Positions 1-64,000 of a stretch of DNA of 64,000 nucleotides are shown piece after piece. Numbering within the stretch: position 1 is the first letter of the stretch; the number at the start of each line of letters is the position of its first letter. A model generated the notes under the pieces. It saw only the letters and a list, made by a program, of their open reading frames with translations, ran no database searches and was not told the origin of the DNA. The stretch covers positions 1-64,000 of the forward strand of contig JAPEUD010000086.1 of NCBI GenBank assembly GCA_026026165.1. The letters are read 5' to 3'. The translations under genes were made by a program, and so were the position numbers. The DNA comes from Sarea resinae (lineage: Eukaryota).

Positions 1-1273
1 ATGAATTCTTCGCCGCCACGCCCTGGGCCACAATGCGAATGGAACGATACAAAACGAAAGCAGATACGAACTCTGCATCAGGCGAGCGACGTGGGCTATA
101 CTAGAATTTCCCAGCTTACCCAGGTCCTGCGCAGCACTGTGAGGCGTATCATCGGTCAAAAATCTTCGCAACGCGATCCAGGAGGACGCAAAGGCCAACC
201 ACTGAAAATCAGCGACTGTTTGCTCAGACAACTTACACGAAGGATATGTGAATCAGCAGATGCAAGGCAAGCATCCTATTTGGTTTGGGCAAAAGAGCTA
301 GAAATCTAGGCCTGTTGTACAACAATTTGCAATGCCCTTGCATGTATTAGCTTCTACAAATGCACAGCCTGTTTTAAGCCATTTATCAACGAAATCAATT
401 GCAAGAAAAGGCTGGATTTTACAAAGAAGCATAAGGACTAGACTATAGATCAGTGGCGACGCGTTATTTAGACCGATAAATCCTCTTTTAACACAGGGAT
501 AAAAGGAAAGAAATAGGTGATAAGAAGGTCCTTTAAAAGGTTCTGCCCTAACTGCACTGTTAAGACTCAACACTTAGGCAGAGGCTTAGTAATAGTCTAG
601 GGAGGCATCTAGTACAGTAGAGCAACAGAGCTAGTGAAGCTTAAGCCTACAAATAAAATTAGACGTGGAGGAGAGATAAAAAAAGGGATAGGCACTGTTA
701 ACTATATAGAACAAGTGCTTAAACTATGGATCGAACTAGCATTTCATTATCTACAGTCTCTAAATATAGATCCACTACTTATAGAAGATAGCGCACCTAT
801 TTATTGCTTAAAGGAGGCTGTTAAGTAGAGGAAAGGAGCAGGTCTTAGGAGTCTAATTTAGCCCTCTTCTTCACTAGATCTTAACCCTGATAAAAATATG
901 TAGGGGGCTATAAAGCAGAGAATCAAGCACTAGCCTAAGGTGTACAATAACCTAGAGGATCTCTAGCAAGCAGCAAAATCAGAGTGGGATCGTTTAGTAG
1001 CTGAGCAGAATTTCAACAAGTGGGTAGACTTAATGCCTGCTTAGATCAAGGAGGTTTTAAAGATAGATAGATACGCAACGAAATATTGAGCTGTCGCTCC
1101 TAAACAAAATTGATATTCCTCTTCTACATGATGTTAACTATCTATATCTTTAATTTGAAGGAAATCTATCGGTGCGTTGTTGAGTAGTTTATCGTTGAAG
1201 TTCAATCATCCTATGCTTGCTCGCTCAGAGTTAGGGGGGGGGGGGGCTGGTTCTAAGTTGCATTACCTTTGTA
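1..1273 (+). mobile_element. Degenerate Tc1/mariner DNA transposon (transposase pseudogene, RIP-like damage); 5' end lies outside the window
   Basis: N-terminal HTH-like ORF 1..309 continues through many in-frame TAG/TAA stops to a TGA at ~1089. Catalytic motif remnants: VI*TDKS (=WTDES, ~463-483), EDSAPIY (=EDGAPxH, ~784-804), SLDLNPDKNM* (=SPDLNPIENxW, ~871-903). The right end is inferred at ...CATTACCTTTG|TA (1271-1273), downstream of a G13 run (1234-1246). Confidence 0.85.
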
Positions 1274-1372
1274 GGTATGTCTTCTATCTTATTCTTAAAG
1301 CCTATGCTTGTACTAATTGATATTATAAGGTAAGCTAGCTAGTGATTTCGACCACTTCCTAGAGCGATCATA

Positions 1373-2010
1373 GTGTCATTTGTAATCATAACAGGCGTCG
1401 ATAAGCCAGGGATTACGCCAGAACTCTCTGGTAATCTGAACTCAGCTAAAATGTAGAGAAAATTAAAGGTGTTAACAACAGTAAGTAAATGGCATATCAA
1501 ATGCATGGCTTTCTCAGGGGACTTCCTATACGACGCTGATTAGCCTATCTGTGTGAATGTACTCTATTCAGACACCCTAGATTAGGCCGTAGGCCTAAGC
1601 AGTTCTCTGATCGTGATATATGGCCCGTGGCGCGCTAGGAAGCTGCACGTATTGGCGACTGAGGCCCCATGTTTCACGTTAGCACAAATAATTATGTATG
1701 AACAGAATCGAGGGGGCGCAGACCTCACACTGTATTGCCACTCCTTCTGGCAAGACATCTGGTAAAGCATCTACAAGCTGGCTAATCATGAAATAGACCC
1801 ATCTTTTAGAGCTAGGTAAGGTGTCTTCTTCGTATAATTTCAGCGCCAGCTTAATGTTGTCCGTTTGGCGCCGGAATCTCTCGTCGGACGGTAGCCTTTG
1901 TAGTTCTTGTACTCGGAATTCCACCATTTTAGGGATTGGATTTGGGCCTTGCCAAGCGGGAGAGAAGACGATTGGTCTGGGCGTTGTAAAATTAAGGCTA
2001 TCTGTGCCAA
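1373..2010 (-). pseudogene. Retropepsin-like aspartic protease pseudogene, copy 1
   Basis: PIVFSPAWQGPNPIPKMVEFRVQELQRL...NIKLALKLYE aligns by eye with copy 2. A later exon, AEFRLPESSGVIPGLSTPVMITNDT, breaks off at the catalytic DT(G). In-frame TAG stops (e.g. DRLISVV* vs DGPVSLIW). Confidence 0.7.
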
Positions 2011-2981
2011 TATTTTCTTTACATATTAGTAAGGTTATAGGTAGTATACCTAGTGAATATATATCCTCTATGTTAATTCCTAGAGAATATCTTTTTGCGT
2101 GAAATGTTTAGTCTAATTCCCTCTTTAGTTAGCCAGCACTAGCAGACTAAACACTAAGCAAATTCACGATTTCGAAAGGCTTTATGTTTGTACCCGATAT
2201 TGAACCTGCAGAACTATAAAGTGCGCTGCTATACAGTAGGCAGATAGGCACAATCTGGATGAGCCGGATTATAGTCGTCTTGTAGGATGGCTCGTGTAGG
2301 AACAAGTTTGCTTATTCGCTGAACTTATAAGAACGTACCTTATGATAGTGTAAATGAAGTCTAGAGACTGTTGAGAGTGGATGGAGCGGTGGTAATTATA
2401 TGCCCCTGGCTTAGTACTACGATTCACTATAATTACCACAGTCGTTGAACATTCACATGCCCTACCAATCTCGACGGACGTGATTCACTCAGCGGCCGTA
2501 CCTTACCATCCTTCAGTGAGGCAAAGGGCGAGATCATGCATCAGTCAGACACTGATATCGCATCACTTGCTAGTCGGCCTCAGAACATATTCATATCAAA
2601 CAATAGAAGGAAAATAAGGTAGATAGCTGGCGAAAGCCAAGGGTTTAATTCTAAATCAGCCTAGCCTAGCCTCGCTATAACTACATTGTCGTAACTCGTC
2701 GTCGAGCTTGGATATTGACATGAGTATCGTCCAGTACAATCTTGTCCCTGTCCGCGAGCTTTGCGCGATAAAGATAGGGAAACGGCAACAAAGCCTCGAA
2801 ACTGAAATCTGGTGTGTAAAGATGGCATATGCTGTAATCCAAAAGGAATAATCAAATCAACCCAAGCGCGCGCAGTGATGAAGATGGTCTTCGGGTCTGG
2901 TATGCCACAAATCAAATCGCCCTACCCCTTTGCACAGCCAATAGCATCATTTCCAATCGCAAGTTGTTCTTCAGCATGAGC

Positions 2982-4786
2982 TTAATTATACTTGTCCATG
3001 TTGTGCTTAAGCTCGTCGAATTCCCTCCGAATGGTAGCTGCGTGGGCAGCAGATCGAGGCTTCAGGTTGACGGTGTATTTCATGGGAGCGTGAAGAAGCT
3101 GCTCAGCGTAGGCAGTGTCATTGAGGGGCATATGCTTTTCGGTGCCATAGAATTTGGGATCGCTGACGTCAAAAGCCCACAAGAGCTTCGCCAACATACG
3201 CCATTGGTTGCGCTCAGCGAAGTGAATGCCAGGGCACATACGGCGACCAGCACCGTATCCGTAGTGGTCACGCTGGTTGTAGTCGGGTGATCCAGCATAG
3301 TCATTGGCAAGTCTAGGATGGTTGGCATATCGGTCGGGGTCGAAGTGCTCAGGGTTCTTGAAGCCTTGGTTCTCAGAGTGGTGGAGGGCCCAAACAGGAA
3401 GGAAAATCATGGAGTCCTTGGGGATGAGATATCCTTCGTAGGTGTCCTCGGTGTGATTTCGGTGGGGCAGTCCGGATGAGATGCTATATCGCCATTAGAT
3501 ATGACAGATGAGAGAAATGGTAAAACTTACACCGGTCGGAATCTCATGCCTTCCTTGACGATTTGGTTGATGTATGGGATCTTCTTGAAGTCGTCCCATG
3601 TGGGAGAACGGTCGGGTCCGCAGACGAGGTCGATTTGCCGTTGAGCTTCCTTCAAGATCTTGGGGTCGTTGGCGATAGCGAGGACGTGAGTCGACATGGA
3701 CGAAGAGGTGGTTTCGGCACCACCCTCAACCATCTCACCGAGCAAGTTTTCAAAGGCGTGTTGGGTCATCGGGAAGCCCTTCTTGGTGTATTCGTCGAGG
3801 AGATGGTCGGCGATGCAGTCGCGCTTGTCGCCATTTCGTCTCCGTTCCTCAACAATAGCACGTGCCTTGCTCCAGACGCCATCCATGAATTCGGCAGACT
3901 TAAGAGCCTTTTGCTTCCACGGGCTGATGACGGTAGGCCATAACTTCAGGAAGGGGAATTCGTCGACGGGAGGATTGGCACCGGGTTCTAAGCACTCGCC
4001 AAACTAGGAAACATAAGCACACATTCAGTCTAAAGAAATGAGCAGACATACGACAGTGAGCGCTTCATATACGCAGTGTCCCCAAAAGTTTTCGTAGGTG
4101 GGCCCGCGGTGACCGAAGATCACAGAGCAAGCAATGGAGGATGTCGTGCGGTGAACGTGGTCGTAAAATTCGCTTCCGTTGGTCAGGCAGTCGAGCATCA
4201 ATTGCCGGATCCTTCAACACAACTTCTTAGTCAGTGCAGTTCACCAGGACCAAGCCCGCAAGCAGTCACGGGTCGAGCAAGCTTACTCGGGCTCTTGGAC
4301 ATAGGTATGCTTCTCGTCAATCATCTTGGGCGAAAAGTTGTGGGTAAGAGTACGGCGCTTCTCGCGAGTGATGGGGTCGTTGGAGGACAAGACCATGTGA
4401 TCACCCTGAGTGAGGAGCTGGCCGACATAGCTGTCGGGTCTATCGGCGTAGAGGAGACCCTTCTTGTCGACGAGATCGTGGATGGCTTTTCGGTCGCAGA
4501 GGACGATGACGTTCTTATTGCCGAACTTCAAGGAGTAGATGCCTCCATACTGTTGTTGCCAATCGCGGAACCTTTTCTCCGTCAGCAGTGAATCGAGTCG
4601 GCGGGCGTCCGTCAGATCGACTCACTTCCTGTGGAGATTGTGTTGGGGAATCAGGTGCAGGTTGCCGATGATGGGCAGAGTAGGAGGTCCCGGTGGCATG
4701 CGCGGGTCGCGTCGAGCCGATGTGAAGAATTTGTAGAGGGCAAAGGCCACGATCGCAACGACCGTTCCCAACGTGATGGGCGTCAT
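2982..4786 (-). CDS. Cytochrome P450, CYP619-like (resembles patulin PatH/PatI and yanuthone cresol hydroxylases); 5 exons
   Basis: ATG at 4786, N-terminal TM helix then PPGPPTLPIIGNLH. I-helix EGGAETT, ExxR (EGMR), DPDRY, heme motif YGYGAGRRMCPG. Four GT-AG introns join in frame. Subfamily is recalled from the DYNQRDHYGYGAGRR motif and was not searched. Confidence 0.93.
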
Positions 4787-5834
4787 GGTGTCAGTGGTCA
4801 AGTGGGGGCTATGTTAGGTATGCGAGATGGGTTCCACGTCCACGTCTGTCGAGTGCAAGCTTTCTCACCAGAGGGCGGGCTCTTATATGAGAAAGACCGC
4901 AACAATAACTGCCAACGTTCTTGGCAACTGGGACCAGAGGCAGGAAGATCTTGTCCGGACGGGGGTCCCACTTTTCTCGTTCCAGATCTAGAGACCTGGG
5001 GAACAAGTGGCCGCAACATTATTACTCTGCGAGATGACGGATGTGGGGATATCGGACAGTCTCTCGGTGAGGAAGTGACGGATCCCCAGAGGGTGGGTGG
5101 GTGGCCGGATTGATGTGAGGCGGCAAAGCAGAGGGAGGCAACGAGGCTCTAGAGCTGAGCAGCAGTAGCGTACTTGATCGGGCTGGTGGCAGTGGCATTA
5201 GTGCCTTAGCTCGCTGGTTGGAGGAGCAGAGATGATAATGGCAATTGATGGATTGGGCTGATTGATGGTGTCTGTGCCCCGTGCGTTGGATGGGAAGGTG
5301 TCCCATGCTACGGTGCGGTGGCAGCGAGGCCAGACACACACGCGTAGGGGGGAAGAGGAAGAGAGAGACAATGAAGACTGCTAGCGGCGCAGAGTAAGGC
5401 AAGAAGTGTGGATTGGGGCATGAGGTGCAAGTTTACGAGTAAAGATTACGGCTTGGTGTGTTACCCCGGATGGCCCTCGCTCGTGCTGGCGGGTTTTCGC
5501 ATCGATACCTGACTCGTGTACCTGGCCAGGGCTTTTGGGCCAGGCGAAATCCAAGCTACCAGCACGCAGCTCCCAAAGGAGAATGCCAAGTCTCGACGGC
5601 GGCTACCCCGGAATCTCTTTCGCGTTCGTAGCTCTTTAGCATCAGCGTCGGCTCACTTGAGGTTCTTTCGTGTCCTGCCGTCATCAACATTGTCCTCCAC
5701 GGTTGACGAGTGATACGCGGGGACGGATCGTGACAAATCCAACTAAGATTAGAAATGACGGCCCCTGTGATGTCCACGGCAGGGAATGTTGCGAAATGCG
5801 GAGAGCCGAGATTTGATCGAGGCGGAATTAGGCG

Positions 5835-5933
5835 TTCCGGATTGGTTTCCGGATTGGTGGTTGACCGACCGTGGTGGTGTCTATCAGAGATGTTGACCAT
5901 GGATGTCGATACTCGATGCTCGATACTCGATGC
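5835..5933. repeat. Two short perfect tandem repeats in the P450/SnoaL divergent promoter
   Basis: TTCCGGATTGGT x2 (5835-5858; each contains CCGG and a reverse CCAAT) and TCGATACTCGATGC x2 (5906-5933). Confidence 0.8.
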
Positions 5934-6684
5934 CGTACTAACGATGTTCGTGGTGGATGTTCGTGGGGTATTACCCAAAGCAGCACTCCAGCGCAGATGG
6001 CTGCCTCGGCCGAGGTCGATGTGTAGAGTTACCCTGTCGGACTGATTTTTCGCTTAGCTTTCTGTCCAAGTCCGACTCGCAAAGCGCTTGGCTGTTCGTA
6101 CGGACCCTTCAGACGCATCATCGAGGGCTGCGTTAGGCCTCGTCAAGCGCTCCCCAGAACCTTGGCGATCAATGAGGGGGAATGGCCCCTCTCCAGCCAT
6201 GTCAGAAGGACTTCTGGCCTCTTTATTGGCCCTTTGATGAGGAACTGGCTTTCCGACTTTCCTGCTTGGCGTTAGGGCGGCTCGGCCTGGCTGGGACCGC
6301 AGAGGCACGGTTGCGACGAAACCGCGGGGAGTGTGGGGAATCCCTCCCCTCGAATCACCCATCGCCCACACTATCGCTCCAGGGATCCCCACTGTGAGCG
6401 GCCGCAGAATTGCCCCGACTAGCCGAAGGATTCGTATCGTGCGCCCATGACTCGCGAGGCCGGCCAGGAAACAGTCGAAATAGTAGGAGAAGTTGTTCCG
6501 GTGACTTGCCCACCCCCTCGCCGGTCGACGAGATCACAGGAATGATATAAACTGGACTGGAGACTTCACGATAGAGTAATAAATCAATCCAAGTTTGAAA
6601 TTCCGAGCAATTTTGCTCAAATTCTTTCCATCTACCATCAATCCAACTGTTTCCACGAGACGTAAACATTGATATTCAGCCAAG

Positions 6685-7358
6685 ATGTCCTACTTCGACG
6701 AGGTGAGCGCCAATCATCGCAGCGAAGATAGGCCGGCGGGCTGACGTGCAGCGATAGAACACCTTGACCACGGTCCAAGACCTATGGAAGAACCTGAGTT
6801 ACCCCCCGAGCGATGTAAGTAAAGGAAAAGATTCTGATGCGCATTCGCATGATCAAATCGAGCGATGACTGACGAATCCGACAGATGCACAAGCCGGAGT
6901 TTCTCAAGCAGGAGGAGGAGGTTCTAGACTTCTACAAGGGCTGGGCCACTTGCTTGAACCAGACATTCAACGATGACTCCGAGTCGGGCAAGAAATTCTA
7001 CAACATCGACCAGACCATCACCTTCGATCTCTTCGGCTTTACTGGCCGCAGCGACTTCAAGGAGCACTTTGAGCAGACCTTCCCATACTTTTCCAACGCC
7101 CGCGTCGACTACAAAGATCTCGAGATCATCATCACCTCGCCGACCTCTGCTTTCTCGACCATGGTCCAGCGCCTCCGAGGCAAGTCCCAGGACGACAAGC
7201 CCTTCGAGATGACCTACCGGATCACCGCCATCCTGATCAAGCAACCCGCCGGCAACTGGCAATGGATCCACGAACACGTTTCTTTCCCCGTGAACATGGC
7301 CACCAAGGAGGCCGACTTCACCTCCACCATCGACCCCAAGACGGCTTTCCATTTCTAG
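6685..7358 (+). CDS. SnoaL/NTF2-like domain protein (~182 aa; 3 exons: 6685-6702, 6758-6814, 6885-7358)
   Basis: Exons MSYFDE / NTLTTVQDLWKNLSYPPSD / MHKPEF... join in frame across GTGAGC..CTGAC..TAG and GTAAGT..CTGAC..CAG introns. C-terminal RITAILIK..GNWQWIHEHVSFP is typical of SnoaL-like proteins. Strong codon bias. Confidence 0.88.
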
Positions 7359-10152
7359 ATTTATAGTCTTTCCAGCATTTTGATTTTTGGCCTTTGATCA
7401 TAGGTTGCCACGACGGTCGATAGACACGTACCACGGTTTAGCAGTAGCTAGTTTTCCGATTCAAGAATGACGAATCTATATGAAATCAGTACCTTCCTAC
7501 TCTCTGCTATCGGTGCTCATCCGGGATCATGCATTTGCATTGTGCATCGCGCATCGATCTCCCACGGTGACATTATGGATGGCTTGATCCTCGCGGTCAT
7601 GTTTGCGCCCGAGTGGGTGCGGCACCTTACTCGGTGTACGAAAGTTCGAAGTTACGACTAGCGACCCATCTCCGTACCGTTGAGGTCTCGCTTCTCTACA
7701 TCTGCCCGGATCTAGTAGTGTGTTGACGTGAGGCCCTGCAATATAATTGAGACGGACTCTCCCTTGAATTCAATGCTGACCTTGGCGCAAATATGCTTCA
7801 ACATTGCAGTGATGACTCTCGGAGAAGATCTATGAATCATGAGTCGATCATGTTTCTGTCCCGCCACGAGATGGATCACTCCAGCTCGGATTTCCGGTCG
7901 TGAATATGTGCAGATTTCGAAATACGGACATTACGAGAGGATTCTCCAGCATCATTATAGTATTGCTCTAGAGATCATCCTACTGCTGTCTTTGAAAAGC
8001 AATTATTATTGCTTCCATGCTCCAATTCTGCCCCCCTTCGATCGCATTTCCCTCTCCGGTATCTAAATTTTCGGCGAACATCAAGATTTATCACTCACCA
8101 AAACTCCAGTAACAGAAGTGCCGGTCTTTTCTCACTTCCCTTCAACCTTCTTGCGTCGCGTTTTCTTCCCTCCGTTGTATTCTCAGTTCTCATCTACTTG
8201 TTCTTCTCACTTCGGTCATCCTGAAGCGATGCCTAATTCTAGTTTTCCGTCGATTTCTCATTGGTCCTCTGCAACAAAAATCTTTTCGTTGCTCAATGCT
8301 ATTGCTAAATAACAACTCGAACAGCCTTTTATCGCCGTCTTCGATCAAAACACCATTACATGAGTTTTTATACGACTGCAGCTGTAGTCTCGATTCTCAA
8401 ACCAATTCTCAACATCTCTCCGTTGCATCCCCGACAGCGTCACGACCTTGACCAAAACCTCCACAGCAGAAACCTTCTATTACAAAGCAGCAACCTATAT
8501 AACTTCATGTCTCGCTGTCCCGATCAGCGCAGTTGCATCGTCAGTCGTCACAACACCAAATCTCGTTCATTCATTCCTGGTATCATTTTCTATCCCATTC
8601 CCTGTTCGGGTTGAGGCTCCGGAAGGGAGGCTCTTCTTTCAGATCGGTAGAGGTACGTACTTGGTACAGTACCTTATTGATCTCCGAGTCTAATGTAGGT
8701 ACTCCCTGACATCGTGAGATCGTGCCCAATACTTCCGGCTGCAACCCGCCGAAGTACCTACCTGTCCCATTTCCACCGAGTCATATCGCTGCCGTCGAAA
8801 CCGTTGGATCTATCCGGATTTGTGACCGATCAATATCACCGATAACTTCACATTCCATTCATTCAAAAGCTCGGGAACATGTCTATCTACTTCTTCGCTT
8901 TTACCCATTGCTTGCTGCTGTCGATCATCACAAGCCAATCTAGTAGTTGATGCGACGAGTCATCATCGAGAAATCTCATTCGTCTATCAATTTCCTTTGT
9001 TTTCTCGGACGAATCGTCCGTCCACAGGGAGAGAGGCCTGAGATGGGGGAGTAATCCAGATTTAGATCCACATCCAGATCCACATCCCTATGCTCGTTCC
9101 CTCGTTCTCTCGGAATCTTTCACCTCCGAATGCGATGAATACGTAACGAAGACCTCACCACGGACGGACTGAGCAGCATCATCGTGCGTGAATAGAGTGG
9201 CCACATCACCTCGGCTTACTGCTGGTCGGCGCCCTGCCCTGTACATTCGGCACGATGATGAATTCTTGAGGCTGGAAAAGGCAAGGAATGGTGAAAGTAT
9301 GAAGTGCCCGGTCAAGCAATCGGTTCGGTGCCGAAGCTCCCAATGCCCGATAAGCCCGATACGACCAAGCTAAACTTTGTACTCCGAGTACGCGCATCAA
9401 AACAAGACTGTTTGAAGCAAAACGGAAGTCTATTGTCTACGTGGTTTCGACACTACGCGCTGATCACACGATTCTAACTTTGCAACAGGAAGGGTAGACT
9501 CCCTGGTGGTGCTATGCGTGACTGTCTGTACTTTGGAACGGCAATGCTTTACGGTTTGTAACTGGAAACCGATGTGGCAATTGGCCCCAGTCGAGAGGGC
9601 CGTACCATTTGGACTGCGAGGCACGTCATAGAAAAGGGAAGGAGAGTTGTCTCACCTCACATGAAGGAGAGAGGGAATGGAGAAGACTAGCAGAGGATTG
9701 TCGGCCTGTGTCAGAAGAGCCTCACGGGTCGATCGATGTCTGGATCGAGCAGGACCTGAATATAATAAGTAGTAAGGTAGGAGAGAGAGAGCAGCTAGGC
9801 TCTTTCACACATAGGAGGATCTCTTTGCGAAAGGAACCGCCAACAATGTTGACAATGAAAGTTGAAATCGTTCGGATCAAGGGCCTTGCAAGTGACTGAC
9901 AAAAGCCTCTCTTCTTGAGCAGTCGCTGATGGGGAAAGCAGTGACTTCTTATCAGGACATTGTTTTGAGGAATAAAACCCTCTGGTCCCTGAATCTCGGG
10001 CATTCTAGTCGTTCCGGAAAGATCACCTTCGTTTATCCGGCTGCTCTGATGAGAATTACCCGCATCATTGACTGGCCGGCTTTTTACCATGCCTCTCTAT
10101 TCCTTTAGGCCCGCTATGTAGCCTTTCCCGACTTCGATCACGCTATGCCTGA

Positions 10153-10896
10153 TTGTATCAAACCTGCTCCGCTGTCTCCAAATTTATAAGATCACTTGAT
10201 AATCTTATCACATCCATGAGTTCATCCTCCTCTGACGGTCTTAGATTGATTGTCGGATGGGCTGAATCTGATAGTTCGATAATTGATAGTTCGACGCGCA
10301 ATATGCTTAACAGGAAGACCTGGAGCGGAATCATTATCGGAGAGGAAACGGATGACGTAATCCCTAAGCGGAGTGTACTGGCCAGTTTCACTGTCGGTGG
10401 CGAGACATACAGGGTCTTTGCCAGAACAGACGTTTAAAAGTTTTTAATCGCTTGGAAGAACGATAGTCGCTATAAAGGGGGTTGCTAAGTTCGAATTCTG
10501 GTCAAGGATATCACGATTCTAGTTGGTGTTCTAGAAGTTGCTCTAAAGACTAAGTCCGCCGACAAGGTTGCTAGTTCTGAGAAGATCTTTCACTCTTGGT
10601 TGTTTGATAAAATGAAAGCAGATGGACAAACAATGCCATGGTCCGACTTTGCTGAGCTAGAGGCTTCTAGGGCCGCTACTAATAGAGCTCCTCTGTCAAG
10701 TCAAAGGAAGTTCCGCGACCAAAGAGAGGAAAAAAAGGATCAAGTGCAACTCCAAGTGCGGGTAGTCCGCTCTAACACCAGGTCGGGGAGAATAACGATA
10801 GTTCCGACTCCGACGGCGAGGAGTCCTTTTCGATTGAGCCTATACACTCTGTCACAGGCAAAGAGATGGTGCACGACGGAATTATTCTATAGATAG
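10153..10896 (+). pseudogene. Interrupted reading frame, probable decayed hypothetical gene
   Basis: ORFs 10153..10437 and 10600..10896 share a frame and are linked by protein-like sequence containing two TAA stops. No recognisable domain. Confidence 0.4.
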
Positions 10897-11029
10897 CGAG
10901 ATAAAACTGACTGCTCAAGTGTAAGGCTATCGGCCGAGCACATCAGCACCAAATGATACTGCCAAATACAGGACTTTGATTGAGGCGTCACCGCTGCTGT
11001 GAGATGTCTTGCTTTACTGTATTGATAAG

Positions 11030-11470
11030 CATCAATAGAGACTTGAAATCTCAATGCTTAATACGTAAAGAGCCTCGCAATCATATCAACGTGATACATT
11101 CTAGACCCTTCCCATTCCCGGTCGGCAGGACGTTCAGTGGACTTGACCGTATAGAGATTCAGACCCTTCCTCAGGCGTTTCTGAACCCGTCATCTCCAGC
11201 TCCCCGTACATCTCTATATGACTTTCTGATCTGCCGCTGCTGCTCATTTACCCCGATGCTGTGCCACGTGACAGCAATAACTGCAAGAAGGTGTTCTAAT
11301 AAATTCAAGATTGATAATCTTGTGGGTCCCTGATTTGTTATAAATAGGCGATAGGCTGATGTTGTATTGGAATTGATCTTTCCTGACAATAGCAGTACTG
11401 TAAATAAACAGCGCAATCTTTCGCCAGGAAAGGAAGATGCCCGCGTCGCCAAAATAATGACTCTGCATCG
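11030..11470 (-). pseudogene. Possible relic of a fungal protein-kinase-like gene
   Basis: IALFIYSTAIVRKD..YNISL..IYNKSGTHKIINLEF loosely resembles LxFxHxxGxVHRD..GNIL..KLxDLEF, and a downstream H*DFKSL resembles HDLESL. Weak, by eye only. Confidence 0.2.
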
Positions 11471-11539
11471 AGCCGAAGAGAATAGGGCAAAGCGAAAAGA
11501 GGCATGATCTTCATTATACCTAGTGAGGCGGATAGCTCA

Positions 11540-12680
11540 TTAGAAAAAATGAAGCGCAATCATAGTAAGTCCTATGATAGCCATGTTCGCCGGTTCCTCG
11601 CCGAGAGCTGCTGGTAGCTGTGCCGCGATCCCGTTTTTATTTTCAGACACGTATAACAGTTCATTGCTATTTACAGTAGCAAGATACAATCGGTCTCTCA
11701 TGGCGCTTCCAGAGAGACAGTAGTGCCTGTTAAGCTGTGGCTCCGCAATCAGAGCGAATTCTGAGAACCACGCGGACAGCCTTGTCCCGTCTGGTTTGAG
11801 CAGACGTATGTTGATAGCGATAAGCTCACGGTGCATCACGATGTTCGGAGTCTGTATTTGTACACTCCTGAGATGTCCCTGATAGGTGAGGGGCGCTGCT
11901 ATATAGTAGGTACATAGGAATAACCCATATGAGCCGGGCTATATATACTAATTATGTTGAATAGCGAGCGTAAGAGCAAGTTTACCTGTTTACTATACCT
12001 TACAATAGATATCGAAATCATAAGCAAGGTTAACAAGATCGGTGTTGAATATAGCTTGTGTATCGGATCCAGTATCGTTAACGATCACGACGTTGGTATT
12101 AAGGTTGGGGACGCCACCGAGGCGGATGGGTAGTTGAAATACAGCTAGAATCTAGAAATGACGAGCAAATGTCTTTATCAAAGGCGCGCTGAAGGCGTAC
12201 CGAGTGTGTTGTATCGGTGCCAATGTGGCCATATGAGGCTGACTGGCCCATCTGAGAGGCTGTTCGCTATCGTAATAGTCAGACCTCAAGCAGGTGGTAA
12301 TATCAATGGCGGAGATGCACTACCGGATGCGGAGGACTGCGCTGCATTAAGTGGTGACACATTCGCTGCATCTCGAATTAGCAATATAGACGAGCAGGAT
12401 ACAAACCTCAGACCATACCGCTGAGCTCGCTGGCGGTGGTTCTGGGACGTAGTCCACGACCTGGCCGTTGACGAACCATACTGTCTTGGCTTTCGGTAGG
12501 TCTCCATTCTCATAGCGCTTGAGTGCCAACTCGATATTCGGTTTCTGGTGGGAAAATTGCTCTTCTGATATGAGACGACGTAACTCGCGTACGCGAAAAT
12601 CGATCATCTGTGGTAGAGGGTCGGGACGATGAAAAGCAGGCGAGTATCCGATGGGATGAGAGGTTGAGTTGGCTATGAGG
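11540..12680 (-). pseudogene. Retropepsin-like aspartic protease pseudogene, copy 2 (multi-exon)
   Basis: Exon at ~12143-12005 reads VFQLPIRLGGVPNLNTNVVIVNDTGSDTQAIF (catalytic DTG). Last exon has a flap-like VQIQTPN and an LSG motif. In-frame TGA at 12286-12288. No clear ATG (ATA GCC at ~12675). Confidence 0.72.
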
Positions 12681-12829
12681 AGTTGCTGTCGAGGCTTCAG
12701 TCGATAGTGTAGCTTGTATCTGACGCCTCTTGATGCTATTCGCGTGAAGCGTGGAGTGCAGAGGCCTGAGCCTAGACCCCTCGAAGCAGCCGCGCTCCCT
12801 CGGAGGGGAGAGCTTAGAAGGTCCCAGGA

Positions 12830-14450
12830 AGCCTGAGCCATATGGATGTCTCTGACACTACTGGTCTGATCTCGGATCTTGAGCGCCACTAGATACAGGG
12901 TCATTGCGTCACCGACACAGACACAAGCCATCAATCTCGAAGCTTTGGCGCCCATCTGGCCACCAACACCGTTGCGACCACGCAAGATGGCTTTCCGCGT
13001 GTTTTGTTGTGGGTCCGCACGATACAAGAAGATATCATCAATTATCGCGACCTTGACTCCAACTTTAGCGGGCACGTACACTTCCCTAGTTGGCTGCCCT
13101 AAAGACTTGCTTTAGATTGCCTTGGACTTAAGCACTCGCTGAGACGAGCTCACCTTGAAACTGGACTATAACCATTAGATAGACTCTAATAGTAGCGCCC
13201 TAATCTTTAATGCGTTTCTAGATTTGACTGTGGGCTAGCCACTTTAATACATTAAGATATCTGATTTTCCGCATATTGACTGATTCCTATGCGCCTAGTA
13301 GCCTAGCAATTTGAAGTCCGAAACTGCACAGTGAACTTGACGTCCTAGTTGATCCTGCAGATAGTTTGATTACGCTTTCGAACTATCAGCCTTTGTACCA
13401 CTCCGTTTCTGGTTATGTTCTGAAGAGAGACTGCTTTTAAGAGAAGTAGATAAGGCGAATTCAACGTGGCAGGCTCCGCTCTAGTCGAGGTCAAGTAAAA
13501 CTGTGGATCCGATTCAGGTGGCAACACGTAGGCCCATTCAACGAAGATCCCAAAGGTTCTGATCTCTGCAGCTACCGAGAACAATGCAGTATCTTCAGGA
13601 GGCCGCTCCTTCACACTGACGATAATCGTATCTATCAGGACATTCTCCTCGTCACGTTCCCAGCCCCACCGAAGGGCATCCGTCTAATTGAAGTTCATTA
13701 TGATCTTATAAGTACGATGCGATCGTAAGTCGGTCGCAGGTCAGCACGAGAAATGCATTTGCTGTCAAAGCACCATGGCGACCGCCCTCGTTCCTGGCAC
13801 TCTTTGCAGGTCGCTCCTTCAATAGTTCGGCCTTCTGTCTGGCAGCTAACTCCTTCTCTGTTACGTCTGTATTCAGGGTATTCAGGGTATCAAACCCTCT
13901 CTTGTAAACCTCCGTGCTCTTGTCAAGGGTTTGAAAGACGTCGTCGTCAGGGTATGTCTTCAAGGTCTCTTTGATGCGCTTGGAATTCTGTTGGTGCAGC
14001 CTACTTGATTCAAGGTTAACAGAACATGCAAAAGCGAACGACTGAGTTATTGGGTAGAGATTCGTTGCCATAATGACTCTTTGATCCAGGTTGTAAGTGA
14101 GAGGTACGTAAGTAGACTCGATTAGCTTTAAAGTAGGTGTCTCCGGTCTTGCTTGACGGTCGAACATTCACCACCAATTCACCCGCCTTAGAATCGAATA
14201 CTCTGTCAGTCTCTGATCTTCCTTCTTTGTACTGACTTCTGCTTTGGATCGCTCAGTATTCACCTCTGGTCAACACTTTCAGAGTCTTGTCATTCAACGT
14301 GTTCTCTTACAAGACTCTTATCTCCACTATTCGTTCTTTCAGTACTCACGCCGTTGAGTTCCTCTTTTCGACGGTCGATCTTATCTAGGTGGGACGTTTG
14401 CCCTCCTCCACTCTATATTGTACTTGACTGGTGACCCCACGCAAAGCAGG
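12830..14450 (-). pseudogene. Possible decayed multi-domain subtilisin (S8)-like gene
   Basis: VKVAIIDD (13057-13034) resembles the S8 catalytic-Asp motif V(A)(V/I)(I/L)DxG. GAKASRLMACVC..TLYLVAL resembles the HGTxMAxLI..LYVAR segment, with the His lost. Same-strand upstream ORF fragments (13345..13614, 13706..14167) contain stops. Confidence 0.3.
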
Positions 14451-15036
14451 CCCATGTTTTTGACTGCAGAAGGGCAGCAAACTTGGAGAAAATCCGTTAT
14501 GGCGAAGCTCATGAACAAAGGGCGGCCACACCACTTCCTCGATATCCGGCTGCCTTTTGTAAGGTTTGTCAGTGTCTAAATGCTGCCGCTGTGGACACCT
14601 CTATAAGAAGCATGGGAAATGAGCTGGCTTCGCGCGGGCTCTAGCCTCGCGCGTCTATCAACTACGGTTGAATCGGCTCGTCGCTGTCGCGGACGTCGTG
14701 GCGGCCCTCGCAGATTAGGGCTATATAGGAAAGCTGTCAAAATGCCTAACACAAAGAGCTTGGCTGACCAAATGCTCGATCCAGAATTCTTGGACTGGAC
14801 TATTTAAACCGCCTCTTTTTGGACAATCTAGGCCGATAGACTGATTGAATAGTAGTAGTAGCACTGTTAATACCGCCTGTGGTGATTGTCAATGTAATTC
14901 GAGATGCATGGAATAATGGTTCGGTGCCAACGGAGAAGGAAAGGAAAGTTGTTATATTGCTTATTGAAGATGAAATATTCCGACCCAAACAATCCCATCC
15001 AATCCATAATCGGCCGCGTGATATCTATACTCTATA

Positions 15037-16756
15037 CTACACGGGCGAAAGCCCATTGGAATCCGTCTTGAATCCATCCTTCTCCCGATCACTATCGCTC
15101 TTCATCGTCTCATCTCCCAGCTCGGTGCCCTCAAAGACAGCAGCGCCGCGGTACTCGTTGGCGGCATAGATCTCATCGGGCAGGACGGCGCGGTCGATCA
15201 TGGTCTCCGTAGGCGGGAAGCCATACGACAGCGCCAGATAGACGATAGCGGTGCCCGAGAAGCCCAGCAGCCAGCCGAACTGATACGGATGGACGCCGAC
15301 GCCGACGTGGATGTGGTGGTTGACCGAGTTGATGAAGCCGGGCAGATTCGGGGCGACGCCGACGACAAAGGCCGTGATGGCGCGCCAATTGATGCCGTGC
15401 CAGTAGCGGTAAATGCCGTCGGGCTGGTAGAGGGCCAGGGTGTCGTATTTGCGGCCGTGAATGAGCCAGTAGTCGAAGAGCATGATGGCGGCGATGGGGC
15501 CGAGGAAGACGCTGTAGGCAGACATGAAGTTGAGGAAATTGCCGGCCGACTCGAGAATCTTCCAGGGCACGAGGGCCCACGACAGGATGGCGCAGATGAG
15601 CTGGCCGCGGCGGATGTTGACGTACGACGGGAAGAGCGCGGCAAGATCGTTGGCGGCGCTGAGCGAGTTGGCCGAGATGTTGACGCCGAGAGAGGCCAGG
15701 GCGAACGAAAAGGCGCCAAAGAACCGACACGCGCGGCTGTCCCAGTGCGCGATCAAAGCCATGGGGTCCCACAGTAGGGTTCCGTATTTGACGGCGCCGG
15801 CGGACGAAGCGGCGATGCCGATAAAGGCTATAAAGGTGAAGACGATGGGCAGCATGGGCACGTAGAGCAATTGCCATTTGACGCTGACGTGAGAGTATCT
15901 CGAGAAGTCGGCCTGAACCGGTTTAGTAATCTAGTCAATTTCAAAAATCGCAATCTGCTTTGCTCACTTGGTTCACACTCAGGGTCGCGTAGTTTCCGAT
16001 GACCGAGGTCATGCTCGACAGGAAAGCCCAGCTGTAAGCGGATCCATGAATCGTAGCGTGTTGGTCAAAGATGTCTCCACCTCCACCGCCCGTGGACACG
16101 AATGCCCAGATGAGGATGGCGATCCAGGCGATCGGAACCACGATCGACTTGACCATGAAGAGCCATCTGAGATTGTTCGGGTGCATGTACAGGAACGGCA
16201 GCTGCAGCAGCCAGAAGATGACAAAGGCGACCATGGTGTTGGTCGTGATGCCTTGGTTGGCGGGGATGTGGTTGGGCAGCCTCAGGAAGCTGGGCCAGAT
16301 GGCTCCGAGCATGACGCGCACGGCATTGGCGCCGTTCATGGTCTGGATGGCGAACCAGAAGACGGCCAGGATGACGCGCGACACAATGGCGACGTAGGAG
16401 CCCCAGAAGCCCCAGCTCGCGCGCGACAGGACGGGGAACGAGGTGTGATGGATGACGCCCGTGGCGCCATTAAAGGAAATGACGATGGAGATGATGAAGA
16501 AGCCGACGGCGACGATGGCGAGCGATTCGCGGTAGGTCAGGCCGATGGCGATGATGCTGCTGGCGAACTGCCAGGTGGCCGCGTTGAAGGCGTCGGAGAT
16601 CCAGTAGGCGATGAAGCTCCAGACGCCCCATTTGCGATCCTTGGGCGGGATCGGGTCGAGGTCCTTGTTGGTCCATCGGCCGTGGCCCTCTGCAAAGGCC
16701 GAATGCGACTGTTCGACCTTGAGGCGATCCCACGACTTGGGGGGCGACCACTTCAT
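15037..16756 (-). CDS. NCS1-family nucleobase cation symporter (Fur4/Dal4-like uracil/allantoin permease); intron 15913-15967
   Basis: Motifs WTNKDLDP, YWISDAFN, RASWGFWGS, NQ|ADFSRY, NISANS, PWKIL; multiple hydrophobic helices. Confidence 0.95.
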
Positions 16757-16882
16757 GACGGCGAGGTGTATCGTAGGTGTGTTGTTGTTGATGGGCCAGA
16801 GTCAGGTAAGAACCAGAAGAGCACTTCATGCCCACCCATCGACCGACCTCTCTGGCATGGCTGCCATGGATGGGTAGGGCTG

Positions 16883-17047
16883 CGTTATCGTCGATGGTGT
16901 GAACCCGGCGCCCGGCGCCCAGCAAGGGACGACCATCGCGTTCCCATAATGGTAATGGTATCGCTGGTATCGCTGGTATCAATGCTATCACTTGGCTGGC
17001 TGCACGAGAGATAAGAAGAAGAGTGTCAGCCACTTTACCCGTTATCA
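16883..17047. promoter_or_regulatory. Cluster of GATA/TATC elements upstream of the NCS1 permease (candidate AreA/NIT2 sites)
   Basis: TGGTATC(GC) x3 (16956-16980), plus TATC at ~16886, 16986 and 17043, and GATAAG at 17010. Confidence 0.45.
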
Positions 17048-17506
17048 GCACGGGCTGGACCTATGAGAGAGCCGGGGCGTCCTCTCGATCAAGGATGCCA
17101 CGCGAGCTCACAGCTCAGCTGTAGGCCCATCTCTGTATCGCCATCATGCCATTTGATCGATAGCCAGACAAACAGTGCACGCCCTGTTGCCGCAATCGAG
17201 GTCAATTGATCTGGATCACGAGATCTCGACAATTGACACTGGAAGATTAGTCCGATGAAGCGCTTTCGTGGTGGTAGAGAGTAGGACGAGGGGAAGGGAG
17301 GCTGGACTAGCTGGGCGCTAAGATGGTGGAGCTGAACCCCTCGAACCCTGACTACGGTGGCCCAAGGGACGTCAGCATGTCCCGCTTTGTTTCCCCAGAG
17401 ACGCCATCACCGCCGGCGTCCCCTGGCCAGGGCAGCCCTGACCCCGCCATCCGCCGTCATCGACCTCAGCAAGATCAATTGATTGCGCCCATTGCGTCTC
17501 TCGAGC

Positions 17507-19558
17507 ATGGCCGAACCTCCCGAGAACCCCTTGCTCGCCGCTCTGCCTCCAGCCACCGACTACCTCACCTATCTCACCCTGCTCGAGTACAACCTCACGC
17601 CCGACCTTCTCCCGACCCTGCACGACGTCCTCCAGAACCAGGAGCTGACCACGAATATTGGCTGGGACCTGGTCCATCTGCTGCTTCCATTGCTCCCGGC
17701 GTCCGACCAATGTCTTCAGGATGTCGCCAAGCTGGGCAATCCGCGCGAAGTGGTCCTGAAGGTCACCGAGGCATTGCGAGAGCTCGACGTGGATGCTGCC
17801 CCGACACCTGCCTCCGAGGACCAGCTTGACAAAAAGACCTCAGCCCTTCCACAACCCATCCTGCAGTTCACCACATTGGTGTCTCTCCTCTCGATCCTTC
17901 ATTCCCGCATCAAGACGAAATACCCCAGCCGATTCCTCTCCACCTCACTCCAGGCCGTCCTCAAAGCCTACACGGAGATCCCCACACAAGAAACAACCTC
18001 TGCCGTCCTTCAGTTCGTCAAAGACATATCCGGCCACAAACGGCCATCATTACCCCCTCGCCTCAGCAACAGAGACATTCCGGCCGCGTCCTTGGAGTCT
18101 TCGGCTCCTGATCCCGAGGCCGCACCCGAGGCCCCCTCGGCGGAAGAGTCGGCTCTTCAGAACCGATTGCTTCAGTCATTCGTGACGCATGTGCTGGAGG
18201 ACTACGTGCTCTCGTTCGGCTCGGACGAAGATTACCCGGGGCTGGCTTGGACGAGTCGATTGCAGGAGCGGGCACACCCAGAGAAGATGGTGCCGGGAAA
18301 GGTTGAGTACGGTATCAAATTCACGCAGGACGAGTCCCTCAAAGCGAGGGAGGTCATGGTGGGCCAAATCAGAGTAAGTCTAGGCTGAACGTTCTCATTG
18401 GATTTTGCTGATCATTCAGTCCCTGGCGCGCGAAGTCGACGTCGACGCCGAGGAGCTTCTTCGGACTGTTAAGCAACCGGAGATTGAATCGCTGGCGCCG
18501 TCCGAAGAAGATGACCCGCCGCTTTCGGTGGAAGAGATTCCGCTTTCGAAGATTGGCGCCACTTTTCTCCTCTGCGCCCAGAAAGTCGCCGGCTCTCTCT
18601 TCGATTCGGAAGCGCCGGCCCCGACGGTCTCGATCTTCCCCGATCATGCCTTGATCGTCAAGAATCTGATTGGCGTAGAGGCCGGAGGAGGCATGAGCAG
18701 TGCGGGCACAGAGCCGCTGGCCGTCATCGATGCGGTGCTGGCATTAGGCATCATGGCGTTGAATGACGGGCGAATCGGCCAGCCGATCGATGACGAGGAG
18801 TTCACGCAATATCTCCAGGTATTTACCTCGTCGCTTGTAGCTGTTCTCTTGCTGATGCCTGAATGTAGACGCTCTCGCTGTTGGCCGCAAATACGCCGTC
18901 ATCTGCTCTGCGCTACCACGCCTACACGCTCACATCGGAGATTCTCCACTCTCACCCTTCAGATGTGGTCCGTCTCGCCTTCATCCGGGACACGCTCGAG
19001 CACTGTCCGTACGAAAACCTCAAAGCGTGCGCCGTCACCTGGACTAAGGACGAGATACTAGCGGCCAACAAAAACGGCCCGATCACAAGTAATCCCCAAA
19101 CCGACCCCTCCGTCTTCGCCACCCCCGTCGCCCTCGACACCCTCGCGCCCTTTCTTTTCCCGGCCCTCGACGCCGAGTACTCACTCTCAGGCGACAATAG
19201 CAGTAAGGACAACGACGCCAGCCCGCTCTCGGGGCAATGGGGCACGTTCAAGGCGCAGCTATCGCTCTACCTGACCACGCTGAACTTTTACTATCTCGTG
19301 CTCGCGTCACGGCCTCTGCATGCCGCGCTCGGCGTGCCGCATCTGCATGCGCGCCACGACGTCGCGGGCACGTATCTTGCGCCGCTGCGCCAGGCATCCA
19401 GCCGGTTCCGTGCGGCGCTGCGGCCCACAGAGGGAGATGGAGGTGGCGGGGGGTCCTTAGTCGGCGAGGAAGGCGGCGAGAGCGGCGCTGCGATGGCGGC
19501 GGCCGAGTTGGATCTTCTCGACGATGTTTTGGCGCGGATTGGGGGGGTGGAGTGGTAG
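17507..19558 (+). CDS. YAP-binding/ALF4/glomulin family protein (Ybp1/2-like); 3 exons
   Basis: N-terminus LPPATDYLTYLTLLEY..LTTNIGWDLV, GNPREV, RIKTKYPSRFL, DTLEHCPYENLK. Introns 18374-18419 and 18819-18868. Confidence 0.85.
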
Positions 19559-19868
19559 TGGTAGTGCAGTTAGTGCAGTGCTCGCAATGAGAGTGATAGT
19601 GCGGTGGTAGTGCCCTGGTAGTGGTAGTGGTGGCGGTAGTAGTAAGGGAGGATAAGAGACCACTTCTAGGACAACGATCAGGCTTGAAGAGTCGAAGTTA
19701 AATCCATCATCTCCTTTTCAAAAACATAGATGTGTGAGATGTCCTCGTTTGCTGAGAGATGCTGAGATGCAGCTCATAGCTAGACCAATAGAGAATCAGG
19801 TAAAAAGAAACAGATCGTCGATCGACAGATCAACACACCAATAAACAAACAAAACGATCCGCCATCTC

Positions 19869-19985
19869 TACCAACCAACCAACCAACCAATCAAGTATAT
19901 ATACAGCTCCCAAGCCAAGCCAACATAGCTAACTGCTCCATGCGAGAAACCCAACCCCCAACCCACAACCCACAACCCACAAACC
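19869..19985. repeat. (ACCA)n and (CCCACAA)n microsatellites
   Basis: Direct reading. Confidence 0.8.
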
Positions 19986-21518
19986 AAAAGGCCAGAAAAC
20001 CTTTCGCTCTAAGCTCTACTCCTCCCTCCTATCTCGCTCCTCATCTGTCGGGATCGGTACGCAGGTACGTAAGCTACCTCACGCTACCTAAACTACCTTA
20101 CCATTTTTGCTGAGGCGGGTAAGGGCCGGACTTTTTCTTCTTCTTTAAGGTTCTTCTTACTGTTCAAGTAGATGCAGGAAGCGGAAGCAGAAGGAGAGGC
20201 AGAAGCAGGAGTGGAAGCGGATATTATGCTGGCTTGGGAGATGAGAAGTCTGTCTCTTCTGCGGAGATGTGTGTTGGGCTAGATCTACACGTGTATATAG
20301 AGATAGATCTAGAGAAAGAGAGACTAGATTTGATAGACTAGACCAGACTACACCGGTCAAAGAGAGCCTAGGGAAGAAAAGGGAAAGTCGTGTACAAAAG
20401 AAAGTTCATAGATAAAATAGGTGATTCATCAAGTGAGTGAGTGATTCAGCAAGTGAGTGAGTAACTCAATAAATAAGATAACCTTGGCAGGTAAATAGGT
20501 AGGTAAGTGAAAAAGAGTGGAAGAAATAGAAGATGAAACAGAAAGAAAAGGAAACAGGGTTAGAAACAGAAGCCCTATCGCAGTTATCGTGATCCCCCCT
20601 CCCCCTCCTCCCCCCTTTCCACGCTTAGCGATTATCCACGTAGAGACATCTGTGTCCGAATCCCACGACGGGAGAGAGCTACTGCAAGCACATGCACGAC
20701 CCGTGTCCACGGACTCAAGGGTAAAGAAATAGAACCATCGCTTCCGGCCAACGAGTAATGCATCATTTCACCAAATCAACCAGATAGAAATACCCCCATT
20801 TGTTATTCGCGTTTGTCTCATCCGCCCGAGAATCCTCCAGGGTTCGTGCACGTGTCTTGGCTCATTTGAAGTGAGCTGAGGACGGCTGGTTTGGACTGCG
20901 AGTTGAGTTGAGCTGAGCTGTGTCGTCATTGTCGGGTCGCGAGTTGGCGGTTCGACAGGAGAGCTTGAGCCTGTTGGACGTTTGACGAAAGACGACAGAT
21001 GGCAGACGGCAGACGGCAGGGACCGGACTAGCATAGCGGAGGAAGAGCAAGAAGACGCAGGGAAAAGAGGATGACTCGTCGAGCTGGTGAGCGGAGGAAA
21101 AAGACCTGAAGACTTTCGGGCAATGGCATAGTCGGCAACAGTCGAGACGGGGCGGGCACGGAAGACAGAAAGACGAGTTTTGTTTTTGTGTTTTCTTTTG
21201 GTTGGCTGGCTGGTTGACTCGTCGGTCGATGGATTGATAAGAGTGCTGGCTGTTACTGAGTTGCTTGATTGGCAGGTGCAGGCGCAGGCGTAGGCGACGC
21301 GCAAGACAGTGACGAAGGCCATCTAGGCCGAGGAGAACGAGATCATGAACGAAATCGTCGACGCAGGAGAGCTAGACGTGTCGGACGTAGAGAAAGTTGC
21401 AGTCGTGGGTTTGAACAGAGACATGGACGCAGATGAGCAACAAGAAAGAGACGGAGACGTGGACGCAGACTCAGGATCCAGGAGTCGGACGTCGGATAGG
21501 GGCGGCGCTGTCAGGGCT

Positions 21519-21845
21519 CTACATGACAGAGCAGTTGGTGCCCTCGTAGCCGACTGTTGAGAGGGTATTGGTTAGCTTAGATTCTTCTAACGTGTATATA
21601 TCTCTTCAGGCTAGGGATCCTGATGATTCAAAGTGACACTCGACGACAAATTGAAGATCAATCTCATGTCATCTGTTTGTCGCGGCTCCTCAGGTCTCAA
21701 AAGACAAAAAATGCGCAACACCAAAAGAAAAAGGGGAAAACGTACTTCGGCGCTCAGCAACCTGCTCCGGGACTTCGTCCTGGGTGGCGCCTGTCTTGGT
21801 GACGGCGGCCACGGTGGGGTTGTTGAGAAGGGTAGTGGGAAGCAT
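21519..21845 (-). CDS. Putative a-factor-like (CAAX, prenylated) mating pheromone precursor, 44 aa: MLPTTLLNNPTVAAVTKTGATQDEVPEQVAERRIGYEGTNCSVM
   Basis: Exon 21845-21746, intron 21745-21554 (GTACGT...GCTAAC...CAG), exon 21553-21519 ending C-S-V-M-stop. 5'UTR intron 21935-21872 (GTACGT..ACTAAC..CAG). TATAAA at 22040-22035. Confidence 0.8.
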
Positions 21846-22034
21846 GATGAAAATTGGATTGGTTAGGGAGTCTGGTAATTGGTGAGAGGAGTGTTAGTTT
21901 ACCAGGAGAAAAGCGAGGGAAGGTGAGAGACGTACTGTTGATTGTAAAAATTGATAGAAGCAAGTAAAGTAGAGTGAAAGTGAATTGATTTGATGATGAT
22001 TCAAAAGATCCGATCCAGCGGATGCGAGGGCGTC

Positions 22035-22060
22035 TTTATAAGAACCCTGATGACTGAAAC
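22035..22060 (-). promoter_or_regulatory. TATA box and adjacent PRE-like TGAAAC of the small CAAX gene
   Basis: TATAAA on the minus strand at 22035-22040; TGAAAC at 22055-22060 on the plus strand. Confidence 0.5.
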
Positions 22061-23945
22061 GAGGCAGAAGTAAAAGATGGAGGATAGAGGCAACTTACGA
22101 CTGAGGTATGGAGAGAGAAGAGTAAGAAAGGGTTAGAGGTGGAGTGGTTAGATTGGGTTGGGTAGCGTCGGACTTCGAAGAGAGATGGATAGAGCTTGAG
22201 ACGTCGGCGAAGATGATAATGTTAGTGGAGGTGGATATGCAGACGATGGTATTGTTGTCGTGCTTACTATTGTAATTTGGTGGCTTTGTTTCTTTCTTTC
22301 TCTCTCGAGAGAGGCTTGAGGCTTGACCGTAAGGCTCAAGGCTAAGGCAAAGGGCTTAGGGCTAGAGCTGTCAGAGAAATTCGCAAGCTAGAATAAGAGG
22401 TCGATTTGTAATACCAGTAAGAGTTGCTTGATATTGTTGTGTATTTGCTTTCGAGATTCGTTCTTCTTTCTTTCTTCGAGAATGGCAAAGTTTAGTGGTT
22501 GGTAGATGTAAGAGAGAAGGAGAAAGAAAGAAGAAGCGGCCGTAAGACGGGTTTTTATACAGTGATATCGGGAGTTATGAGGGTGACGGGAGCGATGACT
22601 GTGATGAGTATGACGACTATATTGTGAGGAAATGTGAGGAAATGTGACGTGAATTGTAATGGGAGAACACAATCATCTCGATCACCGCGGCAGTCACAGC
22701 GATAAATCCCAAAGTGAAGTCTGAATGTGGCCGGAGTCGGCGTTTGAATCCTAAAAGATAGATATCACAAACACGCATGATAGAAGAGTAGATCACAACG
22801 CATCCGTACTATTGCCTGCGAGAGGTGAATAGTGCTCATTCATGAGTGGGAAAGTTCACACAGACAGATTTGCGCATGAGTCAAAGCCACGGCAGAATGG
22901 TCGTGCATCGCAGAAAAAAGCGCTTGGCAGTGGAATACTTCGAGAAGAAAGCATCGAAAAGAACAACCTATGGAGAAGAATACATCTCCAAACAATAGTA
23001 AGACCTCATTCTTTATCTCAACCACAGCCCGCCACAGCGCTCGGTCATTCCTCCTAAACCGAAAAGATAAAAAACAAAACAGCGTAGCTCTTACGCCCGA
23101 ATAACAAAGATCAACCCAAATTCCACGACCATGCAAATCCAGACGCAAAGTTATCCAGGTCGAGACCACGACGCCGGTGCCGGCGCTTACAAGACTCGAG
23201 ACAGATATCGAGTCAGAGCCACAAATCAAGCACCCGGAACATTATCAACTGAGCGGGAGAAAGAGGGAGAGGAAGAGAATGACGCATCATTGTAACAGAG
23301 ACACCGAACCCAAATGCCTCCACTTACCATGCATTTATTTGATCTATCAAAGACCTCACAGCCTCAAGGTGTTGATTCACCCTTACGAGCCAACCGATCA
23401 ACAATCAAACCGCCTGAAAATAACGCAACGTCAAGCAAGACCCTAATCCGAGCATGACCCAAGCCAGAGCCAGAGCCAAAGACAGAGACAGACTGCGAGG
23501 CCATCCTTCCCTGCGGAGGGTATACTGTATGCCCACCAACGGGCACAGCACGCAGCAAGACACCATCACGTCTTTGGCTTCAATTCCCGGAAAAAGGATA
23601 GTCCTATCATTTCCATCTTGTCGATTGGAACGGTGATAGGGACGTCGGATGGAGGTTGAACCGCTCTCTTAGTATTGTTCTCGACATCAACAATACGGAC
23701 GACATGACGGCGCGCTAAGGTTAGCTCGCCCCGCCACAACCGAGCTGGCGCGCGACCTGCAGACTACTCCGCGAAGGTGGGTTACTACTAGTACATATGG
23801 ATACGAGTATTCAAACATCACGAACAACAATAATCATCACCCTACAGAACAATAGCAGGGCGGAATCAATCGACCAGTCGACATGATAAGAATGAGCCCG
23901 GTAATCTCGTAGATTGCATAAATCGTCAACACCACGTAAGAGGAA

Positions 23946-26900
23946 TCAAGTATAGACCTCCTCAGTAAAAGCATTCAAGCCCAGCCCCTCGCGCGCGATA
24001 TCTTCTTTGATCAGGAACTGCAACGGCATCTCCACCAGCGTGCCTCGGACCGTGCCCAGCACCTCCTTGACCTCCTGGACCCCCTTCGGCCCCGCCGAGA
24101 ACTCCTCCGCGACGACGTGTCCCCATTTGTATGAAGATGTAGCTTTCGTCTCCTCTTTCTTCTCATCGCCGCCCTCCTTCTCCTTCTTCTCGTCCTTTTT
24201 CTCCTCCTCGCGGAAGAAGCGCCCGTAGTACTCGTCATACTCCTTCCACGTCGTGACTCCATCATACGGCACTGGATGGAAGACGCGAGCAAACGCATCC
24301 GTATTCGTCTTGGCAGTACCATTCCAGAGATTCAAGAATCCATCCGACAGGGGATCGACGACCGCCGCGTCCTCTGCCGAATGCAGGTCATACCTGTTCG
24401 GTACGCCGATTGGTTCCCAGTTCTCGTCAGGATGGTTCAGATCCTGTGGCCGAAGAAGCCCCAGATGTTTCCGGCATATCTGTCGTCGCAAAGTCGCCGC
24501 GAAGTGCGATGCTCTCCACGCCTGCCCGTTGATTCGCGATTCAAGCGGTGTTGGGTCCTGCACGATGATGGCAATCTCGGAGTCGTGGTCACCCAATTGG
24601 GAACGGTCATTGAGATTGGCAGACCCACAGATGACAATCCGGTCGTCCGCAATGAGAAGCTAAATCCGTCAGCATTGCATGAGAGCACGACCATGGCAGC
24701 ATGACAGTAAATACCTTTGAGTGAACATATAGCTCCTCGCTCACAAATGCATCGATCTCGGCAAATTCTCCATTGGTCCACGGGATCTTACTAACATCCT
24801 TGCCGTCCAGCATATAGCACTCACTGACGGTATCCCATCGGCCCGCATCGGGATTCTGGTCGAGTACATGTCCAGCGGCCTCTTGGTACTTCTGGTACTG
24901 CTTCTCCCCTTCGGCGTCCTCTCCCTGCCCGCCAAAGCCGGCACCGTAATGATTGTCATGTTGCTTGCGAGCCTCTTCGTAGTCGACGCCGCTCTGGTTC
25001 TCTGCTTCTTGCATGGTAGCACCAGAGTTGATCCGGTCGTAATTTCGCAGGTTATAGAAGCGGATATAATCAGCAGGATTGAAGCCCTCCTTCGCGATCG
25101 ACTCCATGATACTATGTCCGCCGCGATTGATCGAAAAATATTGAAACTCCATGATCGCCCGGGTGGCCAGACTATCATCGTTGCGCAAATCGCCAGCAAA
25201 CGCTGGTACCGCCGGAATGACCACGATGACCTTGTACTTCTCACCCGCCCTAGCTGCCGTCAAGATTCGATCGACAATAGCCCCGCCGATTCGATTCTTG
25301 ATGGGCTTTTGAGCATCACAGGTTGCAGTGATGAAGAATTGGTTTTCGATGTAGATGAAATGCTGGCTGTTCTTGATGACTTCAATGTAGGCGTTGGCGA
25401 TTGAATGCTAGCTGAATCAGGACCGACCTCTCCAAAAGTAAAAGACATACCTCGGTCGGGATTCCGTGACTCCATTTCGCACAGCTCCTGACAATCTGGC
25501 ATTCGATGCCGTCTCGGCTGGTACTTCGATGGGATCCTTCATATTGATCCTGGACGTAGCGTAATCCCTCTGCGACTCGATCTCTCACCATTCCTCTGAG
25601 AGTACCGTCGCCATGCCTCGGGACATGACTGCCTGAACCAGAGCCATCGTCTACGGTCTCGTGGGTTTGAACACTGCCATCGGCTGGATTTTGCTGCTGT
25701 GAGCCAGGAGGGTTTCCTCCAGCAGATTGCTGCTACTTGAGTTAGCTAGAGAAAGGACGTCGTCCAGAAAACCATACCTGAGTTTCATTCTCATCCGTCT
25801 CCACGAAGCTGAGACGCGAATATCTATCGTCCTTTCTGACCGCATACTTGTCGTCGTAGATGAAATTCCATCTCTCGACAAAGTGCGCCTGCAAGTCTTG
25901 CACGACAGGGCCCTTCAAGCTTAACGATACATCAGACCAGCCCATCCGGGCATTAGTCTTCCTGTCTAACTTGTTGTCTTGATAATTGACGACATCCTGA
26001 AAGTCCATTATCCTAGCGTTATTGAAGTCTTGTCCGGGGAAGATGATCTCTTCCAGGTTTTCCGGATGGGCATCAGCAATGGGATGCTGGTTCATATCCC
26101 ACCGTCCGAAACAGAGATCGAGCCCTCCCATGAATGCGATATGGCCATCGATAAGGAGCAACTTCTCATGATGAGCCCAATATAGAACCACATCTTCGTT
26201 CGTCCCATAAATAGCCTTCAAAGTATTATCTGGTAACTCGGAAGCGGTCTTGGCGTTTAAGGACAAGTTCTTGATCGACGAGATGAAAGAAGCCTGAAGT
26301 GTTTTGGCATCGGGTAGATGGTCCGGATGGCGGAATACGCAGATGTTCCGATGGAGGTCCTCCAATGCATGCTTCGTGTGAGCAGAAGAGACTGTCACGG
26401 GCTCCATCAGTATGTTTTGAGCTTCGATCTCTTCAAGAGACGCAAATGCCGCGTCGATCCCCATCCGACACAACAAGGATGTCATCGAATCGCTCCACGG
26501 AACAAGCGAATGAAGATAGTCGGGCAGCAGCGGAGAAAGATACTTACGGGTCAGGGCCTGCGTGACTTCTTTGTAGACAATGATGTTGACCTTGACGCCT
26601 CGCTCAGCGGCAGCGAGAAGCATGCGGTCCACGCGATACTGTTCGTTCTTGGCCGGTGGTCGACGAAGGTAAAGCTCCGGCGTCAGCCACCCTGGAATTG
26701 ATCAGCTTGGAGCCTAGAAGGGCCGCGAATACCTACAGTCGAGAATCCAGATCGACTCAGAGGCCGTCTCCAAAGCCTTGGCCACAGCCGCGAAATATCC
26801 ACAGCCATCGACAAACCATTTGATGTCATTTCCGCCCCGTGGAAAAGCAAAACTGCCGAATCGATGATGGGTGTGGTCATGAGCACCATCGCTACATTGG

Positions 26901-27407
26901 CCGCCTGAATGGGTGTGGCTATGAGTGGTTTTGTCCTTGTTGAGCTTCTCGTTGAGGTCCGAGGCTAGAGTGTAGACCGTCTCGTGGGCCTTTTCGCGCA
27001 CCTTGTTGAAGAGGGAAGACATGGTCGATGATCCTTGAGCCGGTGATGCTCTTGACGGTGGGTTCTGATCGTTCAGCTGAGGTTGATACTGTTCGGTGAC
27101 ACCTCGGTTCTCCTGCTGTGTGATACGTGTGAGATTGAGAGACCATTCGCTTCCCATGGAAGAGGGATTGGCTTACCACGGTGTGATGCTGGGGAGACTG
27201 AGGAGGGTTGAGATCAGGATATTCACCATAGGCGTAGAGATCCTGGTCGTGGGAGTCTGAAAGTTCCGTCTGCTGCTGCCACTGTCTCTGAAGTCGGCGA
27301 ATGGCATTGCCAAACAGGCTCCCCTGATCCCGCTCTTGTCCAGATGCGTCATCTCGGTCGGCATGGAAGTCACCATATGCTAGATGGTCGTCCTGGTCGT
27401 CAGCCAT
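23946..27407 (-). CDS. Phospholipase D (two HKD motifs), multi-exon
   Basis: KWFVDGCGYF, WILD|WWLTPELYLRRP, WAHHEKLLLIDG..GGLDLCFGRWD, IYIENQFF, LYVHSK|LLIADD..GSANLNDRSQLGDHDSE. Start may be 27407 or the downstream ATG near 27022. Confidence 0.95.
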
Positions 27408-28024
27408 GTTGACATTCCGACGACCGTGCGCCGCGCGCGATCGACCCGTCCTAGTGGCAACTCAATTCAATCAACAGATCAACTCTGATTGAAAGTGGTC
27501 CAGCCTCACGATCGCGCACTCTAGAGTCAAGATTATCAGGAGATCTCAGGGGTCAATAATGGCAGTGATGATGATCTCGAAATCAAGTATACTCGAGTAG
27601 TACCAGAAAGACCAGCGAGTCGCACACTGGCCACACAACACACAACAACGTGGGGGAGCGGGGCCAGGGACCAGGCCAGGCCGCTGTTTCTCAACATTCC
27701 CTGCACGCATCAATGCATGCTCGAATCAAGATATTTATCCACATCTATGCAGCGGCATCGTCACCATCTATCTGCAGACAGACAGACAGCTAGAGACATC
27801 AATGAGAGGCACCATCACACGAAAGATGCCATAACGCGCGTCACACGAAAATGCAACGAATGAGTGAGCTTTTATCGATATCTACTTAGTGTCAAAAGAG
27901 AGGTACTAAGTACCTTATTTGTACTGTGCCACTGTTGTGAATGTACAGGGGGATACTTAGGAGATACCCAAACACGTATTTATCTAGAAAAAATCTCTCA
28001 GCCTATTCTACTCTACTCTAAGGT

Positions 28025-28392
28025 GCCCTGCCCTGCCCTGCCCTGCCCTGCTATACTCAATAAACAGCAAAGGTCAGAAAGGATAGAAACAAAAGGACAA
28101 GAAAGTAAGAAACTAGAGAAAAAGAAGAAGCATAACACACGGCCTACGTAAAGCACTCCCTTGACCCGCTCAAACAAAGATTCCCCTAAGCATACCAAAG
28201 CGAAGCAAAGCAAGGCAAGGATGAAACGGGATAATCTAAGGTAAACAAAGCTAAACGCTAGCTACTAGACCCTCATGTTACGTACGCCACACCAGCTAAA
28301 CCACCCACGACAGAGATGACATAGCAAACAGCGCCCGCCGCCGCCGCCACCGACAGAGCAGCGGTAAGAGCAGCGGTAAGAGCAGCGGTAAC
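28025..28392. repeat. Intergenic short tandem repeats (GCCCT)n and (GAGCAGCGGTAA)x3
   Basis: Direct reading at ~28025-28051 and ~28356-28391. Confidence 0.75.
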
Positions 28393-28536
28393 ATAGCAGG
28401 GCACAGGGGAATCGGAGAGGGAAAGACGAACAGCTACAGCTCCAGCATGATAGAAATGAAGAGAACAGAAATAGAAGCTAGACCGTTCGGACCCGAGAAA
28501 CTCCCCCCGCCCCCCTTAATCTCAAGCAGCGCGGAC

Positions 28537-31500
28537 TCAATCACCCATGACGTCGTCCTCATCATCCGCATCCTCGTCGTCTGCGTTCCTGGCCGCCGCG
28601 GCATTTTCGTCCTTCTCCTCGGCCTCCTCATCATGATCCCCGCCTTCGTCCTCGTCATCCATGTCGGCATCGACGATCAATTCGCGAGCAGCGAGGTCTT
28701 CCTCACCGCCTTCCGAGGCAGAAGCAGCGGAAGTGACACGGATAGCATCGCCAATGTCCTCGTCCTCGTCCTCGTCACTATCATCCTCGACGACAATCTC
28801 CTTGGACTTATGACTCCGGCCTCCATCAGCAGCAGCAGTAGCCTTGGCCTTCGCTCGGACTCTCGTCGACGGTTTCTTGGCCTTCGGCTCATCGAGATAT
28901 GCAATAATCTCCTTGAAGCTATGGCCCAGTCGCCCCCGATTCCGTGCTAGTCTCTCCTTCAATTGCCCCTTGAGCGGAGGAGACGAATCAATGACCTTGG
29001 CGATGATAGCGAACACGAGTTTTCCGCTCAGCTGGCAGAGCGCTCGTTCAGCCTCGAGCATGTCGCGCTGGCGCTCGTGCTCATCGACACCGTCGTCGTC
29101 GTCATCGGAGTCTTCGGCATCGGACTCGTCATCGGCGGGTTCGTCTTCGTCGCCGGCTTCAAGCACGCGGTGCGATTTCTTGGCGTATGTCTTTTCGACC
29201 GCGGCGAAGATGGACGTGATGGTAGTCTGGAGGTCTGGGGGAATCTCCTTGACCAGGTCTTGGACATGCAAGTTTCCAGCCTGGTCGGCCTCTTCTGGCT
29301 GCTGCGACGGCTTGGGTCGCGCCTGGCGGAACGTAGAGAATAGCGTGTAGATATCCAGCAGCGTATCAACGGTCGATAATCTCAGTTGATCCATGCCGCC
29401 CGTGCGCTTCTCGAGGATAGGTCGAAGAGCGGCCACGAAGGCCTCGCGACGTTCTTGAAGGTCGTTCAAGTCGCGCTCCGGGATGGGTTTTCCGGAAGCG
29501 AGCAAAGACTGAAGCGATCGGGCTTTCCACATAAAGTAGACAATCAGACATCTCTGGGCCATTGAAACGAGCATATCCTCGACGTCTTCGATCTCAGCTT
29601 CGTTGCCCGTCAGATCGTCCGAAGTGCCTCTTTTGGTGATCTGGACCAATATGGTGAAAGCGTCTGACGGCGACGTGTCGTTCTTCTTCCTCTTATTATT
29701 CGATGCAGCACTCGGCACCGCCTCGAAGGTCTCGATACAATCGGAAATCTTCGCCAAGTTGTTGATTCGTCGCAGATTGTTGGCCAGTTCGGTGGCATCG
29801 CCAAGATTGAAGTTGCCGCGGATGCTGAGATCCTTGCGCCTGGAAAACCCCTGCAACACGCCCATCGTATCCTCCCATAGCAACTGTACTTTGCCTTCAG
29901 TGACCTCTTCCAATTCTTCGAAGCTCTTTGCATGCAAGAGCGCTGCGCTAGCCTCGACGAGGACGTTTTGATCCGCGTGCGTGAGGAACTGCTTGTTGAT
30001 ATCGTCTAGGAGATCCGAATACGCCGTCGAGTCCTGGCGGAGCTCCTCGAACACGTCGAGATTGAGCACATGTTCCAGGCGGAGCACGACGGAGGCTGCT
30101 TGAGGAACGGCGCCAAACTTGTTCAGGAGCCTCGGTATCATCTGCGCTAGGTGACGAGCGGCCGTTTCTTGAATTTCGAGCGATTCTTGCTTCCGCGCCT
30201 TTGTCTTTTTCTTTCCCACTTCTTGCTCTCCACCGGATGTCAGCCGAAGCTTGACAGCCTCGTTCAGGACCTCAAGGAGGATAGTCTCTTCTTTTTCGTC
30301 GAGTTTACATTCGATCCTCAATGCCATCTCCGGATCATCGGCGCTAGCATTTTCCGTCGTCGAGGAATGGTCGAAGAGTAAATAACCAGCCAAGACCTCC
30401 CATTCGCGAACTTCAGGGATCTTGTCGTACAAGGCTTGAGCAGCAAGAGAAAAACGGGATTCTACTCCCGAAGCAACGAGAATATCGCTCGTGCCATGGG
30501 CGCCCCGCTGGATCTGACTCGGCAGTTCCTCTCGATCTTCGGAATCATAAGACTGGAGCACTTCGACCAGACACTTGAGCTTCAACCAAGAAATTCGAGG
30601 ACTGTCGAAATCTTCTTCGCCTTCGCGAGCCAGAGCCTCATCCAGAGCTTCCTCGCCGCCCACCTCTTCGAGTTTCGCTTGGAAGAGATCGTTGATATTC
30701 TCGGCAAAGAAACCCACCACTGCTTTCCGGACACGCGCTTCCGAGTCGAATAGCAGCCTCCCGACGACGTCGATGTCATCTGGCTCCAGCAGGCCGGCTT
30801 CCCGCAACGTGTCCAAGAGTTCCACGGTTGAAGAACGACAGGCTGGATCGGCGTCTCGGGCTGCCATCTCCACCAGGCGTGGTCGAAAGCGTTCCGTAAA
30901 GGTGCGTAAGCCAGCAATGTTGTCCTTGTTCTTGAACAGCTTCTGGAGCTGCTTGACAACCTCTAATCGAGTAGGCGCCGAAGTGTCCGACAAGACCCAG
31001 CCCATGTAACGCAGATACTGCCCTTCGAAGAAGAAGTCCGGAAACGCAAGGATCCAATGGCCGAGCGCCTGCATGCAATCCGCCCGAATCTTCGGGTCAA
31101 CATCTCGGTATCTATGAACAAAAACCGTGTCGAAGATGTCCCGGATAGTCGCGTCCACAGTCTCTCTCTTCCTGGCCCCTTCATCAATCTTGGCTTGGAG
31201 AGAGGCAACTCTTGCTTTGTTCACTCGCGCCTTCTTCTTTTCACCTTCCTGCTGGCGGAGTGTCTTCGCCGACGTTTCTTCTATCGCCCGTCCGACATCA
31301 CATAACGCGCTGACAATGGCAAGCGAGATGACAGTAGCGGTGTGCCTGAAGGGACGGATAGCAGACGATGACATGGTAGTCACCCAGACTTGAATGTTCT
31401 CAATAAGTGCAAGGTCGTCGTACAGGGCCGAGGTCGCGTCCATGGTCGCAACGAGGGAGACGAAGAAACCCATCAGAGTGGCTCGAAAAGGCGCATGGCC

Positions 31501-32317
31501 TCTCGCCTTCGAGATGAGGGGATACTCGGTGATTTTTTGCTGGGCGAACAAATGTTAGCTGATAGGTCTGGAGAATGAGTCGAAGTGACGTACAGCTTGA
31601 TACTCGTCCTGTAAATCCGCCAATCTACCCGTGACATTGTCTGGGTCTTCGATATCATGAATCGTCACCTCCAGATCACATCCAGTACACCGAAGAACGA
31701 AGTTGATGAGATCCGTCATGGCAATCGCGTTGTGCGCTTCGTAGCTATTCAGCCACTGTGCAGCCACTGCATCGACGGATTGACCAGTAGCAAAGACCTC
31801 CGCTACAGACAAATGCTAGTCAGCCATACTAGTCAGTCGTGAGATCATGCGAAGGGTGCAGCCCACCATAGAGTCCGCCAATAGCTTCAGCCGCAGCCGC
31901 AGCCTGTCCACGTGGCTTTCTAGGCTTTCGCGTCCCGTTAATGGCAGGCCTCATGGCCAGCGTCTTCTGAGACGCATTGGCCGTCCTGGGTCTCTTCGCG
32001 ACGGGCTTCGACTGGGTCTTTCTAGCGCGCGCCGCCTTCCTCTTCTTCTCCTTTATTTCCTCCTCATCCACGTCGCTATCCTCGCTCTCCGAGCTGTCGT
32101 CCTCGGACGCGTCTTCATCTTCGACCTCATTCTCATCGTCACCGGGTTGCTGAGCGCGTTTTCGTTTGGATTTGCTATTGTTGAGACCGAAATCGGTGGC
32201 CGCCAGTATTTCGGGCTTCTTGATCACGCGTCCGGATTTGCGCCGAGTGGCCGCGTTGTCGCTGTGGTCGGACGATGCTGGGTCGGAGAGCTCCATGCTT
32301 GAGAGACGGGCAGGCAT
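28537..32317 (-). CDS. SCC3: Cohesin subunit Scc3/SA/STAG (Psc3/Irr1 orthologue); 3 exons
   Basis: STAG domain RPFRHTATVISL, VFVHRYRDVDPKIR, YLRYMGWVLSD, RFRPRLVEMA. Acidic N- and C-termini. Start at 32317 or 32296. Confidence 0.95.
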
Positions 32318-33009
32318 TAGAGTTGCATGTCCGACGAGATGATCGTGGTGTTCTGTTTGGCCGACGCGATCGGATTACGGGGTGGTCCTTGGCACGTCGA
32401 TTGATGTGGATGGATGCGGGAGACGTGTTGGCGCGATTGACGGATGAATTTGCCGAGTTGCGCTGCGACGAAGAAGGGTTGGCCGCCCACTTGACTTGGG
32501 CGAGAGAGGGCAGCTGCGCGAAGGAGAAAGACTGGTGATGGTTCGAGAGATGAGTTGGACGAGAACGACAAAGAAGAAATGCAAAGGGGCGCTCTGTAAT
32601 CGACGAGATGCCGGCTGGACACAAAGACGATCTTGACTCGTGAGAGGGGCACTGATTATCGTGGGCAGGAGAGGAGGGAGAGATCGAGTCCCAGACAGCA
32701 GCAATACACGAATACACGGCCGTTGCACGCGTCGCACACTCGTTTGCGGGTCACAGTGGAGGGAAACTCGCATGACTCAGCACAACCCCCCTCCCCCCTC
32801 GACACCGCCACGGCAGTACGATGGTACGCAGTAAACGGATCAACATATATGAAGTAAACACCAGAAAAGAGGCCAGGAGAGGAGATCCAGTGTAAGTGAT
32901 CGAAGAGATATGGACTGGAGGCTCCAATGCTAAAGTCATAGCTTTCCCTATCCGACCGAAGTGGCCTCGTTCAGATGCACGATGCCTGAGCAACACCTCA
33001 TCATCAACA

Positions 33010-34098
33010 ATGGTGCCCGCATCCATGGCCGGCGATAACGCCCCACCAACCAGCCTGTCGCCCTTCTCGACCTCCACCTCCACCTCCACCACTCCCCCTG
33101 GTCACGGCACCATCTTCGTCTCCATCCTGCCTCCAAGCCGGCCCTCAATCCGCACCCTCAACTTCACCTACCCCCTGAAGCTGATTTCCCCGGACCCCAT
33201 CACCCTGCCAAACGAGCGCACCGTCCTGCTGATCTTCCTCCTGACCTACGGCGGCGGCCTCGTCGCGGGCGATAGCATCACGCTGGGCATCACGCTCGCG
33301 CCCGAGACCCGCCTCAGCCTCGTCACGCAGGGCTCGACCAAGATCTTCAAGTCGCCGCGGCGCGACCTCATCAGCCGGCAGACGCTGGACGTGGCCATCG
33401 GTCGCGGCGCCGCGCTCTGCTACCTGCCTGATCCGACGCAGCCGTTTGCGCAGAGCTGCTACGAACAGAGGCAGATCTTCGGCGTGGCGCATGACGCGAG
33501 TCTGTGCGCGCTGGACTGGGTGAGCGAGGGCAGGAGGGCGAGGGGGGAGAAGTGGGATTTCTGGAGCTGGGCCGGTAAGAACGAGGTCTGGACTCTGGCA
33601 GGCGACGATAATGGCGGCGACGGAGATGGAGACGGGCTGGGCTATTCGAGGAAGAGGCTGCTCTTGCGGGACAATATCGTGCTTGATAGTCAAGCAGAGG
33701 GGTTCTCCGAGACCCTGTCGGCGCGGATGGATGGCCTAGGCATATTTGGGACCTTGATCCTACGAGGTCCGATCTTCGAAAGACTCGGGAGATATTTCTT
33801 GGATGAATTCTCCCAGATGCCGAGGATCGGCGGCCGGAACTGGTCGAGCGATGCGGAACAGCAGCGGCAGCAGCAGCAGCAGAAATCGTCCCCGGCGGAA
33901 ACGAAAAGAGCTGCGCGATTGAGGCGAGAAAAGGAAGACCGCGTGCTGTGGACGGCGGCGGCGGTGCGCGGCGTGACACTGGTCAAGTTCGGGGCGTCCG
34001 AGGTCGAGGGGGCAAGGAGCTGGCTCGGCGGCATGCTAAGGGAAGAGGGCACGGTGCTCGAGGAGTTTGGAGAGGGCGCCCTCCTGTGTCTTCGCTGA
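33010..34098 (+). CDS. ureD: Urease accessory protein UreD
   Basis: FTYPLKLISP, LLTYGGGLVAGD, TQGSTKIFK, LPDPTQPF, DWVSEGR.ARGEKW. Start at 33010 or 33025. Confidence 0.95.
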   Translation: MVPASMAGDNAPPTSLSPFSTSTSTSTTPPGHGTIFVSILPPSRPSIRTLNFTYPLKLISPDPITLPNERTVLLIFLLTYGGGLVAGDSITLGITLAPETRLSLVTQGSTKIFKSPRRDLISRQTLDVAIGRGAALCYLPDPTQPFAQSCYEQRQIFGVAHDASLCALDWVSEGRRARGEKWDFWSWAGKNEVWTLAGDDNGGDGDGDGLGYSRKRLLLRDNIVLDSQAEGFSETLSARMDGLGIFGTLILRGPIFERLGRYFLDEFSQMPRIGGRNWSSDAEQQRQQQQQKSSPAETKRAARLRREKEDRVLWTAAAVRGVTLVKFGASEVEGARSWLGGMLREEGTVLEEFGEGALLCLR

Positions 34099-34260
34099 TT
34101 GATGGCATCCTCTGGCGTTGTCAATACCCCAGTGTATATTCTATTTACAAGGGTCTTATCTAGGATTAGAAAATTAAAAATTTTAAAAAGCTATATTAGC
34201 TTAACGGTATATCAAGAGAACTAGAAGAGAGTACCTTGTAGATAAGGTAGTAGTGCTTAG

Positions 34261-34350
34261 GGAGTTTGGTGAGGGCGCTCTCCTGTGTCTTCGCTGATTG
34301 ATAGGTAATTCCTCAATGCATCTTCTAGCGTGATAAACACCTGTGTATGA
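34261..34350 (+). repeat. Duplicated copy of the ureD 3' end
   Basis: 34261-34302 matches 34062-34103 at 40/42 nt, including the stop codon; weaker similarity continues on both sides. Confidence 0.9.
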
Positions 34351-34761
34351 TTCAATGCATAGAGAGAAATTTCGCAATATATATCTAAGACGACCTTATA
34401 CCTCTTACTACACTACACTACACTACACTATTGAGCTCCAAAGCTCTTCTCCTTTACTTAAGGTACCTAGATAAGGTAGGTAGAGAGGGTTTATCTACCT
34501 AGTAATCTAGTCTGGTCTGGTCTAGTCTAGTCTGCTATATGGCTTCTTAGGGGTCCTTTTTCTTCTATCAAGTATCACTCACATGGACAGAGAAGAGAGG
34601 AAAAGAGAAAACACAGGACTAGGTATAGTTTCTATATGGATCTATCTCAAACGGCCATGCTTCCAACGCCAGTACAGACCGACCGACCGACCGACAGACA
34701 GACAGACACCAGAGATGCGCTTACAAGTCAACAGAGACAGCAGAGACGACGGAATGACCAA

Positions 34762-36256
34762 TCACCGATCATCCCAGTCGCGCTCGCTGACGGCCTTCAA
34801 GTCGTCGACATTCAGCATGTCGACGCCCTCGCGCACGAGCACGTCCCAGAGATGCTTCCGGAGCCCGATCGGCCAACCGGGGAAGCTCCAGTAGCGAACC
34901 TTGAGGCCGCGACGGTGGGCGCCGCGGATCTGGCCGCGGATCAGCCCCATCTGCCGGCGCGAGAGCCGGTTCCGCCAGATGAAGCCGATCGATTTGCGGA
35001 AGGACACAGATGCGTAGTAGCTGTTCTGGCGGTTGTACACGTTGGCGTTGGTGACGCCGGACGTGCCGGTTCGGCCCTGGCCGCCGGCGTTGTCGCGTTT
35101 GGTGCGTTTTTGGGGTTTGATATCCGGAAGGTTGGAGGAGTCGGGGTGGTCGTCGAGGTCGCCGTTGGGGTCGGGCACGTGAGATTCTTTGGTGTATTCG
35201 TGGCGATGAACGCCCCATGGATGGCCGTCCTCGCCGGGCGGTGGGAGAGCAGGTGGGCCTTGGCCCTGCGCTTCCTCGACGGATCCTTCACCCTCGAAGA
35301 GCAGCTCTCCCGGGGCGTCGCCGGCGTCTTCGGGCCAGCCCTGGGAGCCTTCCCAAAACTGGTCCAGGGGCGCATCGAAGAAAACGTCCCGATAGTTCGG
35401 ATCGGCCGTCATCAGATCGAACGGCGCATTCCCCGTGCCGACGACGGTGATGGGACCTTCGATGACTTTGGTGCCGTTGAAATAGGTGAGGTAGTGACGA
35501 CTCCGCAAGGGTTCCAATTGGGCCTTGACCAGGGGCCAAACGGCCTCGCCCGAATTCTTGAAGTCGATGAGGAGGACGACGGTCTGTTCGGGTTTGGTGT
35601 CGAAGATGCCGTACTTGGTGGTGTTGGTGTTGCTAAATTCGGTCGGCGAGTTCTGTCGGTCGAGGATCTCGACGAGAGGGTCGATGTAGAGGGCTCGCAG
35701 GGTTCGGTCCCGCGTCAGCGAGACGGTGTTGTGGCCGACGAAGAGTTCGTCATCAAAGGCCCAGACGTCGGCTTCGATGCCGGTACAGCCGGCCGAGATG
35801 GCCGAATAGAGCGGCACGGGCCGCCAGTAATCGTTGTGGGAGTGGCATGGGATGGGTTGAATGTCCCGGGTCAGGTCGGTGGGCCAGTGATTCAGCGCCT
35901 CGCTCTTGCGATGGCTGGATTTCCGCCAGGCCTTGAGCATCCTCGGCGGATGGTCGGGATAGATCAAGGCGGACAGGGTCAGGAGCAAGCTGAAGAGCTG
36001 TACGATGCCACTAGCACGGAGTCAGTCGACGAAGAGGAAAGAAAAACTCGGACTCGGGAGACACGCACAGCACGATCAGCACGGCAATCATCAACAGTCC
36101 GCAGACTTTGCCTATCGGCCTCGTCCTGCGGCCGCCACGATTCTTCTTGGTCCAGAGCAGCGGCTCGCCCGACAGAGAGACATGTCCGTACTGCGAGCGT
36201 AGATGCATCAACGACAGCAGCTTGCCATAGACGGCGTTGAACTTCCTCGCGAGCAT
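34762..36256 (-). CDS. AIM6: AIM6-like PLC-like phosphodiesterase with N-terminal TM helix; intron 36011-36068
   Basis: PCHSHNDYWR, GCTGIEADVW, LFVGH, VLLIDFK, ITVVGTGNAP, AHRRGLKVRYW, GVDMLNVDDL. Confidence 0.85.
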
Positions 36257-37563
36257 CGTGGTGTCCGAGTCGCCATGGTCAGCGGACGAAGGAGACTTGG
36301 AAAAGCACGAGTACGCAGGCGAGGCGGCGGCGGGTGGAGCGGACGGCGAGTCGGCCGGGAGATGACGGCGGGGACCGGGGACGGACCTCTCTAGCGAGCG
36401 GGTCGAAGTAGGAGCAGAAGAGCGGGGATCATTGTGATGATTGTTGGGAATTGGAGGACGCAGACGATGATAGTCGTCGTCGATTGCTCTCTGCGGACGG
36501 GGACAGCGACGGCTCTTCTGATGAGGATGGTCTGGCCGCGTCAGCTTGGCGGGAGCGCGGCTCGTGCGGTGGTCGGTGCAGACGTCGGTGGGCCGGGTGG
36601 CCACGGCCGCTGTCGGACGGTAGCCGCGCCCGATCACGTAATCACGCTCCATCGTATGTACGATGTACTGGACGAACACTCGGAGGTTGCCCTGAACCTC
36701 AACCTGCCCGATGTCTGCACAGAGCACGATGAAGGCAATGATGGTGCACGAAGAAGGATGCGATCAGAAGAGCCAAGACCGAAGACGGAAGATCCAAGAC
36801 CGAAGAGAAGACAGAAGATGGCAGCCCTGGAGGAGAGCGGTCGCACGGAATCGTGATGGTCCTCTCGCGGTCTCGGTCTCTCTCTCTCATCGCTTGCAAA
36901 CCAGCCCGGACCGTGAACAGCCAGAGGGAGACCGCGAAGGGCATAACGGCAGGCACGCAGGCAGGACTGGATGCGGCCACGGTCGTCTTATATACCGACC
37001 GTCAGCTCTCCACCCCTCCCTCCACCGGGCGGGTTGGTCTCCTTTCATGCTCGACCACTCCATGTCCATCTGGACGACGCCATCGACCATCGACAGCGTT
37101 AGGGTTACCGTAGCACACTCTTCTCTTGGGGTCCGACTGGCCCCGTCCATTGTATGATATCTTGGAGTAGTCGTGGTAGTACTGCGCAGTAAGGTGTCTT
37201 CCCGTATGCAAGTACTCCGTACCCGTCCATGGTCGATGGTCTCCGCTCGCTTCGTTCAACTGCAGTACATACTAAGGTCGTCCACGGAGCCAATCACACC
37301 CCACCATGGCAGCACCCGGCCATGGCCACCGCAACACTGGCATCGAATCTTCACCACCTCTCCATCGACTACACTCCACTCCACTGCACTGACTACACTC
37401 CACTGCACCCACGTTCTGCGCTCATCTCCCATCACTGGCCGCCATCGAATCATCGTCACGGGGACCACCGCAGAGAGTCGGTCATTCATCGTCTAGCGAG
37501 GAGCTCAGACGCACTCTGCCATCCCGACTTTTCGAGACATCCATCTACCAGATCAATCACAGC

Positions 37564-38673
37564 ATGGCGCCGAAAAACAAGAGAGACAGGTCCAAGGCCA
37601 CCACCAATGGGCCGCCAACCAAGAGAGACAGGTCCACGGCCATCACCAATGCCCCACCCACCAAGAGAGCATCGACCGACGCAGAAAAGAACTCGAAACC
37701 GAAACGAAAGAAGCGTTCCCGAGATGACATCGACGACGACGACGACGACACCCCCAAGGCCTTCAAACGCCTGATGCAGTTCCACGCCACGGGCCGAAAC
37801 CCCAGCGGCCTCGACGACGGCGTGCGCCCGCCCAAGAACGCCGCCAAAAAGCGAAAACGCGAGGATACCGCTGCCAGCACCACCACCACCACCGCCCCCA
37901 AAGCCAACACCTCCGCTTCAACTCCCCATCCCCCTCCAGCAATACCGACCGCCAAGACCATCCCCACCATCCGGCCCGGCGAGAAAATGTCCGAGTTCTC
38001 CGCGCGCGTCGACGCCGCCCTGCCGGTATCCGGCCTCACCAGCAACCGCAAAGACCCGCTGGGACTAAAGCAGCGGCAGACGAAGACGGAGAAGCGCATG
38101 CAGAAGATGTACGCCGAGTGGCGCGAAGAAGAGGCGCGCCTGCAGGACCGGCGCGACGAAGCGCGCGAGCAGGAAGAGGAGCGCCAGGAAGAACTCGGCC
38201 TGCTGCCGTCCCAGCAGCAGCACCAGAAAGACATCCTCGACGCCTTTGCTGCCTCGGCCGCTCTGTCGTCGTCGTCGTCGAAAAGCAAGAAGAAGAACAA
38301 GAAGGGCAAGAAAGCCAAACGGGCCCGGCTGATCGGCGAGACAACAGGCGCCCTAGACGGCTCCGACGACGATGACGATGACCCCTGGGCCAAGCTCGCC
38401 CGGCGCGACACCACGCGCCCCACGTCGCTGCACGACGTCGTGCAGGCGCCGCCGCAGTTCAGCGCCGTGCCCCGGGAGAAATTCAAGGTGCGCGGCGTCG
38501 GCGGCGCCAAGGTCGACGTGGCTGATGTGCCGCATGCGGCGGGCAGTCTGCGGCGGCGCGAAGAACTGGGCCAGGCGCGCCGGGCCGTGGTGGAGGGCTA
38601 TCGGCGGTTGATGGAAGGTAGGAGGGCGGGTGTCGGCGGTGGTGGCGGGCGTGGTGGTGAGATGGAGGAGTGA
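37564..38673 (+). CDS. Conserved basic fungal protein (UPF0653/CCDC137-like, probably nucleolar)
   Basis: DDDTPKAFKRLM, PGEKMSEFSARVDAALP, LHDVVQAPP, SLRRREELGQARRAVVEGYRRLM. Lys-rich NLS-like runs and strong codon bias. Family name is from recall. Confidence 0.8.
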   Translation: MAPKNKRDRSKATTNGPPTKRDRSTAITNAPPTKRASTDAEKNSKPKRKKRSRDDIDDDDDDTPKAFKRLMQFHATGRNPSGLDDGVRPPKNAAKKRKREDTAASTTTTTAPKANTSASTPHPPPAIPTAKTIPTIRPGEKMSEFSARVDAALPVSGLTSNRKDPLGLKQRQTKTEKRMQKMYAEWREEEARLQDRRDEAREQEEERQEELGLLPSQQQHQKDILDAFAASAALSSSSSKSKKKNKKGKKAKRARLIGETTGALDGSDDDDDDPWAKLARRDTTRPTSLHDVVQAPPQFSAVPREKFKVRGVGGAKVDVADVPHAAGSLRRREELGQARRAVVEGYRRLMEGRRAGVGGGGGRGGEMEE

Positions 38674-38889
38674 GTCGGGAGTCAGGGAGGGAGGGAGGCT
38701 GAGATGGCCACGGCCAAGAAGAGAGGGTATTCATATAAACGAAGAGAGAGGGGGGCACGTGTAAATAGAGACGGACAGAATATTCGAATAGAGACATCAA
38801 CCGAAAAGAGAGACGATTTAGATAAGAGGAAGAGAGAGAGAGAGAAGAGAAGACAGAATCCATCGAATTCTTGTCTTGTCCTACTTGTC

Positions 38890-39212
38890 CTATTTGATTT
38901 GATTTGATTTAATTTCGACTTGACTTGACTTGATATGATTGCTTGATAGACCTTAATGATTTGATTTGATTTGATTTGAATTAAAGCTTGGTTGCTTGAT
39001 TGACTTATCGATCGCCTGCTAGACTTGACGGTTAGCTTGATTAGTGGATCTATTAATCTATCTTCTTCTTCTTCTTCTTCTTCTTCTTCTTCTTCTTCTT
39101 CTTCTTCTTCTTCTTCTTCTTCTTCTTCTTCTTCTTCTTCTTTCTCTTCTTTCTCTTCTTCTTCTTCTTTATTATCTAGAAGTAATAGTAGTAATAGCGA
39201 TAGCAATAGCAA

Positions 39213-39293
<81 letters not shown>

Positions 39294-39312
39294 GAATAGT
39301 AGTAGTAGTAGC
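38890..39312. repeat. Compound microsatellite block: TTGA-rich repeats, (TTC)~27+, (AGT)~26+
   Basis: TTC run 39061-39169, AGT run 39181-39310, TTGAT repeats 38890-39005. Confidence 0.97.
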
Positions 39313-39455
39313 AACAATACAAGTAGCAGCTCGTCATTAACATCTGCTCCGGGCCTCGGCTGAGCTACCTTAACTGAGGAGAAGCATCATAGCATATCAT
39401 ATCATACACGGTGTCTTCTCGCCGTTGCCGCGTGAATCTCTGCTTTCCATGCGTG

Positions 39456-42400
39456 TTATGCCTCTCTTTCCGCGGGACTTTGCCCTGCATTAGACACCTC
39501 GCCTGAAACCCACGGCGTCGTCGTCGTCAACGATGAAGAAGACGCGGTTTCCTCCATATTCATATTACCACTCTCATCTTTCTCCTTTCCCTTCTCCTGC
39601 GTTCTCTTCTCCCGCTCCTTCTCCTCTCTCTTCTCCCTCTCTTCTACCATCCTCGATGCCGCCGCCTCTGAAAAAACCATCCACCACCACTCCGCAACCA
39701 CGTATCCGCCCTTCGGATCCCCCCCCCCATCACCATGACTAAAGACACCGACTCGCCTCGCCAACCCAGCACCAACAGCCCACTCCATGACCTCGCCGAC
39801 CTCCCAGACCTCAAGGCTGGGTTTCAACCCCATCGTCACCGACTCGGCCGTCGAGCCCGGTCGCAGAGCCAAGCGAGTCAGGACGGCCACGAGCACGAGA
39901 TGCCAGAGCTGCGGGATGAAGCGAGAGTGGATGTCGTAGTAGACGGGAATCTTCCGGTTCTTGCCCACTTCCGTAGAGGGTGGCGGCGGCGGCGGCAACG
40001 AAAAGACCGGCTTGCCAAACTCATACGTGGTCGAGGGGAAGATGTCGACGTGGAAGCGAAACTTCGATTTATCCATGAGGCGCGTCCGGTAGTCACCAGT
40101 ATCCGTGAGACCCGTTTTCTTCCGCGGCGGGTCGCGAGGACGGAGCTGGATGCGTTGGTTTGCCAGCAGGTTGATCGTGGCTAACGCTCCGCCGTCTTCG
40201 GCGTCATAGTCATATTCGATCGATCCCGGTCCGTCGTCGCCAAAGACTCTGTCGAGCTTGAACTTGAACGCTGCGGCCTGGTTGAAGTGCCCTTCGTCCA
40301 GCGAAGTCTTGAGAGCCTTGAGGAACTGATCTGAAACATCGTAGTTGCGGCCTGGGACCAGCCGGCCCTTGTTCTCTTCGACGAGGATCTTGTCCCGCAA
40401 GAGCGATTCGAGAGCGTCGTTGATGGCCGATTCGCCAAGAGTGAGGAGTTTGTCGCGCGCCTTGACTGGATCATAGACGGCTTGATCGGTTATGACATTT
40501 GCTCGAACCCAAGATTTGGCTAAAGCCATTGTCTCTTCACGCTCATTTCCTCCAGCAGGCTCGCTGGTCAACGGAGCAACATATGGCAGGCTTGTAATCG
40601 TTCTCACGCGCTTCGCAGTCGTTACCGTCGGGCTAAAGAATTCTTCCCTCCAATTGTTGATGGCCAACTCTTCCTTACGCAGATCAAAAAGACTGTCAAG
40701 TTGTTGGCGGTCCGCAGGAAGATTTGGGACACTACGAGCGCTGTAGAAAAGTAAGCATACATCCCATCAAAGGTGACCAATTCGACAAACCTCGGCACGT
40801 CCAAGTTACTCTGGGCCCAATCGACCAACCAGGCCCAGTCATACGACTCAAGGTTGTCATAGTCAAGTGGTGGTACAAGTCCATCTTCGTACGCTTGCGC
40901 AAAAACCTCCTGGAAATCAACCTGCATCTTCTCAATGTGAAGTCGGTGTTTCTGCATGATCCTCGGCCAACGCCTCTGGATGATTCTCTCGTCATATTCT
41001 GGCTCAAAAAGTCTACCAACAAGAACCCAATCGATGTTTCGCTCCAATCCTCCAGTGACGGTTCGAATGACAGTCACTGCTACCATGAATCGCTGTAGGG
41101 TCGCAAATGGTATGGTATTTTCCAGTCCTGGTCTGCGGTTGCGTCTGTATTTGGGCATCTCTTCGCGCGAAGTCAGTGACACATTCTAACAATGAGGGTG
41201 GAAAGCATACGAGGTAAGGGTTGAAGAGGCCCAGAAGTTGCCTTATCCAGCATTGCTGTCAGCCTCCGAACTTTGAATTGAGGCTGCGGCGTCGGCCGAG
41301 TCGAAGTCTCGGGCTTGTGTGCTCGAGGTTTTGGCGTTTTCGGCTTCGGTTGTGGCGCTCGAGGACCCGGTGGTCTCCCGGACGGTTTCTCTAGAGCTCT
41401 CCTTATCCCTGGCGGCCGGCCTGGTGGTCTACCTGTACCTGGCGGCTTCCCTCGTGGCCTTCCTGAACGTCTCCCTCTACGTGGTAGCAAGTCTTCATCC
41501 TCCGAGTCCATTGGCAGATTAGCCTGCGGCGGGTGACTGAGAGTAAACGAGTCTTCTGCGTTGAATCGTAGAGCTGGTATTGATTCAAATAGAGGAGCTT
41601 CGCCGGGAAGAGTATGATTGATAAAGCGCCAATTGGTTGATTTGCCATGGATGAGGATTGGATTTTGAATCTCCCATCGGGCAACAGATTCCACGTCTGC
41701 TCGAAATTTACTCCAGGATGGGTTATCTTGTCTTTCATGATCCCTCCTTCGTCCCTTTAAACGACGATGAGTAATATCTTCCAAGGAATTGGGCAAATTC
41801 CGTTCGTGGAAATATTGCAGATCCGCTCCACTCAGATATCGGACGTCCGGCTCTATGGCAAAATCTTTTTTAGAGATCCTTGGCATTACAAGATCTGTCG
41901 AGAACGTTCCTATATTCGGATAAAATGTTTGTTGAGGAGACGTAAGTAAAGGGAGTCGACTATTGGCCGAGACTGTGCCAAAACCTTTCAAGCCTGATAC
42001 CTGGAATATATAGTCTCCATTGGGCTGGAATGTCGTTGAAGATGATCGAGGAAGTATAAACCCCTCCTGACCCTGATCCCACTCAGATGAAGTGGATATT
42101 GTGTTTTGCCAGGACTTGTAGGGATGCCAAGGTGCCCGGCGCTGATAATATTTACGAGGCGTCGTGTTCAAATGGTATCTCGCATATGAAGGCTGCATAT
42201 TGACTGAACCACCAGAAAAAGCTTGTGGTCCAGCCTGACCCGGTCTAGGGTGACCCGTATTTGGCAAAATTAGCCTACCTTGCCGACTTCCTTGAAGGCT
42301 GAAGAGACGATCCACCCTAGGATGCCAGCTTCCTTGTGCAAACATGACCGGAGGCACGGTACTCTGCGCGTCGACAACCCTAGACAAAGCTTCAAGACGC

Positions 42401-45400
42401 GTTTGATGCGGTCCTGGGAGCGGAGTGTCGTCATCGCTTTCGTCACTTTCCATTCGCCTCTTCCGTACTTGGACACGTTGTCTAATGATGGGGAGGTGCT
42501 GAACCCTGACTTGGGAGTTTTGGCCATCGATGGGAACAGAGAACCCTGGTGGTGGTAATGGGTGAGTTCGCCGATTGTCTAGTCTCGACCGGAGATCGTG
42601 TGGTACCTCTGCTTCCGGTGGCATGTATTGCAGTGGGTCTGCATCGATGATTTTCTTTTGCATCTCCCTAACTACACTGGAAGTGGGTGAGATGTCCGAT
42701 CGTGTTAGGAGAGGCTTCGTTTTCATCACCCCTCGTTTATCCTTGAAGCTGAATTTCAACTTACGAAGCTTCCCCGAATCTACAAGACCTTTGACCGCTT
42801 TCATGGGAGTCGTACGATCAGGAGTGCTGTAGTTTGACATCTCCATCCAGGCTTGAGTGAATGGATACCACATTTCATTGTCGCCCGGAAAGACGCCTCC
42901 ACATTTATCAACAACATCCAAAACTATCTTGTTCCTCTTGTATGCAATGGTGCCGCCACCTATGAGGACTTTGGGCTTCGATGGTTCTGTAGACTTCTTT
43001 CCACGGGATGATTTCTGTATTTGGACCTCGCCTTGATCTGGCATGGTTCGCTTCTTTTTGGATTTCCTTGCGGGCGATTGCTTCGGTTGTTCTTCTCGTA
43101 CTCTTTTGGGCCGAGAAGCGTGCCGTGGCATTGATTTTCCAAAAGGTCTGTTCCAGGCGCCACGTAAGGACTGAAGAACAGACGCGGATGACTCTTGCAA
43201 CTCGAAGAGCAAGTCGCGTGGCATTTCCCACATGCCCTTCGAAGTCTCTTTCTGCTGCTTTGAACTGTCCAGTCCTTCAGGGGTGGGAAAAATAGACGCC
43301 GCTGCATCGGTTTCTGCGGGTTGGGGATAAGGGAGAGACAAAAGCGAAGGGGCTTCTAATCGGGTATCCCTAGGATGTTCTACAGCTTGGGCAGGGGTGG
43401 CCAGCAGAGTAGACGTCAGCGTCATATCCGGGCCCACAGCTGATAAACTGGGCTGATCTGGTGCAGCCACAGGCGTTGAAAACCAAGAGAATTCTGTGAG
43501 ACGCGTAGATTTGAAGACGGCCATCTTGGACTTCCTTGGTCGCCCCCGTCCCTTGTGTTCGGGCTTGCTGACGCCTGGGGGATCAATATAAACGCCCGGG
43601 GTTGGAAGCAAAGCACGCTCCTGTAATTGGTTGCCAGAGACGTCTAAGGCATTGTCGTTGCTTTCAATTGGCGGATGACTCTGCTTTCTCTTTTTCTTCG
43701 GAGGACGACCTCTCGGCTTAGAGGCGGGGCCCACAACAGCAGTTGATCCTGCCGCAGCCAATTCCTCCAGCCTTAGGCAGTTCCCACCGGCTTGCGGCTG
43801 TTCAGGAGGCTTGTTTATCGCTTGAAAACCGGCGCGCTCTGAAGAATCTGGAGGCTTTTTGTGGGGCATTTCGCCATTGATGTCAGGGTCCACCGGATTT
43901 CCTTGCATGATTGGCTGCGAGAATTTAGCATTTTCTGCTTCAGGAATGAATTCGGCCTCAGCAGCAACCGCGTTGTGCTCTGTGGTCCGGGAGCCGTAGG
44001 AGGCTGTTAAGGATTGAGCAGATGTGTCACTCTTTGCGGCTCCAGCAGCTTGTTCAGCATTGTCAGTTTTTGCGAGCAAGTTTGCATTGCTGCTCTCCGT
44101 GAACGCCCGCGCCCGGGCATTTGCAGCTTCTTTCTTCTCTTCCCTGGCCTTCTTCTTATCTTCATTGGCCTGTTTCAGTGCTGCTCTGGCCTTGGCCCGT
44201 CCTTGAACTGAGTAAGGTTCTTCTCCTTTAGCGTATTTCCTTGGTCGCCCGATCGTTCGAGGTTGATTAGGATCTTTAGGGGCCCTCGGCAATCGAGGAA
44301 CTCGAGAGGCCCCCTGAGGTCCTGAACTCCGCCGCAATTTGCCCCAATCAATGTCTAATGGAGTTAGTCAGGCATTGCAGTAAAGAATCTTTGGACTTAC
44401 CTATCCTGCCATCTTCCAGTTCTACCACCATTGGGTCATGTCGCGGCATCTGGTACGTTTCTACCTTTGCAGCCGTTATGCATTCCTGTAGAGTAGCAGA
44501 ACTGTCGTTTCCGACGAACAGACTGGGCGGATAAATTGGGAACTCATACTCGTCCAACTGTGCCGCATCAGTGACAATATCGGCGCCCTTCTTTTTCGTG
44601 CTTTTTATGTCTGAAACTCCTACTGCTTCCCAAGAAGCTGCACCAGCCTCGACCAGCCGCTTGAAATTCTCGTAGGACCGGTACTTGTAATGGGTAACGG
44701 TACTTATTAAATCAGTATCTCTAACAATAGCGAGGTGGCGTAGATGTGGTGGCTGGGATTGCTGCCAGTTGTCTGTCAGGCGCATCAAGATATTTTCTAG
44801 CGGCCTTCGGAAGAAAGCTCCCATCAAATGGCTCTTCAAGGACTTCATGACTTTAGCTCATATCAGTATTAGATATTCGCAGACTTACTACAGTGCTCAT
44901 AGCTTCCGTCCCGGTGGCGTCAATGATCGAAAAGACCAGGTTGGGAAGAGGTCTATATGGCGACCATTGAGGGAGCAGTCTGCCAACTTCCTGAAGTTCA
45001 TTGCCTGAAGTTTGAGCTTCTTGGGCACTCGAATTTACCCCCTCACCCAAATCTTCATCGTCTGTCTCGCCTTCAGCATCCTCATCACCGTCAAGAGGTA
45101 GAGCTTGGGAGAAAGAACCCGAGGCTACCCACAGGGGAGCTAGCTCTTGTTCGTCGGGATAATGTACGAGTTTGATGCACTTATGGAAGTTTTTGCGGTG
45201 AGCCGAAGTAGCCCGGACCCGGCTGACAAAGCCAAGCAATTCTAGCCGTCGAACCATCTTGACGCACAGCTTAGTGTGCCATTTAGAATCATAGATGGCC
45301 TGGAAACCTCATGTAAGCCACTGCCCCCTCAAGTTGCTTGTTTGGGGACATACCAGATTTCTCCTCAGATCCGTATAAGTAATCAGGCCATCGTTGCCCC

Positions 45401-46580
45401 TCAGCTGGCCGAAGATGCCAAAAACCAAATTCTTGACATCAAGATACTCAGTTCCTCTGAGATCTCCGACAACAGCAGTGAGGTGCGAGGTTTCTTCGTC
45501 TATTGAGCTGCCCTCGAGCTTTACGTTGCTGGGTAGGGCGGACTTGTGGCTGAATTTCCTTAGCACGCACAAGCTGGTCCGCTGGGCCCGGGTAATGATA
45601 GGAGTCTTCACGATGTAGCCTTTCCGTGCCAAAGCATCTGTCCTCTTTGGTATTGATCTCTTGTCCTGTCCTGTCAGAGCAATGAGGTCTGTATGCACGA
45701 CACCCTGCTCGCGATGGGCAGCTATGACTGAAAGTACCAGGAATTCCATGCGAGGTATCTTGTTCCAATCAATATTGTGGCCGGTAATAGCATACCACAT
45801 TCGCTCCTGGCCGACGTAGACTCTGGGTTCAAAGCGTGCAAGCTCCGGACTTAGTCCCTCAATGGGTGTCGAAGTTTTCTGAGCAAGCTCAGGGTCGACA
45901 TCTGTGGCCGAGATGGTCAAATCTACAGTCTTATGCTGCTCTTCCAAGGCCTCCGCTTGGCTGAGAGTGAGCTTCTTGCCCTCATTTTGCTTCCCAATGC
46001 GTACGTCAGGATGAGCAGTAAGCCACGCCCAGACGCGAACCTGAAACGAATGGTCGATCGTTGGCTTGTCAGTAGACTCCGCGGGATGGAGGGCCGCAAA
46101 CTTTTGACGCAAAGAGCGATTCAAGCCAGGAATCAAGTCCGGTGGGTTGCCAGCAAGCCCGGACGGGGAGTTCGAATCTGGATCTGCCAACGTCTCCGAA
46201 AATGGATCCTCGAGGTAGAAATCTTTGATGAATTTAAGCACATCGGCCACGCTTGCTCCTGTCGTGGACCAATATTAGTACAGATGATCAAAATCATCAT
46301 AAGCATCGCAGACGAGATTCGAACGTGAGAGCTGGAATAAACAACATTTGAGCACCCCTGCATATACCTTGCATATGCAATCTGACACCGAGAAGTAGAT
46401 TTGTAGTCATCAATCTGCCACTCGCGATGTGACGCAAGTAAACACGACGCCAAATGCAAAAAATCGCCATCCCGCACACTATGCACCATGACAGATCTGA
46501 CAGAGCCACCTACCTTGCTCACCACACAGCGCGATCTCTCCCAGCAGAAAGCTCATCAACTCGTTCAAGCTTCTCGCCAT
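39456..46580 (-). CDS. TFC3: TFIIIC B-block-binding subunit (Tfc3/Sfc3, tau138), multi-exon
   Basis: Exon 1 MARSLNELMSFLLGEIALCGEQG (ATG 46580), intron 46513-46259. VWAWL..HPDV, RMWYAITGH, B-block domain LTGQDKRSIPKRTDALARKGYIVK, GGVFPG, C-terminal YVVAEWWW. Several AT-hook-like GRP motifs. Confidence 0.93.
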
Positions 46581-46659
46581 TTTCGCCCCCTTCTCCTCCT
46601 GCTGAGATCCAGAAAACCGAAATTAGCTCATCGATGGTGACTGCGGGATTCGAACGTGA
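46313..46659 (-). promoter_or_regulatory. Two B-box (TFIIIC-site) motifs at the TFC3 locus: intron 1 (46313-46328) and upstream of the ATG (46644-46659)
   Basis: Both read TCACGTTCGAATC(C/T)CG on the minus strand and contain the B-box core GTTCGAATC. Neither has a tRNA T-stem. Confidence 0.7.
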
Positions 46660-47235
46660 AGCAGTTCGTGATAGCGACGGGAGGAGTGGCGATCTTTGGC
46701 GACTTATTGTGGAGAGGTACGAAGTACTGCGCAAGAGGGTGGAGGTACGAGGTGGAGGTACAAGATACGAGGTACAGAGATACTTTCATCCGTCATTCCC
46801 AAATGGGTCAAGTTTGACCCCTCTAGGGCGCCAAATGAATACGGAGTACGTACTCTCCTTAAGGTAAGGTACCTACTAGGTAAGGTAGGTAGGTAGGTAT
46901 TGATAGAGTACTGAAGTATTCGTAAGTGGGATATGGTACATCTCTATCTCTTGCATCCAAAAGCTCCATACGTTTTCATTCCTTGAGATTGAGGTCGTGT
47001 TCGAGAACATAGTCTCAAGAAGAACGCCGGATAAACAATCACAGAGGCCGCCTGCCGGCAATCACTTGATTTCAGACGCCATCCAGATGGATGAATCTGT
47101 ACATGAGTATGTAGATCATGGGAAAACTCCGTCGCCATGCCAAGAACAGGAAAGAAGACCCTCATAATAGTTCCCAAATCAAATCGAAACTTGTAACCCA
47201 AAACCTATACACTCCCGTATACCTCACTGAAATGA

Positions 47236-48907
47236 CTAGAATAGAGCTTGTAGGTCGATGGGCTTGGGAGACATAAGAAGATCCCTTTTACTGGAGGTAT
47301 TCGTAAAGTGTAAGTTCCCAAGGTCACACCAATTTTTGATAGGCTGCCAAATCAGTCAGCATCTGAATTCGGATCAAGGAGGTGAGGAAGCAATACCAAA
47401 CAGCTGAGATATTTGCACCAGGAGCAGGTTTCTCTCCATTTATAGAAGTTTTTCAAGAGCACGATGAACGCGACGAGGACTCCCACTAGAGCCGCAGCTC
47501 TGATCAACCACCACGCCCACCATAATGGCTTCCTGCCTTTGAAGAAAGAAAGTGGGCTACTGATGAATCCTTTGACCGCCTTGATAGAGTCTCGGCCGTG
47601 CGTGACAGGGACATAGGGCCCATATGGAATTACTTCTCCCACGCGTCGACGCAGAGACTCTGGTGAGTGGAGGATACAGACACCTAGGACGAGTCCCATG
47701 AGAAGTCCGCCTATGTGAGAGAAATTATCCAGCCCCGGAAGAAGTCCTAGGACTAGTGAAATGACAATATCAATGCCAATGAACATAAGGTCCTTCAAAG
47801 GTGACACGCGCGACTGCCAGCTGTATAACAGATCCAGCAGAGTAAGGGCGACAATACCAAAGAGACATCCGGAACAGCCCCTGGAGATTAGTCAGCTAAA
47901 GTCTCTGAATCTTGCTGAATTTTCAGGAACTCACGTTGATGCAATGCCAGTCGCTGCATAATTTCCCCCCAGAACAAAGCCGAAGATGCCACTGCTAAAG
48001 TAGACCAGAGCAAATCTGATAGAACCGATCGTCCTTTCCATATCTCTTCCAATCGTCAGTTGCAAGACCATATTGAATCCTATGTGTATAATTCCGGCGT
48101 GTAAAAACATTGGGATGATAAATCGATACCACTGATCTGGTTCTGGCTCCATCGATCCCTTTGAGAAACCGCAAAGTTCAGCAAGGGAACAGTGATTCGA
48201 TGCGTCGTCCGAATTAGAGCTAGTTGTGTTGGGGCACGCCCATGTGATGGAAGAATCGGTAATGCCAGCCATTTTGTGCATGCAGGGAACAAAACGGGCC
48301 CCCATATTTATCATGACATATGATGAAGGCCCGATCATTGGATTGAACTGAGGATGTATCTCGATTGGTGATTTCGTCAGAACAGCTATTTGACGTTAGA
48401 TGCATCGATGAAGAAGTCAGAGCGCACTCTTCCCTTACCATTTTTGACAATCTCCCCAATGAATACGGCAATCTGAACAACTGTAAGTACATAGCACACC
48501 CAGGTTATCTTTCCACTGAAGAATCCGCCGCGTCGGTTCCTCCCTCTGCTAGTCTTGGGCCCATCAGGATCAATAGGTAAGGGAGGTAGACGGGTGTCTG
48601 GGCTTTGTGTTTGACGAAGTGGGATATTATCCGCATACGGATCAGGATCTTGTAGATGGGCTGGTCCGGTCTTGCTGTATGATGTATCCGTATCCAGACT
48701 TTGCTGGCTTTGAAATGGCTGCGAGTATTTGGAGTAGGATTGGCTCTCGTATGCCGTTGGCTGATGGTTGACTTCCAGGCCCGACGGTGAAGGATCATAT
48801 GGCCGCTGTGGTAATGGTCGCGAAAAGTCCGATGACGGAGTCAGGTCGTAGTCATGTTGGCCGTAGTGCCTTGGAGGGGAAGGATTGTAATACTCGTTCG
48901 CGGCCAT
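47236..48907 (-). CDS. Rhomboid intramembrane serine protease; 4 exons
   Basis: FNPMIGPS, QWYRFIIPMFLHAGIIHIGFNM, catalytic G-C-S-G across an intron, DNFSHIGG, C-terminal CSWCKYLSCLP..WC. Confidence 0.93.
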
Positions 48908-50710
48908 CTCATTCGACAGCCTTCGGACAAGGAGATGCGTTTGAGAGAAAATGCTCTCGATCGAGCGGCCCAAGAGGGCTACGAAACAAAATCAGGTCGG
49001 CGAACACCAGTTATTGACTCTTGGTGAGACCTATCGAAGAGGCTCCAAGCGCTCTAAGGATTGCGATTGCCGAGAAACGGGACCAACTTCAAAAAGAGTA
49101 TCAACGAATGTTCCAAGGCAACTCGCGATGGAGGGCGACACGGCTGTATGTAGATATCGTAAAAGGGAGATGAAATGTGCTGTGAGCTGTGACCTGAGAG
49201 TTCTTTCGTTTTGAGCACAACAACGTGTACGGCTGGCGGCCTTGGGATCCAGGATCCTTAGTAGTTACGTACCTGACTAGTAAGCCGAGGGCATAGAGTA
49301 CAAGTTCCCCTTGTTCCTCCCCAGACTGCCTAAGACAAACCGTACTGCGTATGCCGTCGTGGGAAAGCCAGAGGTACGCTCGCTCACTAGAAGCATCAAA
49401 TGCAACCGAGGACAACAATGAAGCCAGAGGACCTTGCTTTTGGTCTCGGACGCTGTGTCTCCTGAGATACGGCCAGTTTTGGAGGATGCCCGGTAGCATT
49501 ACTTGTAGGAAAGGAGTCCGCAATCCGAAAATAGATACTTACGTACCTTGGGCTGTGCAACACGCGTTCCTGAGTCTACGGTAACCTTAGGTAAGTCGGT
49601 ACGAATTACGTCGTACCTCCAGGCTTGACGACGGGAACCTGGGGAAGAGGGCCGAGGGGGCCTACGACCGCTTTTGGCCGATGAATATGAACAATCTGTT
49701 CTGGAACCTGTGTTGTACCACTGTGCACACATCCATCGTCTCAATTGGCATCTTCTCAGCTGGAGATCGGTTCTTCATCGGTGCTTTATCACCATGGAGC
49801 GACTTCAATTCTCAAAATATACCTACTGGAATAGCCTTTTTGGGATTCCTGGAGCGAAAGCGGTAGAATTGTTAACCTCGAATGGACTTCGGCATTTCAT
49901 TGGAGCACTGTGGAAGGTTTGGTTGAACTCATCAACTGCTCTGGATCACTATTCGGTCAAGCCTGAGACAGCTCTGAGACAGTTCGTATGACGCCTTGTC
50001 AGAATGGATCCATCCAGGTTCAAACATTCACACGCCTGCAGCTTTGCCTTTAGAGAGCAAGTTCAAAGAAGACAACAAGGTGACGTGCTCAATCTGTGCA
50101 ATCTACCATAGAAAATTCTAGCTGTCAGAAAGTACTGTATTTCATTACGTTCATTGCCCAGAATACCATCTTATCACTCATCATAATAGTCATTCTCACA
50201 CCATCTTAACGATTCCACCATCCGCCGTGCTCTGCAGCGGCTAGAATAAGCAAACGGAAGTTCAATGTATCCAACGCTAGAGAGAAGCGAAACTCCGTTG
50301 CTCAATAATGCAGATGCTCAAGTGTGCGACGTATGGAATCAACGATGCTCCAGCCAGGTCCAAATAAAGGCCCGAACGTAGTCGCAACAAATATCGTGGT
50401 GCTGGCTTGAAGCGAAGACTCGAGCTGTGGCTGAGAGAGGACTGCCCTGGAGATCGTGGGGAAGATCTTCGCTAGACGACCATTCATACACCACACCGCG
50501 CATGGTTCCGTCGTCTTTAAACCACGCGACGAAAATCTGCAAGTTCCAACGCGTTTGACGTCCAGCGCCCTTTGGGGCAAGGGCAACCCTTCAGATTCTC
50601 CAGAACGATCATATTGTTACCAGCAGCCGTCTTGACTTTTCCAATAGAGTTTCGGATAACATTTTTCGACGCAAGTCAGACCAAAGGTCATGGTCCTTCT
50701 GACTGACCAT

Positions 50711-51127
50711 CTATAGACTGCGAAGAATGCCTCTCGTCATTACGCCTAGGCCTGCTTCCGAAACCGAATGTTCACCTGGCGCCATCAATGATCCGAGGCC
50801 GTTGGTCAGATTCGCTCCGCTACTGCTGTCACTGATGGCCATGTCTCTCCCCACGCCGGAGACGTCGCCGCCGGAGATGTACCACAGTATACGTCCTGTC
50901 GCCCGCAGCAGGATATGAGGAAGGTAGCACGTAACCGCGATGAACAGGAGGCCGAGACAAAATAATATGAAGCTATTCAAGATAAACTTTTCTCCCGGAG
51001 TCATCACATATAAAGAGAAGGTCACTTCATAGCGGTAGTATGCGAGGCGAATGTGGTGTATGAGTGTCGAGACGAGGCCGGACGGTGTTTGTGCTCGAAG
51101 ACTGGGCGATTGTGCATAGACGGTCAT
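50711..51127 (-). CDS. Serine palmitoyltransferase small subunit-like protein (ssSPT/Tsc3-like)
   Basis: YYRYEVTFSLYVMTPGEKFILNS followed by a TM helix and YLP. Confidence 0.85.
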   Translation of the reverse strand: MTVYAQSPSLRAQTPSGLVSTLIHHIRLAYYRYEVTFSLYVMTPGEKFILNSFILFCLGLLFIAVTCYLPHILLRATGRILWYISGGDVSGVGRDMAISDSSSGANLTNGLGSLMAPGEHSVSEAGLGVMTRGILRSL

Positions 51128-52642
51128 CGCGAATGTGGTATGAACGGCTTGGGATACGTGCTCTTCCTTGTCGCGGCTCGGGGGACCAAAAGGAGAAGCC
51201 AGAACAGACTCTCGACGGAGACGAAGGTGGTCGTTGCGAAGCTTTTATCTACAGGGAGAAGGTGGAGAGGCCTAAGCAGAGCAGAGATGCTTCCCAGAAG
51301 TCCGCAGGAGGTTTGAAGATCTTCATAGTCATTAACTTGGGTTTATAGCGGTAGCATCAGCTGGCCTATTAGGGTCCCTCCTATCGGACCCATCGCCAGG
51401 ACCGGATCAAGACGGCGATGCTATCTTACTACTAAAAATGCCGTCGGCATGCACGGGGCGGTTCTTCGGCTTTGTCGGGCAACCAAAGCAAAAGAGGTGT
51501 GCTAACAGTCAGTGCATATAGCTTGCCATGCCCAATCTTGCTCAATTGACTCGTCGTCTGCTGCGCGCAGCACTTTGAAGCACGGAATATGCATGGCAGA
51601 TGGACATGGAACGTCCGAGTTGTCGATCGGACCTTTCGGCACAGACATTGTTTATGGGCGACAAGGGGGGTCTGCTGCTTGAGAGTTTTGATGTATCTCG
51701 TACACCTCAGAGGCTGCTTCTTGATTGGGTCGTTCGACCACCCCAAATGTCTTCATCTGGTCTAAGGGCTCTAACAGTTACCTCATCGAGTCGTGTCGAT
51801 GATGTGTGGAGCTGTTATGAATTCGCCCTCGGACTTTATAACAACACTTAAAATCGCATTATCATCGAACTTCAATGCGAAGTTTCCGCTCGCTCCGTAT
51901 ATCAGGAGAGACTATCCCGGACCTCCGAGATTACACTAACACTTTGTCCATCTTCAGCGACTGTCTTTTGACGATGTCACCCAACTGCTCTCTCCCCAGT
52001 GAGATAGGGAATTTCCCTCCGCCCCGGCGATTTTCCAGCGACAGCAAACCAAGCTATGGAAGTCAGGTACTTAAGGTAATTCCTTATCGCCTATTGTTGA
52101 GGTAGAGTAATGTAATCGGATAGAAGCGTCGGTAAATGGACGAATAGGTAAGGTAGTAGGGTCGGATCTCTACCTGCAAACTCTAATGCGCAAGGACCAG
52201 GGGCGTCGGGTAGCAAGCCGAAATTCGTCCGCCATCGTGACCGCATCGAAATGCAAGCCAATTGATGCAGCAATGCCTAGACTTCCGCAGACTGGGCCCA
52301 TCAAAAGACAGTCTTACGTCGGTCTCGCGCTAGCCTGACCTTAATCCTACCGTAAGGCACCGTGTTGTCCTTCGTCTTGACCCTTTTGACTCGACTTGAG
52401 ATCCATGACTAAGCCAATCGTCGATACGAAGAAGCCGATGACACATGACGAGAAGGCCTTACTGCGCATGCAAATTGGAGGCTGATCAGGACCGAGGGAC
52501 CTCGTCCGAGTACTCGGAGCAGTCGTAACCTCTTATTCGCCTGCTGTGCGTACTATACAGAACAGCGTCTCTGGCCTTTCTGGAGTGCCCTAAAGAGAGA
52601 GTAATTCTGCGTACTCTGTACTTCCCCGTCACCGTTCTCTCT

Positions 52643-52801
52643 ACGCGTGTCCACGGGTCGCGCGGTACTACTTTGAGTACAAAGTACAGTGGCTCTTTTA
52701 CTAAGGTACCTTAGGTATCAATCAAGTCAAGAATTGCAACCCACGTCCAGTAATCTATGCAGTACTTACGTGACGTGACGCTCTCGCGCTACCCTACGCG
52801 A
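52643..52801 (+). promoter_or_regulatory. MCB-like (ACGCGT/CGCG) element cluster in the POL3 promoter
   Basis: ACGCGT 52643-52648, CGCGCG 52659-52664, CGCG 52785-52788, ACGCGA 52796-52801. A further ACGCGT lies at 32727-32732, upstream of SCC3. Confidence 0.55.
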
Positions 52802-52936
52802 CTGCATTGCTTCTCTATGTCGATTCTCGACCAAGCGTATACGTTGAACATCTTCTTCTATTTGCAAAGCCATCCTGCTTCGACTCGAGTCTGTTCCCTT
52901 TGAGCGGGACGAAGACGAGCAAGGCTCTTATTGACC

Positions 52937-55900
52937 ATGGCCGCCGCCACTCTGGAGCCCCGAAAGCGGGTTCTCGGCGATACGACCAATGCTCGCCGCA
53001 ATGTCATCTCCTCTCCCGCCTCCGCCAAAAAGCGGAAGCTTGAAGTTCCTCTACAGCCGCAGAAGCAATTCAGACAGCCGCAGCGTGGCCCAAATGGCAA
53101 GATCGGCTCGAGTCAGCCAAAGAGCCAGTTCGAGGAGGAGGTGTTGGAAAAGCTAACCCAAGATATGTCGGGCTTGAAACGTCAGAATGCCGAGAATGAT
53201 CAGCAATGGGCTCGACCGAGCCTTGGGGACTTTGACGAGGCCCGAGATCCTCTGATTTTCCAGCAGATCGAAGCCGAGGAAGGGAACCTTCAAGGCGGTA
53301 AAACTACCGTAAAGCTATTTGGCGTGACAGAGGTAAGCTCCTTGGAATCTCACAGGTCAGATGATGCTAACAAGTGCTTCAGACAGGGCATTCGGTCTTA
53401 TTGCACGTTACGGATTTCCTACATTACCTATATGTCGCGGCACCTGTTTCTTTTTCCAAATCCGACTGTGCAGGGTTCAAGACGTATCTGGAGACCCAAC
53501 TGGCCCAACACCAACAGGCTATACATTCCGTTCAGATGCTGATGCGGGAGAACCTGTTTGGCTTCCAAGGGAATCAGAAGAGTCCGTACATCAAGATCAC
53601 GGTCACAGACCCAAAGTTCATAAACAGGGTTCGGACAATGATCGAGCACGGCACTGCGAATTACAAAGGGCTGTGGAAGGGCGTGGATGGCGGCATCTTG
53701 ACTTTCGATAGCATTCAATATGTGCTACGCTTCATGATCGATACGAAGGTCAGTCTCGTTGCTCTGCTTTATGATTGTTGCTGATCTTTCAGATATCTGG
53801 TATGTCCTGGGTAGAGGCTCCTGCTGGAAAGTACCACATGATTCCACATCGAGACCGACATTCGACATGCCAGATTGAGGCACACATACACTACCTCGAC
53901 TTGATCGCACATCCCAACGATGGCGAATGGCTGAAGATTGCACCTCTACGCATCTTATCATTCGACATTGAGTGCGCTGGCCGAAAGGGTGTCTTTCCGG
54001 AAGCCAACCAAGACCCTGTCATCCAAATTGCCAATGTCGTCACACGATATGGAGAAGAAAAGCCTTTCGTGCGCAACGTTTTTTGTTTGGATACCTGCAG
54101 TCTGATTGTTAATACGCAAATATTCGAATTCGACGCCGAAGAGAAAATGCTTATGGCATGGAGGGATTTCCTCGACAAGGTCGATCCAGATGTGATCATT
54201 GGCTACAATATTGCGAATTTCGACTTTCCATACCTCCTCGATCGGGCGAAGCATTTGAAGTGTCATCGATTCCCATACTGGTCTCGGCTCAAGAGTACGA
54301 TATCCCAGGCCAAAGAAACTAACTTTTCCAGCAAGCAAATGGGCAACCGGGATACTAAAGCTACGAACACAAATGGTCGATTACAATTGGATTTGCTACA
54401 GTTGGTACAACGAGACCACCAATTACGAAGCTATACTCTGAATTCAGTGTGCTCACATTTCCTTAACGAGCAAAAGGAGGATGTGCACCATACCATGATC
54501 ACTGAACTATTCAATGGTACCCCCGAGTCGAGACGAAGATTGGCGGTATACTGCCTCAAGGATGCTTACTTACCTCAACGTCTGATGGACAAGTTGATGT
54601 GCTTGGTCAACTACACGGAGATGGCAAGGGTCACAGGAGTTCCCTTCAATTATTTGCTCGCTCGAGGCCAACAAGTCAAGTTCATTAGTCAACTCTTTCG
54701 GAAGGCTCTCGAGCAGCAACTCGTTATTCCCAACATCGACTCCAAAGCGTCCGAGGAACAGTACGAAGGTGCCACAGTCATCGAACCTACCAGAGGGTAC
54801 TATGATGTTCCAATAGCTACGCTGGATTTTGCTTCGCTATATCCTAGTATCATTCAGGCCCACAACCTTTGTTATACTACACTGTTGAACAAAGCATACG
54901 TCGAGAAGAACAACTTGAAGAAGGATGAAGATTACATCATCACACCAAACGGAGACATGTTCTGTACCGCTAAGATTCGAAAGGGGCTACTTGCGACTAT
55001 CCTAGAAGAGCTTCTTGGAGCTAGGAAGAAGGCGAAGAGAGAACTGGCCGTTGAAACTGATCCTTTCAAGAAAGCCGTCCTCAATGGCCGACAGCTGGCT
55101 CTAAAAGTCAGCGCCAACAGTGTCTACGGTATTACTGGTGCCACTGTCGGGAAGTTGCCGTGTCTTGCTATCGCAAGCAGTACGACAAGTTACGGACGGC
55201 AGATGATCGAGAAGACCAAGGAGGAAGTGGAATCGCATTATACAATAGCTAACGGGTACACACACGATGCTCAGGTCATCTATGGAGATACGGATTCTGT
55301 CATGGTCAAATTTGGCCCGAAGGATCTGGCTAAAGTAATGGAGCTTGGACAGGAGGCGGCCAATTTCGTGTCTTCGAAGTTCATCAAACCTATAAAGCTC
55401 GAGTTTGAAAAGGTCTACTTTCCATATCTGCTCATCAACAAGAAACGTTACGCTGGGCTGTACTGGACTCAGACGGAGAAATATGACAAGATGGATAGCA
55501 AGGGTATAGAGACGGTCCGAAGAGATAATTGTCGACTCGTCCAGACTGTCATTGAAACGATATTGCGGAAGATCTTGATTGATCAAGATGTGCAAGCTGC
55601 TCAGGAGTAAGTGGCTCTTTCTCGGGTTTACCGAAGTGAATGTCTAACGAGTCTCTAGCTATGTCAAAGAAACCATCTCGGACTTGTTGCAGAACAAGAT
55701 CGACATGTCAAACCTTGTCATCACCAAGGCGTTGTCGAAAAACGAGTATGTTGGCAAGCAGGCTCACGTTGAACTTGCCGAGCGAATGAAAAAGCGTGAT
55801 GCTGGTTCGGCTCCGACTCTGGGTGACCGCGTTGCTTATGTGATTGTCAAGGGCGCTGGCGGGGCGAAGAATTACGAGCGCTCTGAGGATCCCTTGTTCG

Positions 55901-56397
55901 TCTTGGAAAACAATCTTCCGATTGACACCAAATATTATCTCGATAATCAATTGGCGAAGCCTCTTGGAAGGATATTCGAACCGATCTTAGGCGAGAAGAA
56001 GGCCGGCCAATTACTCACTGGAGAACATACGCGGTCAATCTCGGTCGCAGCGCCAACACTCGGAGGGTTGATGAAGTTTGCCAAAAAGACGCAGACCTGC
56101 ATGGGGTGTAAAAAGCCTCTTGTCGGAAAGCTAGAGAAGGAAGGGGCTGTCTGCAACGACTGCGCTCCTAGAGTCGGCGAATTCTATCAGAAGACCCTTC
56201 ACAAAGTCTCAGATCTGGAGGTACGGTTCGGGAGGTTATGGACGCAATGCCAGAGGTGTCAAGGGAGCATGCACTGCGAAGTCATTTGCAGTAGCAAGGA
56301 CTGTCCGATTTTCTACATGCGAATGAAGGCTAAGAAGGACGTGGAGGATGCCGGAAAGGAGTTGACAAGGTTCGATCACGATGCTGCTGCTTGGTGA
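52937..56397 (+). CDS. POL3: DNA polymerase delta catalytic subunit; 4 exons
   Basis: SFDIEC (ExoI), [23 protein letters not shown], and C-terminal CysA/CysB motifs. Introns 53333-53382, 53749-53793, 55607-55658. Confidence 0.99.
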
Positions 56398-57113
56398 TCG
56401 GAGATATTGTATACCCGTGTATGATCATTTTCGGCGTTCTTGGCCTGCGAGCGTGCCACTTATCTCTTTAATTGGCGTTGCATTAGGTAGAAGGCGAGGG
56501 GTCTATTGACGGGTGGAATATCTGATTCTGGGATGTCCAATGAACTTGTAAATTACCTGCCTTTGTGAAGGCCTGCTGAGGGCATCTATTCACACCTAGC
56601 TTCAGTCAATTCTGGTGATTTGAGTGATGTGAATGCTTATTACTCGCGTTGAGTGCGCTTAGATAGACCTCGAGCTCTTCGTCCTCGTAATAGAAATTGG
56701 TACTAGACCGATGAACCTTTGATCAGTACCCTGACTGGATTGTGAATTTCCTAAGGATATTGATTGCTGAAATAGACTAGACCAAAAGATACACATCCAA
56801 GACACGGGAACACGACAAGACGACAACAATGATCCTTGAGGCGATCAAACTAGCGGCGTCCGGGTTCGCGAACTACATGTCGCCTCGAGTTGCTGCATCA
56901 TGTCCGGCAGATCAACTGCACCCCTGCGTCCCCCAAGCTTCTGCAGGCTTCTATCCGAGCACATATACACGGTTTCGCAGTGTAGAGAGCACATTCCTCG
57001 ACTCCTCCCGTTGCATTGCGCAAAACGTGGCGTCCGCAGAGGAGAAGAAGAAGGTGCATGAGAAGACGCCTCGTCGCGACCATCCACGAAACGGACAGGC
57101 GCGCGCAGACGGA

Positions 57114-58396
57114 ATGCCGAACATGGGCGCGGCGGACCTGGACGGACGGAACCCTGGCGACTGGGCCGAGGTCTGTCACCGTCTCCTTTCACTCTCGTTT
57201 GTTCGCATGCCTCTCTCGTCCCCTCCGCCTCCCCCTTGCTTGCTTGCTTGCGTGCGTCGGTGTGGGGGAATGGCTTGTTGTAAAGATTAATCAAATTCAC
57301 AGTTCGCTAATCGGACGCCCAGATCTTCCGCGAGCACGTCGATAACGTCGAGACGCACTTGCGCCTGCTTGAAAATTTGCAGCACGATACAGCGGGTAGA
57401 ACGACGACGGATTCTGCGGACGATGACGGAGGATTCATGACTGGGGAGATGGAGGCGATGGAGGCGGTGCTCGGGCCCATGCTGAGGAGGGCGAGGGTCA
57501 TGCTGCAGGATTCGAGAAAGCTAATAGGCATGGGCGGATCGGTGAGTGCATGCACCTTGGGCTGTTACGTTCAGTTGGGGGGAGGAGTGGAATCGATCGA
57601 GGCTGATATCATGTAGGATCTAAATGGATCTGAGAACGGGGATAAGATGAAAGAGAAGAAGAGAAAGAAGAGAGCGCGCATATCCGACACCAACAACGGG
57701 ACCGTCGACGAGCAAGTCCACCCGTCTGCCGCCAAGAAAAAACGTCTGATTGCTACGGTCGAGACGGGAGATATCACGACGACTTCTAGTAGTCCACCAC
57801 CCACGTCCCACACGCCCGTCTCTTTGCCCGATCGACACAAATCGCACGCCCAGAAGCGCCCGTCTGACTCCCGCTCCCCACCAACCTTTGAGCAGCAGAT
57901 AGAAAACAAACCCAAGAAATCCAAGACGAAGCATCATGCCGCCCAGAGTGAAGCTCCTCCTACGACTCAAGCTCGTGCCATCTCGCCCGCCCCAGAAACC
58001 GAAACCGAAACCGGCACCGGCGAGCAGGAAGAACACGAGATCGAGATCGAATACGAAGACATCTCGGCCGAAGTGACGGCGCGGCTGCGCGAGAAAGAAG
58101 AGAAGCGGAGGCGCAAGCTAGAGGAGAAGACGAAGCGGCGGAGGAGCTCGGATGGGATCTCGCTCAACAACGGCGTTGCCGGCAGTGGCGCCGTCAGTGT
58201 GACGTCTACCGGGCTGGAGAAACCAAAGAAGAAGAAGGTGAAACGGAGCGGGTCTGATGTGGCGCTGAGGAAAGAGGGCGTGGAGAAATCGTCGGTGAAG
58301 AGGGGCGGGGAGGATGGAAGTGCTGCTTTGAGAGATGACTCGCGTGGGAGCAGGCTGCCCTCGGGCCGGATCAAGAGGCGGAGGAAGATAGGATGA
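57114..58396 (+). CDS. Hypothetical Lys/Arg-rich protein; 3 exons, start uncertain (possibly as far upstream as 56829)
   Basis: GTCTGT..GCTAAT..CAG and GTGAGT..CTGAT..TAG introns link ...DWAE / IFREHVDNVE...GGS / DLNGSE... in frame. EYEDISAEVTARLREKEEKRRRK; NLS-like runs. Confidence 0.6.
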
Positions 58397-59566
58397 TGAT
58401 AATGATGCGCGTTGATTGAGTTGGTTGAAATCACGCGTGGGCCAATGATGGGGCCTGGAGGGTAGCTGGTTCTCCCCTCCATCGATTCTATCGAAATAGG
58501 CATCTTGGAGGGAGGATAGGTCTTTTTTCTGGTGCTGCTGCTGCGCCAGATCATAGCTAGTCAGCTAGTCGGTCCGCAGATTCCACGGCGTTTCAAAAAG
58601 AGTCACCAATGGTCCTCTTGATATCGTTCGTTTTCAGCCTTTCCAGATTCAAAGAGCATAGCTTCCGTCTAGCTAATTCAGACTCCTACCATACATGACC
58701 TGAATTTCCTTCTAACGCTGACAGCTGTATTGAAAGCATAGCACTGTGATTGAACGAAACATTTCGTAGTTCCCCTGAAGTCATTTGAGTCCATCATCTT
58801 CCCCACCTAACTGACACGGGCCCAAAACATTCTTGATTGAGCCTTCACGTTACTGTGAAGACATTGATAGAGCATATCTGAGATAAAGATCATGGCCATA
58901 CACATGAAACGGTGACTGGAGTCGGTTAATCCGGATGATAGGTAGTGAAGCCCTTCACTGTCTGTTCCACTTCCACCTTCAAAAGGCGTCTACCACACGC
59001 ACTCTTCTCTCTCTCTCTCTCAGACATACATACCCTCACTCTCACCCTCCACCTCCACCTCTTTCCGCGATACTGAATCCTGAATCCACAACTCGAACAA
59101 CGCATCGATCAACAACGCATTTCTCGATCCACGCTTGAGGATCAGTGGTGTTTTTGTGACAATTTTCAGTCATCAAGGTGTCTGTTATTGAAGAAAAGAG
59201 ACCGCGAACATAGGAGAAGAGTTCAGAACGCGTGAGTGATTCCTCAGCTCAAGTGAGCTTCGGTGAGAGGAGGTAAACCAAAAGCGATGAGTGTTGCTGA
59301 CACGGATATAAGACTCAAGAGCTTCGACAGACCGACCATCACTTTTCATTCTTTCTCGGCTTCCAAGAAAGACCGTTTGAATGTCTGTATCCTCTCCCTT
59401 GAGCTCATCATTGGAAGAAGGAAAAGTGATGGCTAATGCTGACTCGGTCTTATAGATCTCGTCACCCGCACCATCAAACCTTCTCGTCACTCTCAAAGAC
59501 ACCGACTTATCAGGGCTCAACACAGGACTCAACACAAGGAGATTTCCCCTGCAAACCAAACACACA

Positions 59567-60508
59567 ATGGGACAAAATCATTCCAAGTTGTTGGCGTCGA
59601 ATCGCAAGGGACACGTCTACTCACCTCCGCTCGTTCCACCCCCCAGGATAGTTGCTATGGTGCCTGTTCGTTCATCCAGTACTGTGTCACTGCCTCCCTT
59701 TGTTGGGCGTGAGCATCTGCCTGGTATTCAGGAACACGCCAGCAACGGAGTTGCAGACGAACAGCATCACGGTGGTGACAAAGTCGATACTTCTGTGGCA
59801 GACGAGAGCGTGGCCGTTAGTCATAACGCAGGATCAAACAAAAGGATTGGCCCTCCATTTCGTATCCACGAAGATCCGGGTCAGCACAGCCTGGGCCTTG
59901 AAGTTAGATGCAGATGCGCAGAGTTTGAGGAGGCTGCCAGAGCAAGGGCTGCCGCTGGGTCAGATGGTGATGGACGGAACAGCGTTCAAAGCGAGGATCT
60001 CAGAAGCCCACTTCGCCGCAACCCAGTCCGTACTAGGATTGACGAGGCCACCGGCGAGACTGTTATTATTTGGGACGACGAAGACGACGTTGCTCCCTCT
60101 GGCGACAACGAGAACCATCATGGCGATGTTCGTCCTGACGATTCCACCCGAGCAAGTACCCCAGATATTTTCCGCCAATCATACCATCAACAAGACAACC
60201 CGTCATTCACCCTGCGCTCCCCCACGCCTATTTATGACGAGGAAGTCGCCAACGCAGCAATCCCCGATCATGTCTCCGTCACAGATACGTCCTCCGAACG
60301 CCGAATAACTCAACTGGGCACTTTGTTCGACTCCTTCGACCTTTCCGGGGCGTCGACCCACGACCCTGACGCCGGCGACGGCCACCAGCTCGAGCCGGCG
60401 CCAACGGTCGTCCGCCACCGCGGTCCCCGCCATGCAGGCACGGAGAGGAGGGGGTGGTGTCTGCCATGCCTGGGCCGCGGTGGGGCGGAGGCCGCCGAGA
60501 TGGAGTGA
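59567..60508 (+). CDS. Hypothetical disordered protein with N-myristoylation-type start
   Basis: 313-aa ORF with ACAATGG start context, MGQNHS N-terminus and a Cys pair (WCLPCL) near the C-terminus. Confidence 0.6.
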   Translation: MGQNHSKLLASNRKGHVYSPPLVPPPRIVAMVPVRSSSTVSLPPFVGREHLPGIQEHASNGVADEQHHGGDKVDTSVADESVAVSHNAGSNKRIGPPFRIHEDPGQHSLGLEVRCRCAEFEEAARARAAAGSDGDGRNSVQSEDLRSPLRRNPVRTRIDEATGETVIIWDDEDDVAPSGDNENHHGDVRPDDSTRASTPDIFRQSYHQQDNPSFTLRSPTPIYDEEVANAAIPDHVSVTDTSSERRITQLGTLFDSFDLSGASTHDPDAGDGHQLEPAPTVVRHRGPRHAGTERRGWCLPCLGRGGAEAAEME

Positions 60509-61069
60509 GAGGAATGCAGTGTGCCGTCCGCAAGGATGGTATCTTGACGTATTTCTCAACCTCCAATTCTCATAGATCAAACACCTTGAGCCGCCTTGGA
60601 CCAGTCTTCCGAGAATTGGATGTTCTGGCCCTCGGTGAGATCAAGACATTCCTGAATGAGATGCAGAGAACGATGAGAAGAAGCGCGGGGCGGTGACAAA
60701 TGATGATATCGAAGGAGCAATCGGGCCTTGGGCTGCGAACTTGCTAGCGTTGCTTTACTGTACTATAGACAATGTGACGAAAGCCAATCTTGCTCCAACA
60801 ATTGCTGAAGCCATCACCAAATCAGAAATCCAAAGCTTGGTCTTTCGTTTCTGACCGATGTCGCCGCACATGCCTTATTAGTGAATAGACCAAGATGTAG
60901 ATCCGCACCTCCAAGTGTTACTTGCGGCCCTCCACATTTATATCAGCAGCTCTTTCCTTTGTCCATTCTTTCTTTTCTGGCCACTTTCAACAGAAGTAAC
61001 TGGAGCTTCGCTACATCTCTGATGAAGTAACGCAGCATCTTCACCACCTCTGCAAGTATCATCACCTCA

Positions 61070-62832
61070 ATGCCATCCATCCCATTCGATCACACCACCA
61101 ACGACAACTCCAGCTCTCAAACATCTACACACTTCTACAAGCCTCATTTAGCTTCAGCCATGTCTTCGGTCGCCAGTACCATGGGCGAAAGTGTCGATTC
61201 GAAGGACTTTAGCCGCACAGGCTCCATCGTGGCTTCCGACATCAACACCCGAGTCGAGGGCCGGACCTTGATGAGTTTTGGCAGCACCGCAACCAAAGTT
61301 GAAAGAAGCAATATCGATGCCTTGGCTAGCACAACCTCTCACAAGACCTTCAAAGCTAGCACTGCGGGAGGGGATGTCAATACAGAGGACTTTGTTACCA
61401 CAGGCTCCACCATGGCCCCGAGCATCAATATCAAGGATACCAAAGCCAGCGAGAGGGACTTGAGTGACACCACCTCCACCGCAGCGTCGGAAACCAACAC
61501 CAATGGCAAAGGACTTGCTACAAGGGGCTTCCCATGCACGTTTGCTGACTGCCGTGCCATCTTCGACTCCGCTGCTCAGCTGAAGAGGCATAAATCGTAT
61601 ACTCCATCGCACGACTACTGCAAGCTCTGTGACTTGGACTTCGAAGATGACTTGGGATTTCTCAAACACAAAGTCGAGAGCACCAAGCATATCGTCTGCC
61701 CGATCTGCAGTGAGGACTTCAAGAGCAAGGCTGGTCGCGATGGCCACTTTCGTCAGGTGAGTCACCCTTTCATTCAAGGCCGCAATCGCTAATGCAATGC
61801 CCAGTTCCACGCTGCTGAGCAGAACATCAAGTGTGTCGGATGTGGATCCATCTTCATTCGCGCCGGCGGCTTGATGCAACACATCGAGAAAGACCTCTGT
61901 GGTACTGTCACGAGGAAGAACTTCGAGAAGCACCGCGCTACCAAGGAGCTCGTAAACGCCTTTCTGAACAATCCCGAGGGACGCAGAGGCTCTTCGATTC
62001 TTTCTGGAGCGGCTTCCACAATTGCTTCCATTGACAATGGTGGTGGAGTCTCGCTCAAAGACCTTGAATCGATTCTCGACGAACAAGACGGAGGATCCAC
62101 CAAGGGCAGTCTGATCGCCCCTCTGAGCCAGAAGAGCAAGGTGAAGCAGGACGGCACTTGGCCTCAACTCGGGGAGGGTAGCGAAGTAGACGACTCCGAG
62201 GTCGATCTCCTTACCGGTGCCGATAGCAGGAGCGTTGCCAGTGTCAGCACCAGATGGGGTGGCGGTGGCGGATCTGCTTCCTCGAAGCTCTTTCCCGGTG
62301 CTCCAAAGACGCCGGTGACCCCGGAAGAGGCCACCAGGTTGGAAGAGCTGGCCGCAGCTAACACGGTCAATGGGTTCAACACGCATGTCTGGCACCCTGG
62401 CTCTAAGGACTTTCGCGCGGAAGCATTCAAGAACCATATCACGGACAAATATCACTGTCCCTATCCCCGCTGCGTGTAAGTACTGCTGAGACCTTCACGA
62501 GCCGAGGATGCAACTAATCTGATGCTCCCAGCAAAACTTACACCACCAGCTTCCCCTTTGAGGCGCACATGCGTTCCCACTTGGGGGACACAGCCAAGCT
62601 TCGTTGCCCCTGTTGCCTACGTCTCTTCGACACGGCTACGGCATTGATTCAGCATTGCGAGACGGCCACGTCGCGCTGTCGCATCAACCAGAGCGACAAG
62701 TATGGTGTAGCCATCGATCAATTTTCCGGTGGGTTGTTGGAAGCCAAGGGGCGCCATGAAGACGGCACCATCAAGTACAAGGGCGCCGAACGCAAAGACG
62801 ACGGCGGCCCTGGGGGCGAGGTAAATTGGTAG
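61070..62832 (+). CDS. C2H2 zinc-finger protein; 3 exons
   Basis: CTFADC..LKRHK..H, CKLC..H..H, CPIC..H..H, CVGC..H..C, CPYPRC..H..H, CPCC..HC. Introns 61757-61804 and 62476-62531. Confidence 0.9.
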
Positions 62833-63160
62833 ACGGCGGGCGATCATTCCACTGCCACGGCGTGCTCTATGGGCTAGTTGCTATAATCAAGGGGATCGGC
62901 TGGATTGGAGATGATAACGGAAAGGGGAGGGAATGGGTCATGACCAATGGATTCGAATTTCTCTTTCTCTTTCTCTTTCTTTGGCAACCGAACGTCAAGC
63001 TTTTCAAGCGCGCAGTACTGGTGATGCTGTTGATGTTGTTGTTGAGGTCGATGCGTGCGAACTCTGGCTAGTAATCAGCAAGGTTTCTTGCATGGCTGAG
63101 ACCGGGCAAACAAAGATAATGAACCAAAACAAGCATACACTGCGCTGTGCCATCCATACT

Positions 63161-63193
63161 TCCATCCATCCATCCATCCATCCATCCATCCAT
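63161..63193. repeat. (CCAT)n microsatellite
   Basis: Direct reading, about 8 units. Confidence 0.9.
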
Positions 63194-64000
63194 TGTCAAT
63201 TGTCGAGTTGCTCCCACTCCTGCCTACCTGACTGGGGCCCGTAAGCAAGCAAGCAAAGCACACGTCGTCTCCCGGTACTTTGTACCCTCCCCTCCCTTTG
63301 CCCTCTCCGTATAGCACTTCAACTGTTCTCGGAGTAGCACTGCCCACCCACCCACCTACCTACCCATCTCCCGCGCAATTTGTTGACCGTTTGGCTAACT
63401 ACCTACCTACCTACCTTATGTACCTAATCGGATTGAGCGAGTGCAAACATCCACCAAAATGCCTCGTCTCCCCCAAGTTTCCGTCCGTTCCTAAGGAAAG
63501 TTTTATTTTGAGATAAACGACAGTGGGGGCTAGAGATTGATCATCTCAACAAGAGAAAGAGAAACATATATGGAGATATATATACTCGTTTGTATCTGCA
63601 CACACGAACACGGATGGAGGTAGTGGAGGAAGGGAGGGGAGGCAAGGCGATGTAACTAAAGTCACGTAAGGTATTCGTAGTTGTGATCCCGCTATCTGTG
63701 CTTTCATTCCTCTCAGCGGCTGCTGCTGCTGGGGGATAATAGTAGGTGCTGGTGCTATGGCGACGGCGGCGGGCGCACGTTATCAGATAATGATGATGTT
63801 TTTCTCCCCGTGGCATTTCTTGCCTTAGGTTGTTAATGTCACGTCGCTTGCGATATCTCGCCATGTCCTCCAGCTATCAGGAATCCACCTCAATAATGTA
63901 CCGCACGCACGCGGTAAGGTCACCAATCCCACAACCCACCAAACCCGATCCCAATCAACCAACCAACCAATATAACCACCCTAAAACAATTTACTTACAA

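What the first reader, a model, noticed from the sequence alone, without database searches (positions are those of the whole stretch)
21519..22060. Hidden spliced 44-aa CAAX gene: candidate a-factor-like mating pheromone precursor
Seen in sequence: the ORF track misses this gene because it is split. On the minus strand there is a TATAAA, a 5'UTR intron, an ATG at 21845, and a 192-nt intron with consensus GTACGT/GCTAAC/CAG signals. Splicing gives MLPTTLLNNPTVAAVTKTGATQDEVPEQVAERR-IGYEGTN-CSVM*. Established: ascomycete a-factor-type precursors are tiny, lack a signal peptide, end in CAAX (commonly CxVM), and are routinely missed by annotation. Inference: this is the organism's lipopeptide pheromone, with a mature peptide of roughly IGYEGTNC(farnesyl)-OMe. 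The RR dibasic site directly before it, and the intron separating pro-region from mature peptide, are unusual and could indicate different processing.
Basis: partly seen in the sequence, partly recalled or inferred. Interest (0 to 1): 0.9.

Follow-up and report, generated by a model that had tools for sequence, protein, structure and literature searches.

The report
Intron-split lipopeptide mating pheromone gene
A tiny two-exon gene hidden between two ordinary genes of a resin-dwelling ascomycete encodes a 44-residue peptide with a lipid-attachment signal at its end, and matching genes at the same spot in other fungi show it is most likely the fungus's unannotated a-factor-type mating pheromone.

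Summary
On the minus strand, ATG 21845, a 192-nt intron (21745-21554, GTACGT/GCTAAC/CAG) and an 11-codon second exon give a 44-aa peptide ending CSVM-stop. It is the only such model in the window. Simulated windows gave a mean of 0.02.

The main evidence is comparative. Of 77 metagenome loci fetched through the neighbouring phospholipase D gene, 19 carry a small gene downstream of PLD on the same strand. These genes share four features:
- a short pro-region beginning M-x-P;
- a basic residue just before the junction;
- a phase-1 intron;
- a roughly 10-residue exon ending C-x-(V/I)-M-stop.

Exon 2 is the best conserved segment: 78-94% nucleotide identity against about 50% in the flanks. One locus, and several database proteins including two from Penicillium, carry tandem units like the published h-type precursors.

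A neighbouring protein is 100% identical to a Sarea resinae (Sareomycetes) MAG protein.

My reading is a real, unannotated a-type lipopeptide pheromone precursor, a new member of a known kind. Similar genes are published for Sordariomycetes and Leotiomycetes, and one is cited for Aspergillus fumigatus. Expression, prenylation and receptor activation were not tested.

The parts
22284..22290 (-). AACAAAG, an HMG-box-like core, 445 nt upstream of the ATG
   Evidence: (A)ACAAAG or CTTTGTT lies at -320 to -535 in all 8 independent promoter groups. AACAAAG was seen 4 times against 0.55 expected. The test was post hoc, so this is weak support.
22035..22040 (-). TATAAA box, 195 nt upstream of the ATG
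21872..21935 (-). Candidate 5'UTR intron (64 nt; GTACGT, CTAAC, CAG)
   Evidence: Similar 5'UTR intron candidates occur in 6 of 9 representative loci. Splicing is not shown.
21746..21845 (-). Exon 1 of the CDS: start codon, 33 codons of pro-region and the first base of the split codon. It contains the conserved EVP(E/Q) motif.
21747..21752 (-). Arg-Arg codons directly before the exon junction (predicted N-terminal cleavage site)
   Evidence: A basic residue (R or K) occupies this place in all 19 related loci (L026).
21554..21745 (-). Phase-1 coding intron, 192 nt (GTACGT, GCTAAC, CAG)
   Evidence: The same phase and position occur in all relatives. There is no Rfam match and folding is unremarkable.
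21519..21553 (-). Exon 2: the mature-peptide region GYEGTN, the CAAX box CSVM (codons 21533-21522) and stop TAG (21521-21519)
23946..27172 (-). Upstream neighbour: phospholipase D gene. Its 3' end is 2.1 kb from the ATG, on the same strand. It is the synteny anchor.
17483..19558 (+). Convergent downstream neighbour: YBP1/2-like gene (PF08568)

Best explanation
This is a real, unannotated protein-coding gene for an a-type (a-factor-like) lipopeptide pheromone precursor of a Sareomycete, most likely Sarea resinae.

Inferred mechanism, by analogy with yeast and Sordariomycete a-factors:
1. The 44-aa cytosolic precursor, which has no signal peptide, is farnesylated on Cys41 of CSVM. A terminal Met directs farnesyl rather than geranylgeranyl.
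2. The SVM tripeptide is removed and the new C-terminus is methyl-esterified.
3. The 33-residue pro-region is cut off at the conserved basic site (Arg-Arg here). This leaves roughly an 8-residue farnesylated peptide.
4. That peptide is exported by an ABC transporter and read by a Ste3-type receptor on the partner.

Shown here: the gene model, its improbability by chance, its conservation of position, structure and C-terminal exon in relatives, and its kinship with multi-unit (h-type-like) precursors.

Inferred: transcription and splicing, every processing step, and the mating role.
For: 1. Gene model and chance.
- The model is exact and the only one of its kind in the window. Simulations gave 0.02 per window.
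- ATG 21845 is the first AUG after the TATA box and has A at -3.

2. Synteny.
- 19 of 77 PLD-anchored loci have a gene of the same build on the PLD strand. The count is 18 of the 44 loci with at least 2 kb downstream.
- The gene lies 0.9-1.7 kb after PLD in 15 of these loci and 6-7 kb after it in 4. In the window it is 2.1 kb.
- In 10 of the loci the convergent YBP-like gene follows, as in the window.
- In about 0.9 Mb of loci scanned on both strands, every spliced C-x-(V/I/L/M)-M-stop model found was one of these genes.

3. Shared anatomy.
- All have a phase-1 intron directly after a basic residue.
- Exon 2 is exactly 32 nt in all 18 single-unit loci and 35 nt in the window.
- Ends are CTVM, CCVM, CCIM, CVVM or CSVM.

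4. Selection.
- Exon 2 is 78-94% identical between groups whose flanks and introns are 47-67% identical.
- Within groups the exons are 94-100% identical and the flanks 77-100%.

5. Exon 1 similarity.
- tblastn of the window peptide hits the exon 1 of L031 and L018 over residues 1-32, with E 0.002 and 0.003.
- An exon-1 HMM built without the window ranks the window's exon 1 first of 2258 six-frame pieces.

6. Match to published a-type features.
- The published features are length under 100 aa, a T/S-rich N-terminus, a GY motif and CTVM/CSVM ends (PMC10569646 passages; PMC3068285 sections 5 and 8).
- The longest hydrophobic run is 4 residues, so there is no signal-peptide-like core.

7. Link to h-type precursors.
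- Locus L026 has five tandem units separated by Lys behind the same intron at the same position.
- Database proteins, two of them from Penicillium, have the same unit design.
- This ties the set to the published h-type or multi-unit a-factor precursors.

8. Promoters. HMG-like (A)ACAAAG cores lie at -320 to -535 in all 8 promoter groups (post hoc).
Against: - Sequence similarity of the window copy is weak on its own. The exon-1 HMM hit has E 0.19. The tblastn E-values came from a run without composition correction or low-complexity masking.
- The window's mature region is the outlier of the set. It has one extra codon, its GY is displaced four residues from the Cys, and it lacks the P-G of the consensus. 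Its exon 2 is only 51-66% identical to relatives.
- 26 of the 44 loci with at least 2 kb downstream of PLD show no such gene. These include the two loci closest to the window by PLD identity, L001 and L002.
- For the Leotiomycete putative a-factor, Wilson et al. found no mating-type-dependent expression and themselves doubt a mating role (PMC10569646 passages).
- The receptor, transporter and processing genes could not be checked, because no genome is held.
Confidence: 0.72

Rival explanations
1. It is a real, conserved, prenylated small peptide, but not a partner-recognition pheromone. It would be a lipopeptide used for other signalling, such as hyphal adhesion, quorum-type or developmental signals, and expressed regardless of mating type.
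For: Conservation and anatomy are as for the main reading. Wilson et al. report that the Leotiomycete putative a-factor is expressed independently of mating type and is unusually conserved between species. They discuss co-option to non-mating roles (PMC10569646 passages).
Against: Mature units differ between the groups found here while the pro-region varies freely, as expected of recognition peptides. Multi-unit relatives tie the set to HPP1, which is required for male fertility in Trichoderma reesei (PMC3068285 abstract). Promoters carry HMG-like cores (weak).
Confidence: 0.17
2. It is a decaying copy. The locus is orthologous to the pheromone gene of relatives but no longer makes a working pheromone in this lineage.
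For: The window's mature exon is the most divergent: an extra codon, a displaced GY, and 51-66% identity against 78-94% among the other groups. Its intron is about twice as long, 192 nt against 76-129 nt. One relative, L016, has GTG in place of the start codon, so loss does occur.
Against: The start codon, both splice sites, the branch point, the frame, the farnesyl-type CAAX, the stop and the TATA box are all intact. The window is also the most distant lineage in the set (PLD identity at most 68%), so divergence is expected.
Confidence: 0.07
3. It is a chance open frame in a non-coding or merely intron-bearing transcript.
For: No protein homologue of the readthrough exon-1 query was found among 5.8 billion clusters. 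The exon-1 HMM hit is not significant on its own.
Against: Simulations gave 0.02 chance models per window, and this model sits in the one 4.3-kb gap where relatives have the gene, on the right strand. Intron phase, the basic residue and the CAAX are all shared. There is no Rfam family and no unusual fold in the intron.
Confidence: 0.04

Closest known systems
Putative a-factor pro-pheromone of Leotiomycetes (Botrytis cinerea BCIN_13g03330 family; Wilson et al. 2023, PMC10569646; passages read)
   Same: A short unannotated precursor with a T/S-rich N-terminus, a GY motif near the C-terminus and ends of mostly CTVM, also CSVM, CVVM and CIVM. The C-terminus is conserved and the N-terminus variable. 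Sareomycetes and Leotiomycetes both belong to leotiomyceta.
   Different: The published lengths are 45-64 aa. The window gene is 44 aa and the relatives found here are 23-42 aa. The passages I read did not describe gene structure or neighbours, and the sequence files are PDFs or PPTX I could not read. Orthology, a shared intron and PLD linkage are therefore untested.
Sordariomycete a-type precursors (mfa-1, ppg2, MF1-1, Mf2/1; as described in Schmoll et al. 2010, PMC3068285 sections 5 and 8)
   Same: They are 20-30-aa precursors beginning MSPS/MPST, with an aromatic residue before the Cys, a C-(V/I)-(V/I)-M end and a long 3'UTR. Several relatives found here begin MSPS and end likewise.
   Different: The Sordariomycete genes lie next to cyanate lyase (section 8), whereas this one lies next to PLD. 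Huntiella a-factor genes have no introns (PMC10182648 passage), whereas here a phase-1 intron splits the pro-region from the mature part.
h-type (hybrid) or multi-unit a-factor precursors: HPP1 of Trichoderma reesei, and those of Fusarium and Huntiella (PMC3068285; PMC10182648)
   Same: The unit ends G-C-(T/S)-V-M and a basic residue or Kex2-like site lies at unit borders. L026, P0121, P0146 and the two Penicillium proteins are built this way. The window has the dibasic site and one unit.
   Different: The window gene has a single unit, so it does not meet the repeat criterion of the class. It is a single-unit relative of multi-unit forms.
PpgB, the a-factor-like pheromone of Aspergillus fumigatus (Krappmann et al. 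2025, Curr Biol 35:2414; only the citation seen in PMC11787670 and PMC13712828)
   Same: It is an a-factor-like pheromone found late in a non-Sordariomycete class. The Penicillium multi-unit proteins found here are from the same order.
   Different: The paper is not held. I saw no sequence, gene structure or locus, so no comparison was possible.
Saccharomyces cerevisiae a-factor (MFA1/MFA2) biogenesis pathway (recalled; titles and abstracts listed)
   Same: A short cytosolic precursor, C-terminal CAAX processing, N-terminal trimming and non-classical export.
   Different: From recall, the yeast N-terminal cuts are not at basic residues and the yeast genes have no intron. No sequence similarity was tested.

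Membership tests
a-type (a-factor-like) lipopeptide pheromone precursors of Pezizomycotina | Very short precursor (under 100 aa) without a signal peptide | tested here: met
   The precursor is 44 aa. The longest hydrophobic run is 4 residues. No signal-peptide predictor was run.
a-type (a-factor-like) lipopeptide pheromone precursors of Pezizomycotina | CAAX box at the extreme C-terminus, with X directing farnesylation | tested here: met
   CSVM is followed by TAG. CSVM is among the ends listed by Wilson 2023.
a-type (a-factor-like) lipopeptide pheromone precursors of Pezizomycotina | T/S-rich variable pro-region and a GY or aromatic motif near the Cys | tested here: met
   7 of the 44 residues are Thr. 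GY is present but lies four residues further from the Cys than in the relatives.
a-type (a-factor-like) lipopeptide pheromone precursors of Pezizomycotina | Conserved in relatives, with the C-terminal (mature) part conserved above the N-terminal part | tested here: met
   19 of 77 loci carry the gene. Exon 2 is 78-94% identical between groups against 48-65% for exon 1 and about 50% for flanks. The window copy is weaker at 51-66%.
a-type (a-factor-like) lipopeptide pheromone precursors of Pezizomycotina | Significant sequence similarity to a characterised member | not testable with these tools
Pfam has no match for exon 1.
a-type (a-factor-like) lipopeptide pheromone precursors of Pezizomycotina | Transcribed and spliced, with expression tied to mating type or the sexual stage | not testable with these tools
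   No sequencing run could be listed for this stretch.
a-type (a-factor-like) lipopeptide pheromone precursors of Pezizomycotina | Farnesylated and methyl-esterified product that activates a Ste3-type receptor and is needed for fertilisation | not testable with these tools
   This needs experiments. The genome is not held, so even the presence of the receptor could not be checked.
h-type (hybrid) pheromone precursors (Schmoll et al. 2010) | Several copies of the unit ending in a CAAX-like motif, one of them at the C-terminus | tested here: not met
   The window gene has one unit. The relative L026 has five.
h-type (hybrid) pheromone precursors (Schmoll et al. 2010) | Basic or Kex2-type site bordering the unit | tested here: met
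   Arg-Arg lies directly before the junction. A basic residue holds this place in all relatives.

The most novel reading that the evidence does not exclude
The PLD-linked, intron-split gene is one ancestral a-pheromone locus shared across several classes of leotiomyceta: Sareomycetes, unnamed metagenome lineages, and possibly Eurotiomycetes and Leotiomycetes. At this locus, single-unit precursors and multi-unit 'h-type' precursors interconvert by tandem duplication inside exon 2. The invariant basic residue at the exon-1 end and between units marks a mono- or dibasic cleavage step that defines the N-terminus of the lipopeptide. Such a step is not part of the yeast a-factor pathway. If so, an intron-aware, synteny-anchored search would recover the 'missing' a-pheromone in classes that cannot be crossed in culture, such as lichen-forming fungi.
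Probability: 0.35. Interest if true: 0.65.

Novelty: new member of a known kind. Interest (0 to 1): 0.5.

Why it matters
a-factor-type pheromone genes are so short and variable that they went unfound outside Sordariomycetes until 2023 (Leotiomycetes) and 2025 (A. fumigatus). They are still absent from nearly all annotations.

This finding does three things.
- It gives a class with no described pheromone, Sareomycetes, a concrete candidate and a predicted mature peptide that can be synthesised and tested.
- It supplies a practical handle for finding the gene elsewhere: a PLD neighbour, a phase-1 intron after a basic residue, and a 32-nt last exon.
- It shows single-unit and multi-unit precursors at the same locus, which bears on how h-type pheromones arise.

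It is not a new kind of system.

Tried and rejected
- RNA evidence: no RNA holder was listed for window 21300-22200.
- Whole genome: none is held. STE3, STE6, RAM1/2, STE14, STE24 and MAT genes and second copies could not be sought.
The 51-aa readthrough of exon 1 found no protein sharing three 5-residue words, among proteins of 28-90 aa only.
- blastn of the whole 4.3-kb intergenic region against the 77 loci gave no hit at E 1e-3. The relatives are too far apart for DNA-level alignment.
- A profile of exon-2 rows against the 5.8-billion set gave 1 hit among 216 candidates.
- The same profile against 1.84 billion representatives gave 37 hits at E up to 1e-3. The profile kept all 54 positions of the repetitive first row, so it favours repeats. 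I read 20 of the shorter hits. About 9 are multi-unit CAAX-type precursors and the rest are unrelated repeat proteins. Single-unit relatives cannot reach significance with about 10 conserved residues.
- Earlier findings of this scan: nothing by place, words or sequence.
- A snoRNA or other ncRNA host gene was considered. Rfam gave only two matches far below gathering scores, and the intron fold has z -0.66, so I rejected it.
- A G-protein gamma subunit or other known CAAX protein was considered and rejected on length and lack of any Pfam match (exon 1 only).
- Krappmann et al. 2025 is not held, by DOI or PubMed id. Two searches for text describing PpgB found only citations.
- The sequence supplements of Wilson 2023 are PDF or PPTX and unreadable here. 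The four xlsx files hold no peptide sequences.
- A search for pheromone precursor, Lecanoromycetes, a-factor and CAAX listed no paper combining Lecanoromycetes with the other terms among the 20 shown.

Full report
WHAT IS THERE

- TATAAA is at 22040-22035.
- A 64-nt intron candidate in the leader is at 21935-21872, with GTACGT, CTAAC and CAG.
- ATG is at 21845 in the context A at -3.
- 33 codons follow.
- A GTACGT donor comes after the first base of codon 34.
- The coding intron is 192 nt, with GCTAAC 21 nt before its CAG.
- The second exon, 21553-21519, completes codon 34 and adds ten codons and TAG.

A script that joined the two exons from the window file gave a 135-nt frame of 44 residues ending CSVM-stop. 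No ATG lies between the TATA box and 21845, with or without the leader intron. The ORF list at 60 aa does not show the gene.

IS IT MORE THAN CHANCE?

I wrote a finder that requires:
- an ATG-initiated frame;
- a GTRNGY donor;
- a CTRAY branch 8-45 nt from an AG;
- a frame that closes with C-x-(V/I/L/M)-M-stop.

On both strands of the 64-kb window it returns this model and nothing else. In 100 first-order Markov simulations of the window the mean was 0.02, and 2 of 100 had at least one. If any C-x-x-x-stop is allowed, the window has 3 loci and the simulations a mean of 5.55. The signal is therefore the farnesyl-type CAAX together with consensus splice sites.

SURROUNDINGS

The gene sits in a 4.3-kb gap.
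- Upstream on the same strand is a phospholipase D gene, with PLDc motifs and its stop at 23946.
- Downstream and convergent is a YBP1/2-like gene (PF08568, E 3.6e-80 and 1.1e-30) ending at 19558.
- A 184-aa frame at 20771-21322 below the gene has no Pfam family.
- Rfam finds nothing near gathering score in 19500-24000, and the coding intron folds no better than shuffles (z -0.66). I see no sign that the transcript is merely a host for a small RNA.

ORGANISM

The 1005-aa cohesin-subunit frame at 28540-31554 is 100% identical to an NCBI protein named 'MAG: hypothetical protein M1819_006980 [Sarea resinae]'. The next best hits are 60-62% identical and come from Pycnora, Candelaria, Glutinoglossum, Trichoglossum and Geoglossum. 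NCBI taxonomy places Sarea resinae in class Sareomycetes within leotiomyceta.

The small gene appears not to be annotated. A query holding all of exon 1 found no protein of 28-90 aa sharing three words with it in the 5.8-billion-cluster collection, which does hold that MAG's cohesin protein.

RELATIVES

No genome or RNA run was available, so I used the PLD C-terminal 237 aa to fetch related loci from metagenome contigs. This gave 77 loci with PLD identity of 31-84% by best segment. The full-length matches reach at most 68%.

DNA of the intergenic region does not align to any of them. However, tblastn with the spliced peptide hit L031 and L018 over residues 1-32, starting at a Met, about 1.4 kb downstream of PLD on the PLD strand. 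The E-values were 0.002 and 0.003, from a run without composition correction.

Reading L018 showed the same build: a leader intron, an ATG, 32 codons ending in Arg, a phase-1 GTATGT intron with CTAAC, and a 32-nt exon ending CCVM-stop.

Systematic scans then found the gene in 19 of the 77 loci. By amount of downstream sequence, the counts are:

| Sequence downstream of PLD | Loci | Loci with the gene |
|---|---|---|
| at least 1 kb | 49 | 19 |
| at least 2 kb | 44 | 18 |

The 19 loci fall into seven sequence groups:

| Group | Loci | End of last exon | Note |
|---|---|---|---|
| 1 | 8 | QPGYGCTVM | |
| 2 | 2 | SPGYSCCVM | |
| 3 | 1 | SPGFGCCIM | |
| 4 | 4 | SPGFGCCIM | 6-7 kb from PLD |
| 5 | 2 | SPGGGCTVM | |
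| 6 | 1 | SPGGGCVVM | |
| 7 | 1 (L026) | five tandem units QNGYGC(T/S)(L/I/V)M | units separated by Lys |

In the scan of all loci on both strands, every spliced C-x-(V/I/L/M)-M model was one of these genes. The only other hits were two unspliced frames inside the PLD gene itself.

Ten loci also have the YBP-like gene convergent downstream, the arrangement of the window.

SHARED ANATOMY (L026)
- The intron is phase 1 in every locus and follows a basic residue directly: R in five groups, K in two, R-R in the window. In L026 a Gly lies between the K and the junction.
- The last exon is exactly 32 nt in all 18 single-unit loci and 35 nt in the window.
- The precursors are 23-42 aa in single-unit relatives and 44 aa in the window.
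- They begin M-(S/Q/L/E)-P.
- Several, including the window, carry EVP(E/Q) a few residues before the basic site.
- One locus uses a GC donor (L010) and one has GTG for the start codon (L016).
- Leader-intron candidates occur in 6 of 9 representative loci.

SELECTION
- Between groups, exon 2 keeps 78-94% nucleotide identity, exon 1 48-65%, introns 58-67% and 500-nt flanks 47-56%.
- Within groups, the exons are 94-100% identical and the flanks 77-100%.
- The window copy is the outlier. Its exon 2 is 51-66% identical to relatives against 41-51% for flanks.
- An exon-1 HMM built from seven relatives without the window ranks the window's exon 1 first among 2258 six-frame pieces of the window, but at E 0.19.

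Homology of the window copy therefore rests on the combination of position, strand, intron phase, basic site, CAAX and weak sequence similarity. Sequence alone would not carry it.

WIDER FAMILY

A profile of the last-exon rows found one protein in the 5.8-billion set. This is P0121, with four units ending SPGGGC-x-(V/L)-M, each followed by K.

The same profile run over 1.84 billion representatives gave 37 hits at E up to 1e-3. Of the 20 short ones I read, about nine are multi-unit precursors of the same design, with units separated by K or R. The others are unrelated repeat proteins.

Two of the multi-unit proteins are NCBI proteins of Penicillium glandicola and P. coprophilum, named 'unnamed protein product' and 'hypothetical protein'. 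The unit design thus reaches Eurotiomycetes.

WHAT IS KNOWN

Schmoll et al. 2010 (PMC3068285; abstract, sections 5 and 8 read):
- They describe Sordariomycete a-type precursors with a conserved aromatic-C-(V/I)-(V/I)-M end, long 3'UTRs and a cyanate-lyase neighbour.
- They define h-type precursors, such as HPP1, with three (L/I)GC(S/T)VM units and Kex2 sites. HPP1 is needed for male fertility.

Wilson et al. 2023 (PMC10182648; passages read):
- They describe multi-unit a-factors in Huntiella, comparable to those of Fusarium and Trichoderma.
- They state that those genes have no introns.

Wilson et al. 2023 (PMC10569646; passages read):
- They report a putative a-factor in at least 111 Leotiomycete species.
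- It is 45-64 aa, mostly ends CTVM but also CSVM, has an S/T-rich N-terminus and carries a GY motif in 87 species.
- They call it the first outside Sordariomycetes.
- They also report expression independent of mating type and doubt a mating role.

Krappmann et al. 2025 on A. fumigatus was seen only as a citation. The paper is not held.

A search combining pheromone precursor, Lecanoromycetes, a-factor and CAAX showed no paper joining Lecanoromycetes to the other terms among the 20 listed. I found nothing on Sareomycetes in these searches.

HOW IT MOST LIKELY WORKS

Shown: a conserved gene for a short peptide with a farnesyl-type CAAX and a conserved C-terminal module after a basic site.

Inferred by analogy with a-factor biogenesis:
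1. Farnesylation of the Cys.
2. Removal of SVM.
3. Methyl-esterification.
4. Removal of the pro-region at Arg-Arg.
5. ABC-transporter export.
6. Reading by a Ste3-type receptor.

The multi-unit relatives make the basic site the likely unit border.

How internal units of multi-unit forms would get a free CAAX end is unknown.

Promoter hint: (A)ACAAAG or its complement lies at -320 to -535 in all eight independent promoter groups.
- AACAAAG in sense was seen 4 times against 0.55 expected.
- ACAAAG was seen 8 times against 1.92 expected.
- CAAAG in the -650 to -300 window was seen 11 times against 4.08 expected.

From recall, this resembles HMG-box sites of mating regulators. The window and motif were chosen after looking, so I count it as weak support.

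VERDICT

The gene is a new member of a known kind. It adds some modestly new points:
- a first candidate for Sareomycetes;
- a PLD synteny anchor;
- a constant phase-1 intron after a basic residue;
- single-unit and multi-unit forms at one locus.

Interest 0.5.

Noticed in passing
L026:2449-2739 (+): At the same place downstream of PLD, behind the same phase-1 intron, the last exon encodes five tandem units QNGYGC(T/S)(L/I/V)M separated by Lys. This is a multi-unit (h-type-like) precursor that is positionally equivalent to the single-unit genes.
   Followed up: partly
P0140 and P0153: Two Penicillium proteins, annotated 'unnamed protein product' and 'hypothetical protein', consist of repeated SPGGGC-x-VM-type units separated by K or R. 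They look like unrecognised multi-unit a-type pheromone precursors of Eurotiomycetes.
   Followed up: partly
L016:12188-12190 and L010:12275-12280: Within eight otherwise near-identical loci, L016 has GTG instead of the ATG start of the small gene, and L010 has a GC (GCAAGT) donor instead of GT. These may be a lost or variant allele and a GC-AG intron.
   Followed up: no
L017, L043, L044, L045 (gene at about 16.7-18.1 kb; PLD match ends at 10684): In one group the small gene lies 6-7 kb rather than about 1.5 kb downstream of PLD, so something has been inserted between them. I did not examine the intervening DNA.
   Followed up: no
L018:11630-11660, L022 and L017/L043 promoters (about -420 to -535 from the ATG): Three groups whose flanks are otherwise at random-level identity share a pair of CAAAG elements about 22 nt apart, in a conserved context (taCAAAGctc ... 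caCAAAG). This is a likely promoter footprint.
   Followed up: partly
window 15037-16801 (-): Two adjacent frames match the two halves of the purine/cytosine permease family PF02133 (E 5.5e-51 and 2e-50). This looks like one gene split by an intron or a frame change near 15930-15944.
   Followed up: no
window 20771-21322 (-): A 184-aa ATG frame directly below the pheromone gene has no Pfam family and an S/T/P-rich composition. It may simply lie in a long 3'UTR, which is typical of a-type pheromone genes according to Schmoll 2010.
   Followed up: partly
L001 and L002 (closest PLD relatives, 67-68% identity): Neither shows the small gene within 6-10 kb downstream of PLD, nor a YBP-like gene. The PLD linkage is therefore broken in the lineages nearest to the window among those sampled.
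   Followed up: partly

Follow-up and report, generated by a model that had tools for sequence, protein, structure and literature searches.

The window, by which we mean the whole 64-kb stretch of DNA analysed here, carries on its minus strand the gene for the B-block-binding subunit of the transcription factor TFIIIC (TFC3, also Sfc3), and around the 5′ end of that gene lie three copies of a short motif resembling a B-box. The features that matter for the argument are the following, with positions counted from the first letter of the window:

39459..46580, minus strand: TFC3/Sfc3 gene (TFIIIC B-block-binding subunit), about 2207 aa in 7 exon blocks, from Pfam and tblastn
46514..46580, minus strand: TFC3 exon 1, 67 nt (22 codons plus 1 base)
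46259..46513, minus strand: TFC3 intron 1, 255 nt, phase 1, conserved in position and unusually long
46644..46659, minus strand, sense to TFC3: upstream B-box, the conserved element (core GTTCGAATC at 46655-46647), with its first base 75 nt before the ATG
46635..46636, minus strand: C and A at +19 and +20 nt from the first B-box base, a conserved 3′ extension
46623..46631, minus strand: two-codon upstream open reading frame (uORF), ATG AGC TAA, starting 24 nt downstream of the first B-box base
46313..46328, minus strand, sense to TFC3: intronic B-box (core at 46324-46316), 190 nt into the 255-nt intron 1
46170..46178, plus strand, antisense to TFC3: third copy of GTTCGAATC, in exon 2 within codons for ..DPDSNSP.., not conserved
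47352..48991, minus strand, the same strand as TFC3: rhomboid-family gene (Pfam PF01694), the upstream neighbour, given for context only

The TFC3 gene and its B-box copies

The gene is recognised by its protein domains: the reading-frame piece at 45312-46274 matches B-block_TFIIIC (PF04182, E 1e-22), the C-terminal piece matches PF20222, and the closest relatives that carry a name share about 40% identity with the protein. The start codon lies at 46580-46578 on the minus strand. Two lines of evidence back the junction between exons 1 and 2: N-terminal regions of many fungal homologues align across the join without a gap, and tblastn places a 2207-aa database protein of 99-100% identity (P0112, labelled as coming from a Sarea resinae MAG) on the same exon blocks. 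Intron 1 carries the signals GTAGGT...TACTAAT (branch site)...CAG. A reading made earlier from the letters of the window (the sequence-only reading) had called this intron unusually long at 255 nt, and so it is: the other five TFC3 introns measure about 43-54 nt (an estimate from the ends of the tblastn blocks) and the rhomboid neighbour has an intron of 53 nt, so that intron 1 is about five times longer than the rest. RNA from the region comes from a relative, as a contig (one metatranscriptome run, 5% of sampled words) that covers only 47055-47479, on the rhomboid side, and from which the 53-nt intron at 47344-47396 has been spliced out.

TFIIIC sets the output of tRNA and 5S genes and also organises chromatin, and the B-box, GTTCRANNC, is the element that it binds through its Tfc3-type subunit. 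The upstream box in the window matches this consensus at the invariant positions, as do the other two copies. The sequence-only reading had described a 13-mer found twice on the TFC3 sense strand, and all of its coordinates and counts hold: TCACGTTCGAATC lies at 46316-46328(-) and 46647-46659(-), both on that strand, and the upstream and intronic copies are 15/16 identical (94%) when extended to 16 nt, with flanks that are mutually unrelated. These two matches are the sole ones in 64 kb, even at 1 mismatch; 0.14 would be expected and none of 100 shuffles reaches two. The shorter core GTTCGAATC occurs three times in the same 64 kb, at 46316-46324(-), 46647-46655(-) and 46170-46178(+), the last being the antisense exon-2 core of the earlier account, found where it had been placed.

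Short motifs can cluster by chance, and the count of GTTCGAATC taken by itself (3 copies, 0.92 expected) is reached by 6/100 shuffles. Against such an origin, all three copies fall within a span of at most 490 nt, where they are also the sole matches to GTTCGAANC in the window, and no shuffle yields the 13-mer pair. The frequency of the upstream box at orthologous loci, given below, weighs against it further, and as an explanation of the whole cluster we hold chance to be wildly improbable.

Conservation and anatomy of the upstream box

Orthologous loci were gathered by a scan of metagenome contigs, which gave 181 candidate stretches, 137 of them encoding relatives; the best 80 of the 137 were taken with their flanks. 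The N-terminal alignment for the TFC3 search contained 49 short homologues, and exon 1 was located with an HMM of the first 37 residues, which modelled 72/80 loci (the other eight had no upstream sequence or no match of at least 10 bits). With the window added, the 73 sequences formed 49 clusters at 90% nucleotide identity and 40 at 80%, and counts of the upstream box are based on the 47 of the 49 clusters whose sequence extends 140 nt or more upstream of the ATG. For the background rate, matches were counted in the same loci more than 1 kb from the ATG, on both strands (49 in 258,122 nt). Judged by best protein match, the set includes Penicillium- and Aspergillus-like loci that are 72-96% identical to named proteins, one Parastagonospora-like locus (86%) and many unplaced lineages. 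Gene structure at the 5′ end is shared across these loci from the best 80 of 137: exon 1 is 67 nt in nearly all that were modelled, and a phase-1 intron 1 interrupts the same codon in the 34 representative loci with a placeable exon 2, its length ranging from 82 to 283 nt (median 206). Other common motifs upstream of the gene are TGCCAAG, CCCCACC and TCACGTG.

Alignment of TFC3 promoters had been proposed as a check on the sequence-only reading, and at orthologous loci the upstream box is conserved. Among the 47 non-redundant loci (from the best 80 of 137), 36 have a sense GTTCGANNC at -140..-55, where 0.38 would be expected (binomial P ~1e-65); with clustering at 80% the count is 31/39. The binomial P-values treat clusters as independent and overstate that independence because the loci are phylogenetically related. 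A permutation control gives the same picture: when GTTCGA is rewritten in each of its 180 distinct orders and followed by NNC, the true motif is found at 36 loci and every other order at no more than 2. When no motif is assumed beforehand, GTTCGAA emerges as the most widely common 7-mer of the leaders (25/47, against a shuffle maximum of 6). Distance to the ATG is tight as well, with 23 sense B-box matches at -100..-81 in the loci from the best 80 of 137. The box is present also at loci whose proteins are 92-96% identical to those of Penicillium canescens and Aspergillus calidoustus. Its flanks carry almost no information across loci, apart from a C at +19; the sequence around the motif has diverged to saturation, and shared ancestry alone is thus no explanation for its retention.

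Eleven of the 47 loci have no canonical sense box at -140..-55, and most of these, together with L010, have a variant. Within the eleven, three have an antisense box, three have GTTCGAACA and one has ATTCGAACC, and several have an intronic box only; at L010 the upstream sequence is too short to score, the contig end cutting inside the motif. The three with an antisense box (L030, L041 and L050, of one clade) carry the extended motif in reverse at an unchanged position, and this reversal fits a DNA site bound by protein and not an RNA element. Taken together, the pattern of conserved positions identifies the upstream element as a B-box that is fixed in position, under selection across many diverged lineages and not part of a tRNA, and for this box chance is excluded.

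The base-by-base pattern bears on which protein might read the element. In GTTCGA-seeded sites the position equivalent to C61 is C in 35/39, positions 59 and 60 are variable, and constraint on the upstream bases is weak. Beyond the box, C occupies +19 from the first B-box base at 31/40 sites (background 0.31, P 2e-9) and is followed by A at +20 in 23/40, the remaining positions of the 3′ extension not being conserved across loci; in the window this C is present after the upstream box and absent after the intronic one. In a hand alignment on the B-box strand, the +19 C stands at the same distance as the last conserved base of the 23-bp yeast ETC (extra-TFIIIC) sequences, which are tabulated in Hiraga et al. 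(2012, PMC3395662). A yeast cryo-EM study describes base-specific contacts of tau91 downstream of the B-box, with bases that are conserved among ETC loci. The C and A at 46635..46636 are a candidate for such a tau91 contact, or alternatively for an initiator.

A different sequence-specific factor of Pol II, whose site resembles a B-box by coincidence, would also account for a conserved promoter motif. TFIIIC is assigned to the motif here from its sequence, and TGCCAAG, CCCCACC and TCACGTG upstream are ordinary factor sites in the same promoters, both of which leave some room for such a factor. Against it, conservation falls on exactly those positions that are invariant in a B-box (C61 fixed, 59 and 60 free), the +19 C is ETC-like, and the host gene encodes the reader of the B-box itself; we consider a coincidental likeness distinctly unlikely.

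A second way to obtain a B-box at a Pol II gene is through a Pol III unit, relic or working (a tRNA-derived gene or a SINE), which either gives rise to a small RNA or has simply stayed in place. T-runs follow many of the boxes. The C and A at +19 and +20 would correspond, in our numbering, to tRNA positions 72 and 73, and this correspondence and the T-runs are what a Pol III unit might leave. Strict A-boxes are found upstream at 3/40 sites, two of which are tRNA-gene-like: they belong to the related loci L059 and L065, where the A-box-like TGGTCTAGTGG lies 39 nt upstream of the box. No strict A-box is found at the other 37/40. The sequence-only reading had held its boxes to be free of tRNA structure, in agreement with which ARAGORN reports zero tRNA genes in the window and zero in 50 loci, and Rfam gives no match at E<=10 in 45900-47100, the 5′ region of the gene. 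A full T-stem is formed at 0/37 sites, mean pairing being 1.84 of 4 pairs against 1.61 in shuffles; on these same figures the idea of an RNA that mimics a T-arm was tried and dropped. Furthermore, flanks are unrelated between lineages, the 13-mer has only its two copies in 64 kb, and a neutral relic would not hold its position across classes. A Pol III unit thus seems to us a poor candidate, marginally less probable even than a coincidental factor site.

Second boxes, intron 1 and the leader

The sequence-only reading had proposed an arrangement of several sites: the upstream box, the intronic box and the antisense copy in exon 2. The first is upheld by the counts above; the second recurs without being universal; the third has no counterpart peak at orthologous loci. 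Sense B-boxes are found in 9/34 first introns (loci from the best 80 of 137), with 11 matches against 0.62 expected (P 8e-11), and an antisense box in one first intron only among the 34. GTTCGAA is again the top common 7-mer of intron 1, at 8/34, marginally above the shuffle maximum of 7. Counting both kinds of second site, 13/49 loci (best 80 of 137) have at least two sense boxes between -300 and +330; the second is intronic in some of these and in the others lies about 160-175 nt upstream of the main box. Spacing is 139-199 nt in 8/14 box pairs; the pair in the window is 331 nt apart and one other is 321 nt apart. Intronic positions vary between loci, and the intronic box of the window is placed later in the intron than most. 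The intronic box is a recurrent, non-universal feature of about a quarter of lineages, as judged from these introns.

Antisense matches at +360..+420, where the exon-2 copy lies, number two in the 49 representative loci, one of them being the window's own. This copy is not claimed as part of the system, having no orthologue counterpart, and may be there by chance or as a lineage-specific addition.

Intron 1 presumably occupies the same position as the intron of yeast TFC3. S. cerevisiae TFC3 keeps an intron, and 27% of its spliced products are non-productive.

Between the box and the main ATG, 40/40 leaders contain a further ATG. A uORF of at most two codons is present in 18/40 leaders (3.0 expected from shuffles), and in 13/18 of these, the window included, it starts 23-30 nt downstream of the first B-box base. 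Its middle and stop codons vary, which points to selection on translation. Some assembled contigs look like RNA. One (L053) is without exactly the 175-nt intron 1, and without a second short segment, in comparison with L051, and has an open frame of 5,857 nt; L026 has an open frame over 5,944 nt and is spliced and RNA-like; L054, which comes from the project that also gave L053, still contains intron 1, with the second intron removed. The leaders of the L026 and L053 contigs (unstranded assemblies) contain the box, and some RNA therefore covers it. With the strandedness of the contigs left out of account, a box inside the leader favours a roadblock to Pol II over occlusion of the promoter.

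A proposed TFIIIC feedback loop and its relation to known systems

To our knowledge, little is established about how cells set the level of TFIIIC, and the single worked case is yeast TFC6, whose autoregulation through ETC6 was reportedly described by Kleinschmidt, LeBlanc and Donze in 2011. The sequence-only reading had leaned on this case, and its account of it is borne out: TFIIIC at ETC6 represses TFC6 in S. cerevisiae (commentary PMC3334521; Korde 2014, PMC4228148). The role of ETC sites is still called unclear in a 2025 review.

The upstream box at TFC3, and with it the intronic one, is probably an extra-TFIIIC (ETC-type) site, at which we infer TFIIIC binding. Since the gene that carries the boxes at its 5′ end encodes the B-box reader itself, TFC3 output would be coupled to the amount of free TFIIIC. 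We favour, with fair though limited confidence and by analogy with yeast, a reading in which free TFIIIC limits its own B-box-reading subunit through these sites, likely as negative feedback. The tauB module of TFIIIC would bind the box without making a tRNA. When TFIIIC is abundant it would fill the site that lies about 75-100 nt ahead of the ATG and has no A-box, and likewise the second site, where present, 100-330 nt away; bound TFIIIC would then hinder productive Pol II, either by occluding the core promoter or as a roadblock to polymerases that started upstream. When TFIIIC is scarce the sites would stand empty and TFC3 expression would rise. Whether initiation or elongation is the blocked step would be set by the position of the transcription start site. 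The sites being A-box-less, they may fill only at TFIIIC excess. A B-box alone gives nanomolar affinity for TFIIIC, the A-box adding little, and TFIIIC can stand in the way of Pol II as a roadblock (Roy et al., 2016, PMC5052057). The element is well supported as conserved, and its regulatory function is a proposal; for the second box, the long intron and the small uORF, we infer roles in control.

The sign of the regulation is taken from yeast TFC6 and could be the opposite. The main rival to negative feedback is that TFIIIC binds and acts positively or architecturally, by keeping a nucleosome-free region, by fixing where Pol II starts (the conserved CA would be one such place) or by insulating TFC3 from its neighbour; a coincidental factor and a Pol III unit are minor rivals beside it. 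The tight distance between box and ATG and the conservation of CA at +19/+20 would suit such a role. In yeast TFC6, moreover, loss of TFIIIC binding or promoter mutation gives 5′-extended transcripts with upstream AUGs and 17-fold less protein (PMC4228148). In the window the rhomboid gene lies in tandem upstream and its RNA reaches at least 47055, as insulation might demand. On the other side, mutation of the ETC6 B-box raises TFC6 mRNA (commentary PMC3334521). Insulation in particular is disfavoured by two points: at L051 the longest ORF upstream of TFC3 is on the opposite strand, which suggests a divergent neighbour and an orientation that is not conserved, and a generic insulator needs no placement at the gene of the B-box reader in particular. 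We judge a positive or architectural role to be improbable, at odds of the kind that still call for attention.

A more elaborate scheme would join all of the conserved parts, namely the B-box, the CA at +19/+20, the two-codon uORF and the long intron 1, into one composite module kept throughout Pezizomycotina, the loop having moved to TFC6 in budding yeast. TFIIIC would serve its own gene as a Pol II factor that forms the core promoter or sets the start site, its occupancy deciding where transcription begins and hence whether the uORF is read. Where boxes are paired 150-330 nt apart, tauB dimers that form according to concentration would bridge them and so give a cooperative sensor of free TFIIIC. 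TFIIIC does dimerise in a concentration-dependent manner in vitro (yeast cryo-EM study). As a whole we offer this scheme as speculation, somewhat less probable than the positive or architectural role.

If feedback of TFIIIC on TFC3 is real, self-sensing through ETC sites would be an old and general design in which lineages wired different tauB subunits. ETC sites would also gain a concrete function that can be tested in the genetically tractable Aspergillus and Neurospora, and it would become understandable why TFC3 has kept a long 5′ intron. The TFC3 boxes also form a natural set of A-box-less candidate TFIIIC sites for binding and structural work. A B-box before the gene of its own reader in dozens of diverged filamentous fungi points to an old feedback loop that has apparently gone undescribed: a literature search, with most subscription papers outside its coverage, turned up no account of a B-box at TFC3 or sfc3 in fungi, nor did it find a report of a TFIIIC site near S. 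pombe sfc3, which the sequence-only reading had mentioned.

Several known systems share parts of this arrangement. The type 2 internal promoter of tRNA genes agrees with the TFC3 boxes in its B-box consensus and in which positions are invariant, but most of the loci here are without an A-box and there is neither a cloverleaf nor a T-stem. The Pol II roadblock (PMC5052057) suggests how Pol II might be halted by TFIIIC that occupies a site in a leader or intron; it differs in that TFIIIB is the main block there, a role of TFIIIC appearing after TFIIIB depletion, and in that no such block is known for ETC sites inside a gene. The COC sites of S. pombe (Noma et al., 2006, as cited in PMC3395662) are TFIIIC-only sites with B-boxes, as is predicted here, whereas COC sites are defined by tethering to the nuclear periphery and the TFC3 boxes are known from sequence alone. 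Yeast ETC sites (Moqtaderi and Struhl, 2004, via the same source) share with the TFC3 boxes a B-box core, conservation, the base at +19 and the lack of a tRNA. They differ in the rest of their 10-base 3′ extension, which is not conserved here (the yeast +18 G is absent), and in location: according to that source yeast sites lie mostly between divergent genes, and those at TFC3 are fixed relative to one gene.

The closest parallel is ETC6/TFC6. In both cases a tRNA-less B-box lies about 100 nt upstream of the gene for a tauB subunit, and a general Pol III factor sits, here by prediction, on its own Pol II promoter. They differ in the gene, which is TFC3 (tau138, the reader of the B-box) here and TFC6 (tau91) in yeast, and in the clade, Pezizomycotina here; in addition, there is often a second box, sometimes in a conserved long intron 1, and a conserved small uORF follows the box. 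The logic is shared with ETC6/TFC6, and what differs is the gene, the clade, the frequent second site, the placement in a long intron and the linked uORF.

RNA-like contigs and the TFC3 leader

The splicing comparison used metagenome loci encoding the N-terminus of TFC3, the TFIIIC B-box-binding subunit (L-numbers; best 80 of 137 relatives), and upstream reading frames were sought between the upstream sense B-box and the TFC3 ATG:

L053, L054, L051, L049: contig group for the splicing comparison
L026: further contig
Window 46623-46631 (-): two-codon uORF (ATG-NNN-stop), starting 23-30 nt past the B-box

Compared with L051, L053 is missing two introns, the 175-nt intron 1 and a short second one, and forms a single open frame; L054 keeps intron 1 and has lost the second intron, and L026 is also a single open frame, of 5.9 kb. 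Judged by their sequence, L053, L054 and L026 look like RNA-derived contigs, one representing an isoform with intron 1 retained. The B-box lies inside the leader of these RNA-like contigs.

All 40 TFC3 leaders examined contain an upstream ATG, and in 18 of the 40 there is a uORF of at most two codons, against 3.0 expected. A two-codon uORF 23-30 nt past the B-box also recurs across many lineages (L007, L016, L031, L033, L035, L044, L047, L051, L058, L060, L069 and L075). A second group of leaders has an out-of-frame ATG about 10-19 nt ahead of the main ATG.

Sequence arrangements at and upstream of the box

L059 ~4558-4606 and L065 ~4525-4573: A-box-like element and degenerate B-box ahead of TFC3
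Window 46714-46763 and 46870-46905: short tandem direct repeats, intergenic, 5′ of the box

In both L059 and L065 the A-box-like TGGTCTAGTGG stands 39 nt 5′ of the degenerate B-box GTTCGAACA, a spacing that, as read from the sequence, is a tRNA-gene-like promoter layout. ARAGORN found no tRNA in this arrangement, which could be either a Pol III unit or a vestige of how the B-box element arose. Within one clade, the extended motif (GTTCGACTCCTGG-like) of L030, L041 and L050 is opposite in orientation to that of L028, L037 and L048 at an equal distance to the ATG, as though a small stretch of DNA had been flipped.

Several lineages have 7-mers in common 5′ of the box (-400 to -140 from the TFC3 ATG; 42 loci): TGCCAAG (12/42), CCCCACC (11/42) and TCACGTG (8/42), with a shuffle maximum of 7; they probably serve as binding sites for ordinary Pol II factors. 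The window's intergenic repeats comprise two copies of GGTGGAGGTACGA and a TACC-rich run. Farther upstream, a wood-decay metatranscriptome contig (95-99% alike) spans 47055-47479, the 3′ end of the same-strand rhomboid gene, with the 53-nt rhomboid intron (47344-47396) spliced out; it stops at 47055, adjoining adapter sequence.

Acceptor sites of intron 1

Many first introns end in AAG rather than CAG or TAG (L001-L006, L016, L017, L063, L069, L075). In this they are like the yeast TFC3 intron, for which an AAG acceptor with a competing CAG downstream has been reported (PMC3983031).
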